Source: Blepharisma stoltei ATCC 30299 (taxonomy: Eukaryota; Protista; Ciliophora). From it: 64,000 nt of DNA. A program made the position numbers and the translations under genes. The notes beneath the pieces were generated by a model. The model worked only from the letters and a program-made list of their open reading frames with translations, had not been told where the DNA came from and made no database searches. The number at the start of each line of letters is the position of its first letter. Positions within the stretch are counted from its first letter, which is position 1. This document shows positions 1 to 64,000 of the stretch, piece after piece. Location of the stretch: NCBI GenBank assembly GCA_965603825.1, contig CBFDEM010000027.1:124001-188000 (forward strand), read 5' to 3'.

Positions 1-140
1 TGTTCTTTGTCAAAAATCTTTTCCTTCTTCCCTTCTAAACCCTTTATTTTCTATCTTTACCTCTATTCCTTTTACCTTCTGAAGGTCCTTTTGTTTCTAT
101 AAAATTCCTATTTTCTTTATTTTAGTTAGTCTTTTGTTAT
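1..140 (-). pseudogene. Degraded fragment homologous to the middle of the eIF4B-like gene (1395..2255)
   Basis: Bases ~20-125 (ctctattcc...ccttctgaaggtccttttgtttcta..aaaattcctattttct) align by eye with ~1775-1895, with indels; no intact frame seen. Confidence 0.5.
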
Positions 141-532
141 GAAATCATCTATTTTTCCCTTTCAAACACTGGGAGTGCAAGACTAAATCTTTCCAATTTT
201 TTCAAAAAAGGTAACTCAAGAGTCATTATGAAATAACTATTTTTAAATTTTAAATAGCTTGTCTTTATTAGTTTTTTAATGATTATTCTTCTGCGTGCTT
301 TGAGTCTTCAAATCAATACAATATATTAAATCCTGTTATTTATATCATTAACCTTAATTCTTATTCTCTATTTTTATTCGCTCTTCACTTAATTTCCGAT
401 CCCTATATTCCTCGAAGCTTTCCTTATTTCAATGTTTATCAAGTGAATACGCTTCACGTAGTCTCGTTTCAGTTTCTATATACTCTTCAAACGCCACATT
501 ATTTCAGTACTTTCCACTATCAAGTATATAAT

Positions 533-907
533 CTAATTTGTTAATATTATGAGGGGGTTCAATAGTTCAGGCTTGCTCATTAAATCGTATTTTTTAGAAA
601 TATTAAGCGAAAAATCAATATGTTTTAGAAAAATTGGGATAGTTATAGAGCGATAGCATAATATACATGCACAGAATCTTCAAAAGATAGGATAAAAAAA
701 ATCAGGAACAGGAATATAATAAGCAACAGCAACTGAGCTAAAAGCACCAATATATTGAGCTTTTTTACAGAATGATCTAAGAGCAAGACCTTCTGCTTTT
801 TCATTTTGGCTTATGGCACTTATTTTGACTCTTTTAAGAGCTTGAATGTGAATAAAGTATTCTTTTTGTTTTTTAATCCCAAAGAAAATAGCTTTAATTG
901 CTCTCAT
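533..907 (-). CDS. Small hypothetical protein, paralog A (124 aa with TGA=Trp); possibly decayed
   Basis: Track ORF 680..907 ends in TGA; read-through reaches TAG at 533-535. Shares MRA(I/L)K, AYYI and LCYR blocks with 985..1362, and LCYR lies downstream of the TGA in both copies. Confidence 0.4.
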
Positions 908-984
908 TTATTGAATTACTAATATTAAATTTTAAATAATTAATCTATATTAGGCTGTCTGACTCTGATTTCCCTCTACTTCCT

Positions 985-1362
985 TTATGGCTGCCTTGAA
1001 ACTCCATATAAGGTATTTTCATGTAGCTTTTGCTTGATTAAATCAGCGAAATTTTCAAAAACTTGATTTTGTATGAAAAATCGCAAATGTAAAAAAATTA
1101 GGCATGAAAGAACTATAGGGCGATAGCACAACAAAAATAATCAGGATCTTAAGAGGATAGGAGAGAAATAATCAGAAATAGAAATATAATAAGCAGTAGC
1201 TATTGAAATAGAAGCCAATAACTTAGCCATAATATAGTATAATTTATGAGTTTTACTTCTTTTTGATTTAGTAGACCTTTTTTGGATATATATTAAGAGC
1301 TTGGATGTAGATAACTGGACCTTTACCTTTGGTCTAAAATAGATAACTTTGAGAGCTCTCAT
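985..1362 (-). CDS. Small hypothetical protein, paralog B (125 aa with TGA=Trp)
   Basis: Track ORF 1141..1362 extended through TGA to TAA at 985-987; homologous to 533..907. Confidence 0.4.
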
Positions 1363-1394
1363 TTATGAAATTGCTGATATTAAATTCTAAATAA

Positions 1395-2255
1395 TTAATC
1401 TTTATTAGGCCTTCTGCCTCTGAATTTTCCTCTACCTCTTGGTTTTTCGTCTCCTCTATGCTCATAGGGTGCATGCTTTTTCACCTCAGGAGGTTGAGCT
1501 TGTGAAGGCTTCGCCAATATTGAAGCGGCTTCAGTTGGGTCACCCCAAGCCCTAGGCTTTACGACTCTTTCTTTTACAACTTTTGGTTCTTCTGCTTTCT
1601 TTATTTCAACTTCCTTAGCAGGCTCTGTAATTTCAGCGCTTTCTCCCCACACATCATCTATATTTTCCTCTTTTTTTTCTTCTTTCTTTTCCTCTTCTTG
1701 CTGTCTAAACTGTCCTTTTCCTCTAGGTGCATAAGGCTTTTTCCCTCTATACCCTCCTCTTCTTTGCTCTTTATCTACATCTTTTCCTTCTTCTCTTCTG
1801 AACCCTTCTCTTGGTTTTCTATCTTTTCCTCTATTCCCTCTGCCTTCTGACGGTCCTTTTGTTTCTACTAAAATTCCTATTTTTCTTCCTTTTAGCTCAG
1901 TCTCGTTTTTCTCTACAATTTTTTTTGCAATTTCAGCATCCCATGCGTTAACATATGCAACTCCTTTGAATTTTTCTTCAAAATGAATCATTTTAATGCT
2001 AGCTTTTTTTGAGGACAAGTCTTCGTCAGTTAGTCCGAAAAAGCCTTGGATATCTGAGGCTTTGTCACATGAGAAAGGAATATTTATGAGCTTAAAATAG
2101 AAAGGAGGCTCTTTACTTTGAATATAAGCAGAAAGATCTTGTCGTGGACGAGGCTCTTTTGGGGCTGGATGAGCTTTAGGGGCTGCAGGAACTTCGGTGT
2201 CTGAGCCCTGTTCTTCATCACTTTGATCAGCCCAGTTAGCTTTTTTGGCCTCCAT
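1395..2255 (-). CDS. RRM-containing RNA-binding protein, eIF4B/eIF4H-like
   Basis: N-terminal NWAD-acidic motif, RNP2-like FKLINIPF, RNP1-like KFKGVAYV, RG/RGG-rich charged tail. Confidence 0.6.
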   Translation of the reverse strand: MEAKKANWADQSDEEQGSDTEVPAAPKAHPAPKEPRPRQDLSAYIQSKEPPFYFKLINIPFSCDKASDIQGFFGLTDEDLSSKKASIKMIHFEEKFKGVAYVNAWDAEIAKKIVEKNETELKGRKIGILVETKGPSEGRGNRGKDRKPREGFRREEGKDVDKEQRRGGYRGKKPYAPRGKGQFRQQEEEKKEEKKEENIDDVWGESAEITEPAKEVEIKKAEEPKVVKERVVKPRAWGDPTEAASILAKPSQAQPPEVKKHAPYEHRGDEKPRGRGKFRGRRPNKD

Positions 2256-2392
2256 ATTATATCAACAAAAGGGCTTTTAAAGTTAGTATAATATAGATAA
2301 AATTTATAATACACATTAGTAAGGAATGTATAATTTTGGTTATATATATGATATAAATTAATTGATATATTATATTGCCATTTTAAATATAA

Positions 2393-3028
2393 ATGCCGGA
2401 TCAAAGCTTAATAAGAGCTCACGAAAAATCTCAAGAAAAATGATCTGCCCATCATGCAATCGCCCTAAATAAGAACATAAAACTCCTAATTGACTTCTGC
2501 AAATCAAAAAAACTAACTACAATTGGTATTGAACTCAACGGAAAAATCTACAACTCTGATATAAACGTCAGACTTGATCCTATAAAGAAAACAGCCACTT
2601 TTAAGTGTTTAAAAGAAATTCGCGGCACAAAATTCTCTCATGTACTTTTTACACATCCTTTCCGGGCTGAATTTTATGCAGGAAAACCTTTCGTCCCAGG
2701 TTTTGAAATTTTTGGCGGGATCGGCTTATCTGCATATGAATTGCCAATTCCTCTGTTAAAATTAGAATATCAAAAAAATAAAATTACTTATGCTTTATCT
2801 ATGTGCCGTAGATCAGGAAATATGAGCTATTGGCTTAGCATTATGAATAAAAAAGATACATCGATCAGCATTCCCTTCAGCTTCCGAAGCTGAGGGTTAA
2901 TTATGTCACTTTTTCTTGGGTGGCTGTTTTATTTTTCTTATGAGCTTCAAAATTTAAAGCCTTCCTTAATTGATCGAATTAAAAACAGCATAAAAAATTG
3001 GGATAAAAATGATGAAAAAAGCTTATAA
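2393..3028 (+). CDS. Hypothetical protein, 211 aa, with a C-terminal hydrophobic helix (absent from the ORF track)
   Basis: ATG 2393 to TAA 3026-3028, open except for two TGA read as Trp; hydrophobic stretch WGLIMSLFLGWLFYFSY. Confidence 0.7.
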
Positions 3029-3029
3029 T

Positions 3030-5321
3030 CTATTTTAAATTTAATCCTTGCTCTCTCAGCTTTCTCAGTTTTCTTTGGTCATCTTCGATTCTTTCTTTAG
3101 CTTGTTGAGCTTCATCAACTTTCCCTGCTCTAAGAAGCAGCAAGTCTTCTCTCAGCTCTGAGTCAGACGGCAATTGGACTCCTTGGGTTATAGGTAAGGG
3201 ATCAATAAATCTTGCATCCCAATATCTAACTCCATCGAAATCCATATACCCCATATAAGTTCCTTTCAGCTTGCTTACGATTCTTTTGCCTTCTTCTACG
3301 ATCATTCCATCGAAATAATCAGTAGGATTGTTGGCATCAAGCCCGATTTTAACTATACATTCCAAGTTGTTTTTCTTGTCGACAAATACCATTTTTCCGA
3401 TAATTTCGTGGCGGATGGTCATAATGAATGTATTTTGAAAAATATCACTTGGAAAATTTACTGTAATAACAGTCCCATCTTTAAAAGAAACAGTTTTCTT
3501 GCCACTGTTGGTTACCTAAATAGAGATTACGGTTACAGAGTTAAAGCCAGCATGGGCTGAATAAATTGCATTCCCATACATCATGTAGATTTTGTCAGGG
3601 CCGATGATTTGGAAGTGTGAAACTGGAGGATGATGACTTGTTTGTTCTCCGTACATGTCGGTTCCATCTTCTAACTTAACGTGAATTGTTTCACCTAGTA
3701 AAGGATTTAACTAAGTAAATGTTACTGGTTTCAGAAATGTAATTGTATACATAAAATTCGCAATATTTGATGCCACAACTAGCTTCATACGCTCAACAGG
3801 GTTTGTTGCCATCGCTGCTTTTATTAAATAAAGAGGGGAAAGTGCCATAGACCTCATAATCATCTGCAAAGCAGAGTTAGGCTGCATACACTTTATTGGG
3901 AAAGAAATAGTTGTGAGGTTAAAGTCTCCTTTGAGAAGTTTTTTCCCCATAATTTTGATCATTTCTTTTCCAGCTGACCTTAGAGTATTTAATAGCTTTT
4001 TATCAGTTAAAGCAATTCCTCCTTTATCAGCTGCATCTGCATGGCGATAATTGTCTTTTGCGGCATATGGTTTCCAGTTTTTAACAATTTTCATAAAAGG
4101 GTTTTTCGGTTTTTTCTCAACTGTCTTTTCAGGAATTGGGGAATCTTCGACTGGACCACTTTCAAAAGGAGTCAAATTTTCAGCGATTTTTTGAGGGGAA
4201 TTTGAACTGTACTCACTAGGGTTTTTATTAGGGGAGGTAACGCAGCTTAAGTCTTCATCACCTAGCAATTCAGTTTCTATATGTTTTGCTATTTCTAACA
4301 AGTTGCTGTCTTCTACGTTAATTCCTGCTTCTTTTAATGAGTCTAAAAGTATAATGCTTGTATTTAATTCTTCTGGATCTTCATCCCCTTGATGCCTCTG
4401 TACATAATTAACCCCCTTTTGCTTTTCATTAAGTCTTTTTGTATATTTCAAAAGCCTTCTTTTGAGTCTTTTGCCAACTTTTCTTGCGCATTCTACCTTG
4501 ATCTCAATAGGATCTTCAGGATCAAAATCCTCCACAATTAACCTTATTTCTTTTTCCAACCTTTCTAATACTTCTGAAAGCCATTCTCTGAGCTTATTGT
4601 TTCTTAACAAAAGTGCGTCTAATAGCTGCTCTGTGCATATAAGCTCAATGCTTTCTTCTGCCACAATTTCATAGTCGGACTCCACATTCTTGTCTACTAC
4701 AATTACATCTTCTTCTGATTCGCCGCTTCCTGGGTCAATCTTTTCGACATCCCCTATCAATATAATTCGGGCATCAGCTGAAGGCGCGCAGTCTTCTAAA
4801 GCTGCAAGTTTTTCGTCTTCAAGCCTGGCGAGTTTTTTTTCTTTACGTTTTAAGTATATTTTTGCCATACCCCTGTACATGCTTCTAGGCATATTATTTA
4901 CGCCTCGGACTGAAAAAGTCACAAAATCGATAGTCCCTGCAATGGGCTTGCATACAAGTCCTAAAATAGCTTTGCCAATGCCAGCTGTGGCTCCTTTGAT
5001 TCCATTTCGCTTGGCACCTTTATAAGGCTCAGTAACCAGCCCGAAAATGCCTCCTGCAAAACGCTTAATCATTTTCCCCGTCCCCACTGCAAGCCCTGTT
5101 GCGATGTTCCCTGGTTCATATCTTTTGGTTTTTTCTTGCAGGGGTGACTTGAACACTCTGTCAGGAGTTTCATTGACTTTCTCCCCGATTTTTTCAAGTC
5201 CACTGCAAACTTTATTCGTAAGAATAAATGGGGCTGCTGCAATTTTTCCTATCCCAAAGCAGACTTTGCAGCACTTTTGCCTTTCCTTAACTTCCTTTAC
5301 TTCTTTTTCTTCGGTAGACAT
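3030..5321 (-). CDS. Oxysterol-binding protein family (ORD) lipid-transfer protein with N-terminal VPS13/ATG2 ATG_C-like segment, 753 aa, 2 introns
   Basis: Removing introns 3711-3725 and 3516-3530 restores KPLNPLLGET and EQTSHHPP (OSBP signatures) and joins the C-terminal LPSDSELRED...AQQAKERIEDDQRKLRK. Confidence 0.9.
3516..3530 (-). other. 15-nt spliceosomal intron GTAATCTCTATTTAG
   Basis: GTA...TAG, A at position 10; removal deletes an in-frame TAG within the ORD. Confidence 0.85.
3711..3725 (-). other. 15-nt spliceosomal intron GTAACATTTACTTAG
   Basis: Removal restores the OSBP motif KP|LNPLLGET. Confidence 0.92.
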
Positions 5322-5726
5322 TTCTAAATTTTTGTTATATTAGCTGTTATAATTTGTTTAAATGGAGGTTGATCAGATTATGACTGGTAAAGGACTGATT
5401 AATAATTTGATGGACTAAACTTAAATTTAAGGACATTTAAATATAGGAGAGGATTATGAAAAGGGAAACTAAGGAAATTATTGTAGATTTTTTGGCTTAT
5501 TGTAAAATTTGTGGGCTTTTCAGGAGAATCAACGATAGTGCATGGCGATTATATAAAACGCCTCACAGGGTGGGAAAATAAAAAAGGGCTTACTGGTAGT
5601 TCTTTATTATATGAAAATGTTTAAGAGGAATTAAATAAATAATTTGGCTTTGAATTTCATAGAAAAATATTCCATATAATTTTTGAGTGTGACTATAATT
5701 TCAAACTTTTTTAAGACCTTAAAAGA

Positions 5727-7772
5727 ATGAAAAATGAAGAAGTCGATATTTCAGGTAGAGAAATCAATGGTTTTCGAGTCATAAAACCTATAGGCCAAGG
5801 GAAGTTTTCCATAGTTTACAAAGCAGAACGAATCTCTGACAATACTCCAGTTGCTCTCAAAATGATCAAAGTAATCTTAAATTAGATTTTTGATATGATG
5901 GACCCTGCGCAGCGTGACAAATGTCTTAAAGAAGTGAGACTTTTAGAATCACTTGACCATACAAATATAATCAAATACCTAGACTCCTTTATTGCAGATA
6001 ATGAACTACTCATTGCAATTGAATGAGCAGAAAAGGGAGATTTAAAAAGAATTATCAAAAGAGCACAGATTGAAGAGTCTTCTATTGAGGAAAGCAAAAT
6101 TTGAGAGTATATGTACCAAATAGCATCTGCATTAAAGCATATGCACGACAAAAGGATCATGCATCGAGATCTCAAACCGGCAAATATTTTCATTTCTGCT
6201 GATAATTCATTAAAGTTGGGAGATTTAGGGCTAGGAAGATATTTATCAAGCCAAACAATCGAAGCCTTTTCTAGGGTTGGAACGCCACTTTATATGTCCC
6301 CAGAAGTTCTTAAGGGAAATGGCTATGATTGAAAATCTGATGTATGAAGCTTAGGGTGCGTAGTATATGAGCTAGCCTGCTTGCGATCACCTTTTAAACA
6401 AGAAGACCAAAAAATGAGCTTATACGACCTTTTTAATACCATAAACAAAGGAGAGTTCCCACCTCTCCCAGATCGATATAGCGAAGAGCTTCGTCAGCTC
6501 GTTAATTCAATGATACAAATTGACCCAAAAAATAGGCTTTCTATTGACCAAATAGTAGAACTCTGTGAAATACACACAAAAACTGCTCCAAAGAGATCGA
6601 AAATTGACCCATTTTTAGTAATGGACGATATTTATGAAAAATTAAAACTCTTAGACTATGAAAATAATTTTTGTAAACTCTATAAGAGGCACCCAGTGTC
6701 AAGGGTTTATTTTTGTCATCCAATAGATTCAAAAACTCAGCTATCTTACTGCTATGATCTTGCTAACTGATTAATGTCCTTCAGCAAAGGAAAACGCAAA
6801 GGACAGCCAAATTCTCCTCTGGGCGCTGTATTAGACTTCGATTCTTTTGCTGACTCAAATGAAGTTGCAAAGCAAATTCTTTCAGACGTGAGATCTTTTG
6901 GTGCTAAAGTGCTAGAAAATATCACTTTTCAATCAATCTCCCAAGGATATGGAGAAAATGTATGCTATATAATCAATGAATTATTAAATAAAGAACTAAT
7001 TCGAAGAGACTTCAAATTTTTAACTCCTACAATAAATGGTCAAGAAATCTACATGCTTGAGTCTTATAATTCAGAAGAAAACTTTGAAGAAATTGATGCA
7101 GAGCTGACTGAAGACTATATTATGAAATATACTGAAATTGAAGATGAGGAACCGGAGAGGACGGAATCCACTAATATTTCTGATAATGTCATTAAAGAGG
7201 ATGAAATCGGGATGGGGATTGTAGAGTCTTCTGTTTCTCCTGAAGAATGAATAGCAGAGGTCAATAGAATTGAAAAATTCTTAGTTTTAGCAGAAGAAGA
7301 TATAGCTTTATATGATGAAGATTGGCAGAGCAGAATACAGCAATTTATTGAGTCACTAAAAAATGTCCAGAAGTTTGTAACTCAAGGAAATCTAAATTTC
7401 CTAGAAAAAATGACAGATAGACTAGCTGATGAAAACGGACGAATAAAAATAGGCGAAGCTAATTTACAGAAATTTTGCAGGAACGATATAGACGAACTTA
7501 AATTGCTGATGCAGAAAAAAAGAGATATGGTTGGAAAATTAAATCAAATGAGAAATAAAGTATCGCAGCAATGCGAGGAATTTGAAGTTGTAAAAGAAAA
7601 AGAAGATACCATTAATAAAGCAATTGAAAGCCAAATCACTAGTTTAAAGAATACAAATCCATTAGAAGGCATAAAAGCTGCATTAGCAAATTTAAAAGAA
7701 CAAGTCAAAATGATGACTTATGAGACCGCGCTTTCCAGGTTCCAGCTAGATCAATTTGCCTCTAAAGGCTAA
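5727..7772 (+). CDS. NEK6/7-like Ser/Thr kinase fused to an IFT57-like region, 676 aa, 1 intron, 6 TGA-Trp
   Basis: [39 protein letters not shown][W]SLG. C-terminal [14 protein letters not shown]...YF...[W][13 protein letters not shown][W]IAEV, DWQSRI and a coiled coil follow IFT57 order. TGA at 6024, 6102, 6330, 6345, 6768, 7248. Confidence 0.88.
5871..5885 (+). other. 15-nt spliceosomal intron GTAATCTTAAATTAG
   Basis: Removal gives VALKMIK|IFDMMD, typical of NEK6/7. Confidence 0.92.
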
Positions 7773-7830
7773 TTGTTTATAAAGCACCAACCTCACCAAT
7801 TTTAAATAACATTTTTTAGCCTAAATAAAT

Positions 7831-8274
7831 ATGAATCGATACTCTCAAGAACAAATTTCTCCTGAAAAAGAGCCTGTAAAGCCTCATGTTGCTGAGACTT
7901 TTACCGATACATTGCTGCCTACTGATGATGAAGTCAGGTATCTTGGGAATGCATGGAATTACTGTGGATATTTCCATAAAGAACTTAAAGACTGTGTAGA
8001 AGACGGAGTGGTCAAAGGAGACCAATATTTATTTAAAAAATGCAAAAATAAGGTGGAAGAGCTACATCACTGCTACTCGTGGAGAGAGCCAACTGAACAA
8101 GACTTGAGTGCTAATACTTTTACGAAAGAGACTCAAAAATGCTTATATCCGAGAGAACTGTTCTTGAAATGCTATTTTAAACAAGCAGAATCTTGGGAAA
8201 GCTGCCACCCAGCTTGGAGTAATCTTTATTCTTGCCAGTTTAGAAGCAATCCTAAAGCTTATACAATCTTTTAG
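7831..8274 (+). CDS. Four-CX9C protein, probable mitochondrial intermembrane-space protein (NDUFA8- or CHCHD5/Mix14-like)
   Basis: CGYFHKELKDC, CKNKVEELHHC, CLYPRELFLKC, CHPAWSNLYSC. Confidence 0.7.
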   Translation: MNRYSQEQISPEKEPVKPHVAETFTDTLLPTDDEVRYLGNAWNYCGYFHKELKDCVEDGVVKGDQYLFKKCKNKVEELHHCYSWREPTEQDLSANTFTKETQKCLYPRELFLKCYFKQAESWESCHPAWSNLYSCQFRSNPKAYTIF

Positions 8275-8715
8275 AATTAGGATAATTTAATTGTTTCTTA
8301 AATGAAAATTTATTAATTAAAATTTATGGATGATAAATTAAAAAAGTATCTTAACTGTGAAAGCTAAGGGGTAGTTTTATTTTCGTTTGGTCAAATATTT
8401 GTTGTTATTTTATACATTAAGAATGGCTAATCCAAGCATGCAATAGTGCAGTAATCATCATAAATGATAAGCAAGACCTGAAATTACTATTCAATTTATT
8501 GCTTATAATCTGATCTATATTTCTTTATTGAGATTTGGATAATACCATTTTTATCATTGAAGCACAACCTGTATTTTTCTGTTTAATTTATGATTAATTA
8601 AATCTGATAAATAATCATCTAAATCATCACTATAATTTTTCCTCAAATTTTCTTGGCTTTGTTAAAAATTTCAATGTATTTTCTTGGCTGAACTCTTTTT
8701 AATATATAGCCTATC

Positions 8716-9327
8716 ATGAGCAGAAATGTTAACACATACCCTAATCTAAAATTAACAGCAAGAAAAAAACCACACACTAGCTTGTATCAAGCAACTAAGA
8801 ATGAAGTCGAGCATGATCTTGAGTTGCTTTATTGTATGGACGACTGCTCGCAAACTACTACTGCTTCTCATGAATTTGAGAGGAAAAAGATCCCAAATAA
8901 AAAGACAAAAAAGCACTTCAGACACAAGAAAATTGATGAAAACTCTGCTGTTCAAGGGCTGAGCTTGCTACTAGATAGCAAGGAGCCCATGAAAAAGAGC
9001 GACACAGTAATAAAAATCGCAATCCCGAAAAAAAAGCACATAGAAATGATTAAGTTACCTATTCCACCCCAAATGCAGCCTGATTTTATCGCTTACAGAA
9101 AGGAAATATTAAATTGTTTTGCAAATAATTTTTGAAGAGAAATCGGATTTCCTCAGAAGTATCTTAGTAAATTCTATGAATCTACCAAAATTATTCCTTC
9201 AGAAAGAGATAATTTAATCTGCCCTAAGGGAAAAGGGTCAATGCATACTGCTCTTGCACACATGATTTCACAAGAAAAAGCAAAGATAAAACTTCCTCAA
9301 CTGCAAATTCTTAATAATCTAGCTTAA
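8716..9327 (+). CDS. Hypothetical basic protein, 203 aa
   Basis: Track ORF extended through TGA 9133-9135 to TAA 9325-9327. Confidence 0.65.
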
Positions 9328-9559
9328 AATAAGCTAAAAATGTTTTAAAATAATTTAATCTATGAAAAATCATTTATTGTGGTGCACCCATATACATTTT
9401 TATTTATTCATCTTTCATTTATTCCATTTTCTTAAAAACCAGCATTAAAAATATGGTTTTTTAATGGCAGCTAAATAATTTGTTTCAAAATAAATTTTAC
9501 TCTCAATAAATTAGAGATAAATAGTTTGCGAAACGCTGATTATAGTTAAATAAATTGAT

Positions 9560-11047
9560 TTATAAATTTGGAAATAGTCTTGCATATTTATCTTCATGCC
9601 GCTCTTGGTACTCTAGTAAAGCATCTGTTTTTGTTATAATCAGACTTAGCTTCTGCTTAAACTCATATAACTCCAAACTTATCAATTTTAACTCTTCAGG
9701 ATCATCAGGAGCTGGCATGCCTTTATCTTCAATTCCATGATGCGTTAAATTCATCAACTTTGAGCTCACCTTTACTAGAGTTTCTTGAATTGGTCTTAAA
9801 AACTTATAAAATCCTGGGCTTATCGTAAGTTCAGATAGCTTCAACGATCTGTCAATAAATTTATACAGTTTGCACTCCTCTGGGTCATCTTTATGAATTA
9901 TCACATTATAAGCCAGCACACACGCTTCTTCTAAAACCTCAAAAAATCTTTCAAAAAACCCAGTATTCAGCAACAAAAGCAAAAATTCTGGGTTTTTGCT
10001 TAATTTAATTACAGCCGTCGCCAAAGCATCTTGAAAAAGCCCATATTTAATCACATCGTGCTCTTCTTCTCCAAAAATCCCATCACAGTATTTTTCCAAT
10101 AACACTTTTAGCCTTTCAGGCCACCTCAGCTGTACTAAATCTTCTAAATTTTGTGTCCCATTTAGGCTTTCCAACAAAAAAGTAGCCCTTTCAATGCAAG
10201 CAGTCTCAGTCAATTGGAACACCAAAGCGTTCAGAGTGCATGGCATTTCATACTTCCCATCAATAATTGTAACAGGCCTCGGCGACTCTAAATGTCCTAA
10301 TTCTTTTAAGCTAGGAATATCCTGCGCTTTTTCAGGGTGCTTAAGTATTATTTTTTTCAAAATATTTCTCGACATTTCCCTACATCTTTCCATTAGTCCA
10401 GGAAATTGCAATGCATTGATATTGACCTCATTTTCGTCAAGCATCCCTTCAAGCAACCTTAAATCTTCTGTTTTTGCTGCTTTAAATACTAAAGGTGGAC
10501 AGTTTGTGTTTGAGTTTAAAATTTCTAAACAAATCATGATTCCTTTGATATCATAAGCTTTGACGGCTGAGTATAAAACATACCACAAGTCTTCCATTTC
10601 TTCAGAATGAAGCATTATTGGGTCGTCTTTGCGGGAAGAAATGCATGAAATTTGCCTTCTTAAGATTTCTGCATCTGAAATGTCGGTAAAGTGTGGCGCG
10701 CATCTCCCAAGGTTTTCTTCAGAAATTTCTATATGTGAAGGGTAGTTTTCTCTTAATATGTTAAGGCATTCCCAGACTATTGATCCGTAGTGCATGACGT
10801 CTTCTGGAGGTGTTAAACCAGAATAAATTCTAAAAAAATTGGTTCTCATATTAAAGCATGAAAGTGGAAATGTTGTGATATCTGACCCATAAAGAGCTTG
10901 AATATGAATATACTTATTTGTTTCAATATTAATCTGTATCTCATCTTGATGCACAAGCAGATGCTGGTATATTTCATTTATCACAAAGTCATAGCGCCTT
11001 TGATTTGTAAGCGGCCGATGCACTATCAATCCTTCGAAAATTCCCAT
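9560..11047 (-). CDS. Hypothetical alpha-helical protein, 495 aa
   Basis: Long ATG-TAA ORF in AT-rich DNA; no motif recognised. Confidence 0.8.
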   Translation of the reverse strand: MGIFEGLIVHRPLTNQRRYDFVINEIYQHLLVHQDEIQINIETNKYIHIQALYGSDITTFPLSCFNMRTNFFRIYSGLTPPEDVMHYGSIVWECLNILRENYPSHIEISEENLGRCAPHFTDISDAEILRRQISCISSRKDDPIMLHSEEMEDLWYVLYSAVKAYDIKGIMICLEILNSNTNCPPLVFKAAKTEDLRLLEGMLDENEVNINALQFPGLMERCREMSRNILKKIILKHPEKAQDIPSLKELGHLESPRPVTIIDGKYEMPCTLNALVFQLTETACIERATFLLESLNGTQNLEDLVQLRWPERLKVLLEKYCDGIFGEEEHDVIKYGLFQDALATAVIKLSKNPEFLLLLLNTGFFERFFEVLEEACVLAYNVIIHKDDPEECKLYKFIDRSLKLSELTISPGFYKFLRPIQETLVKVSSKLMNLTHHGIEDKGMPAPDDPEELKLISLELYEFKQKLSLIITKTDALLEYQERHEDKYARLFPNL

Positions 11048-11072
11048 TTTAATTAATTATCATTTTGTATAT

Positions 11073-11738
11073 TTAGTTATTCTTTTTCAAAGGAGTCGTC
11101 GAACTTAGCTTCCAGCCATTGATACCAGTTCTTATAATTGGCATTGATACAATCTGATTTGGCTTCTTTTCAAACCGGTTCATAAATTGAGAAATTTTTG
11201 GCTCATATAAATCGACGCCAGTTTTCTCAGGTTTTACTTGTAGTTTTAATGCTGAGAGACCATTAGGGATAGCATAGCTGTGGACCATTTTGGGCACATA
11301 GGAAAAATCGAGCTGGAGATCTAGCTTGTTAGGGAAACCTAGTGTTCGTCCTTTTAAGATGCCTTCGTGGAGCTTTTTGTCTAGGCTAGATTCTAGCTGT
11401 AATGAAGGAGGCTCTTTGATGGAAACTAAATTTGAAGAATCCGTAATTGAATTGTTGTTGGACCTGGATTTCTTTTTCGCTAGTGATTTCTTTATCAGTC
11501 GTTCAGTATTTTTATTATTTATAACTATCCTTGTCTTACAGCTTGCAAGAGCTGGAGGATCTTTAGATGTGGTTAATTTATTGGAGTTTTCCAAGATACT
11601 TTTCCCATTGAAATATATCAGCTTTCTTTGGTTTAATGCTTTGGTTGAGATATTTACATTCCAGTGCTTTGAAGTGGTTTCAGGCAAATCGTCTAAGTTA
11701 AACTCGTGATAATGGTTTACAAGCTTTGGCTCATACAT
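11073..11738 (-). CDS. Hypothetical basic low-complexity protein
   Basis: First ATG (MYEPK) at 11738, open to TAA. Confidence 0.65.
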   Translation of the reverse strand: MYEPKLVNHYHEFNLDDLPETTSKHWNVNISTKALNQRKLIYFNGKSILENSNKLTTSKDPPALASCKTRIVINNKNTERLIKKSLAKKKSRSNNNSITDSSNLVSIKEPPSLQLESSLDKKLHEGILKGRTLGFPNKLDLQLDFSYVPKMVHSYAIPNGLSALKLQVKPEKTGVDLYEPKISQFMNRFEKKPNQIVSMPIIRTGINGWKLSSTTPLKKNN

Positions 11739-12031
11739 TTGATTAAGCAAACTTTATTTTATTATTGAGTTAGTATAAACTGTATTTAAAACATTAGTTT
11801 ACAATATAAAATTATATTATTTAAATTTTTTGACACACTGGTGGCATATGCAGTAAATTTTTAAATATATTATTTGAATACTTATAATATATTTAGATTT
11901 AGATTATAGAATAAATAACTCATATACCTAAAAATTTCCTTTTTACCTTGATTTTTGCATAAAATAAGCAAAATAAAAACCTGAATTTTCATTAAGACAA
12001 ATAATTTCCAGAAAATTTTAGTATTTTAGAT

Positions 12032-12676
12032 ATGGGAGCTGGAAGATGCTGCTTTTGCACTAGTACAAAATTGGCTTCAAATCCAATTATAGCAAGACGA
12101 CAAGAAACAAATGCAAATACAACTCAAACTCAAGTCACCCAAGTCCATGGTTCTCAACGGACAAATAACCTACCTCCTGTTCACCCAGGCAGTCGCCCTC
12201 CAACTATACTAAAAGTTCTAATAGACACAAAAGTCTCCCCTGACGACATAAAATCAGCTGATTTTACCCCAGCCGCCACCCAGAATATCTCCTACCCTTA
12301 TACCTGTCCAATATGCTTCAAATTTTATTCCCACATTCTTGTTACAAAGTGTTGCAAGAATTATATCTGTCATTTCTGCGCCAAACACCTACAAGCAAAA
12401 ATGGTCAATTTTGAAATAGCTTGCCCTCATTGTAAGAGTAACCCTGTGGTTTTGACAGATGTAGACTTAAATGACCCAGTAAAAAAATATAGTGACTCTC
12501 CTTATGGAACACATAGGAGCACAAATGACCGAAATAAATGGGTACCGATACTACAAATGGTTCGTGAAGACTCATCAGATACAGAACCTGCTGACGAGCT
12601 GAGAACTTTAAGCTTTACAAGGGAGTTTACTGAAGCAGAAGAATTTTTGAGTAAAAGTTGCTCAAGAAGTGTATAA
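12032..12676 (+). CDS. RING-finger protein (Sip5/DA2/GW2-type RING) with predicted N-myristoylation/palmitoylation
   Basis: MGAGRCCFC N-terminus; CPICFKFY...CCKNYICHFC...CPHC. Confidence 0.75.
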   Translation: MGAGRCCFCTSTKLASNPIIARRQETNANTTQTQVTQVHGSQRTNNLPPVHPGSRPPTILKVLIDTKVSPDDIKSADFTPAATQNISYPYTCPICFKFYSHILVTKCCKNYICHFCAKHLQAKMVNFEIACPHCKSNPVVLTDVDLNDPVKKYSDSPYGTHRSTNDRNKWVPILQMVREDSSDTEPADELRTLSFTREFTEAEEFLSKSCSRSV

Positions 12677-12723
12677 AACAATAATAGATTTTTGTTATAA
12701 ATAGCTTGTATTTTCATATAAAA

Positions 12724-14094
12724 ATGCCCAGAGAAATTATCACACTTCAAGTAGGACAATGTGGAAACCAAATAGGCATGGAATTTTGGAAGCAACTTTG
12801 TATGGAGCATGGGATTAATAATGAAGGCATACTAGAAGAATACGCAACTGCAGGCGATGACCGTAAAGATGTGTTCTTTTATCAAGCGGACGATGAACAC
12901 TATATTCCCCGCGCATTGCTTATCGATTTAGAGCCGAGGGTAATCCATACAATACAGACTTCTATGTATGCAGCCTTATATAACCCTGAAAATATTTATA
13001 TGAGCAGAGAAGGTGGGGGTGCAGGGAATAACTGGGCAAGTGGGTTTTCCCAAGCTGAAAGAGTCAATGATGAAATCATGGATATGATAGATAGAGAAGC
13101 TGATGGCAGCGACTCTTTAGAAGGGTTTGTGCTGCTTCATTCTATTGCAGGAGGCACTGGAAGTGGAATGGGGTCTTATTTATTAGAAAGACTTAATGAC
13201 AGATTTCCTAAGAAATTGATCCAAACTTATTCAGTTTTCCCAAACCAGCTTAGAACTTCTGACGTAGTTGTGCAGCCTTATAACTCATTATTGACTTTAA
13301 AAAGACTGACACTTAACGCTGATTGTGTAGTTGTGCTAGACAATGCGGCACTAAATCACATTGCAGTAGACAGACTAAAAATTCCAAACCCAACCTTTGC
13401 ACAGACTAATGCTTTAGTATCTACAGTTATGGCAGCTTCTACAACGACATTGAGATATCCTGGATATATGAATAATGATTTAGTAGGCCTCGTTGCTTCA
13501 CTTATCCCGACTCCTAGATGCCACTTTTTAATGACTGGCTATACTCCTTTAACTGTGGACCGACAAATCAGCTCAGTTCGGAAAACGACAGTTTTAGATG
13601 TAATGAGAAGGCTTTTGCAGACAAAAAATATTATGGTTTCGACTAATACAAAAAAGGGGGTTTATATGAGTATTTTAAATATCATTCAAGGAGATGTAGA
13701 TCCTACACAAGTTCACAAGTCACTACAGAGGATTAGGGAAAGAAAACTTGCAAATTTCATCCCTTGGGGGCCTGCGTCTATACAAGTTGCACTTTCAAGA
13801 AAATCACCGTATGTAGAAACTTCACATAAGGTGTCAGGACTTATGCTTGCGAACCATACGAGTATTGCGGATTTATTTGATAGGATTATTAGTCAGTATA
13901 CAAAATTGAGATCAAGGAATGCTTTTTTAGATAATTATAAAAAGGAAAGAATTTTTTCAGAAAATTTCGAAGAGTTTGATAGATCAGAAGAAATTGTAAA
14001 AGAGCTAATTCAAGAATATAAAGCTGCAGAAAAAGAAGATTATATAGACTGGGGAAATAATGCTGATTCTGATACAGATATTAGGATGAAATAA
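12724..14094 (+). CDS. TUBG1: Gamma-tubulin
   Basis: [57 protein letters not shown]. Confidence 0.98.
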
Positions 14095-14170
14095 ATTTAA
14101 GCAATTAATATATGATAACTTTTGAATTCAATTTAATAAGCCAATTAGATTAAAATTATTTGAAATTAAT

Positions 14171-15622
14171 TTAAGCTAAGCTTGCTATTATTTCCCAAGC
14201 TCTGTGTATATGTTCTTCTTCTAAATATTCACTATTCATGCTCAGTCTTATCACTGGTCTTCCTTCCAATTTAGTCCCTAAAACAAAAATATCTTTCCTT
14301 TCTTTCAGCTTGCCAATTAGTTCAGTTGTTTTTTGGTCATCTCCTTTCATTCTAAACACAAGCAGTGCGAACTCTCTCTTAGTACAAAATTCAAACCTAT
14401 CATCATTTTTTATGAGGTTTTCTAAAATTTTGGCTAGTTCTACGTGTTTTCTAATCATAGATTGAACGCCGCTGACACCGTACTGTGAAACATAAAAGAA
14501 CATTCTAAGGGCTCTATTATCTCTTCCAAAAGCTAACTGAAGAGATCCTAAATCAATGTCATCAGATTTCCTCAAATAGTCAGGATCCATTGTAAAACAG
14601 TCGCCAAGCCACTTTTTGTCTCTTATAAACATATAAGAAGCACAAAATCCTAACCCCATCCACTTCGAGGCGTTAACAACTATAGAGTCAGCATATTCAA
14701 CTCCTTTGAATAAATGTCTGAATTCTGGACAAACTAGTGCTGATCCAGCATAAGCTGCATCAATATGCAACCACATGTTATTTTCTTTACAAATTTGTCC
14801 GATTTGCTGAATTGGGTCAATTGCTGTGGAGTTTGTCGTTCCAAAAGTCCCACAAGCAAAAATTGGGTCAAGTCCTGCCTCTATATCTTTTTTGATTGCT
14901 AGAGGCAGCAAGCTTACATTCATAGGATAATTTTGAGAAATTTCATCAAAATAGCTAGGGATTACTCTGGTTTCATATCCCAAAGCTTTTGCGCACTTGC
15001 TTATGTGTACGTGTGTTTGATCAGAGACATAAATAACTGGTTTTTTGGCATTTCTTCTATGTCGCGCTACAATCAAGAGATTAAGAACTGAATCCCCAGC
15101 AGATGTCATAGCCATCCCTCCTCCAGGGCTTTTTTCATGCAAAAAGTAATCAGGGAATCCCATCATCTGTGCATACCAATCGGCACATAAGAGTTCCAAT
15201 TCGGTCTGCAGAGGAGAAGAATCCCATGAAAAGCCTATCGCGTTAATAGACCTAGATAAAATTTCTCCTTGGATAGCTGGCCAAGTTGATATTGAAGGAA
15301 ACCACGACATATACATTGGATGCTGCCAATGAGAGTTATTGGGTATAATGATGTCTTTTATTTGAGCTTGAATAGTTTCCCATCCCACAGGCTCAGCAGG
15401 AGGAGTTGAAGACACCAATTTCCTTAAAAAATTTCTTTTGGCGTCTGGCTTTACATTTATTGATGCAATATTTTTGTGGTACTCAGCTACCTGCTCTATC
15501 AGTTCATGAGTTTGATTTTTAAATTTGTCTATTCTCGCCTTGGAAATATCTGAAATATCGTTTGCGGTAGTAAAAGGCCTTCTAGTGAGATTACGTAAAT
15601 TCAACAACCTCATCTGCATCAT
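14171..15622 (-). CDS. Group II PLP-dependent aromatic L-amino acid decarboxylase (DDC/TDC/TyDC family)
   Basis: HWQHP, FSWDSSP-TELE, SDQTH, WLHIDAAYAG, PLP lysine in NASKW, loop DPDYL, QLAFGR..RAL. Confidence 0.92.
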   Translation of the reverse strand: MMQMRLLNLRNLTRRPFTTANDISDISKARIDKFKNQTHELIEQVAEYHKNIASINVKPDAKRNFLRKLVSSTPPAEPVGWETIQAQIKDIIIPNNSHWQHPMYMSWFPSISTWPAIQGEILSRSINAIGFSWDSSPLQTELELLCADWYAQMMGFPDYFLHEKSPGGGMAMTSAGDSVLNLLIVARHRRNAKKPVIYVSDQTHVHISKCAKALGYETRVIPSYFDEISQNYPMNVSLLPLAIKKDIEAGLDPIFACGTFGTTNSTAIDPIQQIGQICKENNMWLHIDAAYAGSALVCPEFRHLFKGVEYADSIVVNASKWMGLGFCASYMFIRDKKWLGDCFTMDPDYLRKSDDIDLGSLQLAFGRDNRALRMFFYVSQYGVSGVQSMIRKHVELAKILENLIKNDDRFEFCTKREFALLVFRMKGDDQKTTELIGKLKERKDIFVLGTKLEGRPVIRLSMNSEYLEEEHIHRAWEIIASLA

Positions 15623-15796
15623 TAATTATGAAAAATGGGGAATTTATTCTGGCATTGTGACATTTTGGGTATTGGGTATTCACGATGAGGTAATCTCGTT
15701 TTATCATAAAAATGATTATGCATGAAAAAAGGTAAAGAAATTAGGGACGAGATCAGAAAAATATTAGTAGTTAGATTATTAAAATATTCGTTAGTC

Positions 15797-16696
15797 TTAG
15801 CTTTCTACAGCTTCAAAGACGAACTTTTTCATTTCTGTGAGGCTATTAGCTTTAAATAAAAGCGGTTGGAAGTCGTGCAAAACGTAGTCCATATTCAGAA
15901 CCTTTTTGAGTTCTCAAGGCTCGACTTTACATTTTTTTTCACCGACATTAATTATTTCCCCACTCGAGGATAAAATCCCTGCTCCGAGAATTTTTTCACC
16001 AATAACGCCAAATTCTACTGAGTAGTAATAAATTTTAGCTAATTGGTCAATTTTTTCGTCACTAGCTCCAAGTGATTTCTTACCAATTTCTTGAGAAAAT
16101 TCGGCCATCTCCTCATTCGCAAAAAGTGGAACATGCCCCATTAGGTCGTGAACTACATCTGGTTCGACTGCGTAAAATGGGGAAGAAATATGCCTAATAT
16201 ACCTTGATGCAAAAAATACTCGATAAGCAAGTCCATATAAAAATGATCTTGCATTAATCATTCCTCCAACAGGAACTAGTTTGAATCCTGTTTTTGAGTT
16301 TAGCCAATTATTTACTTTAGAAAACTGAGGGACTTCATTTTCAGTGTAAATGTTTTTATTCTCCAACTCAATGAGGTTTTGGTTGTGTTCGTCACAAGCG
16401 TAAAGGCTATGAAGCTCTTTAAGCTTCCCATAAAGGATATTCCAAGTCTTATTTGCTTGCTCAGGATAATAAGCATCAGGGACGTCTGAATCGGCCGGGG
16501 TATCATAATTTCTCATTGATGAAAGCCAATTCATGTAATCGATGTCGTTTGAGCCTGGGTAGGAATTTCCAAGATCATCAATAATATTTCTATGAGACTT
16601 GTCAATACAGTCCAAATCTCGTCTTGATCTTGGATACCATATCGGTTTGGTGAATAATTGTTTTGTCTGATTAAGCAGCAAAGACTTCATAGCCAT
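15797..16696 (-). CDS. Biopterin-dependent aromatic amino acid hydroxylase (PAH/TPH family), catalytic domain only, 299 aa
   Basis: TGFKLVPVGG, YIRH..PFY..EPDVVHDLMGHVPLF, VEFG, GAGILSSSGE (2-His-1-Glu iron site). Read-through of TGA 15914-15916 gives DFQPLLF, matching the family C-terminus, then TAA 15797-15799. Confidence 0.93.
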
Positions 16697-18323
16697 TTTA
16701 ATTATGCGATTTCTGAAATTTTTCCAATTCTAGAATGCCATAATAGAAAACTTAAAGGCTAAAATTCTATAAATTAGTCTTCAGACACTTTTTGGATCAA
16801 TAGCTCTTATTCGGCCTAGTTAGAATTGCGAAAGCAGAAATAATCTAGAGAATTAAATTTTTTGTTTAAAAGTAATTTCATTTCATGATTTACTTATAAA
16901 AATGATGGCTACTTTGATAAATTTATAATATCTATTAAAGTAAAGGACATTAAAGCCTTTATCTTGATATTTAATGTGTAAATTTTAAATGGAAGAAGAA
17001 TCGAATTTGCTAATAAAAAAACTCTTAACATTTTTTTGAATGGGTCAGTAGATTAAGAGGCAATATTAAAGAGTATAAATAAGCAAGTCTCCTTAATTGT
17101 AATTTTTGCATATATAATTTAGTAGCCTATGATTATGAGCTACGTCACCATTTTTAAGTGATATATAATTTGTGATATATCTTTATGCTATGGAGTATCT
17201 ATAAATTCAATATCAAATTCTTTAACTATCTAAACTAAATTTTACCTAAGGATAAGAAGAAAAGCAAGCATTAAATACAATTTAATTTAAGGATTCTTAA
17301 TTTTAAAATGGCTTACAATAAATTCGAAATTGCAGTTAAAAATATATGTTTAAAAATTATTTTTATAGGCTTCTATTTTCTTGATAGCTATTTATGTTTT
17401 AATAAATATCAAGAATAGCTTATTTGAAAAATTAGATATAAAATGCATTTATTTGGCTGAAAACTTAAAAAGATTCTATTTTAATTTTTCTAAGTTCGAA
17501 GAAATGATATATGTGATGATAAATCAAATTAAGTCTTAATGTTTGATGCATAGGGTTTAAATTAAAGTAAAAGTGAAATATGATGAAAAAAATTAAAATG
17601 TTTTTTGAGTTATTTAATAGATTAGGTACTGGAATTATTAACGTGAAGCGAGTAAAGCTTAATCTTTTTATTTTTCATTAGAAAATTTATCTATTTTTAA
17701 TAGCCTATGTATATCATTTGCTTTCTCATTTTTTAAGAGTCTTAATTATATGTGACTAAATTTATCTGCTTAGGAAATAACTATAAATTTTTTAGGCTAT
17801 TTCAATTAAATTTAAAGCATAATATAATAAAATTCCATAATTAAAGAAAACAATCAAAAATTTTTGTATTTAAAATTATCCATATTTTTGTATATACTCG
17901 AAAATATAAAATTTCTTAGTGATAAAATGGCTTTATCAACTTTGAGAAATATAAGTTTCCTTAATATTATGATCTTTTACTGCTTTACCTAATTTCTGCA
18001 CTTAATAGCAATTATTCAATTATTTAATATAAAATAGATAATTCAGTTAAAGCTATTTAAGAATAATTATTAATTAATATCGAATTATTAAAGCTTTAAA
18101 CTTCATCTTTATATTCTCGCAAAAATTAATTTGGGACCGTTTTAAAAAATAATTAATTTCAGATCTTCCTAAAATAATCATTATTTTTACAATACATTAA
18201 TATTAACTTTTAAAAGAAGAATTTAAGACCCTGCTTAAAATTTTAAAAATCTATTAATTAAAAAAAACTATTAAAATCTAAATCCTGCCAATTATTACTG
18301 ATTTTTTTGATTTTTTATAATAT

Positions 18324-19943
18324 ATGATTAGAACCAGACCAAAATCTAGCATTTCATCATTAAATATTAACGAAGATAAACTCCGAAAACTCCAAAAGGA
18401 ATTTCTAAGAGGCCAAAACCGAATAAGGATTTCTTCTAAAAAAGTTTCAAAAAGTGAAAGACAAAGTCCAGTCACCTCAAACTCCACAAACCAGTTACCA
18501 AAACCTTACGAAGTCTTACAAAACTATTTAAAAAAGCGAAACACAGAAAACCAAGAGTTCAGTCCTTGCCACGAAGCCAATACCTCTCGTAAAGGCTTCA
18601 TCTCAACCCCAAAACTCCACACAAAACCTGCACATCGTCGAGTATTTTCTGACCACTTCCCAGTCAGTCCTAACATTCCAACTAAGCTAGAAGAAGCCGA
18701 AAAGCCAAGTTTTTTCCTCGATTTCTCCCAAAAAATCCCACCAAAAGTCGAGGTCAGAAAAAACTCATATTTTGATTTAAATTTAACCCCAAGAAAAAAA
18801 TCGCCATTAAACACCTCAAAACACAATTCCATAAATCTCTCAAGCTCCGAACTCCAAAACGAAGAAGAAAACAGAGAAAAACTCCTCCAATACATTTCCT
18901 CTTATTACAAAAAGCATTTAGAAGAGCCTACATCCTCTTTAGAGTTTTATCAAGTAGGCGAAATGATCGGTAAAGGCTCATTTGGAAGAGTTATGTTAGG
19001 CGTCCATAGACTGACAGGCCACAAAGTTGCCCTCAAAGCTATTGAAAAAATCCATATGAAAAACGAAGACTCCAGACGTAAAGTTTTACATGAAGTTTTA
19101 ATCCTGAAAAAAGTCCGCCATAGCCGAGTCAACCGAATTCTTGAGGTTTTTGAGTCCTCAAAATTTTTTTATATAGTTATGGAATACGCAGGAGGTGGCG
19201 ATCTTCTTCATTTTGTAAAAAGAAAAGGAAAAATCTTGGAAGGCGAAGCTAAAAGGATTTTCAGACAAATTCTTGAAGGGGCTATCGCAATTCATTCACA
19301 TGGGATTATTCATAGAGATTTTAAGCTTGATAACATTTTGATTGATTCTGATTATTCTTCAGTCAAAATTTGTGACTTTGGGGTAAGCAGGTCATTTAAA
19401 CGAGGAGACATGATATATGAACAATGTGGGACCCCTGCATATTTAGCTCCTGAAATGATTATAGGAAGAGGCTATGAAGGCCCTTCAGTCGATATCTGGA
19501 GTTTAGGCGTCCTTCTCTATGCAATGCTGTGTGGAACTGTCCCTTTTAAAGCTAAAAATCTGAATGATCTGCATAAAATGATTTTATTAGGAAAATATGC
19601 AATCCCAGAGTACATGTCAGATGAAGCTAAAGATTTAATTTCACTATTTTTAAACCCAATCCCACAATACCGCATTTCTTTAAAAGACGCATTAGAGCAC
19701 CGATGGTTTTTCACTGAAGATACAGAGCCAGAAGCTCCTCGGCCTCGATTTTCTGACCTGCAGACAGACCGTGATTTAGAAAAAATTGACGATTCTATAG
19801 TTTCTCAAGTCGCCAAGTTTGGCTACCCTAAGAGTTATATAATTAACTCCCTTAAAAACGGCGACCTCACACATTCCACCGCATCTTATTATATTTTGCA
19901 AGACCATGCATTAAAGCTACAAGCTTTAAACCCATGTGTATAA
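18324..19943 (+). CDS. CAMK-group (AMPK/MARK/SNF1-related) Ser/Thr kinase with UBA-like C-terminus
   Basis: IGKGSFG, VALK, HRDFKLDN, DFG, CGTPAYLAPE, DIWSLG; tail FGYPKSYIINSL...STASYYIL. Confidence 0.92.
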   Translation: MIRTRPKSSISSLNINEDKLRKLQKEFLRGQNRIRISSKKVSKSERQSPVTSNSTNQLPKPYEVLQNYLKKRNTENQEFSPCHEANTSRKGFISTPKLHTKPAHRRVFSDHFPVSPNIPTKLEEAEKPSFFLDFSQKIPPKVEVRKNSYFDLNLTPRKKSPLNTSKHNSINLSSSELQNEEENREKLLQYISSYYKKHLEEPTSSLEFYQVGEMIGKGSFGRVMLGVHRLTGHKVALKAIEKIHMKNEDSRRKVLHEVLILKKVRHSRVNRILEVFESSKFFYIVMEYAGGGDLLHFVKRKGKILEGEAKRIFRQILEGAIAIHSHGIIHRDFKLDNILIDSDYSSVKICDFGVSRSFKRGDMIYEQCGTPAYLAPEMIIGRGYEGPSVDIWSLGVLLYAMLCGTVPFKAKNLNDLHKMILLGKYAIPEYMSDEAKDLISLFLNPIPQYRISLKDALEHRWFFTEDTEPEAPRPRFSDLQTDRDLEKIDDSIVSQVAKFGYPKSYIINSLKNGDLTHSTASYYILQDHALKLQALNPCV

Positions 19944-19989
19944 TTTAACACTTTTATTTAACTATAAGAAATGTTCAGAAAATAATAAA

Positions 19990-20925
19990 ATGAAGCTTGT
20001 TCTTGAGTGCACAGGAGATGTCTTGGAAGAAATGCTTAAAGCGCTTAAATCAGCCTGCCCAACTGATGAGCGCGTTTATTTGATTTTTCAAGACGATTTA
20101 ATTATTCTCAGAGAAGTCCATATAGGAATAGACCGGCCAATCTGCTGGGTCGAGATCGATTTATCTGATAAAAGTGATTCTGCGTTGTTTTCTAAAGTAG
20201 TTGTCAAATCCAAGCAGCACAAAAATACAATTGTCTTAGAAGCAGTAAAAACACAAGTCTTTGAAGCTCTAAAAGCAAGCTCAGCTTTGCCGGGAACTCA
20301 AGTAACGATTCGCCTAGCCCAAGAAAATAGATCAGGCAGTCCACATCTCTATCTAGAATTCCGCTGTGTAGTCCCAGAAGAAGGCGAAAACTTCAGTTAT
20401 GAAAAACAAGTAGACATCGTTATAAATAAAGCCAATGAAGACATAATCCCTGAAATCCCCAATGCCATTGAGTGTGAAATGGTCTGCTTAAACCACGTCA
20501 TACAAATAATGAGACCTCTCCAAGGTGATGACTCAGCCGTTATCCTTGGACTAAGCCTTGAAAAATGCCAAGCTTGTGCACCTCGAAATAAAAGAGATTT
20601 AGATTACCTTTTCGCCTGCAATCATGCCAGAAATAAAGTAGAAGTCCCTGAAAAAGGAGACTTGACTGTGATGTCAGTGAATTCTTCGCCATTACAAGTT
20701 ATTAGTACATATTATCAGGTGCCTTTATTATTTGGGCAATGCTCGTTGAAAAATATAAGGGCGACACTAAAGGTGAAGCATTTATTAGAATTATTCCAAA
20801 AATCATCAGCAGTCAACTGGCCGAAGGTGATGCTTGGGATCCAACATGAAGGAGGGATCATTATGACGATTTCTAAACATGAAAGCTTGTCGTTAAGGCT
20901 GCTCGCCCCTGGTCATATTGAGTAA
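19990..20925 (+). CDS. HUS1: HUS1-like checkpoint clamp (9-1-1) subunit
   Basis: Pattern CWVEID...LFSKVVVKS...NTIVLE...FEALK...VTIRL...PHLYLEF...QVDIVI matches the Hus1 PCNA-like fold by eye. Confidence 0.6.
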   Translation: MKLVLECTGDVLEEMLKALKSACPTDERVYLIFQDDLIILREVHIGIDRPICWVEIDLSDKSDSALFSKVVVKSKQHKNTIVLEAVKTQVFEALKASSALPGTQVTIRLAQENRSGSPHLYLEFRCVVPEEGENFSYEKQVDIVINKANEDIIPEIPNAIECEMVCLNHVIQIMRPLQGDDSAVILGLSLEKCQACAPRNKRDLDYLFACNHARNKVEVPEKGDLTVMSVNSSPLQVISTYYQVPLLFGQCSLKNIRATLKVKHLLELFQKSSAVNWPKVMLGIQHEGGIIMTISKHESLSLRLLAPGHIE

Positions 20926-20952
20926 TATATCTAAATAATTATCAATTAAAAA

Positions 20953-22521
20953 TTATATAATCCATGGTTTTTCTCTTCCAAGCTCTGCAGCCATGTTAAA
21001 AGATTTTTTCTTAATTTGGCTATTCAGTGGGTAGCTTCCAGGGCCGACTTCTTCATTTGTACCAGTCCCAGGTCTGTAGCTTCCAAAATTGGAAAACCGG
21101 GCACTTGTGAGCCTGAATTGTTTTGTAGGGACACTTTTAGGTCTAGAGTCATAAGACCCAGGACCTGGGTTGTTAGGGTCTTTGGCTGTTCTGAAAAACC
21201 TGTTTGAAGAAGAGTCAAAGCTGATTTTCGGGTTTAAAAGTTGATAATCATAAGCGCGGCTTTGTTTTCCAGCCCATGGCTTGTGAGAAATATATGGAAC
21301 TGGCTTAGGGACACTCCCTACTACAGTAACGCATAGATTATCTGACGCAATTCCTTTAAATCTTGGAGTCTTGCTTTTAAAAGACGAATTCGAGGTGTCG
21401 TTTTCCTTTGCAGAATTCGGCTCATAACTTCCTGGGCCTGGGTTGTTATTTGGCTTCGGCTTTCTAAATCTTTCAGCTCTTGACCCAAATGGATTATTTG
21501 GGTCTTCTTCTATAATGGTTTCTTCACTGGCGTACTCTCCTGGCCCTGGGTTCCCTGCAGTGGTAACCCAAGGCATTTCTCGCTTTTCACTTGTATTGAA
21601 ACCTGGCTTTACAGTAGCCATTTCAAAGGACACAAATTTCTGCTTGAGCTCTTCGATTTTATTTAACTGCTCTTTTGAATAGTAATTCCCAACAGGTGGG
21701 ACGTCATGGTTTCCTACAACAAATGGCCGATGTGGGTCTCTTGTTAATGGCATATCTCGTTTTGCGGTTATTCCAAACCCTTCTACTTGGACTTTATTTT
21801 TCTTGTCTAGGGAAGCTACTTCGTAGCTTCCTGGTCCTGGTTTATCATCTTTTGCTGATTTTGAAGTAACAGGTCTGACAGTTTTTGACTGGAAATTTCA
21901 TGATTCTTTATCAGATTGTATAGACTCGTCAAATGAGTATTCGCCAGGTCCAGGCCTTGCGTCACTTGTAGGCTCGAAAACTGATCTTCTTCCTCTATAA
22001 GAGCCAAAACCTGCCCCTCTAGAGCTTGGCTTTACAATGCTATGGTCTGGGCTATAACTTGTAGGCCCAATATTCGCTTTTTTTATGTTTTTTGAAGGGA
22101 TTGAAGGTGGACTTGGCTCTATTAACAAAGACTGTGGCCGCCTTCTCTGAAAGTCTTCTCCTTGTGCTTTTGGATTGCTTTCAAGCTCATAAGTCCCAGG
22201 CCCTGGATTATTTATGCTTGTAGGCAGCGTAAATCCAGTGACCCCAGGGGCAAAAGGCCCAATTCGTGGAGCTTTAGAAATAAAATTGCAAATTGGCTGG
22301 TTGTTTTGCTTTAGCCATTCTTCACGGCCAGAATATGTTCCTGGTCCTGGCTCGAATTTAACTGAAGTCTTGGGAGCTGATAGAGTTCTTTTTTCTGATA
22401 CGCTAAAAGGTGCTGCGCTTTTATTGAAATCTTTGGAGGTGTTTATTTCATAGGTCCCTGGGCCTACTTCGGCTGGGGTATGAGCTTGTCAAAATTCAGT
22501 TTTTCGCATAACGAGTTTCAT
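20953..22521 (-). CDS. SHIPPO/PGPGxY-repeat protein (STPG/ODF3-like), 522 aa
   Basis: About ten (P)GPG(S/T/E)Y repeats; continuous frame from ATG 22521 with two TGA-Trp. Confidence 0.88.
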
Positions 22522-22563
22522 GTTTAAAATGATAAATGATTTTTTTATTAATTTCTTCAACTA

Positions 22564-23775
22564 TTAAAGGGATTCTATTAAGATAGAGGTGGCTCCGCCA
22601 CCTCCGTTGCAAATTCCAGCTAATCCTAAAGTTTTGCCTTTTTCTTGTAAAGAATAAAGAAGAGTACCCAAAATTCGAGCACCTGACATGCCTACTGGGT
22701 GGCCTAAAGCTACGGCTCCACCATTGATATTTACCTTTGCTAAGTCAATATCAAGAAGCTTTATGTTCGCCAATACAACTGAGCTGAATGCTTCATTTAT
22801 TTCAAACAAATCAATTCTTTCTTTAGATAACCCTGCGCGGGTTAAACATTTTTGCATCGCTTCTGCAGGCGCGATACTGAAATGAAGAGGTTCTGTTTCT
22901 GAGTCTGCAAAGCTTAATATCCTTGCTAAAGGCTTTAAGCCTAATTTATCAGCTTTTTCTTTACTCATTAGTAGCACAGCAGCTGCCCCATCATTAATAG
23001 ACGAAGCATTTGCAGCAGTTATCGTCCCTTTTTCACTAAAAACTGGTTTCAAGGTCGGGATTTTATCATATTTCACCTTTGTGTATTCTTCGTCATTTGA
23101 AATAATTTTTTGTCCTTTATTCCCTCCAACCACCACTTTTACAATTTCTTTATTATAAAACCCTCTATTTCAAGCTTTATTTGCTTTTGTATAAGACCTG
23201 ATACAAAATTTGTCTTGCTCTTCTCTTGTGATGCCAAATTTTTCAGCTGTTATTTCAGCACATGCACCCATAGAAAGTTTATTATAAGGACAGTTGAGCC
23301 CGTCTAAACTCATTAGGTCTTGTATAGAATTATCACTGTATTGGTGGCCTGTTCTGTATTTTTGTAGAATATAAGGGACAGAGCTCATACTTTCCATGCC
23401 TCCAGCAATTATTACGTCACTATGACCAAGTGCGATGTTTTGAACTGCTAATGTGACTGCTTTTAGCCCTGATGCACATAGCTTATTGACTCCTGTAGCA
23501 CAAGTTGTGTTGGGAAGCCCTGATAATATTGCAGCTTGTCTTGTAGAAGACTGCCCAGCACCTCCTTGGAATACATGTCCCATTATTACTTCTTGGACTT
23601 CTTTTTCACTTACTTTTGACTCTAGAAAGACAGATCTTATTGCAAAGGAGCCTAAAACTGGAGCTGGGAATGCAGAAAAGCAGCCCCCGAATGACCCGAT
23701 GGCTGTTCTTTTAGCTCCAACTATTACGACATCTCTTGGTAAAAATGAGAAATTCCTAACAAATTTTCCTAGCAT
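22564..23775 (-). CDS. Acetyl-CoA C-acetyltransferase (thiolase II, ACAT-like), probable mitochondrial copy, 403 aa
   Basis: NKLCASG, NEAF, GHPVG, CNGGG; TGA 23170-23172 aligns with TGG-Trp of the neighbouring paralog; short presequence-like MLGKFVRNF. Confidence 0.93.
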
Positions 23776-23778
23776 TTA

Positions 23779-24966
23779 TTAGTTAATCAATTCAATTATT
23801 ATTGAAGTCGCACCGCCACCTCCATTGCATATAGAAGCGCATCCAATCGTTTTATTGGATTCTCTGAGAGAATTGATAAGTGTTGCAATGATCCTGCAGC
23901 CTGACATTGCAAATGGGTGTCCAAGTGCAACTGCTCCTCCATTGATATTTAACTTATCATGGCTTATCCCAAGTAGTTTCATATTAACAATTGCAATCGA
24001 GCTGAAATTTTCATTGATTTCCCACAAGTCAACATTATTAACTGTCATTTTTGCCCTTTTCAGAGCCATTTGTATAGAAGGTGTAGGTGCAGTTCCAAAG
24101 TGCATAGGCTCAGTTTCTCCGTCAGCGAAGCTTACAATTCTAGCTAAAGGCTTTACTCCAAGCTTTCTAGCTGCGTCTATGCTCATAACTAAAGCAGTTG
24201 ACCCTCCATCATTAAACCCTGAGGCATTTGCAGCAGTAATAGTCCCATTTTTATCAAAAACAGGCTTAAGTGTAGGGATTTTGTCATATTTTACCTTTTT
24301 ATATTCGTCGTCTTCGGTTACCGTCACATTTCCTCCTTTTCCTTGGACTTCAATGGGGACGATTTCATTGTTAAAAAACCCTCTTTTCCATGCTTTTTCA
24401 GCTCTTCTATAAGACTCGGCGCAGAAACTGTCTTGCTCTTCTCTTGTGATGCCGTATTTTTCAATGGTTTTTTCTGAGCATAGTCCCATAGTTAATTTTG
24501 AATGTTTACAGTATACACCATCTGTGGAAAGGAGGTTAAAAATAGTGGAATCAGCGTAAAGATGTCCAGGACGGTAATCAGCGATATAGAAAGGGGCAAG
24601 ACTCATATTTTCTATACCTCCTGCCATTATGACATCTACGTGGCCTAGAGTGATGCTTTGAGCTGCTAATGTGACTGATTTCATGCCTGAGGAGCAAGCT
24701 TTATTAATACCTGTACAGATGGTTTCGTAAGGAAGCCCTGCATAGATAGAAGCTTGACGAGCCGGAGCTTGGCCTAGTCCTCCAAACATATTTCCAAGCA
24801 TTACTTCTTGGATATCAGATGGCTTTATATTGGCTTGCTGAATTGCTGCCTTGATACAGCTTGCACCAAGATTAACTGCTGGGATTTTGCTTAACGAGCC
24901 CATATAACTGCCTATTGGAGTTCTTTTAGCAGCAGCTATTATTACTTCTCTAGGCATAAAGCTCAT
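23779..24966 (-). CDS. Thiolase II paralog (start 24966, or upstream ATG at 25002)
   Basis: NKACSSG, NENF, GHPFA, CNGGG; aligns end to end with the downstream thiolase. Confidence 0.93.
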   Translation of the reverse strand: MSFMPREVIIAAAKRTPIGSYMGSLSKIPAVNLGASCIKAAIQQANIKPSDIQEVMLGNMFGGLGQAPARQASIYAGLPYETICTGINKACSSGMKSVTLAAQSITLGHVDVIMAGGIENMSLAPFYIADYRPGHLYADSTIFNLLSTDGVYCKHSKLTMGLCSEKTIEKYGITREEQDSFCAESYRRAEKAWKRGFFNNEIVPIEVQGKGGNVTVTEDDEYKKVKYDKIPTLKPVFDKNGTITAANASGFNDGGSTALVMSIDAARKLGVKPLARIVSFADGETEPMHFGTAPTPSIQMALKRAKMTVNNVDLWEINENFSSIAIVNMKLLGISHDKLNINGGAVALGHPFAMSGCRIIATLINSLRESNKTIGCASICNGGGGATSIIIELIN

Positions 24967-25092
24967 CTTATTAATTTCAATGAAAAATGCAATATATTCC
25001 ATTTATTTTATCCATCATTATCTATTTCTTTACAAATTAACAAAATAATCCACATAAAATACAATAATATACTAATTTTAGTATTATAAAAC

Positions 25093-25605
25093 TTATTTAT
25101 GAGAAGCCTGTATTGCTTGGCTGCCCAAGCATTTAGCAAGCACTTCTGTAAGAGCTTTAATTTCATGCCTAAAACTGTCTTCTTGCATCCCTTGATTTTT
25201 CCTCATTTGTCCTTCTCCATACACAACGGTCAGATCAGGAATTGTGGTTCCTCTTGCCACCCTGACCCCTGCAGTAATAATACAGCCATTCCCAATTTTA
25301 CAATTTGGCTCTACCTTGCATCGGTGTTCAAAAACATTATAATTCCCTATTTCACTGTATTCTATTATAGTGCCGACTTCAAATATGTTATATGAGCCAA
25401 TCTGTAATGGAAGCGGGGCTGGGTTTTCTTCAGGTTTTCGATTTATTATTCTGACTCTTTCTTCAATGATATTGTATTCGCCGAAAACAATTGGGGCAGA
25501 TTCAGCTATTATGGAACAGTCAGGGTGGATCACAGAGCCTTGACCAAAAGCAATTTGGCCTTCAATTTCTATGTTTTTAGAACAAATTACTTGCTGCTCG
25601 GCCAT
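25093..25605 (-). CDS. DCTN6: Dynactin subunit 6 (p27), left-handed beta-helix
   Basis: GSVIHP, IIAESAPIVFGEYNIIEE, IGSYNIFEVG, GNGCIITAG, TVVYG. Confidence 0.85.
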   Translation of the reverse strand: MAEQQVICSKNIEIEGQIAFGQGSVIHPDCSIIAESAPIVFGEYNIIEERVRIINRKPEENPAPLPLQIGSYNIFEVGTIIEYSEIGNYNVFEHRCKVEPNCKIGNGCIITAGVRVARGTTIPDLTVVYGEGQMRKNQGMQEDSFRHEIKALTEVLAKCLGSQAIQASHK

Positions 25606-25649
25606 AGATTATATTTTGAAATAGATTATAAATAATTAGATAAATAATA

Positions 25650-26282
25650 TTAGCCTTTGTAATAATAACTACTTGGGACACGAGTTTCAAGGTAGGTTTT
25701 TAAAGACTGAGACGACTCAATTAATCTTGTCATCCATTGCTTTACTTTTGGAGCATTTAAGTCAAAAATGTCTGGGCTCTCTACTAGAATATAGTTATAC
25801 AAAAAGCTGAACACAAAAAAATCTGCATTTGTAGGGTGATCTCCTACAAAAAACCCTTGCCCAGCGTTATTTCTTTCTAATCTAGCTTCAATTTTTTGCA
25901 GCCAATCAGGAATCTTATCAGAAAACGTTTTTTTGAGGCCTTCTTCATCTTTAGTCCAGAAAAAATTCGCGATATACATTTGCATATCGTCTATTAAATC
26001 ACAGAGAGACTCTATCCAATATATATCTTGAGGATTTGAAGTATACAAATTGTATTTTTGGCACAAATACCTGACAATTGAGCGAGTTTGAGCTAATCGG
26101 AGACCATCAATATCGACTACTGGCAATTGGCCAAATTCAGCGAGCCCTGAAACTTTAACCTCTGGCCATTCAGAAAATTGGACTCTGTGGTCTGTAAAAG
26201 GAACACCAACATAGTGAAGGAGGATTCTAATTACTTCTGCTCTTCCGTATAGGTCGAAATAGTGCACCACTATGTCTGACAT
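25650..26282 (-). CDS. Glutathione S-transferase (sigma-like), copy 1
   Basis: YFDLYGRAEVIR, FGQLPV, QTRSIVRYL, FFVGD..ADF. Confidence 0.93.
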   Translation of the reverse strand: MSDIVVHYFDLYGRAEVIRILLHYVGVPFTDHRVQFSEWPEVKVSGLAEFGQLPVVDIDGLRLAQTRSIVRYLCQKYNLYTSNPQDIYWIESLCDLIDDMQMYIANFFWTKDEEGLKKTFSDKIPDWLQKIEARLERNNAGQGFFVGDHPTNADFFVFSFLYNYILVESPDIFDLNAPKVKQWMTRLIESSQSLKTYLETRVPSSYYYKG

Positions 26283-26522
26283 ACAGAAATTTATTATAAA
26301 AATTAATGGATATTTTTATTCGTAATCGCTCTTAATTTTGACCACTAGGAATATTTCGCTAATAATAGGCTGGACAAAGCATTTTCATTGCCTTTAAAAG
26401 TTAGATTAAGATATAAATAGTTTAGCAAATGCTGAAATGATGTGCTTAATTAACTCTAAATCCAGATATAAAGAAAAATTGGTTTTTAATTAAACTCTCC
26501 TCATTAAAATTAAGCTAATTAG

Positions 26523-27143
26523 TTAAAAGTCACGTTGAGGACGAGAATCAAGATAAGTCTTCAAGGTCTGAGAGGATTCAATTATTCTTGTCATCCATTG
26601 CTTTACCTTTGGAGCATACGAGTCAAAATACTCAGGATGAATTTTAATGATAAAAGTATGCAACAACCCAAATGCATAAAAATCTGCTTTTGTTGCGTGG
26701 TCTCCTACAAAAAACCCTTGCCCTCCGTTATTTCTTTCTAATCTTGCTTCAAGTTTTCTAAGCCAATCAGGCATTCTTTCTTCAAAAGCTTTATTGAGAC
26801 CTTCAAAATCTTTATTGTAAACAAATTTTCCCATATATGTTCCAATATCGTCTATTAAATCACAAAGACTCTCAACGTAATACACGTCTTGAATGCCTGA
26901 TACATAATAATTGTATTTTTGGCACAGGTAGCGAATAATCGACCTAGTTTGGACTAATCGATGACCATCAATGTCGACAGCTGGCAACTGACCGAATTCA
27001 GTGAATCCAGTAGCTTTTATTGCTGGCCATTCTTCGAATTGGATTCTGTGGTCTGTAAAAGGGATCCCAGCATAGTGAAGGATGAGTCTAATTGTTTCAG
27101 CTCTCCCGTAGATATCAAAATAGTGAACTACTATATCTGACAT
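26523..27143 (-). CDS. Glutathione S-transferase (sigma-like), copy 2
   Basis: Tandem paralog of 25650..26282 with the same motifs. Confidence 0.93.
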   Translation of the reverse strand: MSDIVVHYFDIYGRAETIRLILHYAGIPFTDHRIQFEEWPAIKATGFTEFGQLPAVDIDGHRLVQTRSIIRYLCQKYNYYVSGIQDVYYVESLCDLIDDIGTYMGKFVYNKDFEGLNKAFEERMPDWLRKLEARLERNNGGQGFFVGDHATKADFYAFGLLHTFIIKIHPEYFDSYAPKVKQWMTRIIESSQTLKTYLDSRPQRDF

Positions 27144-27677
27144 TTTTGCTTGGATTTATTATTAAAATTAATGGACACTTCTATTAATAGTTTAAATTAT
27201 TAAAGAAATCATATAGTTAAATCCAAATCTTTTAATATATTCACTCTAGTTAGGAAAATTATATATGAAGGATGAGAAGGAAAATTTTGATTCAATAACC
27301 TCATTTCTTTAGTGACTTTAGTTGGTATCTCATGTTCTGCCATCTGTTAAAATAGGTAATCATCAAATGGTGAAGTATAGATTTGGCTTTTTAATTTCTT
27401 CTTTGCTTAAATTTGTACAAGTGGGGTCGATCAATAGGCTATATTATTTCAAAAAATCATTCTTAGTCTTTGGATCTTGACTCGAACAAGATCCGAAGAA
27501 GCATAGAAAAAGCTGACTTTTATGATTTTTTTCTTATTTTCTACCATAAATCCCAAATTCTAAAAACAAACTAATACTTATAAATTAAATAAAGCAGAAA
27601 TCACCTGAAATAATTTGCAAAAAAGAATTGAAGAAAAATCTATTTAAATATATTTTTTAATTAAATGTAATGCTATA

Positions 27678-28442
27678 TTACATATGAAAGCTCTCTTGTG
27701 TACTCAAAGGCATCATAAAAACTTCCTCACAGAGATATGGGTCATCTGTCCACATAAATTCAACTGGAGCTTCTTCATAGTAACTCGACACAGTTGCTGA
27801 TGAGAATGGGTTCGAAATATGATGCCCTGTTATTATTAGTTCATCCTCTTCAAGTGGCATAAACTCTGGAAAACTCTCAGATTTTTCACATTCTTCATCT
27901 TTTACGCTGTTTTCATCTAAAGTAGTGGACACGTCGTTGTCCTGAGTTTGGCGCTTCTTTTTTTGGAGTGAAGATAAGATTTTTGAAGATAATAATTTAT
28001 CGTGCTCTTTGAGGTCTTCTCTTGTCCCATCAATCCCTTTAATTTTTCTAAATCTTTTCCGTATAGTAGAATAGAAGTGATTTTTTATTGAATTGTCAGT
28101 CCTCCCTGGGAGAAATTTTGAAATTTCTGCCCATTTGTTTCCAAGCTTTTCATGGTTTTCAAATAGCAGAAGTTCTTCATCAAGGCTTCAGTTGTCCTTG
28201 TTAATGCCAGGGTTGAGGTGGTTGTGTCATCTTTCTCTGCACTGCTTTCCAGTTCTTTGAGAATTAAATTGGAGGCTTAGCTTTTCAGAAATCACTGTTC
28301 ACTGTTTTGTCCCATTTTCTATCACTAGCTTTCTAATGGCTTCATCTTCTTGTGAAGACCAAGCTCTGCGCTTGGTAAAGAAATCTTTGGCTGCCTTCAA
28401 GGAATGTCTGGATTTCTTGGAATGCTTTGCTTTTGAGCGCAT
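27678..28442 (-). CDS. R2R3-Myb transcription factor, 254 aa
   Basis: WSSQED, KQ[W], RTGKQCRER[W]HNHLNP, N[W]SLDEE, GNKWAEISKFLPGRTDNSIKNHF; TGA at 28299, 28227 and 28188 are all invariant Myb Trp. Confidence 0.95.
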
Positions 28443-28855
28443 AATTAATATTTATTAATTGTTCGTTTTAAAATTCAAATTTAATGATTAATTGAGAAGT
28501 AAATAAATTCAAAAAAATTGTTGAGAAATTGGTTTGAGTGTATATGGATGGATTGTGCATTATTAAAGGAAAATAAATTAAAACATGAAGTGAAGCTGGT
28601 TTTGTGTTTTAATGATTTTAGATTGATGACAAATTTTGTATAAAAAGTAATTAGTTAATCCTTGCTTGGTCAGCAAGAATAACTGAGAAAATTGAAGATT
28701 TTTATTAATGTGGAAAACCAATCGTAAGTCATCCATTTTCAGCATTTTATGACGTTTTAATTACTCTAAAAATAAAAACTACAGTTTGTGAGGTAATTTA
28801 GATATTTAATTTGTCAAAGCTGGAAGTAAGACAGGTTTACAGTATATATATTTAA

Positions 28856-29224
28856 TTATAGATGTAAATTAATTATGCTGGACTCAAACAGTAATCTATC
28901 AACAAATTTTGCTTTGCTGGGTCCATGCCTTCTTCTTACCTTTTTATTGCTCGCCTCAGTTGAGGCATCAATTTCTTTTCGAGATTCTTGCTGAATAGTA
29001 ACTTTAACCTTAATTTCATTAGCAAGCTTTGTAAGAGAATCTATCCTCTCTTCAATATCAGTTTTATCCGACGCTAAATCACGGTTAAAAGATTCTGGAA
29101 AATCGTTATGCTTTATTCCAATTTTTTGTGTGCGAAAATGCTGATCAAAGCTTACATCCCAAGAATTAGATCTTCCCATATGACTAATGATTGTTATCCC
29201 CTTTTTCTTCGCTTTTTTAAACAT
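28856..29224 (-). CDS. Hypothetical protein, 122 aa
   Basis: ATG-TAA ORF, less AT-rich than its flanks. Confidence 0.55.
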   Translation of the reverse strand: MFKKAKKKGITIISHMGRSNSWDVSFDQHFRTQKIGIKHNDFPESFNRDLASDKTDIEERIDSLTKLANEIKVKVTIQQESRKEIDASTEASNKKVRRRHGPSKAKFVDRLLFESSIINLHL

Positions 29225-29486
29225 TTATCTTTTTTATGATTTAATAATCCCAATAAATAAAATTCCAATTTTTGCATTCAAAATTTAATTTAAATATATT
29301 GATAAATATACATATTAATTTATATATACAGTTTAAATTTCACTATATAAAATAATCAATAAATAAATTAAAATTAAATTAAAATAAGTTTAAGTGAGTT
29401 TGGATTTTATTTTTCTGATATTAATCTATTTGAAACATAATGTTGAAGAAATGAATCATAAGGAAAAATAAAGATGAAAATATATA

Positions 29487-30365
29487 ATGGAAGAATCTGA
29501 TACAAGAGTTACGAAGAATATTCCTCAAGAGGCCTATTTTTTTCAGCCAACAGGGCCATCAGTTTGCCTAAATTCGGGCCAATCCATAATCAGATTCATA
29601 TTTTACGGAGTTCCTTTTACCAATTATGAGCTCAATGAGCTATCAAATTTCAAAGAAGCAATTAATTCTTTCTCTCCCAGAATAAATCTGCCTCCACATT
29701 TTACCGATGAGGAGCTTCTCAGAATCCTCATCAGTTCAGGGTTCAACAAAAAGCAAGCTGTCAAAGATTTATTAGCAGCAATTCAATGGCGAGCTAATCT
29801 TTCACAAGGATTTTATACTCTCCTTCCGAAATGTGAGCATCTGATTAACACAGGCGGAATTTATTTTCACGGAAGAGATTTTCATTATAGGCCGCTTCTT
29901 GTGATAAATGTATCGAGGATCAATTTTAATGCCCATTCTGTTGAAGAATATTCGTGACTCCTTTGTTTTTGGCTTGAGTATGGAATTCAGTCTTTAATGT
30001 TACCAGGACACGTTGAGAACTGGATGGTCATTATAGACTTGGAAAACCAGTCCTTAAGGCAAATTCCGTGGACTGATCTAAAATCACTGGTGGATCTATT
30101 GAAAACTAATTATAGATGTAGGATGATTACTGCTTATATAGTAAACTCGCCTTTTACTATGAAGTGTATGTGAAAAATGATAAGACCGTTTATACCGGAG
30201 CAAACTGCAAATAAAGTTAAAATATTAGGGTACGGTCCAGTTGACGAGCTGAAGAAACTCTTTGCAAGACATCAATATGAAGAAAAATATGGAGGATCTG
30301 CCCCAAATGCCACAGTTTTTTGGCCTCCAACGATGCCACCTGGACCTTTTGCTCCTTCATCATAA
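29487..30365 (+). CDS. CRAL-TRIO/Sec14 lipid-binding protein, 292 aa
   Basis: DEELLRIL, YFHGRDFHYRPLL, ENWMVIIDL, NYRCRM..AYIVNSP, [W]KMIRPF, QYEEKYGG; TGA at 29955 and 30171. Confidence 0.9.
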
Positions 30366-30454
30366 TTGAAATTAATTTATCATTATTGCATTATATCGTA
30401 TCTTTATAAATAACACAAAATTAATCCCCCTTTTTTATAATCATAATCAGCTTA

Positions 30455-30862
30455 ATGGAATCAATAGAAAACGAAACTGGGTTTCCTTGTCCTATTTGTT
30501 CAAATTCTTATCCTACACAAGCAGAAGTAATGATACATATAAAATCCCATGGAGGACAAGAAAATCTCTGTATTATCTGCGACAAGTATTTTATAGGAAA
30601 AAATGAACTGAGCTCTCACTTGAAATCGCACCCAACATGCTGATATTGCAAGATGAAATTGCATAATTTTAAAGATTACGAGGACCATAATTTAGGCTGC
30701 CATCTTGATAAACTAATAGAAGACCAAAAAATATTTTTCACTTCTAATAAAAGTGGACTTAAGAGGACAAAATGCAGATTTTGCTCGTTGATTTTGCCAA
30801 ACAGGCTATACGCATTAGTTCATGTAAGATTTGTTCATTTGTTATTAACAAGGCTAATTTAA
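30455..30862 (+). CDS. C2H2 zinc-finger protein (4 fingers), 135 aa
   Basis: CPIC..H..H, CIIC..H..H, C[W]YC..H...H, CRFC..H...H; TGA 30641-30643 lies inside a CxxC. Confidence 0.85.
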
Positions 30863-30913
30863 CTGATTCTTTTTAATTCTTATTCCTGTATATAATAGTG
30901 ATTTTTTCTAAAA

Positions 30914-31329
30914 ATTCTTAGTGAAATATTCAGAAAAACGGATAAAAATGGAGATGGAAAAATCAGCAGAGAAGAAATAACGAGCCAATACATCCACACT
31001 GTTGGGACAATAAATGCCCAAGCTGAAGTAGAGCAATTTTGAAAGAAGTTGACAAAGATGTAAATGGCTTTTTTTATTATACAGAATTCTCAAAGCAGCA
31101 ATAGATATAAGAACACATTTATCCTCAGAAAACAAAGAAGCTGCATTTAAATTATTTGATAGAGAGAAAAATCGGAAGATTTCAAAAAGTAAGCTGAAAA
31201 AGGTTTTATGAGGGACGAGTCGAGGCGATGGCCATATTTGGAGAGATATTATTAGGTAAGCTGATAAAGAATGGAGATGGAAAAATTAATTTGCAAGAAT
31301 TTCAGGAACTAATATTGTCGAAAGCGTAA
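30914..31329 (+). pseudogene. Frameshifted remnant of a CDPK/calmodulin-type four-EF-hand domain
   Basis: IFRKTDKNGDGKISREE, AAFKLFD and NGDGKINLQEFQELI in shifting frames with TAA stops; no kinase domain upstream. Confidence 0.75.
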
Positions 31330-31361
31330 AAATGTTATAATTAAATTAATAGGGATATTTT

Positions 31362-31428
31362 TGATGGCAATGATGAAATTAAGACTGAGCTCAGGCGATG
31401 AAAGGTCCTACCAGGTTTTGAGCCATCA
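31362..31428 (+). ncRNA. Candidate box C/D snoRNA, copy 1
   Basis: Terminal stem TGATGGC/GCCATCA, box C ATGATGA (31370), D' CTGA, C' CGATGA, D-like TTGA directly before the stem. Confidence 0.55.
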
Positions 31429-31493
31429 TAAATCATAAATTAAATAATATGCTTCTATTGCAATTGCATTGATACTGCTTAGATATTAAGCAC

Positions 31494-31641
31494 GATGGAA
31501 ATGGGAGTATTTAATGAAACTGTTTTAGGAGGCCGGCTCTAGGCGATCATCATATTTGGAATGATATTATAGGAAGCTGATAAGAATGAGATAAAGATTG
31601 ATTTTCAAGAATTTCAAGTATTAATATTGTCTAAAGCATAA
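31494..31641 (+). pseudogene. Second, shorter decayed copy of the EF-hand C-terminus
   Basis: Near-duplicate of ~31200-31329 (catatttgg...gctgataag...caagaatttca...atattgtc.aaagc.taa). Confidence 0.65.
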
Positions 31642-31658
31642 AAATTTTATAATTAAAT

Positions 31659-31732
31659 TGCTGATGGCAACGATGAAAATACTACTGAGATAAGACGATG
31701 AAAGTTCTACCAGGTAATTTGAGCCATCGGCA
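31659..31732 (+). ncRNA. Candidate box C/D snoRNA, copy 2
   Basis: 10-bp stem TGCTGATGGC/GCCATCGGCA (one G-U), ACGATGA, CTGA, CGATGA, TTGA; guide core CTACCAGGT shared with copy 1. Confidence 0.55.
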
Positions 31733-32282
31733 TTAGGATGAATTAATAATACGTTTCTATTACAATTGTATTGATACTACTTCGATATTAAATAAGCCCG
31801 ATTGTATGTATTTCTTTCAAAAGTATGTAACAGTGCGAATTTTACTATGAAAATCTAAATAAGATAATACAGAAATTAATTTTATTTTCACAATTGCTAA
31901 AATATTTTATATTCTCTATTGTTAAAATTAAAAATTGAATAAATTTAGTTTTAAAACTATTAATAAAAATCTTTAGATATTTGAGCATCTCATATTCTTT
32001 TGGATGGAAATTTTATAATTCCGACGAAAAACAATAATTTTAAAATTGATAGATTATTTTGCTTACAATATTTAATTAATAAATAAATTAACCTCATATC
32101 TTAATATGTCAAATATTTTAATATAACTTATATGAAAAAGCTTAACCTGAATACTATAATTCATCAATAAAATTACATGCAAGTATTAAGGTAAGAATAA
32201 TAAAAATATTCTTAATATTAATCTCAAAATCTTTCAAGAGCTCAAAATAAAAGAAAAAATTATAAAGAAGCATTATTCATAA

Positions 32283-33227
32283 ATGGGAACTAAAGCATCA
32301 AAGCAGGAAATAATATCTTTAAAGCAAAACAATTTCTTCAAGAGAGCAGAAGGAATCAAAAGAGCGAAGATGCCTTCTCAAATCTCAGGCAGATCATCAG
32401 ATACAGTAAGGAATGGACTAGTGGCAGGAGATGCAACTCCTCCATTATCTCCTAGAAATCATAAATCAACCCCGAAAAATAATTTTGTGAAGACCCAAAA
32501 AATTTTAAAAGCCTTTGTTTTCGACCATATTGATATTTTTCAAAAACATAGAGAGAAATCCGTAGAAAGCATTGATATAACGAAAGCAAGAATGTTTTTG
32601 CGAAAACCAAGAAAAAGACAAATAAGCCAGTTATCATCAGTCCCAAGCCCAATATTAGAGCCAAGTCCTCCTCCAATAAAGAAAAATAAAATAATGGTAC
32701 TTGATTCAGACCGTTCCACTTCTGATTCTGCAAGATTAGGAGATATTTTTGAGCATCCTCAGAAAATCCACCAAAAAAGAAAAGAAAAACTTGGGAAATC
32801 TCACGCAAAAAATACATCAATAAAGTATATTAGCTTTGCCCCTAGATCATTATCACCGAAATCATCTGATACTTCTGGACTAAGTAGTAAAAAAGATACA
32901 AGCTTTTTTGAGACTAGAAATGGGGCGATCTCGTTTTTAAAATTAATTAAAGATAAAACAGAAACAAATTTTTTATCCGAAAGCAAATTTCTTTTTGCCC
33001 CAAATGTTCAGACACAAATTCCAATAGATTCTCAGTCGCAATCTCCATCACGAAAATCTACTATTCCTGCTGTTTCTCCTGCATCAGTTAGAACTGTTAG
33101 GCTAAGAGGAAGATCGAAACAAAAAAGTGACGCAACTCCAGAAAATTTTGACAAAATTGACTTAAAAAATCCACGAAAAAGCAATTGGACATGGAAATCG
33201 TCAACTGGAAGAATAATTTTGGGATAA
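32283..33227 (+). CDS. Hypothetical Ser/Lys-rich disordered protein
   Basis: 314-aa ATG-TAA ORF; MG start could be myristoylated. Confidence 0.75.
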   Translation: MGTKASKQEIISLKQNNFFKRAEGIKRAKMPSQISGRSSDTVRNGLVAGDATPPLSPRNHKSTPKNNFVKTQKILKAFVFDHIDIFQKHREKSVESIDITKARMFLRKPRKRQISQLSSVPSPILEPSPPPIKKNKIMVLDSDRSTSDSARLGDIFEHPQKIHQKRKEKLGKSHAKNTSIKYISFAPRSLSPKSSDTSGLSSKKDTSFFETRNGAISFLKLIKDKTETNFLSESKFLFAPNVQTQIPIDSQSQSPSRKSTIPAVSPASVRTVRLRGRSKQKSDATPENFDKIDLKNPRKSNWTWKSSTGRIILG

Positions 33228-33252
33228 TTTTTGATAAAATTAAAAATTTCAT

Positions 33253-35892
33253 TTAAATATATGAATATCTTCTTTGGTGAAATCGTTCTTGTGGATAAAC
33301 AGCTGCCGAAATTAAAGGTCTATCAGTAAAAATATCAACATCTGCTGTCAAAGTCCTTAAGAATATATATTTTTTGTTTTTAGAGAGAGTGTTAATGATT
33401 CCAAAATCATGCTTTTCGAAAGCTTCAGTTATTTTTTGGAGAAATTCTGTCACACTTGATACTATTGACAATTCTTCATTCGAAGATATAGTTTTCCAAA
33501 AATGCATACCAAGTATAGTAAAAAACTCAAGAAAATCAGTAAAATCCAGCATGAAATCGCTATCACTAATATAATTAGTATCACTAAGAAAGATCCCGCT
33601 TGATTTTATAAGCAATCCAGAGTACAAGCTAAATGCTGTTAGTTTATCAATTTCATATGTATCCTTTACAGGTCTTGAAAATGGGAGAATATTATGTTTA
33701 TAAGCTAACCCAGTATTTTTCAAATTTTTTAAAACGTTAGGCCGAATATTCAGATTTTCAGGTTTCCTTACCAATGATGTAGGGAAATATATCGAGCCTC
33801 TTTTCGGCCTTTTTAGTTTATTTTTTGGATAATTCGTATCTGATTTAATTTCAGATATTTTTCTCAGCTCAGGTGAAGCATTAATAAGTTCGATCTCAAT
33901 GTCCTCTTCCTCTTCATATTCTATATGATTCAGCCCTTTTAAAATCCCAAACTGTTCCAGCAGCTTTAAAAGCTTTGGCAGCTCAACTTTTCTATGTCTA
34001 TCATTTAAATCTCCTTTTACTTGTTTACTTTCAATTTTTGTCATGCTGCTATTAAACATTAAATAAAGTTGAGGGGTGAAATGTTTCATAATTTCTATAA
34101 TATGGAGGTCTTTTAATAATTCTATATAATACATTCCTTGTGATATTCTTGCTCCAGGTTTAAGGTAAAGCTTATAAAAGAGCTCAAATTTTTGATGGAG
34201 TTTCATATTTGTTAAAGATGAAAATCGTGGGTGTGAGTGGACAAGTCTGATAAGGGCCTCGATAAAGTTTGAAAGAGAAAGACGATAGATTTCTTTGAAA
34301 TTATATGATCGAGTAAGATGATGAAGTCAGCTTTTTGAGGCTTCTTGGGCTTTAGATTTTATGTGAGAAAAGGCGACGTAAAATATTTTAACTGCGTCTA
34401 AAGTGTCAAATCTTCCACTAAGCACCATAGAATCACTTAGCAGCCTAATAAAACTTACTAAATTCATAGTCAAGACATCTCTGGCCACCTTCATTGACTC
34501 TATATTATAACTCAAAAAAATTTTCCTCAGCCTTCTTTTATGCTTATAAAGAGTCTTATACAAATTAAGCCTCTCCGCAACTTCTTCCTCAAACGCGTAT
34601 TTGCTATCACTTGTAGGGTCATTTTCAGATTTAAAATAAGTAAAAAATGACAACCTTTCTTGTGAAAATTTTGAGTCAAGAATATCATCAATATCAAATC
34701 TGCTATCAGCAATTTCAGGCATTTTCCATTGGATATACTCAATTTCATCATACTTATTCCTAGTACTCGTTAAACAAGTATGTGGAAGATCTCTTGTTTC
34801 TGTTATCAAAAATGGGTCAAGATTAAGCAGTCTTAAATTACAAGCAAGCTTAATTTCTGTTTCTTGGGGTGCTAGCTCAACAGATTTCAATATTTCAGGC
34901 ATCACTGATACTGATTTCATATTTTTCTTGTGTATGCTTATTTCTTTCATTTCAATTATCCCTGCTACTGAAGGCTTTCTTGACTTTATAGAAGGCAAGC
35001 TTGCCTTGCTCTGAGCTCTAGCAATAGTAAGGGTAGGTGATGTAGAAGTTGACGAGTAATTTTGCATTATCCCTTTAAAAACAAGTGATGATATTTTTTC
35101 ATTGATTTCTCTGGTGCTTCCTGTGATTGTGATTTTTGTGTTTTCGTCTCAGCTTTCTTTTTCTATATCATGAGGAGCAATACAATCGATATTTGACGAA
35201 ATTTCGAGCTTAAACCTAAGATTCCGAAAAGCATCAAGCATGTATCTATAGTGTTTCTTTTCTAGCTCTCTTATAGAAAAAATATCATCTGAAGGCTTGC
35301 CGACTTGGACATATTTATCAACAGATTCTGATCTAGGGGAAAAGGTGTTATAGAGGGTTCTTCCTGGGATTTCGTCCATTGAATAAGCCATAAGTTGAGT
35401 CGAACTGCCAACGGTTCCTATAGCATTTCTTTCTTCAGTAGGAGACAGCCTACCTTCAATTACGCTTAAAAGCTCATCAATATCTTCTAAATAATTCATC
35501 TGGGCATTGCTTTCTTTGATTAAATCGTCCAGTGCGTCTTGCATGTCTCATACCATTTTATCCATATCTTGCTGTTTTTCTTTCAGTTCATGGATTTTTG
35601 CAGGTTTTAATTTACGAGACGCATCTTTATCGTCTTTGAGATCCAATCGAAAAACTTTGCCATCAGGATGAATGTCGCCTACTCCTCTTAAAGCTTCTTC
35701 TAATGTTATGAATTCATAATCAGGTGAATGGAATTCTAATTTATTCAAAAGTTCTTTGATATTCTAATTAAAAATTACTCTCATTTTGTGGGAGAATTGA
35801 CGGTTTTGTTTTAGTCAAGTCGATCGTAAATTGTTTACACTTGGCAAATTAGGTAAAGTTTTCATCCTAGGTAGTTGATTTTCTCGATACAT
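33253..35892 (-). CDS. Hypothetical 874-aa protein with degenerate EF-hand-like helices, 1 intron, 4 TGA-Trp
   Basis: Four track ORFs join in one frame via TGA plus intron 35764-35778; MNLVSFIRLL, LSLSNFIEALIRL, LDFTDFLEFF. Confidence 0.75.
35764..35778 (-). other. 15-nt spliceosomal intron GTAATTTTTAATTAG
   Basis: Matches the consensus; removal deletes an in-frame TAG between ATG 35892 and the long frame. Confidence 0.75.
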
Positions 35893-36075
35893 TTACAAAT
35901 AAAATGCTGATTTAATTATTTTTAAATAATTACTAAGTTTTCTAATAAATTGCAAGCTTTAAAAATTATTTCCTCAAAACTCATATAATAAATATGTGCT
36001 TTAAGTTTATTTACTAATTGCGGAAATGTTAGCATACTAAGCTGTTAATTTAATCTTATTTAGCAATACATAAAT

Positions 36076-37704
36076 ATGGAATATCAGAAAAGACTTGACG
36101 ACGAAGTTTTAGTCTGTGAAAGCGTCGACTTTGACAATACAACGCGTCGGCCCACCTTATCAACCCAACCTGACGAAGTCAAATACAAATCTTGATCGAA
36201 AATGTTCAAAAAAAACTCTGACTATATGCAAGAATACGATACTTACCAAATCGAATTTAGGCTGTCTCAAGCTATAAAGGCCAATATAATACATTTCACA
36301 CACTTATTTCTTGGCCCTTTTTCTCTTCCGATTCTTTATCTTCTGTTCGGGAGGTATTTAATGAGAAACATGATGTTTAAACTACATATTATGTACTTCA
36401 CAGGAGAACTGCCTCAGTTTATATGACTGATATTTTCTATTGCTTTTGTTTCTGAGCAGCCTGAAAGGCTGCATGACTATGGAGCTTTTATATCAGCGAC
36501 ATTAGGAGTGGTAGCATTAAAAACAATGCTTATATCTAGCAAATATGGATATTTTACACAGAAGCATTGAAAGGAGCTTGGAGCTAGGGATATGCCTTCG
36601 TTAGGAATTAGATCTCATCTTTTGCTCTGGGTATGACTGATTATACCAGCAAGAGTAGCTGAAAGAGAAATCATTAACTCATATAGAAGATTTAATATGA
36701 ACCCAGCATTATTATTTATAGTTTTGAAGAGGCCATTACCTGACGAATGCTACAGCATAATAAACTCTTTTATGCCTCCAGACCCTAATTACATCCCACT
36801 TGCTACTGGAGAATGTCGGATGTCAAATTTATCAATATCTCGGCTTCTTTTTGCAAGAATCAGAAAAAATGCTAGTCTCACTCCTATGATTTTGGTTGTT
36901 TTATGTGCAGGATTATATGGGCTTATTCCGCATCTTATTATGTTTGGACAAAAACATTTAACTTATTTTGAAGGGGGATGGCTTACATATTTTTTTCTTG
37001 TTACGTCGACCTTACTTTGTTGGTTTGTTTCATTTGCTTTTATATCATATATATATGTAGGTATATATGATTTTAATAGAAAAAGACTATTGATGAAAGA
37101 ATGCACTTCACTGATTTCTGAAGGCTATGAAGAGTCTTTAAATTTATTAAGCCAAGATAAGAGTAATCCTGCAAAGCTGGATTTTACAGATCATTTTTCA
37201 ATTATCTCGTGGTATTATTTAAGAAGAAGTTTTATGGATTTTGGGAAAGGATTTACATTGAGAATTCATTTATATACGTCGCTTGTGACTCCTTTGTGTG
37301 GCATTTTAATAGTGCTTTTAGCATTACAGTCACTTAATCTCATAGACCTCGTTCAATATTTATTAATTTTTACTCCAGAAATTGCCTTAACTTTCATGGT
37401 TCTCTTTGTCATTACTTATATGGCGCTAACTGGAGTTTTATTGAATAATCATTTTGCAACTCACCGAGATATTTTGTGAGAAAAAATAAGTAAAATAAGG
37501 AAGAAGATTTATGAGAAAAAGGGAAAAGAAAATTTATTAGATTCTATTGGGAGTATTGAATTTGTAGTAAATATGCTGTATCAAGATGAAGCATTAAGAC
37601 CAGTTACGGTTATGGGTGTAACTGTAAATTCTGGAGTGATTCTTAAAGTTCTTTCTCTTATCTTTACAGGCGCGATTGCAGTTCTTAAGATAGTTTTTGG
37701 ATAA
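36076..37704 (+). CDS. Multi-pass membrane protein, PHTF / gustatory-receptor-like 7TM family candidate, 542 aa
   Basis: One frame with 5 TGA-Trp; about 7 hydrophobic helices; LDFTDHFSIISWYYLRRSF and C-terminal PVTVMGVTVNSGVILKV. Confidence 0.7.
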
Positions 37705-37828
37705 ATATTTAATAGATACGATATTAATTCTAAATAAAATGTAATAAATTATTTCTGAAAATAAACTTATTAAAAATTAATATATGGAAATTTTAAAAAT
37801 AAACTTTTTAATTAAATTCGCAAAATTA

Positions 37829-38866
37829 ATGAATTCATCTTTTGTGTCAATCCCCAGACGAAAGGTCGAAATAATACGAAGCAGAAGTGTAATCAACATC
37901 AATAAATGCAACTGAAATCCGAACCCAAACACGCTTTCTGTGCTATACCAGCACTGGCAAAAATTGCCAACCACTTCAAAGCTAGAGTACACTAATTTAA
38001 AAAAAATATTTACTGAAGAAAGGCTTAAAATTCGGGAGGCCATCAGAAATCATGACAAGCTGAATAAAACACTTCCAAGCCTTCCAAAAAAAAACAATAA
38101 AAAAAATTTGAAAAGCTCATCTCAAATCCTCGATTTAATGGAAAAATTAAGAAAATCAAAAGAACTCAAAGAAAAAGAGAAACAAAAAAAATTAACTACT
38201 CCATTTTTGCATTTCGCAAAAGCACTAGGGGAATCTTGTACACAAAATGTGCTATTTAGCAGCAGCAGAACTAATAAATTTGGGATACTTCTTAAGAAAA
38301 CTATTATAGAGCGCTCTATTATCCCTGATGAGCCTTTTAAAGAAATTATTGATGCAGAGATTGACATGTTTTCACATATACCTATAAAAGACGAATTAAC
38401 TTTATTAACCCGCATTGGCGAACTGTTTATATCTGATTTAAATTCCGCTTCAAATGTAACCTTATTGAAAAGACATGAAATAAAATCTATTTTAAGCATC
38501 GGAACAAATAATCAGCCAATAAGGTACCCATTTATAGAAAGTTACCATACTGTAAATATTGTTGATAATGACTCAGCTGTGGAAAATTTTAATGAGTCTA
38601 TCCATGCATTTTTTAAAATAATTGATGAATGCTTGACAAAAGGTAACTTGCTTGTCCATTGCTATTATGGTATCAGCAGATCATGTGCAGTTGCAGCTGT
38701 ATATTTGATGAAAAAATTCCAAATCTCTTTGGCAAAAGCAATTACTGTTGTCCATTTGGGAAGGAAAAGCTTAAAAATTTCTCCTTTATTAGAAAAAAAG
38801 CTGCTGGATTTTGAGAAATGGCAATCGCATAGAAAAGTGAAACAAAGCTTGCAATACAACTTATAA
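37829..38866 (+). CDS. Dual-specificity protein phosphatase (atypical DSP/MKP-like)
   Basis: LFISD..SA, IVDND general-acid loop, LLVHCYYGISRS; start 37829 (or 37784), one TGA-Trp. Confidence 0.88.
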
Positions 38867-38941
38867 CAAGCTTAAAATAAATAATTATATTTTTATTATA
38901 GTTTAATTAGATTCCCTCCATTTTGGGATTTTAAGTCTATA

Positions 38942-41326
38942 ATGTTAAAAAGACCGCCAGAGATGCCAAGCGAAAAGCCCAACAAAAAGAGAAAAGTAGT
39001 AAGCAATTTGCTTATAACCCAATTCTTCAAAGCTCCAAAATCTGAAAATGAAATACCAATGAATGAAAAGCCTAAAATCTTGGAAACCCAGTTCTCAAGT
39101 AAAGCTCCTTTTAAACCATCTCCTATTGTGGAGTCTCAGAAAACAAAGCATGAAAATTGAACTCAAATGCTGACACCTGAAGAAAAATTGACTCAGTCAA
39201 AAATTGAGCATGAGCCAGATGATGAGTTTTATTTGAATTTTTTTAGAAGCATTTTTGATGTCCTTAAACTATATGGGGATATTTTGGTAAATCACGAAGA
39301 AATAAAAATTCTTGATGAATTTGAAAATTTAACTGAGCAGGCGAAGATTATGTATGTTAGGCTTTTTATGAGAAAAAAGGCATGGGTGGATTTTAACAAT
39401 TTGGAATATAAAAAGATCACAAACCAGCTTGAAGCAAGCCAAGAGCTTGTAGGAGTTGGCCTCGCGCGATCATCCAGGACTGCTTTTTTATGTGAAGACG
39501 TTCAGTTTACCTACGAGTTTCTTTCATCTTTAAACAAAGACCTTCTTTCAAAGCTAGAATCCCATTTGCGAAGCTTAATCTCAATCCTTAACCAAGATGA
39601 CCACATTTCCCAGCCTCTTCCCCCTCTTGAAAAATATTTTCAAAACCCTTTATACATGGCATCCAGAAAATCGTCTCTTCCTGAGGTTCATGAGCTGTCC
39701 TTTGCCATAACCAAGTTAGCTGAAACCAAGCCTTCTCCAAAGCGGCATTTCGTAGAGCTCGTATTAGAACAGCTCAGATACTTAAATGACTTAAAATCTG
39801 ACGTCATAATTTCATTAAAAGTAGAATCCATTGCAAACCAAACGCATTCTCCTTATGATTCATGACTAAGCTGTGTGATCCCACCAGAGTTTCCAGCATT
39901 TTTAAGGCTGACTGATTCATCTATCTCTTTATTTACAAGGCTTCATCACGCATTTTCATTTTATACATGTGAAAACCTTATGCAAGAACTTATAGTCCAA
40001 AGGATGAAGCTGCTTAAATATGCTGATTTTAGGTGCTATGTGCTAAATAAAACTGAAAATCCTAGCATATTTATGCCTATTTATAAAAACAGAACTGATG
40101 CAATAGAAATGGAAGAAGCATTTAGCTTATATATCGTATTAGAAAAGCTACGAGAACATAGGCTGCCTATAGAAACCAATTATGAGGTTTCTAAAGGTAT
40201 AGCATTAATAGCACTAAAACGATTTGGGGTTTATTCATATGGAGATGTAGAAGATTCTCTCGAAATTTTTATGAAAAATTACACAAATGATAGAATTAAT
40301 GATTGGAAGCTGGAATATGAGAGTTTATACCGCTGGTGTAAGGTACTGTATTTATGCATTGAGTTTATTGAGAGGGTAAAAGACTATTCTTTAGCTGTAA
40401 TAGCACTAATTACTATTTTAAGCCACTCTTATTATCAAAATAAACGTGGACATTGGTGGGAAAGATTGATAATTATAACTCGGGCTCATCTAGCTTTGAA
40501 ATCTCAGTCTACAGACTTAGTTCACTTAGCTTTGAGCGATCCACTATTGAGATCTGGAAGAAGAATTACATTAGAAAGACAAGCTCAAAGACTAGGAATC
40601 CCTCATACAGCTTCAGAGCTGTTTGGAAACGAGTATGACTCTTATAATCATCCTCTTTTCCAAGACATCACAACTTATGCAGCCTGCAAAAATGAAGACG
40701 GAAGGCCGCTTTTCAAGACAGACTCTGGGGAATTTTTAGCAGTCGAACAATACGCCCTTTGATGGTACAGTAAAGATGGCTGAAAAGGCTACCATAGTGA
40801 AAATCTGATTCTCCCAAGCATTTATGCTATCTTAATGTGGAAAGCTATTTTTTATGATGAAGTTCCTTATGTGTTCCAAACTCCTTTTCAATCATTTCCA
40901 TTAGATTATAAATCAGATGAATTTTATATCAAAAGAAAACATATGTTTGATTTAGCTTTAAATGAGCTTGAAAATTGTGAAGACCTTTATTTTTATTTTG
41001 TAGGGCTATATGAAAAATATTTAAATACAACCTGTGCGTTTATTTCATGGGCTGCTTGTGAGTCCTGGGGAAAGCATAATTTAGGGGTTATAGTAAAAGG
41101 TCTTGGGAAAAATGTGCTGAAAAAAATATGCGAAACTTTTGCTATGGATTTTAAGCACCATATTCATGGAATGCCTGATCTTGTCTTATGAAGAGGAGAG
41201 GAGGTAAAATTTTCTGAAATAAAATCTACAAATGATAGATTGAGCGACCATCAAAGGTTTTGGATAAAACTGCTGAGTATTTATGGGTGCAAAATTGAGG
41301 TATGCCATGTTATTGCTTCTAATTAA
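38942..41326 (+). CDS. FAN1: Fanconi-associated nuclease 1 (VRR-NUC), 794 aa, 5 TGA-Trp
   Basis: YVRLFMRK, RGHWWERL, VEQYAL, G[W]KGYHSE, FQTPFQSFPLD, GMPDLVL[W], EIKSTNDRLSDHQRFW, EVCHV. Confidence 0.92.
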
Positions 41327-41337
41327 TTTATAATTTA

Positions 41338-41940
41338 CTATTTTCTCCAAACTTCGAGTTTATTAAGCAGCAATTTATTGCCGAATTGGATAGCATCAGT
41401 TAGTTTTAGAATTCTATTGTCCCCCCCTTCCCATTTAACATAATGCCCTCTTACTACCGCGTATTTATATTCTATATCTTTAGATTTTTGGTCCAAGGAT
41501 ATAGTGGTTTTCCAAATGCTACCAGGAGTCCATTCAAGGCTTACGGCTTTGTCAGATCTCCAGTTTCCAATAAGTTCATGGCCACCCAATATAATGAGTC
41601 TTTCTCCGTATGAAGTGTTATAGTGTATACTCATAACTACATCTACTGTTTGGCCTTTGGCTGCTTCTTTTTCTCGTCTTATAGCTTCTTCAAGAGCTTC
41701 ATCATATATTGCAAGCTTTTTAAGCTCATTTAGCTCATTAATTAATTCATTTTTTGATTTTTTATTTCTTTTTTTATCAGATGCAAGAACTTGGGATTTA
41801 TGATTTTTAATATCTTCAATTTTTGTGGACGATGTGCTTTCAGACGGTTTCTTTATCTTAGACTCAAAGCTGCAGGGGCATGAGCTTTTAAAAACAGAAT
41901 CGGTATCTTTTGATATAAAATTATGTCCTTTATCGACCAT
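41338..41940 (-). CDS. CBM20 starch/glycogen-binding domain protein (non-catalytic)
   Basis: TSYGERLIILG..IGNW..AVSLEW..SIW..IEYKY..WEGGDNR. Confidence 0.88.
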   Translation of the reverse strand: MVDKGHNFISKDTDSVFKSSCPCSFESKIKKPSESTSSTKIEDIKNHKSQVLASDKKRNKKSKNELINELNELKKLAIYDEALEEAIRREKEAAKGQTVDVVMSIHYNTSYGERLIILGGHELIGNWRSDKAVSLEWTPGSIWKTTISLDQKSKDIEYKYAVVRGHYVKWEGGDNRILKLTDAIQFGNKLLLNKLEVWRK

Positions 41941-42267
41941 ATTAGCTTTATTTAATTAAATTTAATACTTTAAAAATTAAATGGCTTAGCATGAGAGGGT
42001 TAATTATTTTACCGCTGTTCAAAAAAAACCCTTCAATAGCGTCGGCTATAATCAGTACAGCAGATCCATTTCAGCAGACTATAAAAATAAAGGCAAGAAC
42101 CATCAAACAGCAAAAAACTTATACCAATAGTTTGCAAAAGCTATATCTCTTTCCTAATATGAAATTTAGTACTGTAAAAATATTATTGATTTAATTGTCT
42201 ATATTTTCTGAAAATTCTTATCTTAATCTGAGGGAAAGTTCTGTTAAAAATTTTATTTTAAATATAA

Positions 42268-43392
42268 ATGAACTTTGTGATAGTCATTTTTCTAGCATTT
42301 GTTTCTGCTGAACTATCATTAGTTATTGAAATATCAAAAGAAGGCCAAAGGACACCATCAAAAAATTTCCCTTGAGGTTTAAAAGAAGATCCTAGTATTC
42401 TTTCTAGTCAAGGATTTGATAAGCAGTATCAAATTGGACAAAAAATCAAAGAAAAATATTACAATTTAATCCATCCTTATTATACTGATGATGACATTCT
42501 AGCTAGATCTTGCAATTCTTCAAGCTGCATATCAAGTATTAAAGCTCAACTAGAAGGGATCTATGGAAAATCCTATAATTTTAAAATTAATTTCACACAA
42601 GAAGCAGATGATTTTTTATTCAGGCCACAAGATTCATGCCCAAGAATTCGATGACTAATGACGCCCAGACTGCAAAGCAAAGATTGGCAAGAAATCTGAA
42701 AAAAAGTCCTTTCACATAGCGAAAAATATAAAAAGTTTATAGGAAATGATATAGATATACAAAAAATATATGGCCTAGGAGAAGCTTTAAAATCATATAA
42801 AGAACGAAAAATTGATTTTCCATCAGAGCTCACAAAAGAAGAAGCTGAAATTGCTATTGAGGCATATTACAGATTTCATGACACAGTTATTTTTGCATCA
42901 ATAGAGCAAGGGATTCTGGCTACCAATGAAATGATGATCAATTTGTTTAGATCAATAAATTATGAGATAACAAAGCCAAGCCAAGTCAGCCAAAAGTTTC
43001 ATATATATTTAGGAGATGATGCATGGTATATGGCGATTATGAGAACTCTAGGAATGGATTTTTCCCCATCAGCTGCTTCAGCTCTTTTTATTGAGCTCCA
43101 TAGAATAGATGATGATAAAAAGATTAGGTTTTGGCAGGAAAATTCGTATGTGGAAGTCCCTGGATGTGGATTGGAATGCGATTTTAGAGATTTTGAAGAT
43201 ATTATTACAAATAGAAATTTTAAGCCAGAGCATAAGCATCGAAAACTTTGCATGATTATAGGAGAAATAGAGGAAAATGGAGAAATATTGAAATATGCTC
43301 TTATCATTTTGTCTTGCTTGTTTGTTTCGGTTTTGTTTAAATTCCATGAACAGCTTTCAGTATGGGTACAGAAAAAATTCAAATCAGAATAA
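42268..43392 (+). CDS. Histidine acid phosphatase (branch 2) family protein, signal peptide plus C-terminal TM, catalytic residues substituted, 374 aa
   Basis: ELSLVIEISKEGQRTP (RHGxRxP position), LSSQGFDKQYQIGQKIKEKY, SCPR, PSAASALFIELH, VPGCGLEC; 3 TGA-Trp. Confidence 0.82.
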
Positions 43393-43723
43393 TAAACTAT
43401 AAATATATTTAAAAATCAAAATTATTAATTATTTTGTCAAAAATTAATATGATAAAAATAACGATGGTGTCACTATTATTTTTATATAAGAGAATATTTA
43501 ACTTAAAATAAATTATTTGGAACTCTGCTTATGAAGTGTTTTATAAAGGTTTTTAGGGAAAATGCATCCCCTTACCTCATGATATGAGAAAATTTTCTTA
43601 GATTTCTAATCATTTAGATGTTCATGATCCATCTTTCTATAAAGATTGATATTGCCAAATTAAGCGAATTTTTAAAACATATAATTTTATTTTCAAATTA
43701 AGTTCTTACTTACTTTTAATCGC

Positions 43724-46345
43724 TTAATTGAAATAATTGATAATCAACTGGTAAGGCTGGTCTGGAGGCAAAATGTATAACCCTAGGTAAATCCTGCAAA
43801 TTCCATTATATGGATCCCACAAAAAGTAAGCATTTAATGGTGTCAGCACTCCGCCAGCTAATTTATATATTTTTTGAGGCCCAACAGCACAGCCATATAT
43901 CACAATATTAGAAATTGACGGGAATTCTCCAGTTGGTCTAGTATAGCCTGTAGTCAGTGGATTTACAACAAAAACATCTGCAGTTTCATTAAAATAATTG
44001 TAATTATACTGAACTTGGGTATAAAGGGTACTTGAAATCGTATTAGCTGATAGCCCATCATCAAACACTATTGTTCCAAAAGCCTGCAGGTTTCCATTTA
44101 GTGCCACAACCATAGTGATATTTGACGATCTCAAACTTTGCAGGTTTTGCACACTATTAGCGCTATCAAGTGTAGGGACGATTCTTCCACCTCTAATATG
44201 CATTGGGATGACCCCTGGCAATGGCATATCGATATACATATTGTTATCATAATTAGTCTGCACAAAAATGCCGCTGAAAAAGTCATAGTAAATATCATAC
44301 GGGAAATAAGAATCAGTCCCAGTGACTCCTGGCCATATGCAAGGATGAACCAAAATGGAGTCTCCCAGCATGAAATGAGCAGTGGCGTTATTTAAAAGAT
44401 TGAAATCACTAGGATAATCAAAGAAAGTTGGCCGGAAGAAAGCTCCTCCATTAAGGCTAGTCAAAAACATCCCTGTAGAAATATATAAGAAAATTGAGTA
44501 GCGGTTTCTGATTGACAAGCTAGAAGTCTGCAAAAGGGTTTCTCCAAAAGCCCAAGGCTCTTGTGGAATGGAGTTATATGAGTTGTGGTTTCTTGAAAAT
44601 GGGTAGAGTGTTCCTAGCTGCATCCACCTTGAACAGAGTTCTTCATTGGTATTTCCGAAAAATCCACAAATATCAGCTCCTCCATGTGAAATCCCATATA
44701 ACCCAAAATCAAAAATTCCAGTTATTGAGTATTGGAGATAGCTCCACGATGAATAATTGTCCCCAGTCCATTTTGATGCGACTCTGCCACTTCCAGGGAA
44801 TGAGCTTCTTGTCAATATAAAAGCTCTCGTTTTAAGGGTATTAGTGAAGTATGAGTTGGTAATAGCAGCTTCCATAGAGCCAAATAAGCTGTGGGCATCG
44901 TATTCTAAAATTCCACTGTAATGAGTAGATGCTACGTCAATAGTTTTGGTATTAATGTCATCACCAGGGGTGTATGGCATTGTGAGGTTATTGATAATTG
45001 AAGGCGGGGTGTGGCCGACTTCGCCTGTGATAAAGTTGCTGGCTTCGTTCATATCAAGCCATAGCCCTGAAAATGGGATGGTGCTTTGGAATGATTTTAA
45101 TTGGTTGAGCCACCAGTTGCTTGTGGCTGGGTTGAACCAGTCGGGGTAGACTGAATTCCCAGGCCAGACCTGTCCGACTGTAGGAGTATTCACCACATAA
45201 GCGCTTTGTATAAAGACATTGCTAGCAACGCCACTGGTATAGACTGAATAAGTGTTGTCATTAGGAATCCCACAATCAACGATAGGTACCCAATGTTTTC
45301 CCAATAATTGTAAAGACTGAACCCATTTAGTAAAAGTTACCTGAGGGTAATTCACAGGGTCAAAAGTAAAATCGTAAAATTTGTTCATGTAGTCAATATC
45401 GGTCCATATCACGTCTAATGGGATGTTATTAGTAATATAATTGTTAACTATCCCTTGCAGATAAGTCAGATTCTGATAGCCCCATCTAGATTGGTGCCAC
45501 CCAAGAGCCCAATAAGGCACTAATGTAGGGTAACCAATCACATTATGATACTGTAACAGGACATCTTCAGGCTCAGGACCTAAAAATCCGAAATAATCAA
45601 TAATCCCTCCAGTAGTTCTAAACCCAACTGATTTTTTCGCTACAATAGCCGACATTGCATTGGAATTCAAGAAAAATCCACCATGCGCTGTATAGTTGTT
45701 ATCAATTGCAATATAAAAAGGCTGAGAGCTGTACAAGTTTTCTTTTCCATCAGCTCCATAATCCACTGGTGATCCACCTCTGTCTTGTGCCCAAAGAGTA
45801 TAGGTTCCTGGTGACAGTACAAAAGTAGAGACCCTTTCCCCAAGCCCCATAACCTTGACAGCATAGTTAAAACTATTGGTGAAGAATATGTCTTTGTCAT
45901 TATACATAAAAGTTGTATAAGAATTTATATAAAATAAGTTTTTGCTGTCTGAGTTCCTGGTGATTTGAATGGTAAGAGGAGACCCTACTTGACCCACAAC
46001 AACTTTATAGAGAGGAATAATAGCGGCAGCATTGCCATTTTGAACAGCATAAGGGACTTGCCACCTTTTTGGATTATTCGTGTCTGTTATTTTAACTCTG
46101 AATGTCTGAGAAGTGATATAAGTGATATTAACTGTTAGGCTTTCAATCGGGTCTTCATTATTTTTTGTTGAAAGAGCTGTAGCGTTTTGGGCTAATACGA
46201 CAACTCCATATGAATTCGTAACTACGCTTGTAATTTGATAGGGATTTAGGGTTGCAGCATCTATATCGTCATATCCAAGAAAGTCCCATGCAAAAGTTGA
46301 ACCAAATAAAACAACTAAAGTAATCAAAGCATGAAGATTTGCCAT
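43724..46345 (-). CDS. GH31 alpha-glucosidase (lysosomal/acid type), secreted
   Basis: Signal peptide, PYWALGWHQSRWGY, WTDIDYM, nucleophile WLDMNE, acid/base WTGDN, GADICGF, PFSRNHN. Confidence 0.96.
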   Translation of the reverse strand: MANLHALITLVVLFGSTFAWDFLGYDDIDAATLNPYQITSVVTNSYGVVVLAQNATALSTKNNEDPIESLTVNITYITSQTFRVKITDTNNPKRWQVPYAVQNGNAAAIIPLYKVVVGQVGSPLTIQITRNSDSKNLFYINSYTTFMYNDKDIFFTNSFNYAVKVMGLGERVSTFVLSPGTYTLWAQDRGGSPVDYGADGKENLYSSQPFYIAIDNNYTAHGGFFLNSNAMSAIVAKKSVGFRTTGGIIDYFGFLGPEPEDVLLQYHNVIGYPTLVPYWALGWHQSRWGYQNLTYLQGIVNNYITNNIPLDVIWTDIDYMNKFYDFTFDPVNYPQVTFTKWVQSLQLLGKHWVPIVDCGIPNDNTYSVYTSGVASNVFIQSAYVVNTPTVGQVWPGNSVYPDWFNPATSNWWLNQLKSFQSTIPFSGLWLDMNEASNFITGEVGHTPPSIINNLTMPYTPGDDINTKTIDVASTHYSGILEYDAHSLFGSMEAAITNSYFTNTLKTRAFILTRSSFPGSGRVASKWTGDNYSSWSYLQYSITGIFDFGLYGISHGGADICGFFGNTNEELCSRWMQLGTLYPFSRNHNSYNSIPQEPWAFGETLLQTSSLSIRNRYSIFLYISTGMFLTSLNGGAFFRPTFFDYPSDFNLLNNATAHFMLGDSILVHPCIWPGVTGTDSYFPYDIYYDFFSGIFVQTNYDNNMYIDMPLPGVIPMHIRGGRIVPTLDSANSVQNLQSLRSSNITMVVALNGNLQAFGTIVFDDGLSANTISSTLYTQVQYNYNYFNETADVFVVNPLTTGYTRPTGEFPSISNIVIYGCAVGPQKIYKLAGGVLTPLNAYFLWDPYNGICRIYLGLYILPPDQPYQLIINYFN

Positions 46346-46845
46346 GTTGATTATATTTTCACCACTATAATGGAAAATTTAAGTTATTAGCAGAAACTTG
46401 AAGTAGACTTATTGATTTTTCAATATTTAAATCATAAAAATTTAAGACTCTTCTTTTAAGATAAAATGTTTTCCTTAAATTATTTTGATTTTTAATTTTA
46501 TTGAATATTAAAATTTTATAATCCAAAATTAGTGACAATTCTTTAAATCATTTATTAATTTAGGATTTCCTATGGTTTATTCATTATTCTTAAATAAAAT
46601 GACTTTAATACTCAATTATAATTATATAAATGGCTATAATGATGATGATCACCTGTGTTGTCGACTCAATGAGATCAATATTTGCCGAATACTGATTTGC
46701 CACTTATAACTGGAAACACCATTCCAACCTACATTAAACCTGCATAGCTTTAACTATATTTATCACATCACATAATCCCCATATGACTAACCCTTTATAA
46801 ACGACATATCAGCAATTTTATCCACAAAACCCCACAAATTAAGCA

Positions 46846-47970
46846 TTATTTTTTAGTTATAGTCATAATGAAATTATTCTTTATCGTCTGCGAATTGAAC
46901 TCACCCAAGTTTTTTGGAAGAAAATTATCCGCAGTTTGTATAAATTTCCTTAGCCTCTCCGGAGACGTGAATTGTTCTCCCAGCTCGCTAGACAGCCTTT
47001 CAATTTCATCGGCTGCATATTCATCTTGATAAAGATTTTTAAATTTCGCAGTCAAATTAATCCTCCCTTTATTCAGCTCGACTTCTTGTCTTTCTTTGTA
47101 AGTCCCTAATGAGTTATTAATTGTGCTTATATCTAGCTCATCAAAATCTTCAGGCAACAAATTTTCTTTAAATAAGGCTCCGATTTCTCGCTTAGATAAG
47201 CTGTTTGTTAATGATAAAGCTAATTTTGAGATATAGTCAATATCAGCTTGAGGATATTTCACCTTCAATTTTACAGTCAGCTTAGACACTTCTCCACGTC
47301 TCAGTAAATCTTGTTGGATTCTATCAAAAGCTTCCCTTATCTTGATAGGGGATGCGTATCCCATTTTTTCAGGAAAAATTCTTCTAAGGTTATGCACAAA
47401 CAGTTTCAATGCTTCTGTGTTTAGATCTTTAAAATGGTCGAAAAGCGTTAGTGTAAGCTCCATTATAGCCCTGACATCTTCTCCTGGGTATATGCTTTCT
47501 TTTAATGTGCTGAAAACTTGTTCTTTGTATATTCTTCTGTCAAGTTTTCGTTTTAGATGTGCCCAGAGATCAAAAATTCCTCTTTCATAAACGATTTGGA
47601 GGCTTGGTTTAAGAGGGCATCTGTCTAGGTTTAGCTCTACGAGTGCTGGGATCATTGCTAAATCTCTTGGAAGAGTTTGAATGCGTGTCCTGCTCAAATC
47701 TAAAATTCGGATATGGGGACATTTTGAAAGCTCTGGAGGGATTGATCTGAGAGGGTTATCATTTAGGCAGAGTTCTTTTAGCTTTGTTAAGTTTGAGACT
47801 TCGGGAGGAAGGACGTCAATATTGTTAAATGATAAATCGAGCCTTAATAAATCAACAAGGGTTCATACTTTATCGGGGATTTTGAATAAGTTACAGCCTG
47901 TCAATATCAAGCTATTAGATCTTTGGGCTAATTTTATTTTGCAAGCTACTTGTTTGTTTTCAGACTTCAT
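46846..47970 (-). CDS. Leucine-rich repeat protein, 374 aa
   Basis: LLRLDLSFNNIDVLPPEV, LKELCLNDNPLRSIPPEL, ILDLSRTRIQTLPRDL; ATG 47970, one TGA-Trp. Confidence 0.88.
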
Positions 47971-48606
47971 TTTAAAACTCAATAATAACTGATTGAAAGA
48001 TTTTGATGTTTTATAAATTTTATGATGCTATTCTATCGTAGATTATAAGAGTTTTAGTGTGAATTAATTAAAAAATTCTTGACTAAATTAGAAACAGCCG
48101 GTTATAAATAAGACAGTATTTCTCTTAAAGAAATCCTTAATAGGCACTTTGGATTATTCATTATAATTTCTATTCTTTTATAAATCTGCTTAATAAGCGA
48201 AAAATAATATTTAATTTACTTTTCAAAATTCTATTCAATATTTTATCTGTGTAAAAAGAAATTTATATGAAGAACATGGAAATCAAGGAAAATAAAAGAA
48301 GTTTTAGTTAGGGCATGCTCTCAAATAATGGGTAATAAGGAATTAATAATTCTTTCTCAATATTGGTTCAATTCTTCAATATTTGAGAATCTTATAAAAG
48401 AAATACACTTGATGTCAATTTTTAGAAATTGCTAGGAATAAACCAAAGAATATTTATAATATTCATAAGCAGAGCACTAAATTTTTTAGAAGATCAATTT
48501 ATATATAAAACCTGATTTTCTTAATTCTAGATTTTAAATCACGTCTAAGCAAAAAAGAATGATCTTATGCCACATTATCACTTATTTTTAGTTGGTTATA
48601 AATAAA

Positions 48607-48741
48607 ATGGATAAAGAGACTCAAAAGCTTTTACTCGTAGGAACAGTAGCTGCACTTGTTGGGTTTGTTGCCACTGGAATCGCAGCTCACCTCGGCTGCT
48701 GCAAATCAAAATCCAAGGAAGAGCCTAAGAAGACAGCATAA
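48607..48741 (+). CDS. 44-aa single-pass membrane microprotein
   Basis: MDKETQKLLLVGTVAALVGFVATGIAAHLGCCKSKSKEEPKKTA; GC-richer island with aaaATG context in an AT-rich spacer. Confidence 0.6.
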   Translation: MDKETQKLLLVGTVAALVGFVATGIAAHLGCCKSKSKEEPKKTA

Positions 48742-49194
48742 ATAACTTTTTATCATTGAATCACAAATTTTCCTTTTAAGAATATTAAGATTGTAATTAG
48801 ATAGGATCTGTTTTTTTAAGATTTTTTTGACTTTCTTCAATGCTTAAATAATAAATCTAGCCCAAGCTAAATGGGATTTTATGATATCTATTTAGTATCA
48901 TTTCTGGAAACTAATTAAATTCTTTTTCTATAAGAATCTTTTTCACTTATAAAAATATTGCAAAGGATTTAGGTGGCCCCAAAAAATTAAGTCGAATGGC
49001 TTTTCTCGACACATTTCATCTAAGAAATTTTTAAATATAACTTAAGAAGAATTAAATAATACCTAAACCTCTAAAGTTTCACGATTATAATCCATAAAAA
49101 TTTGATTTTTCCATCATACAAACTTCTTCGATATCCCCAAATCAAATCATAACAATCCTCCTTGTAATAATTCCATAAATTTAATAACAGTTAT

Positions 49195-51834
49195 ATGTCC
49201 CAAAACTCTCTCCAGCCTGACGACCCTCAAAATGATTTTCCTTCCTACGCCAACGACGAGAACAAAGGACTAAACAAAGAAATCATCGAGAAAAAGGAGT
49301 TCGTTTACAGATTTACCGAAGAAATCGAAGAAATCAATGAGCGCGTAAAAATCCTCACAGACCACTTCAAAAACGTCCAAGAAGAGCTTGTCCATACCCA
49401 AACTCTAGTGGACACTGAAGTCAAAGAAATTGAAAGCGAAGACCACTTAAAGCAGCTTTCCGAAAGGCAAATTGGCAGACTCTATTCAGATCTCCAAAAG
49501 CTTGAACAAGAAGCAGCCGAGCAGCAAGACCGCTTGAACAGCATCCAAAATCAGATTTTCAAAGGGAACGAGAAGCTTGACCAATACAAGCTCAAAATGA
49601 ACTGGAACCAAGAAGAGCTCGAACAGTGGGCCTTGGCAAGCAGACAAAAAGAAGACGACAATTTGACCCTGGAAAAGTACAGAAGGGCTGACGAGGCAAA
49701 AATCAAAGAACTGACTCTGCATATAGAAAAACTCACAATGGACGTCAGACAAAAACAGGAAGAACTAGACCGGGAAGTCACAGAAACCCAAGCTAAACAA
49801 ATCGAATTGGACAAAACTGCAGAAGAGTTCAAAAGAATGCACGCTGAGCGGCATGAGCTTTATGAAAGGCTGCAAGACACTGTGAAAGCTTGTCAAAGGC
49901 TTGACAAATCCCTTCACGACGCTGGCGAAACTTTTGGAAATGACAGGTTTCGGATCCGCAAAAAACAAGAAACCCTCTCCCAAAGGATCAAAAATCTGCA
50001 GAAGGTCCAAATTGATAACCAACAAGCCCAAGGCGAAAACACCTTGTATTTAAGACAGCTAGAAGCACAAAGACTGAAAGAAATCCAAACTGAGCAGGAT
50101 TTAAAGAGCTTTAAAGCCGAAGTCGATATCACAAAAAACCAATTAAGCGCTTTAGCTTCAGATTTGGCTGGAAAAAGAGCTCAAATTATTGCTCTGAATA
50201 AAGAATTAGCAGAAATTAAGCAGAGATTTGAGGAGTCAAAAAAGAAAGAAATGCAGACAAGGCTTAAGCTGAGATCAGAATGTGCGATGACTGATAACTT
50301 AGAAGCCAAAGCAAAAGCAGAAGAGCTTGAATATAAGGTAAATCAAGATATTCAAGAAGGCTTAGAACAAGAAATAAGAGACGCCAAAGAAAGGCTGTTT
50401 AAAGAAACCCAAACTTTGCTTGACCTCCGCTCAGTTGAAGCAAACTTGTTAGGCGAAATAAAAGGAGCTCTAGCAGCAGGGAGAAATCTCCAGGCAGCAA
50501 TCAGCAAGAGAGACCAAGAAATCCAAAGGCAGCACGTCTTGCTTTATAACGCAGACTACCTCATTCAATTTATGCAGCGAAAAGTAGATGAAGCCAAAGG
50601 TGTTCAAGTGACTGACAAAAACAAAGATTTATTGATAAAATGTGACGAAAAAGAGGCAGAATTAAAAGAAAAAGAAGAGCAGCTTGACAAAGTCTCTAAA
50701 AGTGTCAAAGAGCTCACAGACGACTTAAGACTTATTGAAAGAACTATAGAAAAAACCCAAAAAGAAGAAAGCGTCTTATCTAACAACTACCAAGAAATGA
50801 CGCTGCAAATCAAGATGATTGAGCTAGAAATAGAAAAAGAACAAAAGCGAAAAGACGAAGTCTTGGTACAGCATGACACTATGAAACTAGAAGTAAAAAA
50901 ACTTAAAGATATACTGTGTGGAGAAGCAGACAGGCTGTTTTCTGTAGAAAACAGAAAACAGCAGCTTAAAATGAGTATGGAAGAGCGTGAAAAAGAAATC
51001 AACGTCCACAAAGAAACCCTGCTTGCTGAACAAAGAGCTGCTGAGGACGAAAAACATAAAGTTCTGGTAGAGCTTGCAGACAGAAAAAGCAAGGTGCAAA
51101 ATTTAAAGGTGAAATATGAAAATCTGTGCTATAAAAATAGAGCACAAGAAGAAGGAGAAGAAAGGACACAAGCGTACTATGTGATTAAGGCTGCACAAGA
51201 AAGAGAAGAGCTACAAAGGTATGGGGATGAGCTGGACTCAAAAATAAGGAAAGCAGAAAGAGAAATAAGGGCTCTAGCAAACACTCTTGAACACCTTAAA
51301 GGAAGAAACAGCAAGTTCAGAGACTCATTTGCTGCAAAAGGCGACGAAAGTGAGCAGCAAATGAAAAACGCTTTAGAAGACCAATGCAGAGGTGCAACAG
51401 AGCAGCTTTCTAAAAGAGAAAGAGAGCTTAGGACGCTACAAAAACAATATGAAGAAGACATGAAGCGACTGATGGAAATCCAAACAAGAAATGACACTCT
51501 TAAAAGAATGGCAGCAGAAACTGAAAACAATAAAGAACAGCTAGGTTCACAAATAAGCGTCCAACAAGAGAAGTTGGAAAGAGCTATAAACTTGGCAAGA
51601 AATAAAGAAACCTCGCTAGATAGAGCTCAAGAACTTGACTTAAGGCTGCAGCTAGCAAAAACAAAGAATAGGTGTTTAATGTCAACTTTGACGATATTAA
51701 GCACTGATATTCCTGAAATATCACATTTAATTGAAAGCGCACTTGAACAGCATGGAATTAAAATTCCGTCGAGACCTCCTTCGTCTGCTGGAAGCAGGAG
51801 TAGTAGAGCAAGCTCGAGAGGCAGCAGAAGATAA
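49195..51834 (+). CDS. CCDC39: Coiled-coil domain-containing protein 39 (FAP59, axonemal 96-nm ruler)
   Basis: MNWNQEELEQW..ASRQKEDD..LEKY..ADEAKIKEL, ELDKTAEEF, QAYYVIKAAQEREELQR.GDELD.KI.KAE.EI.AL.NTL. Confidence 0.93.
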   Translation: MSQNSLQPDDPQNDFPSYANDENKGLNKEIIEKKEFVYRFTEEIEEINERVKILTDHFKNVQEELVHTQTLVDTEVKEIESEDHLKQLSERQIGRLYSDLQKLEQEAAEQQDRLNSIQNQIFKGNEKLDQYKLKMNWNQEELEQWALASRQKEDDNLTLEKYRRADEAKIKELTLHIEKLTMDVRQKQEELDREVTETQAKQIELDKTAEEFKRMHAERHELYERLQDTVKACQRLDKSLHDAGETFGNDRFRIRKKQETLSQRIKNLQKVQIDNQQAQGENTLYLRQLEAQRLKEIQTEQDLKSFKAEVDITKNQLSALASDLAGKRAQIIALNKELAEIKQRFEESKKKEMQTRLKLRSECAMTDNLEAKAKAEELEYKVNQDIQEGLEQEIRDAKERLFKETQTLLDLRSVEANLLGEIKGALAAGRNLQAAISKRDQEIQRQHVLLYNADYLIQFMQRKVDEAKGVQVTDKNKDLLIKCDEKEAELKEKEEQLDKVSKSVKELTDDLRLIERTIEKTQKEESVLSNNYQEMTLQIKMIELEIEKEQKRKDEVLVQHDTMKLEVKKLKDILCGEADRLFSVENRKQQLKMSMEEREKEINVHKETLLAEQRAAEDEKHKVLVELADRKSKVQNLKVKYENLCYKNRAQEEGEERTQAYYVIKAAQEREELQRYGDELDSKIRKAEREIRALANTLEHLKGRNSKFRDSFAAKGDESEQQMKNALEDQCRGATEQLSKRERELRTLQKQYEEDMKRLMEIQTRNDTLKRMAAETENNKEQLGSQISVQQEKLERAINLARNKETSLDRAQELDLRLQLAKTKNRCLMSTLTILSTDIPEISHLIESALEQHGIKIPSRPPSSAGSRSSRASSRGSRR

Positions 51835-51858
51835 TATTAAAGTAAATAATTTTTATAA

Positions 51859-53733
51859 ATGGAAACCAAGCCTAAAATAAAAGGAGGCGGAGGCGCTTTA
51901 GAAAGGAAAGACTTAACTGTGCAGCGTGATCCTTCAGTTAACCAAGCAGTCACTCAAGAAGTCCAAAGCGACAATAGATACCTTAGATACTATAATTGGC
52001 TTATTTCAAATGGCTGTATTTTCCCAAGTGTAAATTTTAATTAGCTTGAATTCCCAGTCGCTTTCACCGACGCAGGCATTGTAGGTGCTCTTGCAAAAAT
52101 TGATATAACTCCTTGCAAGGTACATCTAATTTAGGCGTTCCTATTTATCCCATATAGCATCACTATCAATTTATTCAAAGCGAGGAAAAGCGAAATCGCG
52201 CATATTTTCCAAGAGCACAATTACTGGTTTCAAACCCATCCTAGAGGGGACGATCACATTATGTGGACTTATATCATATATGAAAAATTAAAAGGCGCTG
52301 AAAGCTTCTGGTTTCCTTATTTTGAGACTATTAAAAGCATGGAATCAGTGATTGACTGAGATGAAACAGAAATTCTTGAACTGCAAGACCCTGTGCTAGT
52401 GTATGAATGCAAACAATGAAGCAAAAGAATAGAGAATACCTGGAAATCAATGGAAGAAATACTATTAGAGCACCCAAATTATTTCCCTCCTGATAAAGAC
52501 TTAAAAGGGCTCTTTAATTGGGCTTGGAGATTGACCTGCACAAGAGCATTTGCATGGGAAGGAGGAATGGTGATTCCTTTAGCTGACAATTTGAACCACT
52601 CAGACTGTTATATTACATATGAGTCCGAGTACAGAGAAATCCTTGAACAAACTCATTTAACTATAGAAGGGAATAAAGACTACAGAGACTTTTCAAACAC
52701 TGCTTATAAAGGTAGAGAAGATACAATCTTACGAAGCAATACAAACAGGCTTGAAAAATACCTAGAAAATAATAAAAATAAAGACGTATTAAAAGAACTA
52801 GACGCGATTTGGCAAGTTGAAGAAATAATCGCTGATTATAGGAGCAGCTCTGATGAAGAAGATGCCAGAAATATAGGAGAAGTATTCAGTGACGAAGAAA
52901 AAGAAGAAGCTGACGAAGGCTATGAAAGTGATGACGACACTGAAGAATTCAAAGATAATACAAACTCAAGAGATGAGCCTGATTCTTATTTCATTATGAG
53001 CACTGGTGTAAGGACTTTTTTTAAACAAGGCTCACAAGTATATAACTCTTATGGAAGACTGAATAATAGAGACCTTTTGCTTGATTATGGCTTTGTTATT
53101 GAGAAAAACAGATATGATGCAGTTTATTTCAGAGTAAATTCAATATAGATGTGGATCCCTAGCAGTGGAAAAACAGGATATGTGACTGCCGAAGACATAA
53201 TAAATGAAGCTTATAAGTTTGATTTATCCTGCGCCAATTTAGACGACGTCACTGAGCTGCATGAAATCAAGCTTAAAAGGTTCAGCACAGATATTTTCAC
53301 ATATTTCAGGAAAATCGCTGACTATACGTGTCCAGCGCTTCAAAATGTAGACCCACCAAGCTTGAAAGCTTCACCTACTAATATCAAGCTTGAGCTGTGG
53401 ATTTGTGACCAAGTTTACGAGCTTTATACGCGGCTTGAAAGCACTTTTTCGACTCCTCTCGAGCATGATGTTTCATTACTGAACAGTAATTTACCTTCTA
53501 GGCTTAGGATGGCGGTAATTGATATATAGATCATTTATAGGATTGCTCAAAAGCGAATACTTATCAATCAAAAACATATGCTGAACAAGCTCAAAAGTAT
53601 ATTGGAGGCTACCTTAAATGGAGATGCATTAGAGAATCATTTGAAAGAAAAAACCATTAAGGAGCTGCGAGAAGTGTATCCTTTGAACGGCTATTTGAAG
53701 TCGCTGAAAGCTAATCGATATTATTCTCGTTAA
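51859..53733 (+). CDS. SET-domain protein methyltransferase (RuBisCO LSMT/SETD3-like), 604 aa, 4 introns
   Basis: WLISNG, SFWFPYF, WAWRLTCTRAF, IPLADNLNH, QVYNSYGRLNNRDLLLDYGF, substrate-binding tail MA|IIYRIAQKRIL. Confidence 0.9.
52030..52044 (+). other. 15-nt intron GTAAATTTTAATTAG
   Basis: Matches the consensus; removes an in-frame TAG. Confidence 0.88.
52120..52134 (+). other. 15-nt intron GTACATCTAATTTAG
   Basis: Matches the consensus; removes an in-frame TAG. Confidence 0.88.
53134..53148 (+). other. 15-nt intron GTAAATTCAATATAG
   Basis: Matches the consensus; removes an in-frame TAG. Confidence 0.88.
53515..53529 (+). other. 15-nt intron GTAATTGATATATAG
   Basis: Matches the consensus; removes an in-frame TAG. 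Confidence 0.88.
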
Positions 53734-53754
53734 TTAATTTATTCTCTATAAATA

Positions 53755-54471
53755 CTAATTGGCTTTGTTTTCGATTATACGAAGAAGCCCTTCTCTTGCA
53801 GATTTCCAAAGCTTTACTACAGCCCAGCTGCTTTCAGTTCCTTGATTGAGTTCTTTAATACTGTTAATAGGGACTGAAGCCCCAAAGCCATGCTCTAAAT
53901 TGATAACTACTCCTACAACTTTGCCAGCTTCGTTAAGAAGAGGACCCCCTACACATTCTTTAGGAATCTGAGGTGTGGTTTTGATCACTCTATAGGTCTT
54001 GATATTACCATCTTTTTTTCTCATGAAAGGCTGCTGGGTATCAGTAATATAAACTTCATTGAAATAAGGGTATTTATCTTTAAGGCCTAAAACAAAAGCT
54101 GTGTCTCCGTCCCGGATCTCATTTTTAGTTAGAGGGATTTTTTCAGTGTTACTTTTAATAATAATGAATTCAATTCCGGGGACATTTTCAAATGAGCTTG
54201 ATTCAGCTTCGAATTCTCGGGAATCATAAGTTTTTACCATTATTTTGCAGTGTTCTTTGTTCTCAAGGGCATAGCTTGATGTAACACCAAATCCGTCATT
54301 GCTGATAAAAAATCCTGTGCAGTGGCCTTTGGGGTTGAGGGTTTCTTTGTCAATAAAAGAAATTCGGAACATTCCTCTGAGGGAACGATCTAATATAGTT
54401 TCCGATTCATTTGCAGAGGACTTGGCATAAGACCCAAAAGCTAAGAAAGCAAAAGGAAAAAGCCTCCTCAT
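53755..54471 (-). CDS. Trypsin-like (HtrA/DegP-type) protease-fold protein lacking catalytic His and Ser
   Basis: CTGFFISNDGFGVTSSY, GDTAFVLG, CVGGPLLNEAGKVVGV, SVPINSI. Confidence 0.78.
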   Translation of the reverse strand: MRRLFPFAFLAFGSYAKSSANESETILDRSLRGMFRISFIDKETLNPKGHCTGFFISNDGFGVTSSYALENKEHCKIMVKTYDSREFEAESSSFENVPGIEFIIIKSNTEKIPLTKNEIRDGDTAFVLGLKDKYPYFNEVYITDTQQPFMRKKDGNIKTYRVIKTTPQIPKECVGGPLLNEAGKVVGVVINLEHGFGASVPINSIKELNQGTESSWAVVKLWKSAREGLLRIIENKAN

Positions 54472-54491
54472 ATATATTAAATTTAAGATTA

Positions 54492-55484
54492 TTAAATCTT
54501 GAGTACAAATTGACTAAAAACTGGCTTATGGTCAGATACCACATTAGAGTGTATCGAGTTATAAGATTTTTGCTTTAATATCCCAACTACATCTTTATAC
54601 ATAATTCTGTCAGTTCATGAAGGAATTCTTTCATTCTGCGTATCCAACTGACCTGAGCCTATTTTATACTTATAAGTCGGAGGAAATTCAATTTCCCCTT
54701 CAGCATATCCTGGTAGCACATTTCCAAGGTGCATTTCATTTCTCAGTTGGTCCATAGGCTTTAATTTTCTATTAAGCCCTTCAGATATAAAATAATCAAT
54801 AGCTTCAATATGCCCGCTGATTCTGTAATTAAGGTCTCCCAATAATATAGTACAGTCTGCCTCCATGTTCGTTGAGAATTTTTTTTCTATCAGATTTAAA
54901 TCTTTGTTTCTTTTGGAAACTTTATCTTGACCAGATATAATATGACACCCAATGAATAATAATTTTTTTGATAAAATATTCATTGAAATTCCTATGCCTC
55001 CTTTATTGGAGATCATATTAAAAAATCCTGTTGATAGTGAAGAGGTCTCAACGTTGTAAATAAAATGTTTTAGAGATTTGTGACCAAAAATCGCTAAATG
55101 GGAAGCTCCAAGTGTTTTGGAAGCTACTAGGTAATAGTCAGAACCCAAGGCGTTTTTTATTTTCTTCTCTCATGCGCTTTTATTTGAATACATGAGAGAC
55201 ATGGCGATAGACCTAAGACACTCTTGGGTACTGAATATATATAAATGATGCATTGCGTCTGTATTTATAATGTCACTGATGTCAGGTGGGATGCCAGCCC
55301 CACACATATTTCATGTTACAGCTAATATCCGTAGCTTATAATTGTACACGCTTGGTAGCGATATTCCTTTTCATGCCCAGCATTCGCTGGAATCGACTCA
55401 TGATTCAGATTCGTTGCAGTTGCTTTTCTTTCGAAATCGTGTGTTTTCTTTTGAATTTGGAATTTCCAGTGTATTCGATATCAT
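54492..55484 (-). CDS. Inositol polyphosphate 5-phosphatase, 330 aa, 5 TGA-Trp
   Basis: VT[W]NM, TQEC, NKGG, GDLNYRI, FPPTYKY, PS[W]TDRI, SDHKPV. Confidence 0.92.
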
Positions 55485-55924
55485 CCTGTTAAAAATTTTG
55501 TATATTAAAACGGTAATATATTTCTGAAGATTATTCTCTGGTGATATTTTATTGATAAAAAGTAAAAGCTTAAATATAGTCTAATTAGGAAGAAGAAATT
55601 GCTGCCAAAAATAAGGGAGATTTGATATGGAGAATTTAGTTTCTATATTTAAATATTTTCGAAATTTTTTAAAAATGATTTATATTTGTTTTCTATATGT
55701 TTTGGTGAATTTATTACAAATACTTTATTGTCAATTAAAGATTTCAAAGTATGGCTGATATTATTTTTGTGCACTCTTTTCCTCTGATCTGCTAAAATAT
55801 TTTTATAATTTAGGGTCTTAGATTTTATGAGTTAAAACAAACTTGCCATTCATTAAATAATCAGCGCGGAGTCCTATATAGATTTTACTTCAAAATTATT
55901 CTGCATTACCTAATCAATCTAAAT

Positions 55925-56578
55925 ATGGGAAATAGTCATAGCACGCCAGAAGGAGCGTCAGAAGAGAATTGGCACGTCTTCAATTTTGAAAAGCGGCTTG
56001 GTTTTTCAGATTACGATGCTTCAGAAGTTGAGCTTGCAATGCTTCGAAACATGAAAAATTCTTTAATTACAGAGTTTTCTTACAGAAATATTGAATCATC
56101 TCTGAAGTTAAGATATAAAGAAACTTTTCGACAGCTCGTTTTTGAAAAATTTCAAGCTGAAGATGGAGCCATTGATGGCATAAAATTAGCAACTTTAGGA
56201 TTGCTGCTGTCTAGAGGCTCAGAAAGAGAAAAAATGACAGCTATTTGGAATATTTTTGATGAAGCAGGAAAAGGGGAACTCGATAGAAAACAATTTGGTG
56301 TCATGATAACTACTTTGTTTTTAGCGTCATTAGGCCCTACGATTGAGGTTTCTGTAAATCAGGATTTTACTAGTAATGCTCTTTCAAAATGGGTAGAAAA
56401 ATTGGATCGAAAAATTCCAGATTCTGTGAAAGAAATTTTGGATTTTTTCTTGGATCAAAACCCATCTCTGTCGATAAGTGCATTTTTAACTAAGCTTTTT
56501 GAGGGACCAAGAGGGGATTTGTCAAACACTTTTGTGATAAGAAGGCAATTAGAGAGGGATGAGTTCGATGAGTTATAA
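55925..56578 (+). CDS. Myristoylated EF-hand protein (calcineurin-B/NCS-like, divergent)
   Basis: MGNSHS, LSRGSEREKMTAIWNIFDEAGKGELDRKQF. Confidence 0.72.
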   Translation: MGNSHSTPEGASEENWHVFNFEKRLGFSDYDASEVELAMLRNMKNSLITEFSYRNIESSLKLRYKETFRQLVFEKFQAEDGAIDGIKLATLGLLLSRGSEREKMTAIWNIFDEAGKGELDRKQFGVMITTLFLASLGPTIEVSVNQDFTSNALSKWVEKLDRKIPDSVKEILDFFLDQNPSLSISAFLTKLFEGPRGDLSNTFVIRRQLERDEFDEL

Positions 56579-57192
56579 TAAATATAAGACATTATTTTTT
56601 ATTTGAAATTATGAAGTTAGAGCCTTTTTTCTAAATTTATGCATTTTTATGAAATTCTACTATCGAGCCCGAAGAGCTATGATAAGTTTATAGCCGCTTA
56701 TGAAACTTTAAACGCCGAAGCCCAGGAATCATGCAGTCTTGACCGACATGATGCATGGCACTCAAAGAAACTGGTAACCCTAAGAAGAGACAGGTAGCTA
56801 TTTGCCTTTTTAAGATTTCGGCAGAATAGATGTGTCAAGCTATTTGGAAAATTAAATAATTGGAGCTCGAACTTAAGTTTTACCGATTCCTGAGAATTTC
56901 ATATCTCTTAAATTTCAAGATTAATCTTAATTTGCTAATTTATTTCGCTATTAGCTATTAGGTGAGAAGACATGCCAAAGTCAGAGATATGCTCATATGT
57001 TTTACCCAATATATTATTTCAAGTATTAAAAAATAAAATATTAACGATAATAGAGAGAAGCTGAATTCTATCCAAATAAAGCTGATTATTGACCAAAATT
57101 TTTCAAAATCCACTGATATTTTACAGATGAAAAGTGATGTTTTAAAATTGTATATATAATTATAATGATGACTTATTATACACAATTTTATT

Positions 57193-58575
57193 CTAAATCT
57201 GCATTTTTTGGAGTAGTTCAATACGGTCTCGGCCTAATACGTCGTTAATAAAATTGATTTCCTCCTCTGAAAGGTTCCATTCATTCCCAGTGAAAACTCC
57301 ACTTACTTGTTTTTCTTGCTTCAAATTATAAGCCCTATTAAAGTCCTGCAACGCTGCTTCTTCTTGTCTGAGAATATTGAATACTCTAGCTCGGCTGCAG
57401 AAATGCAAAGGATTATTGGATTCAAGTTTGATTGCCTCATCAAAGCACTGCATTGCTTCTTGATATCTCCCTAAAAGATAAAGATTATTGCCTTTACGAT
57501 TATAAAACCTGGCATTATTTGGATTGATTTTGATTGCTTTGTCATAGCTTTCTACTGCTTCTGAGTATCTTCCTAATTTATTTAAAACATGTCCTTTATC
57601 ATTGAGAGTACCAGCATCGTTATTATTGAGTTTGATTGCTTTGTCATAGCATTCAATTGCTTCTAGATATCTTTGCATATTATAAAAAACGCTGCCTTTA
57701 TTGTTGTAAAGCCTAGCATTGTTTGAATAGAGTTTGATTGCCTCGTCAAAACATTCGATTGCTTCTAGATATCTTCCTAAAATATAAAAAAGGCTGCCTT
57801 TATTATTGTAAGGGCTAGCATTGTTTGGATCGAGTTTGATTGCTTTTTCAAGGCATTCAATTTCTTCTATATATCTTTTTAAATTGTGAAGAATATCGCC
57901 TTTACTCTTGAAAAAGCGAACGTCGTTTGGATTAAGTTTGATTGCTTCGTCGAAGCATTCGATTGCTTCTAGATATCTTTCTAAATTCTGAAAAGCGTTG
58001 CCTTTATTATTGTAATAATTAGCATCTTTTGGATTGAGTTTGATTGCTTCGTCATAGCATTCGATTGCTTCTAGATATTTTTTTAAAATATAAAGCATGT
58101 TCCCTTTATTATAGTAAAAGCTAGCGTTGCTTGGATTGAGTTTGATTGCTTCGTCATAGCATTCAATTGCTTCTAGATATCTTTTTAAACAAAACAAAGA
58201 GTAGCCTTTTTTATCGTAATAATTAACATTGTTTGGATTGAGTCTGATCGCTTCGTCATAGCATTCGATTGCTTCTAGATATCTTTTTAAATTGTGAAAA
58301 GCGGCTCCTTTACTCTTGAAAAAGATAGATTCGTTTAGGTTGAGTTTGATTGCTTCGCTATAGCATTCGATTGCTTCTAGATATCTTTTTAAAAAAGACA
58401 AAACGTTGCCTTTGCTATTGTAAAAGCCAGCGTTGTTTGGATCGATTTTAATTGCTTCGTCATAGCATTCGATTGCTTCTAGATATCTTCCTAAAATATA
58501 AAAAGCGTTGCCTTTATTATTGTAAAGGATAGCGTTGTTTAGATCGAGTTTGATTGCTTTTTCAAGGCATTCGAT
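57193..58575 (-). CDS. TPR-repeat protein (~12 near-identical TPRs), apparently 5'-truncated
   Basis: Repeated YNNKG..L.RYLEAIEC(Y/F)D(E/K)AIKLNP; frame open to 58587 but preceded by TAA, with no upstream ATG. Confidence 0.75.
   Translation of the reverse strand: MECLEKAIKLDLNNAILYNNKGNAFYILGRYLEAIECYDEAIKIDPNNAGFYNSKGNVLSFLKRYLEAIECYSEAIKLNLNESIFFKSKGAAFHNLKRYLEAIECYDEAIRLNPNNVNYYDKKGYSLFCLKRYLEAIECYDEAIKLNPSNASFYYNKGNMLYILKKYLEAIECYDEAIKLNPKDANYYNNKGNAFQNLERYLEAIECFDEAIKLNPNDVRFFKSKGDILHNLKRYIEEIECLEKAIKLDPNNASPYNNKGSLFYILGRYLEAIECFDEAIKLYSNNARLYNNKGSVFYNMQRYLEAIECYDKAIKLNNNDAGTLNDKGHVLNKLGRYSEAVESYDKAIKINPNNARFYNRKGNNLYLLGRYQEAMQCFDEAIKLESNNPLHFCSRARVFNILRQEEAALQDFNRAYNLKQEKQVSGVFTGNEWNLSEEEINFINDVLGRDRIELLQKMQI
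57330..58575. repeat. 102-bp tandem repeat encoding TPR units
   Basis: Recurring gagtttgattgcttcgtcatagcattcgattgcttctagatatc at 102-nt spacing. Confidence 0.9.
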
Positions 58576-59349
58576 TTGATTCAGGGTTTACTTGAATATA
58601 ATGAAGTGATTGGGCTAAATCTATCAGAAAAAGATGCTTTATATTTACTTGATCATTCTCAATCAACTTATGAATCAAATGATGCGGAAGAAGATGAACT
58701 TCAAGAAATTTTGAGGATGAAGAAGGTCTATTGCTCGTGTGATAAATCAGATCGATTGAGAAATATTAGATGATATTGGCCCAATTTAAACCATCTTGAA
58801 ATCAATAATTTTGATGAAGTCTTTTTTACTGACGATAAGTTTAATAATCATATTAGAAGAAAATAAAGGCATCAGAAAATTTTCAAAATGATTTGAAAAA
58901 GAGAAGATTTGGATGCCAAAAGTTTTTCTATTAACTCAAATGCAACTCATTTTATCAAAACACAATAAAGAAAGCAATTTAGATGCATGTGAGGGTTTTC
59001 TAATGATGAAACGTGCAAAATTTAAGATTCTACTAGAAAAAATACTCGATTTAATTAGAAAGCAAGAAAAAAAAGTTTAATTAGGTCAATAATGCCATTT
59101 TAAAATTATTCATTTATTTATTATTCTATTTCGCACTTATTCATAAATTTGGCTTAGACAAATTCGCAAAATAATGAAGTTGAAGACTTTATTCGAAATT
59201 TATGCATTTTTTTGAAAACCTACATAATATGATTTTTATTACTCGCTTAATAAAGCTTCATGCAACAGAAAATTATCTATACTAATGAAATATTAATATT
59301 TTGAGTAATTTTACAAGTCGATTTTATTCAAATTATTAATCCAATTATT

Positions 59350-59817
59350 TTAGCACACTCGTCTTCCTTCAGTTAAATGAAGAATAGCTCCAGGACAAAT
59401 TCCATAACTTTCAAGTGTACAAAAATTTCGAAGATAATTTTTTCCAAAGAGTAATAGTTGATAACTGATAGATATACCTGATAGATCTTTGAGTAGAAGT
59501 TTTAGATCTAAAGTTGTGCTACGAGAATTAATGCATATCTCATGGTTATTATATTTCTCCTCGACTATAATTGTCATTAATACGCCGCCATCTCGAGGTC
59601 CTAAAGCCAAATAAAGTGATGATTTATCTTGAATATTATAGTCAGCTAATGAATGGCAGTCTTCTAATTCATCATAATCAGAAAATAATCTCTGTTGATC
59701 TATAGGAATTCCTTCTTTTTCTTGAATTTTTAATTTTAGATCTTCTATAGATTCTGATGATTCTGCATATATATTAAAGAAACTCTCAGCATGAGCTACT
59801 ATTACAGAAATTTGCAT
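59350..59817 (-). CDS. Di-ubiquitin-like protein, copy 1
   Basis: MQISV..KIQEKEGIPIDQQRL..DYNIQ..LGPRDGG, then a second UBL; ends RRVC. Confidence 0.85.
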   Translation of the reverse strand: MQISVIVAHAESFFNIYAESSESIEDLKLKIQEKEGIPIDQQRLFSDYDELEDCHSLADYNIQDKSSLYLALGPRDGGVLMTIIVEEKYNNHEICINSRSTTLDLKLLLKDLSGISISYQLLLFGKNYLRNFCTLESYGICPGAILHLTEGRRVC

Positions 59818-59836
59818 GTTAATAAATTTTATATTT

Positions 59837-59855
59837 TGATATCAGGTAAGAAAAG
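59837..59855 (-). promoter_or_regulatory. Conserved 19-nt element ~20 nt upstream of each di-UBL ATG (also at 60513, 61187, 61928)
   Basis: TGATATCAGGTAAGAAAAG (+ strand) identical in all four units while neighbouring codons diverge. Confidence 0.45.
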
Positions 59856-60026
59856 CCATATCTAAAATAATGAAGTTTAAGGCTTTATTCGAAATTTATG
59901 CATTTATGATAATTTTATTACTGACTTAATTAAGCTTCTAAAATTGAAAATTATGGTGCTCTAATGAAATATTAATATTTTGAGTAATTTTACAGATCGT
60001 TTTTGTGCAATTATTAATCCAGTTAT

Positions 60027-60494
60027 TTAGCAGCTTAGTGGTGTTTGAGCTAAATGAAGAATAGCGCCAGGGCCAATTCCATAATTTTCAAGCGTACAAT
60101 AATTTCGAAGAATATTTTTTCCAAAGTATAAGCGCTGCAGCCTGATAGGGATGCCTGATAGATCTTTGAGTAGACGTTTTAGGTTTAAAATTGTGTCACG
60201 AGAATTAATACATATCTCATGATTATTATAAATATTTTCGACTATAATTGTCATTAATATGCCACCATCTCGAGGTCCTAAAACCAAATAAATTGTTGAT
60301 TTTTCTTGAATATTATAGTGAATTAATGAATGGCAGTTTTCTAATTCATCATAATCAAAAAATAATTGCTGTTGATCTATAGGAATTCCTTCATTTTCTT
60401 GAATTTTTAATTTTAGATCTTCTATAGATTCTGATGATTCTGCATTCACTTTAAAGGATTCCTCAGTATAAGCTTCTATTACAGAAATTTCCAT
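60027..60494 (-). CDS. Di-ubiquitin-like protein, copy 2
   Basis: Paralog; ends PLSC. Confidence 0.85.
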   Translation of the reverse strand: MEISVIEAYTEESFKVNAESSESIEDLKLKIQENEGIPIDQQQLFFDYDELENCHSLIHYNIQEKSTIYLVLGPRDGGILMTIIVENIYNNHEICINSRDTILNLKRLLKDLSGIPIRLQRLYFGKNILRNYCTLENYGIGPGAILHLAQTPLSC

Positions 60495-60702
60495 ATTATA
60501 AATTTTATATATTGATATCAGGTAAGAAAAGCAATATTTATAATAATGAAGTTGAAGGGTTTATTCTAAATTTATGCATTTTTGAAATTCAGCATAAGAA
60601 AATTTTTATTATTCGCTTAATAAAGTTGCTCTATACTAATGAAATATTAATATTTTGAGTAATTTTACAGATCGTTTTTATCCAAATTATTAATTCAATT
60701 AT

Positions 60703-61167
60703 TTAGCAGGTTATTCTTCTTTTAACTAAATGAAGAATAGTGCCAGGACAAATTCCATAACTTTCAATTATAGAATAGCTTTGAAGAGTATTTTTTCCAA
60801 AGAATAAGAGTTGGTAATTGATAGGTATACCTGATAGACCTTGGACTAAAAGTTTTAGATGTAAAATTGTATCACGAGAATTAATACATATCTCATAGTT
60901 ATTATATCTATCTTCGACTATAATTGTCATTAATACGCCGCCATCTCGAGGTCCTAAAACCAAATAAAGCATTGATTGTTCTTGAATATTGTAGTGAGCT
61001 AATGAATGGCAGTTTTCTAATTCATTATAATTAAAAAATAATCGCTGTTGAACTATAGGAATTCCTTCATTTTCTTGAATTTTTAGTTTTAGATCTTCTA
61101 CAGATTCTGAAGATTCTGCATTCACTTTAAAGAAATTCCCAGTTGGAGCTCTTACAGAAATTTGCAT
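60703..61167 (-). CDS. Di-ubiquitin-like protein, copy 3
   Basis: Paralog; ends RITC. Confidence 0.85.
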   Translation of the reverse strand: MQISVRAPTGNFFKVNAESSESVEDLKLKIQENEGIPIVQQRLFFNYNELENCHSLAHYNIQEQSMLYLVLGPRDGGVLMTIIVEDRYNNYEICINSRDTILHLKLLVQGLSGIPINYQLLFFGKNTLQSYSIIESYGICPGTILHLVKRRITC

Positions 61168-61440
61168 GTTAATAAATTTTATATTTTGATATCAGGTAAG
61201 AAAAGCCATATACATCGCTCATGCAACGTTAAGACCGTCATTCATAAAAGTTTAATCGGCATAATTGAATTGATATCTATTACATCTTAGGCAAGAACTA
61301 TCATCGTTTAGATGACTATTCAGAGTTAAATAAAATTTCTTAATGAAGCTTCATGCAACAGAAAATTATCTATACTAATAAAATATTAATATTTTGAGTA
61401 ATTTTACAGATCTTTTTATGCAATTATTAATCCAATTATT

Positions 61441-61908
61441 TTAGCACATTCGTCTTCTTTCAGCTAAATGAAGAATAGTGCCAGGACAAATTCCATAACT
61501 TTCAATTGTAGAATAGCTTTGAAGAGTGTTTTTTCCAAAGAGTAATAGTTGGTGATTGATAGTTATACCCGATAGATCTTTGAGTAGACATTTTAAATGT
61601 AAAATTGTATCACGAGAATTAATACATATCTCATAGTGATTATTGCACCTCTCTTCAACTATAATTGTCATTAATATGCCGCCATCTCGAGGTCCTAAAA
61701 CCAAATAAAGCATTGATTGTTCTTGAATATTGTAGTGAGCTAATGAATGGCAGTCTTCTAATTCATTATAATTAAAAAATAATCGCTGTTGATCTATAGG
61801 AATTCCTTCTTTTTCTTGAATTTTTAATTTTAGATCTTCTAAAGTTTCTGAAGATTCTGCGTTCAATTTAATGAAATTCCCAGCAGAAGCTCTTACAGAA
61901 ATTTGCAT
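61441..61908 (-). CDS. Di-ubiquitin-like protein, copy 4
   Basis: Paralog; ends RRMC. Confidence 0.85.
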   Translation of the reverse strand: MQISVRASAGNFIKLNAESSETLEDLKLKIQEKEGIPIDQQRLFFNYNELEDCHSLAHYNIQEQSMLYLVLGPRDGGILMTIIVEERCNNHYEICINSRDTILHLKCLLKDLSGITINHQLLLFGKNTLQSYSTIESYGICPGTILHLAERRRMC

Positions 61909-62122
61909 GTTAATAAATGTTATATATTGATATCAGGTAAGAAAAGTCATATTTAATTCTGCTGAAATAAAAGTTAAATAGCTTATTTCATTTTGGCAAA
62001 CTAGCAAACATTCGGTTTTTCTCCTTGAAAAAGTATTTTATATTATTAATGATCCCTTTAATAATAAAACAACTAGCTATAGTGCTTACATTACTATGAC
62101 ATTTGTCTTGCCAATTTATTAA

Positions 62123-62575
62123 ATGGAAAACTTAACTGATGAACAAATAGAAGAATTTCGTTTAGCATTCAAGCAATTTGACAAGAACATGGATGGACTG
62201 ATAAGTCTAGGAGAGTTAGGTACTGCAATGAGAGCAATGGGGCATAACCCTACAGATATTGAACTTCAAGAAATGATCCAAGAAGTCGATTCAGATAAAG
62301 ATAATGCTATTAATTTTGATGAATTCGTTTCAATGATGCTAAAAACAATTAATGATGTTGAAACTGAAGAAAAAACTCTCGAAGCTTTCAAAGTTTTTGA
62401 TAGAGATGGGTCTGGGGTTATAAGAGTTTCAGAACTCAAAAATATTATGATGAATTTGGGAGACCCGATTAATGAAGAAGAAGCTGAGGATTTATTAAGT
62501 CTGGCTTCTCAGGAAGATGGGCTGATTGATTATATTGAGTTTGTTAAAAGTATTTTTGGAAGAAGCACAAATTAA
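62123..62575 (+). CDS. Calmodulin-like protein (divergent)
   Basis: LTDEQIEEFRLAFKQFDKNMDG, NPTDIELQEMIQEVD, AFKVFDRDGSG; fourth EF loop degenerate. Confidence 0.9.
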   Translation: MENLTDEQIEEFRLAFKQFDKNMDGLISLGELGTAMRAMGHNPTDIELQEMIQEVDSDKDNAINFDEFVSMMLKTINDVETEEKTLEAFKVFDRDGSGVIRVSELKNIMMNLGDPINEEEAEDLLSLASQEDGLIDYIEFVKSIFGRSTN

Positions 62576-62829
62576 AGATCTATTAAAGCATTAAATATAG
62601 AAAGACAATTTGTTTTTAAGAGGATTTTATATTTTTAGCTGATGTGTTTATAATATAAATAAGCCTTACATGTTTACACAAAATTTATACTAACTAAATA
62701 TTGGTTAGCAAACAGAAAATTAACTTGCTAACTAAGGGGAATAAATTTTATTTAGAATTAGAACTCTATTCCTTTTAACTTTATTTACTGCAGCGTCTAT
62801 TCTAATTATAAGATATTTTAGCTTAACTT

Positions 62830-63309
62830 TTAGCTTGATTTATCTCCTCCAAGTGCTGCATCAATAAACCCTTCATGCTGCTTTAAGAAAGGAGACACAA
62901 TATGATTGTAAACCCAAATTGCTCCAAGAGTCTTAGGCCAGAAGAGCCACACAAGGACAATAAGCTTGATTGTGTGATAAAATGGGAACCAGAAGAACAA
63001 AATATCAATGAAGTGGTCTAAAAAGCTATAGCCTGCAAAGATAACCCAGTAAGTAAGCCATTGCTTGTCATCATCAGTTTCTTTAGATTCAATTGCTTTG
63101 AAGCTGACGTATGCTGGATATAAAATCCCCACTACATTGACCATCAAGCCTGAACAAATTCCAAAAAGCACAAGCATAAATGAAAAACCAATAAAGCCAA
63201 TTGCCACATATGAAGCAGGGAGGCCTGATTTCTCGCTGATTTGCTTTACGAGTGGAACAGTCTGGAAGTGCTGAGTGAGGGAATCCAAATAGTCAGATTG
63301 TGCAGCCAT
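62830..63309 (-). CDS. TB2/DP1/HVA22 (REEP5/YOP1) ER-shaping protein
   Basis: YPAYVSFKAIES..DDKQWLTYWVI, WFPFY, WLFWP..GAIWVY. Confidence 0.93.
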   Translation of the reverse strand: MAAQSDYLDSLTQHFQTVPLVKQISEKSGLPASYVAIGFIGFSFMLVLFGICSGLMVNVVGILYPAYVSFKAIESKETDDDKQWLTYWVIFAGYSFLDHFIDILFFWFPFYHTIKLIVLVWLFWPKTLGAIWVYNHIVSPFLKQHEGFIDAALGGDKSS

Positions 63310-63381
63310 TTATTATTATGAGGGCGCAATGAATTACTATAAATAGAGCATAATACGTCATTTTGGATAAAATTAATTAGT

Positions 63382-64000
63382 TTATAATAACTTAGATCTA
63401 TAAGCATAGCAACTTAGGCGGCTTAAGCTTGAAATACTGTCAAAAGATTGGTTACTATTAGAGGTTGGCTGTTTATCAGAGTCTGTTTCAGGTTCTTTTC
63501 TATGGATTTCATTGTTTTGCAAAACATTTGCTTTAAAAAGGTCAGATATATCAATTTTTTCAAATTTTGAATTATTTGCAGAATTTTCTACTATTTCTTC
63601 ATCGTCTTCGTTTATTATATTTTCTTTATTACTTTGAGAATTAAAAAATTTGCTTGTTTTTGTCTGCTTTTTTGTGTTTTCAATATACTGTACAATCGTT
63701 ATAAAATCCGACTCATTCTTTTTTGGCTTTTTTTCAAATTTAATCGGCCCGCTCTTTTCAAAATAATCCAAAATCTTTTTCCTCTTCAAAGCTGAAGACT
63801 CCTCTACTTCAAACAGCTCTTTCGTAAGCGGGTGCATTTTACCTTGCGCGATTAGCTGAGCTGCCTTATCTTCCAATTTCTGTCCTAAAAATTCCAAATT
63901 TCCTGCATTTTTCACCACTTGTTCGTCCATCTCATTTATATGAACCACTCTCTTATTAACTGGACAAAATACTTGATGATGTCGAAAAGAATACATTGCA
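63382..64000 (-). CDS. EXO1: Exonuclease 1, C-terminal part (runs off the window)
   Basis: FRHHQVFCP..LEFLG..AQLIAQGKMHPLTKE (end of the XPG/EXO1 domain), MIP-box-like TSKFF, terminal LSCYAYR. Confidence 0.75.
   Translation of the reverse strand, partial: AMYSFRHHQVFCPVNKRVVHINEMDEQVVKNAGNLEFLGQKLEDKAAQLIAQGKMHPLTKELFEVEESSALKRKKILDYFEKSGPIKFEKKPKKNESDFITIVQYIENTKKQTKTSKFFNSQSNKENIINEDDEEIVENSANNSKFEKIDISDLFKANVLQNNEIHRKEPETDSDKQPTSNSNQSFDSISSLSRLSCYAYRSKLL

What the first reader, a model, noticed from the sequence alone, without database searches (positions are those of the whole stretch)
14171..16696. Adjacent aromatic amino acid hydroxylase + decarboxylase: candidate indoleamine (5-HTP/serotonin) or pheromone-linked mini-cluster in a ciliate
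Seen: a pterin-dependent hydroxylase (15797..16696) lies 174 nt upstream of a group II PLP decarboxylase (14171..15622). They are on the same strand, in pathway order, and downstream of a long 1.6-kb non-coding region. Both have Arg/Lys-rich, acid-poor N-termini. Established: hydroxylase then AADC is the two-step route to serotonin or dopamine. PAH and TH carry Trp in YWFTVEFG whereas TPH has Phe; here it is Tyr (YYYSVEFG), and the loop reads PFY as in TPH1. The decarboxylase keeps the loop Tyr (DPDYL, decarboxylase rather than aldehyde synthase) and has Gly in QLAFGR, the residue linked to indole acceptance in plant TDC versus Ser in TyDC. Blepharisma gamone 2 (blepharismone) is a 5-hydroxylated tryptophan derivative. 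Inference: the pair may make 5-HTP and then serotonin or tryptamine, possibly in mitochondria, and may feed or compete with gamone 2 synthesis.
Basis: partly seen in the sequence, partly recalled or inferred. Interest (0 to 1): 0.88.

Follow-up and report, generated by a model that had tools for sequence, protein, structure and literature searches.

The report
Linked hydroxylase–decarboxylase gene pair in Blepharisma
In the ciliate Blepharisma stoltei, the genome's only aromatic amino acid decarboxylase gene lies directly beside a stripped-down, tryptophan-hydroxylase-like hydroxylase gene; both are intact and transcribed, so the pair is a testable candidate two-step route to a monoamine such as serotonin, but no enzyme activity or co-regulation has been shown.

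Summary
At 15797..16696(-) lies a 299-aa pterin-dependent aromatic amino acid hydroxylase (AAAH) with one in-frame TGA read as Trp. At 14171..15622(-), 174 nt downstream, lies a 483-aa group II PLP decarboxylase. The genome matches Blepharisma stoltei ATCC 30299.

- RNA-derived contigs from four runs cover both genes. They are two separate, intron-free mRNAs, and the 1.6-kb AT-rich spacer upstream has no coverage.
- The decarboxylase is the genome's only AADC-type gene. The hydroxylase is one of nine AAAH paralogs, so chance adjacency is about 7e-4.
- The hydroxylase belongs to a "short" clade: catalytic domain only, with no ACT domain and no tetramerisation arm, behind a basic, acid-free leader.
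- Its sister paralog on another contig lies in a run of aminotransferase, IDO, ABC transporter and AAAH. The scan had already noted that run (s1-657687) as a candidate gamone 2 cluster.

My best reading, at about 0.5, is a two-step module making an aromatic monoamine, most likely serotonin via 5-HTP. It would branch from gamone 2 synthesis, not feed it, because gamone 2 keeps its carboxyl group. Substrates, organelle targeting and co-regulation are untested. The linkage is absent in the only distant relatives available.

The parts
15797..16696 (-). Short (catalytic-domain-only) pterin-dependent aromatic amino acid hydroxylase. 299 aa, stop TAA at 15797-15799.
   Evidence: Pfam Biopterin_H E = 3e-75. 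Best solved relatives are Dictyostelium PAH 5jk5 (E = 4e-54), then PAH, TH and TPH almost equally. The 299-aa record is P0121. RNA contigs cover 15770-16680 with no joints.
15914..15916 (-). In-frame TGA read as Trp261 under the Blepharisma nuclear code.
   Evidence: TGA = Trp in B. stoltei (PMC9942806). The frame after it aligns with the last helices of the AAAH catalytic domain.
16643..16696 (-). 18-residue N-terminal leader of the hydroxylase (3 Lys, no acidic residue) ahead of the conserved WYPRS start of the catalytic domain. A possible organelle presequence.
   Evidence: Atlas structural matches begin at residues 2-15, mostly 12-15. All members of the short clade, including those from other organisms, have similar basic leaders. 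Targeting itself was not tested.
16013..16195 (-). Active-site block of the hydroxylase. Arg168 binds the substrate carboxylate. Tyr175-Ala176-Val177 form the loop. His183, His188 and Glu228 form the iron triad. Asp184 sits at the PAH Glu286 position. Tyr224 sits at the PAH Trp326 / TPH1 Phe313 position.
   Evidence: Alignment and coordinates. Residue roles: PMC12315947 and PMC2885594. Asp184, Ala176-Val177 and Tyr224 are unique to this paralog among 28 aligned AAAHs.
14171..15622 (-). AADC-type group II PLP decarboxylase, 483 aa, the only one in the genome. Key residues are Lys320 (PLP), His204, Asp288, Tyr349 (catalytic loop) and Phe365-Gly366 (substrate pocket).
   Evidence: Pfam Pyridoxal_deC E = 1e-95. 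Human AADC 3rbf scores E = 2e-96. Alignment. Residue coordinates. The only other PF00282 hits are two paralogous loci; the one examined (L011) is a sphingosine-1-phosphate lyase. RNA contigs cover 14145-15674 with no joints.
15539..15622 (-). About 28-residue N-terminal extension of the decarboxylase, lying before the conserved AADC fold. It has 4 Arg and no acidic residue in the first 20 residues. A possible organelle presequence.
   Evidence: The alignment with animal AADCs starts at residue ~29-32. Atlas structural matches to animal and bacterial AADCs start at residues 25-29. Composition. Targeting was not tested.
15623..15796 (-). 174-nt intergenic region. It holds the hydroxylase 3'UTR (at least 27 nt), a stretch of at most 95 nt with no RNA contig (15675-15769), and the decarboxylase 5' leader (at least 52 nt).
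   Evidence: No RNA contig bridges the two genes in any of four runs. Sequence.
14145..14170 (-). Decarboxylase 3'UTR of 26 nt, ending at a poly(A) site.
   Evidence: Three contigs end at 14145, and one carries a loose run of 8 T before that position, which is the poly(A) tail of a minus-strand mRNA.
16697..18323 (.). 1627-nt AT-rich (21-29% GC) spacer between the hydroxylase and a divergently oriented protein kinase gene. It shows no transcription and its function is unknown.
   Evidence: Composition. No RNA contigs over 16743-18310. One 30-nt tandem repeat only. No Rfam match. Single copy in the genome.

Best explanation
The two genes form a functional two-step module that makes an aromatic monoamine.

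- **Step 1.** The short hydroxylase has a catalytic domain only, so it is probably unregulated and not tetrameric. It would ring-hydroxylate an aromatic amino acid, most likely tryptophan to 5-hydroxytryptophan.
- **Step 2.** The neighbouring AADC-type enzyme, the only one in the genome, would decarboxylate the product, most likely to serotonin.
- **Location.** Both proteins carry basic, acid-free N-terminal leaders, so both steps may take place in the same organelle, plausibly the mitochondrion.
- **Transcription.** The genes are transcribed as separate monocistronic mRNAs.
- **Relation to gamone 2.** The sister hydroxylase on contig C58 lies beside an IDO, an aminotransferase and an ABC transporter, and is the better candidate for gamone 2 synthesis. 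The window pair would therefore be a side branch drawing on the same hydroxylated intermediate, not a step of pheromone synthesis.

**Shown:** gene integrity, transcription, catalytic residues, uniqueness of the decarboxylase, paralog relationships and adjacency.
**Inferred:** substrates, product, targeting and functional coupling.
For: **Both enzymes look catalytically complete**
- Hydroxylase: the iron triad His183/His188/Glu228 and the carboxylate binders Arg168 and Ser244 are kept (roles in PMC2885594).
- Decarboxylase: Lys320, His204, Asp288 and the loop Tyr349 are kept. Tyr349 marks true decarboxylases as opposed to aldehyde synthases (bioRxiv 10.1101/404970).

**Both are transcribed**
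- Both are present in all four RNA-like runs, with no introns, and the decarboxylase mRNA shows a poly(A) end.

**The adjacency is unlikely by chance**
- The decarboxylase is the only AADC-type gene. The other PF00282 hits are two paralogous loci, and the one examined is a sphingosine-1-phosphate lyase.
- There are nine AAAH genes among 25,711 genes, so the chance that one is an immediate neighbour is about 7e-4 (gene count from PMC9942806).

**A second, independent linkage exists in the same subfamily**
- The window hydroxylase is sister (support 100/98) to the C58 pair.
- One member of that pair lies within 10 kb of an aminotransferase, an IDO and an ABC transporter.

**Pocket residues fit a larger substrate**
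- Tyr224 replaces the bulky Trp that limits Trp turnover in PAH. All other short-clade members and the flatworm TPHs have Phe there, and PAH-like proteins have Trp (PMC12315947).
- The decarboxylase has Phe365-Gly366. In plant enzymes Gly favours indolic substrates, and Phe occurs at the preceding site only in the TDC clade.

**Other support**
- Pterin recycling and synthesis genes (PCD, GTP cyclohydrolase I) are present.
- Both proteins have leader-like N-termini outside the conserved folds.
Against: - No enzyme activity, metabolite or localisation data exist.
- The two genes are separate transcripts with their own 5' ends.
- The contig depths available cannot test co-regulation.
- The closest decarboxylase relatives (45% and 40% identity, ciliate-like contigs) have no AAAH neighbour. 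Four short-AAAH loci from other organisms have no decarboxylase within the flanks held, up to 8 kb a side where the contig allowed.
- Seven of the nine AAAH paralogs have no metabolic neighbour, so clustering is not a general rule in this genome.
- Neither enzyme is orthologous to a characterised TPH, TDC or DDC.
- Tyr224, Asp184 and Ala176-Val177 are unique to this paralog, which also has a longer branch (0.49 against 0.07-0.11 for its sisters). The substrate could therefore differ from that of its Phe-bearing sisters.
- Gly366 is equally compatible with L-DOPA, as in animal AADC.
Confidence: 0.5

Rival explanations
1. The adjacency is chance, in a very gene-dense genome. The hydroxylase is just one of five short paralogs, serving for example a 5-HTP supply or Phe/Tyr turnover. 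The decarboxylase works independently on free Trp, Tyr or Phe to make trace amines.
For: - The transcripts are separate.
- No linkage is seen in any available relative.
- Seven of nine AAAH paralogs and four of five IDO loci have unrelated neighbours.
- No remnants of a shared ancestral cluster were found.
- There is a multiple-testing burden from a whole-genome scan.
Against: - The chance of this specific adjacency is about 7e-4.
- A second linkage to tryptophan-metabolising enzymes involves the sister paralog.
- Both proteins share the uncommon leader-like N-terminus, seen in only 3 of 34 other ORFs in the window.
Confidence: 0.3
2. The pair is coupled but makes a catecholamine or phenolic amine instead of an indoleamine: Tyr to L-DOPA to dopamine, or Phe to Tyr to tyramine. 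The product could serve signalling or the cross-linking and tanning of cyst or cortical material.
For: - Gly366 is the residue found in animal DOPA decarboxylases. The best solved match is human AADC/DDC.
- This paralog alone changed Phe to Tyr at the specificity position, and also changed the substrate loop (Ala176-Val177) and Asp184. That suggests a substrate different from that of its Phe-bearing sisters.
- From my own knowledge: Toxoplasma AAH enzymes make DOPA for wall material, and dopamine has been reported in Tetrahymena.
Against: - The TH-defining acidic residue at the PAH Val379 position is absent; it is Leu273 here.
- The residue is not the Trp found in TH and PAH.
- Phe365 before Gly366 is, among plant enzymes, seen only in the TDC clade.
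Confidence: 0.15
3. The pair is itself part of gamone 2 (blepharismone) biosynthesis.
For: - Gamone 2 is a 5-hydroxylated tryptophan derivative (PMC10892320; PMC9542385).
- The hydroxylase is the closest paralog of the one in the candidate gamone 2 run on C58.
Against: - Gamone 2 is 3-(2-formylamino-5-hydroxybenzoyl)lactate and keeps the carboxyl carbon, so decarboxylation is not on its route.
- The enzymes the route does need (IDO, aminotransferase) lie on C58 with a different hydroxylase.
- There are no IDO or aminotransferase traces in the window.
Confidence: 0.05

Closest known systems
Eukaryotic pterin-dependent aromatic amino acid hydroxylases (PAH, TH, TPH; Pfam PF00351), e.g. Dictyostelium PAH 5jk5 and human TPH1
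   Same: - Eukaryote-type catalytic domain: 42-44% identity to protist and flatworm enzymes, E = 1e-50 to 1e-54 against solved PAH, TH and TPH.
- The 2-His-1-Glu iron triad is kept.
- The Arg and Ser that hold the substrate carboxylate are kept.
- Predicted fold TM 0.90-0.93 to PAH, TH and TPH models.
   Different: - No ACT regulatory domain and no C-terminal dimerisation/tetramerisation arm. The protein ends at about PAH residue 405.
- A deletion of about 5-6 residues in the hairpin after VEFG.
- Tyr at the position that is Trp in PAH/TH and Phe in TPH.
- Asp in place of the pterin-site Glu.
- A basic N-terminal leader.
- It forms a separate short clade (100/100), not nested in animal TPH, TH or PAH.
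Bacterial monomeric phenylalanine hydroxylases (e.g. Chromobacterium violaceum PAH, 1ltu)
   Same: - Similar size (about 270-300 aa).
- Catalytic domain only, with no regulatory or tetramerisation domain.
   Different: Sequence is far closer to eukaryotic enzymes: E = 1e-25 against bacterial PAH, compared with 1e-54 against eukaryotic. The short form is therefore a secondary truncation of a eukaryote-type enzyme, not a bacterial-type gene.
Aromatic L-amino acid decarboxylase / DOPA decarboxylase (human 3rbf, pig 1js3) and plant TDC/TyDC (6eew, 6eem)
   Same: - 35-38% identity over the full length.
- PLP Lys, stacking His, Asp and catalytic-loop Tyr are kept.
- Gly at the CrTDC-370 / human-354 position.
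   Different: - It belongs to a separate clade with two ciliate-like sequences (100/100), outside the animal, plant/fungal and bacterial clades.
- The catalytic loop is shorter by about 5-7 residues.
- Leu replaces the nearly invariant Trp of the WQI motif, and RDNRA replaces RRFRS.
- A basic N-terminal extension of about 28 residues.
Candidate gamone 2 gene run on contig C58 of the same genome (earlier scan note s1-657687)
   Same: It is built around the sister short hydroxylase (62-65% identity). That hydroxylase is physically linked to enzymes that act on the hydroxylated tryptophan skeleton.
   Different: - The downstream enzymes there are an IDO and an aminotransferase, plus an ABC transporter. 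Here the downstream enzyme is a decarboxylase.
- The hydroxylase there has the TPH-type Phe. Here it is Tyr.

Membership tests
Pterin-dependent aromatic amino acid hydroxylase (PF00351) | Biopterin_H catalytic domain | tested here: met
   Pfam E = 3e-75, profile positions 1-245 in the piece before the TGA. Six-frame match to positions 2-282 of 331. Atlas model TM 0.90-0.93 to PAH, TH and TPH.
Pterin-dependent aromatic amino acid hydroxylase (PF00351) | 2-His-1-carboxylate iron triad, plus the Arg and Ser that bind the substrate carboxylate | tested here: met
   His183, His188, Glu228, Arg168 and Ser244 align with PAH His285, His290, Glu330, Arg270 and Ser349. Roles are from PMC2885594.
Pterin-dependent aromatic amino acid hydroxylase (PF00351) | Eukaryotic architecture: N-terminal ACT regulatory domain and C-terminal tetramerisation arm | tested here: not met
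   There is no ACT hit. The protein starts 18 residues before the catalytic domain and ends before the RPF..RY segment that all long homologs carry. Four long paralogs of the same genome do carry the N-terminal segment that aligns with the ACT region of ACT-annotated homologs.
Tryptophan hydroxylase (TPH) subfamily | Phe at human TPH1 position 313 (Trp in PAH and TH) | tested here: not met
   The residue is Tyr224, neither Phe nor Trp. The eleven other short-clade proteins and the flatworm TPHs have Phe.
Tryptophan hydroxylase (TPH) subfamily | Orthology with animal TPH | tested here: not met
   In the tree the short clade is separate (100/100) from the clade that holds the flatworm TPHs and the long protist enzymes.
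Tryptophan hydroxylase (TPH) subfamily | Tryptophan 5-hydroxylation activity | not testable with these tools
   This needs an enzyme assay.
Aromatic L-amino acid decarboxylase (group II PLP decarboxylase, PF00282) | Pyridoxal_deC domain with the PLP Lys, stacking His and Asp | tested here: met
   Pfam E = 1e-95. Lys320, His204 and Asp288 fall in invariant or nearly invariant columns.
Aromatic L-amino acid decarboxylase (group II PLP decarboxylase, PF00282) | Catalytic-loop Tyr (decarboxylase) as opposed to Phe (aldehyde synthase) | tested here: met
   Tyr349 lies in DPDYL. The Rhodiola and Ziziphus aldehyde synthases have Phe in the same column. The rule is from bioRxiv 10.1101/404970.
Aromatic L-amino acid decarboxylase (group II PLP decarboxylase, PF00282) | Indole-accepting pocket (Gly at CrTDC 370) | tested here: inconclusive
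   Gly366 is present. Animal AADCs that prefer L-DOPA also have Gly, and the protein lies outside all characterised clades.
Eukaryotic metabolic gene cluster | Physical adjacency of consecutive pathway genes beyond chance | tested here: met
   The genes are immediate neighbours 174 nt apart. The odds are about 7e-4 for the single AADC gene against nine AAAH genes.
Eukaryotic metabolic gene cluster | Co-regulation of the members | tested here: inconclusive
   Both genes are present in all four RNA-like runs, but only as contigs whose depths cannot rank genes. They are separate mRNAs.
Eukaryotic metabolic gene cluster | Conservation of the linkage in related species | tested here: not met
   There is no AAAH beside the two nearest decarboxylase relatives. 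There is no decarboxylase beside four short-AAAH loci from other organisms. All of these are distant (40-54% identity). No other Blepharisma genome was available.
Mitochondrially targeted protein | N-terminal presequence: an extension outside the conserved fold, basic and free of acidic residues | tested here: met
   Extensions of 18 and about 28 residues. Composition.
Mitochondrially targeted protein | Predicted or observed import and cleavage | not testable with these tools
   No targeting predictor or proteome was available.

The most novel reading that the evidence does not exclude
Blepharisma arranges its tryptophan-derived signalling chemistry in physically linked gene modules. Each is built around one of two sister hydroxylases that are catalytic-domain-only, organelle-targeted and TPH-like.

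- The module on contig C58 (hydroxylase, IDO, aminotransferase, ABC exporter) would make the mating pheromone gamone 2.
- The module in this window (hydroxylase, then the genome's only AADC) would make serotonin or a related indoleamine from the same 5-hydroxytryptophan intermediate.

This would give the cell a genetically hard-wired branch point between pheromone and monoamine. It would also be, as far as I know, an early example of metabolic gene clustering in a ciliate.
Probability: 0.25. Interest if true: 0.8.

Novelty: new variant of a known kind. Interest (0 to 1): 0.55.

Why it matters
- **Monoamines in ciliates.** Serotonin and catecholamines have long been reported in ciliates, but the genes behind them have not been pinned down. 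This locus gives one specific, expressed gene pair to test, and it includes the only AADC-type gene in the genome.
- **Gamone 2.** The biosynthesis of the Blepharisma pheromone gamone 2 is still unresolved at the hydroxylation step. My full-text searches found no paper linking Blepharisma to a tryptophan hydroxylase. The window hydroxylase is the closest paralog of the one beside an IDO and an aminotransferase. The two loci can therefore be tested together as a branch point (5-HTP to pheromone, or 5-HTP to amine).
- **Enzyme evolution.** The short clade is a eukaryote-type AAAH that lost both its regulatory and its oligomerisation domains and carries a leader peptide. It is a natural minimal enzyme, of interest for enzymology and for the evolution of substrate specificity. 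The series runs Trp, Phe, Tyr at one pocket position across the nine paralogs of one genome.
- **If the coupling fails.** The locus is then simply two ordinary enzyme genes that happen to be neighbours.

Tried and rejected
1. **Closer decarboxylase orthologs cut by TGA codons.** A search with the N-terminal half (250 aa) found nothing at E <= 1e-20. No close relative is on record, so synteny in a near species could not be tested.
2. **Linkage in relatives.** None was found. The contigs for P0003 gave gene tables only, with no DNA.
3. **Remnants near the other paralogs.** I looked for traces of a decarboxylase, IDO or aminotransferase next to the other short paralogs and in the window. There were none.
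4. **Metabolic neighbours elsewhere.** The other seven AAAH paralogs and the other IDO loci have none. Their neighbours are a channel, DNA polymerase delta, Ras, DHHC, TRAF, kinesin, PX, RING and RCC1 proteins.
5. **The 1.6-kb spacer.** I tested it as a hidden gene, RNA or repeat. There were no RNA contigs, no Rfam match, no second copy in the genome and essentially no tandem repeats (one 30-nt array).
6. **Citrate synthase N-termini as a local reference for mitochondrial leaders.** The four best copies have acidic N-termini and were not useful.
7. **'PFY' loop as a TPH marker.** Rejected, because the PAH-like long paralogs carry it too.
8. **Horizontal transfer from bacteria.** Not supported. 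The hydroxylase is eukaryote-type, and the decarboxylase groups with ciliate-like sequences, not inside the bacterial clade.
9. **Reversed order (decarboxylase first, hydroxylase acting on the amine).** Considered because Thr278 is replaced by Ala. Rejected as the leading idea for two reasons: that Thr binds through backbone atoms, and the carboxylate-binding Arg and Ser are kept.

**Technical notes**
- Proteins that read through TGA could not be sent by reference. The hydroxylase was therefore searched as two pieces (260 aa and 38 aa) or through the database's own record P0121.
- Whole-length translations under the ciliate code were made only inside scripts.
- No spliced model was needed.


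Full report
**What is there**

The window is G000:C27:124001-188000 of a 41.46-Mb, 64-contig assembly. Assembly size, contig count, TGA read as Trp and tiny or absent introns all match the Blepharisma stoltei ATCC 30299 somatic genome (PMC9942806). That strain is mating type I, which secretes gamone 1.

Two genes lie head-to-tail on the minus strand:
- **Hydroxylase, 15797..16696.** Table 11 gives a 260-aa ORF. It continues through a single TGA at 15914-15916 to a TAA at 15797-15799, giving 299 aa. The public protein collection already holds this 299-aa product (P0121). Pfam Biopterin_H scores E = 3e-75.
- **Decarboxylase, 14171..15622.** It encodes 483 aa with no internal TGA. Pfam Pyridoxal_deC scores E = 1e-95.

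The gap between them is 174 nt. Upstream of the hydroxylase is a 1627-nt spacer at 21-29% GC, followed by a divergent protein kinase gene. Downstream of the decarboxylase is a convergent gamma-tubulin-like gene.

**Are the genes real and expressed?**

I laid four public runs from one study on 13000-18900. They are kept as assembled contigs, and they behave as RNA:
- The contigs stop at gene borders.
- None lies on 16743-18310.
- One contig carries a loose run of eight T before 14145. This is the poly(A) tail of a minus-strand mRNA ending 26 nt after the decarboxylase stop codon.

The decarboxylase contigs span 14145-15674 and the hydroxylase contigs span 15770-16680. There are no joints, so there are no introns. 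No contig bridges 15675-15769 in any run. So these are two separate, intact, transcribed genes and not one transcription unit.

Two limits apply. The hydroxylase contigs stop 16 nt inside the ORF, and contig ends cannot define a transcript start. All paralogs conserve the WYPRS segment that follows the first ATG, so I keep that ATG. Contig depths cannot rank genes, so co-regulation is untested.

**The hydroxylase**

It is a eukaryote-type enzyme. The best solved match is Dictyostelium PAH (E = 4e-54). Mammalian PAH, TH and TPH follow almost equally (1e-52 to 1e-49), and bacterial PAHs reach only 1e-25.

It consists of the catalytic domain alone:
- 18 residues precede the conserved start of the domain.
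- The chain ends at about PAH residue 405, before the segment that leads into the dimerisation and tetramerisation arm.

The genome has nine AAAH genes, all single ORFs under the ciliate code. Four are long (414-420 aa) with an N-terminal segment that aligns with the ACT region of ACT-annotated homologs. Five are short (299-323 aa).

In a maximum-likelihood tree the short proteins, together with similar sequences from other ciliate-like contigs and transcriptomes, form one clade (100/100). That clade is separate from the long protist enzymes and the flatworm TPHs. The window protein is sister (100/98) to a pair of 86%-identical paralogs on contig C58.

Residues that are kept (roles from PMC2885594):
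- the iron triad His183, His188 and Glu228
- Arg168 and Ser244, which hold the substrate carboxylate

At the pocket position where PAH has a bulky Trp that hinders tryptophan turnover and TPH has Phe (PMC12315947), the nine paralogs form a series:

| Paralogs | Residue at the PAH Trp326 position |
|---|---|
| Two long paralogs (PAH-like) | Trp |
| Other two long paralogs | Phe |
| Four short paralogs (and all foreign short-clade members) | Phe |
| Window protein | Tyr224 |

The window protein is also alone in having Asp184 for the pterin-site Glu and Ala176-Val177 for Thr-Pro in the substrate loop. Its branch is longer than those of its sisters (0.49 against 0.07-0.11).

The TH-type Asp at the PAH Val379 position is absent; the residue is Leu273.

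In summary, this is a competent amino acid hydroxylase with a pocket not of the PAH type. Its specificity cannot be read from sequence.

**The decarboxylase**

It is 35-38% identical to animal AADC and HDC and to plant TyDC, TDC and aldehyde synthases. Human AADC is the best solved match (E = 2e-96).

- Lys320, His204 and Asp288 are in place.
- The catalytic-loop residue is Tyr349. Two plant aldehyde synthases in the same alignment have Phe there (rule in bioRxiv 10.1101/404970). The enzyme should therefore release an amine and not an aldehyde.
- At the plant selectivity site it has Gly366, which is the indole-favouring state in C. roseus TDC. Gly366 is preceded by Phe365, a residue seen at that site only in the plant TDC clade.
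- Animal DOPA decarboxylases also have Gly. Gly therefore permits indoles without selecting them.

The protein groups (100/100) with two ciliate-like sequences on long branches, outside the animal, plant/fungal and bacterial clades. The plant and animal residue rules are therefore analogies.

It is the only AADC-type gene in the genome. The other two PF00282 matches are paralogous loci, and the one I examined is a sphingosine-1-phosphate lyase (E = 1e-126 to the human enzyme).

**N-termini**

The decarboxylase has about 28 residues before the point where animal AADCs begin. Atlas structural matches to animal and bacterial AADCs start at residues 25-29. The hydroxylase has 18 residues before its domain (Atlas matches start at residues 2-15).

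Both leaders are basic and lack acidic residues. Only 3 of 34 other large ORFs in the window share that property. All short-clade hydroxylases have similar leaders, including those from other organisms, and so do the four long paralogs and the IDO paralogs. This fits a mitochondrial-type presequence. I had no predictor or localisation data, so targeting remains an inference.

**Is the linkage meaningful?**

For:
- With one AADC gene, nine AAAH genes and 25,711 genes in total, the chance that an AAAH is an immediate neighbour is about 7e-4.
- A second linkage exists in the same subfamily. On contig C58 the sister short hydroxylase (340032-340964) lies in a run with a class I/II aminotransferase (330994-332211, Pfam E = 7e-55), an IDO (332289-333425, E = 1e-58), a full ABC transporter (333810-337616) and an unknown membrane-like ORF.
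- That is the enzyme set expected for turning tryptophan into gamone 2: 5-hydroxylation, indole ring opening and replacement of the amino group, followed by export.
- The scan's first stage had already noted exactly this 9971-letter stretch (s1-657687). I reached it independently and confirmed the family assignments.
- Pterin recycling and synthesis genes are present.

Against:
- The other three short paralogs, the four long ones and the other IDO loci have unrelated neighbours.
- No traces of a decarboxylase, IDO or aminotransferase lie near the other paralogs or in the window.
- The nearest decarboxylase relatives (45% and 40% identity) have no AAAH neighbour.
- Four foreign short-AAAH loci have no decarboxylase within the flanks held, up to 8 kb a side where the contig allowed.
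- These relatives are distant, and no other Blepharisma genome was available. A search for TGA-truncated fragments of closer orthologs found nothing.

**Interpretation**

The most likely reading, at about 0.5, is a functional two-step route to an aromatic monoamine. Serotonin via 5-HTP is the leading guess for three reasons:
- the hydroxylase's subfamily has a TPH-like pocket
- its sister sits in a tryptophan-processing run
- the decarboxylase has a Phe-Gly pocket pair

The unique Tyr224, Asp184 and Ala-Val substitutions leave room for a different substrate, such as Tyr to DOPA to dopamine (about 0.15). Pure chance adjacency stands at about 0.3.

The pair is not part of gamone 2 synthesis itself. 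Gamone 2 is 3-(2-formylamino-5-hydroxybenzoyl)lactate and keeps its carboxyl group (PMC10892320). At most the pair competes for 5-HTP. A 2017 paper on a B. stoltei IDO involved in pheromone synthesis exists (cited in PMC9942856), but I could not read it. From memory it reports an IDO with a preference for 5-HTP.

My full-text searches found no paper linking Blepharisma to a tryptophan hydroxylase. They also found nothing describing an AAAH-decarboxylase pair in ciliates.

**Verdict**

Both enzymes belong to known families. The hydroxylase is a structural variant: a eukaryote-type catalytic domain only, with a leader and a Tyr in the pocket. The gene arrangement is unusual for a ciliate. Function is unproven but directly testable. 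Interest is moderate at 0.55.

**Technical note**

Proteins that read through TGA were searched in pieces or through the database's own record. Whole-length translations were made only in scripts.

Noticed in passing
G000 contig C58:330994-340964 (loci L026:4995-10000 and L030:1-4965): A run of five ORFs: a class I/II aminotransferase (+), an IDO (-), a full ABC transporter (-), an unknown 377-aa membrane-like ORF (-) and a short AAAH with the TPH-type Phe (-). This is the enzyme set expected for gamone 2 (blepharismone) synthesis from tryptophan. It is the same stretch as earlier scan note s1-657687. No candidate keto-acid reductase was identified: the flanking 238-aa ORF and both parts of the 377-aa ORF have no Pfam match.
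   Followed up: partly
Loci L001-L009 (nine AAAH paralogs of G000): Three paralog pairs are 84-86% identical (C37/C28, C36/C57, C58a/C58b), which suggests a large-scale duplication. The window paralog, the C15 paralog and the C5 paralog have no such partner. The pocket residue at the PAH Trp326 position runs Trp (2 genes), Phe (6 genes), Tyr (1 gene) within one genome.
   Followed up: partly
L003 and L004 (C36:309685-310626, C57:477268-478194): Two long AAAHs (with the N-terminal ACT-like segment) have the TPH-type Phe, an Arg at the PAH Val379 / TH Asp425 position, and IEIG instead of VEFG. They are very divergent (branch length 1.33). Other first-stage notes also flagged them (s1-673501, s1-664966).
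   Followed up: partly
window 15623-15674 (minus strand): In one run the decarboxylase 5' leader reaches 52 nt upstream of the ATG. It contains a 13-codon upstream ORF (ATG at 15663) whose TAA stop overlaps the main ATG (TAATG). A second, 3-codon uORF is also present. This may indicate translational control, or it may be incidental.
   Followed up: no
window 16697-18323: A 1.6-kb, 21-29% GC spacer that is single-copy and essentially repeat-free, with no RNA contigs and no Rfam match. It is unusually long for this gene-dense genome and its function is unknown.
   Followed up: partly
window 18551-18851 (protein kinase gene 18324..19943 +): Run X2 alone carries a second set of contigs with 7 substitutions in the kinase gene. 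This fits a second strain or allele in that sample, for example a mixture of the two mating strains. No such variant contigs were seen over the hydroxylase or the decarboxylase.
   Followed up: no
L019:5482-8711 (Logan contig of SRR24908292): A foreign short AAAH (54% identical to the window protein, 61% to the C15 paralog) has a divergently oriented TRAF-type zinc finger gene upstream. The C15 paralog of B. stoltei has the same arrangement. This points to conserved synteny for that paralog in another ciliate.
   Followed up: partly
window 22564-25002 and 25650-27143: Two tandem pairs of similar ORFs (403 + 407 aa and 210 + 206 aa). The first ORF of the first pair has a leader-like N-terminus. 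I did not identify their families.
   Followed up: no
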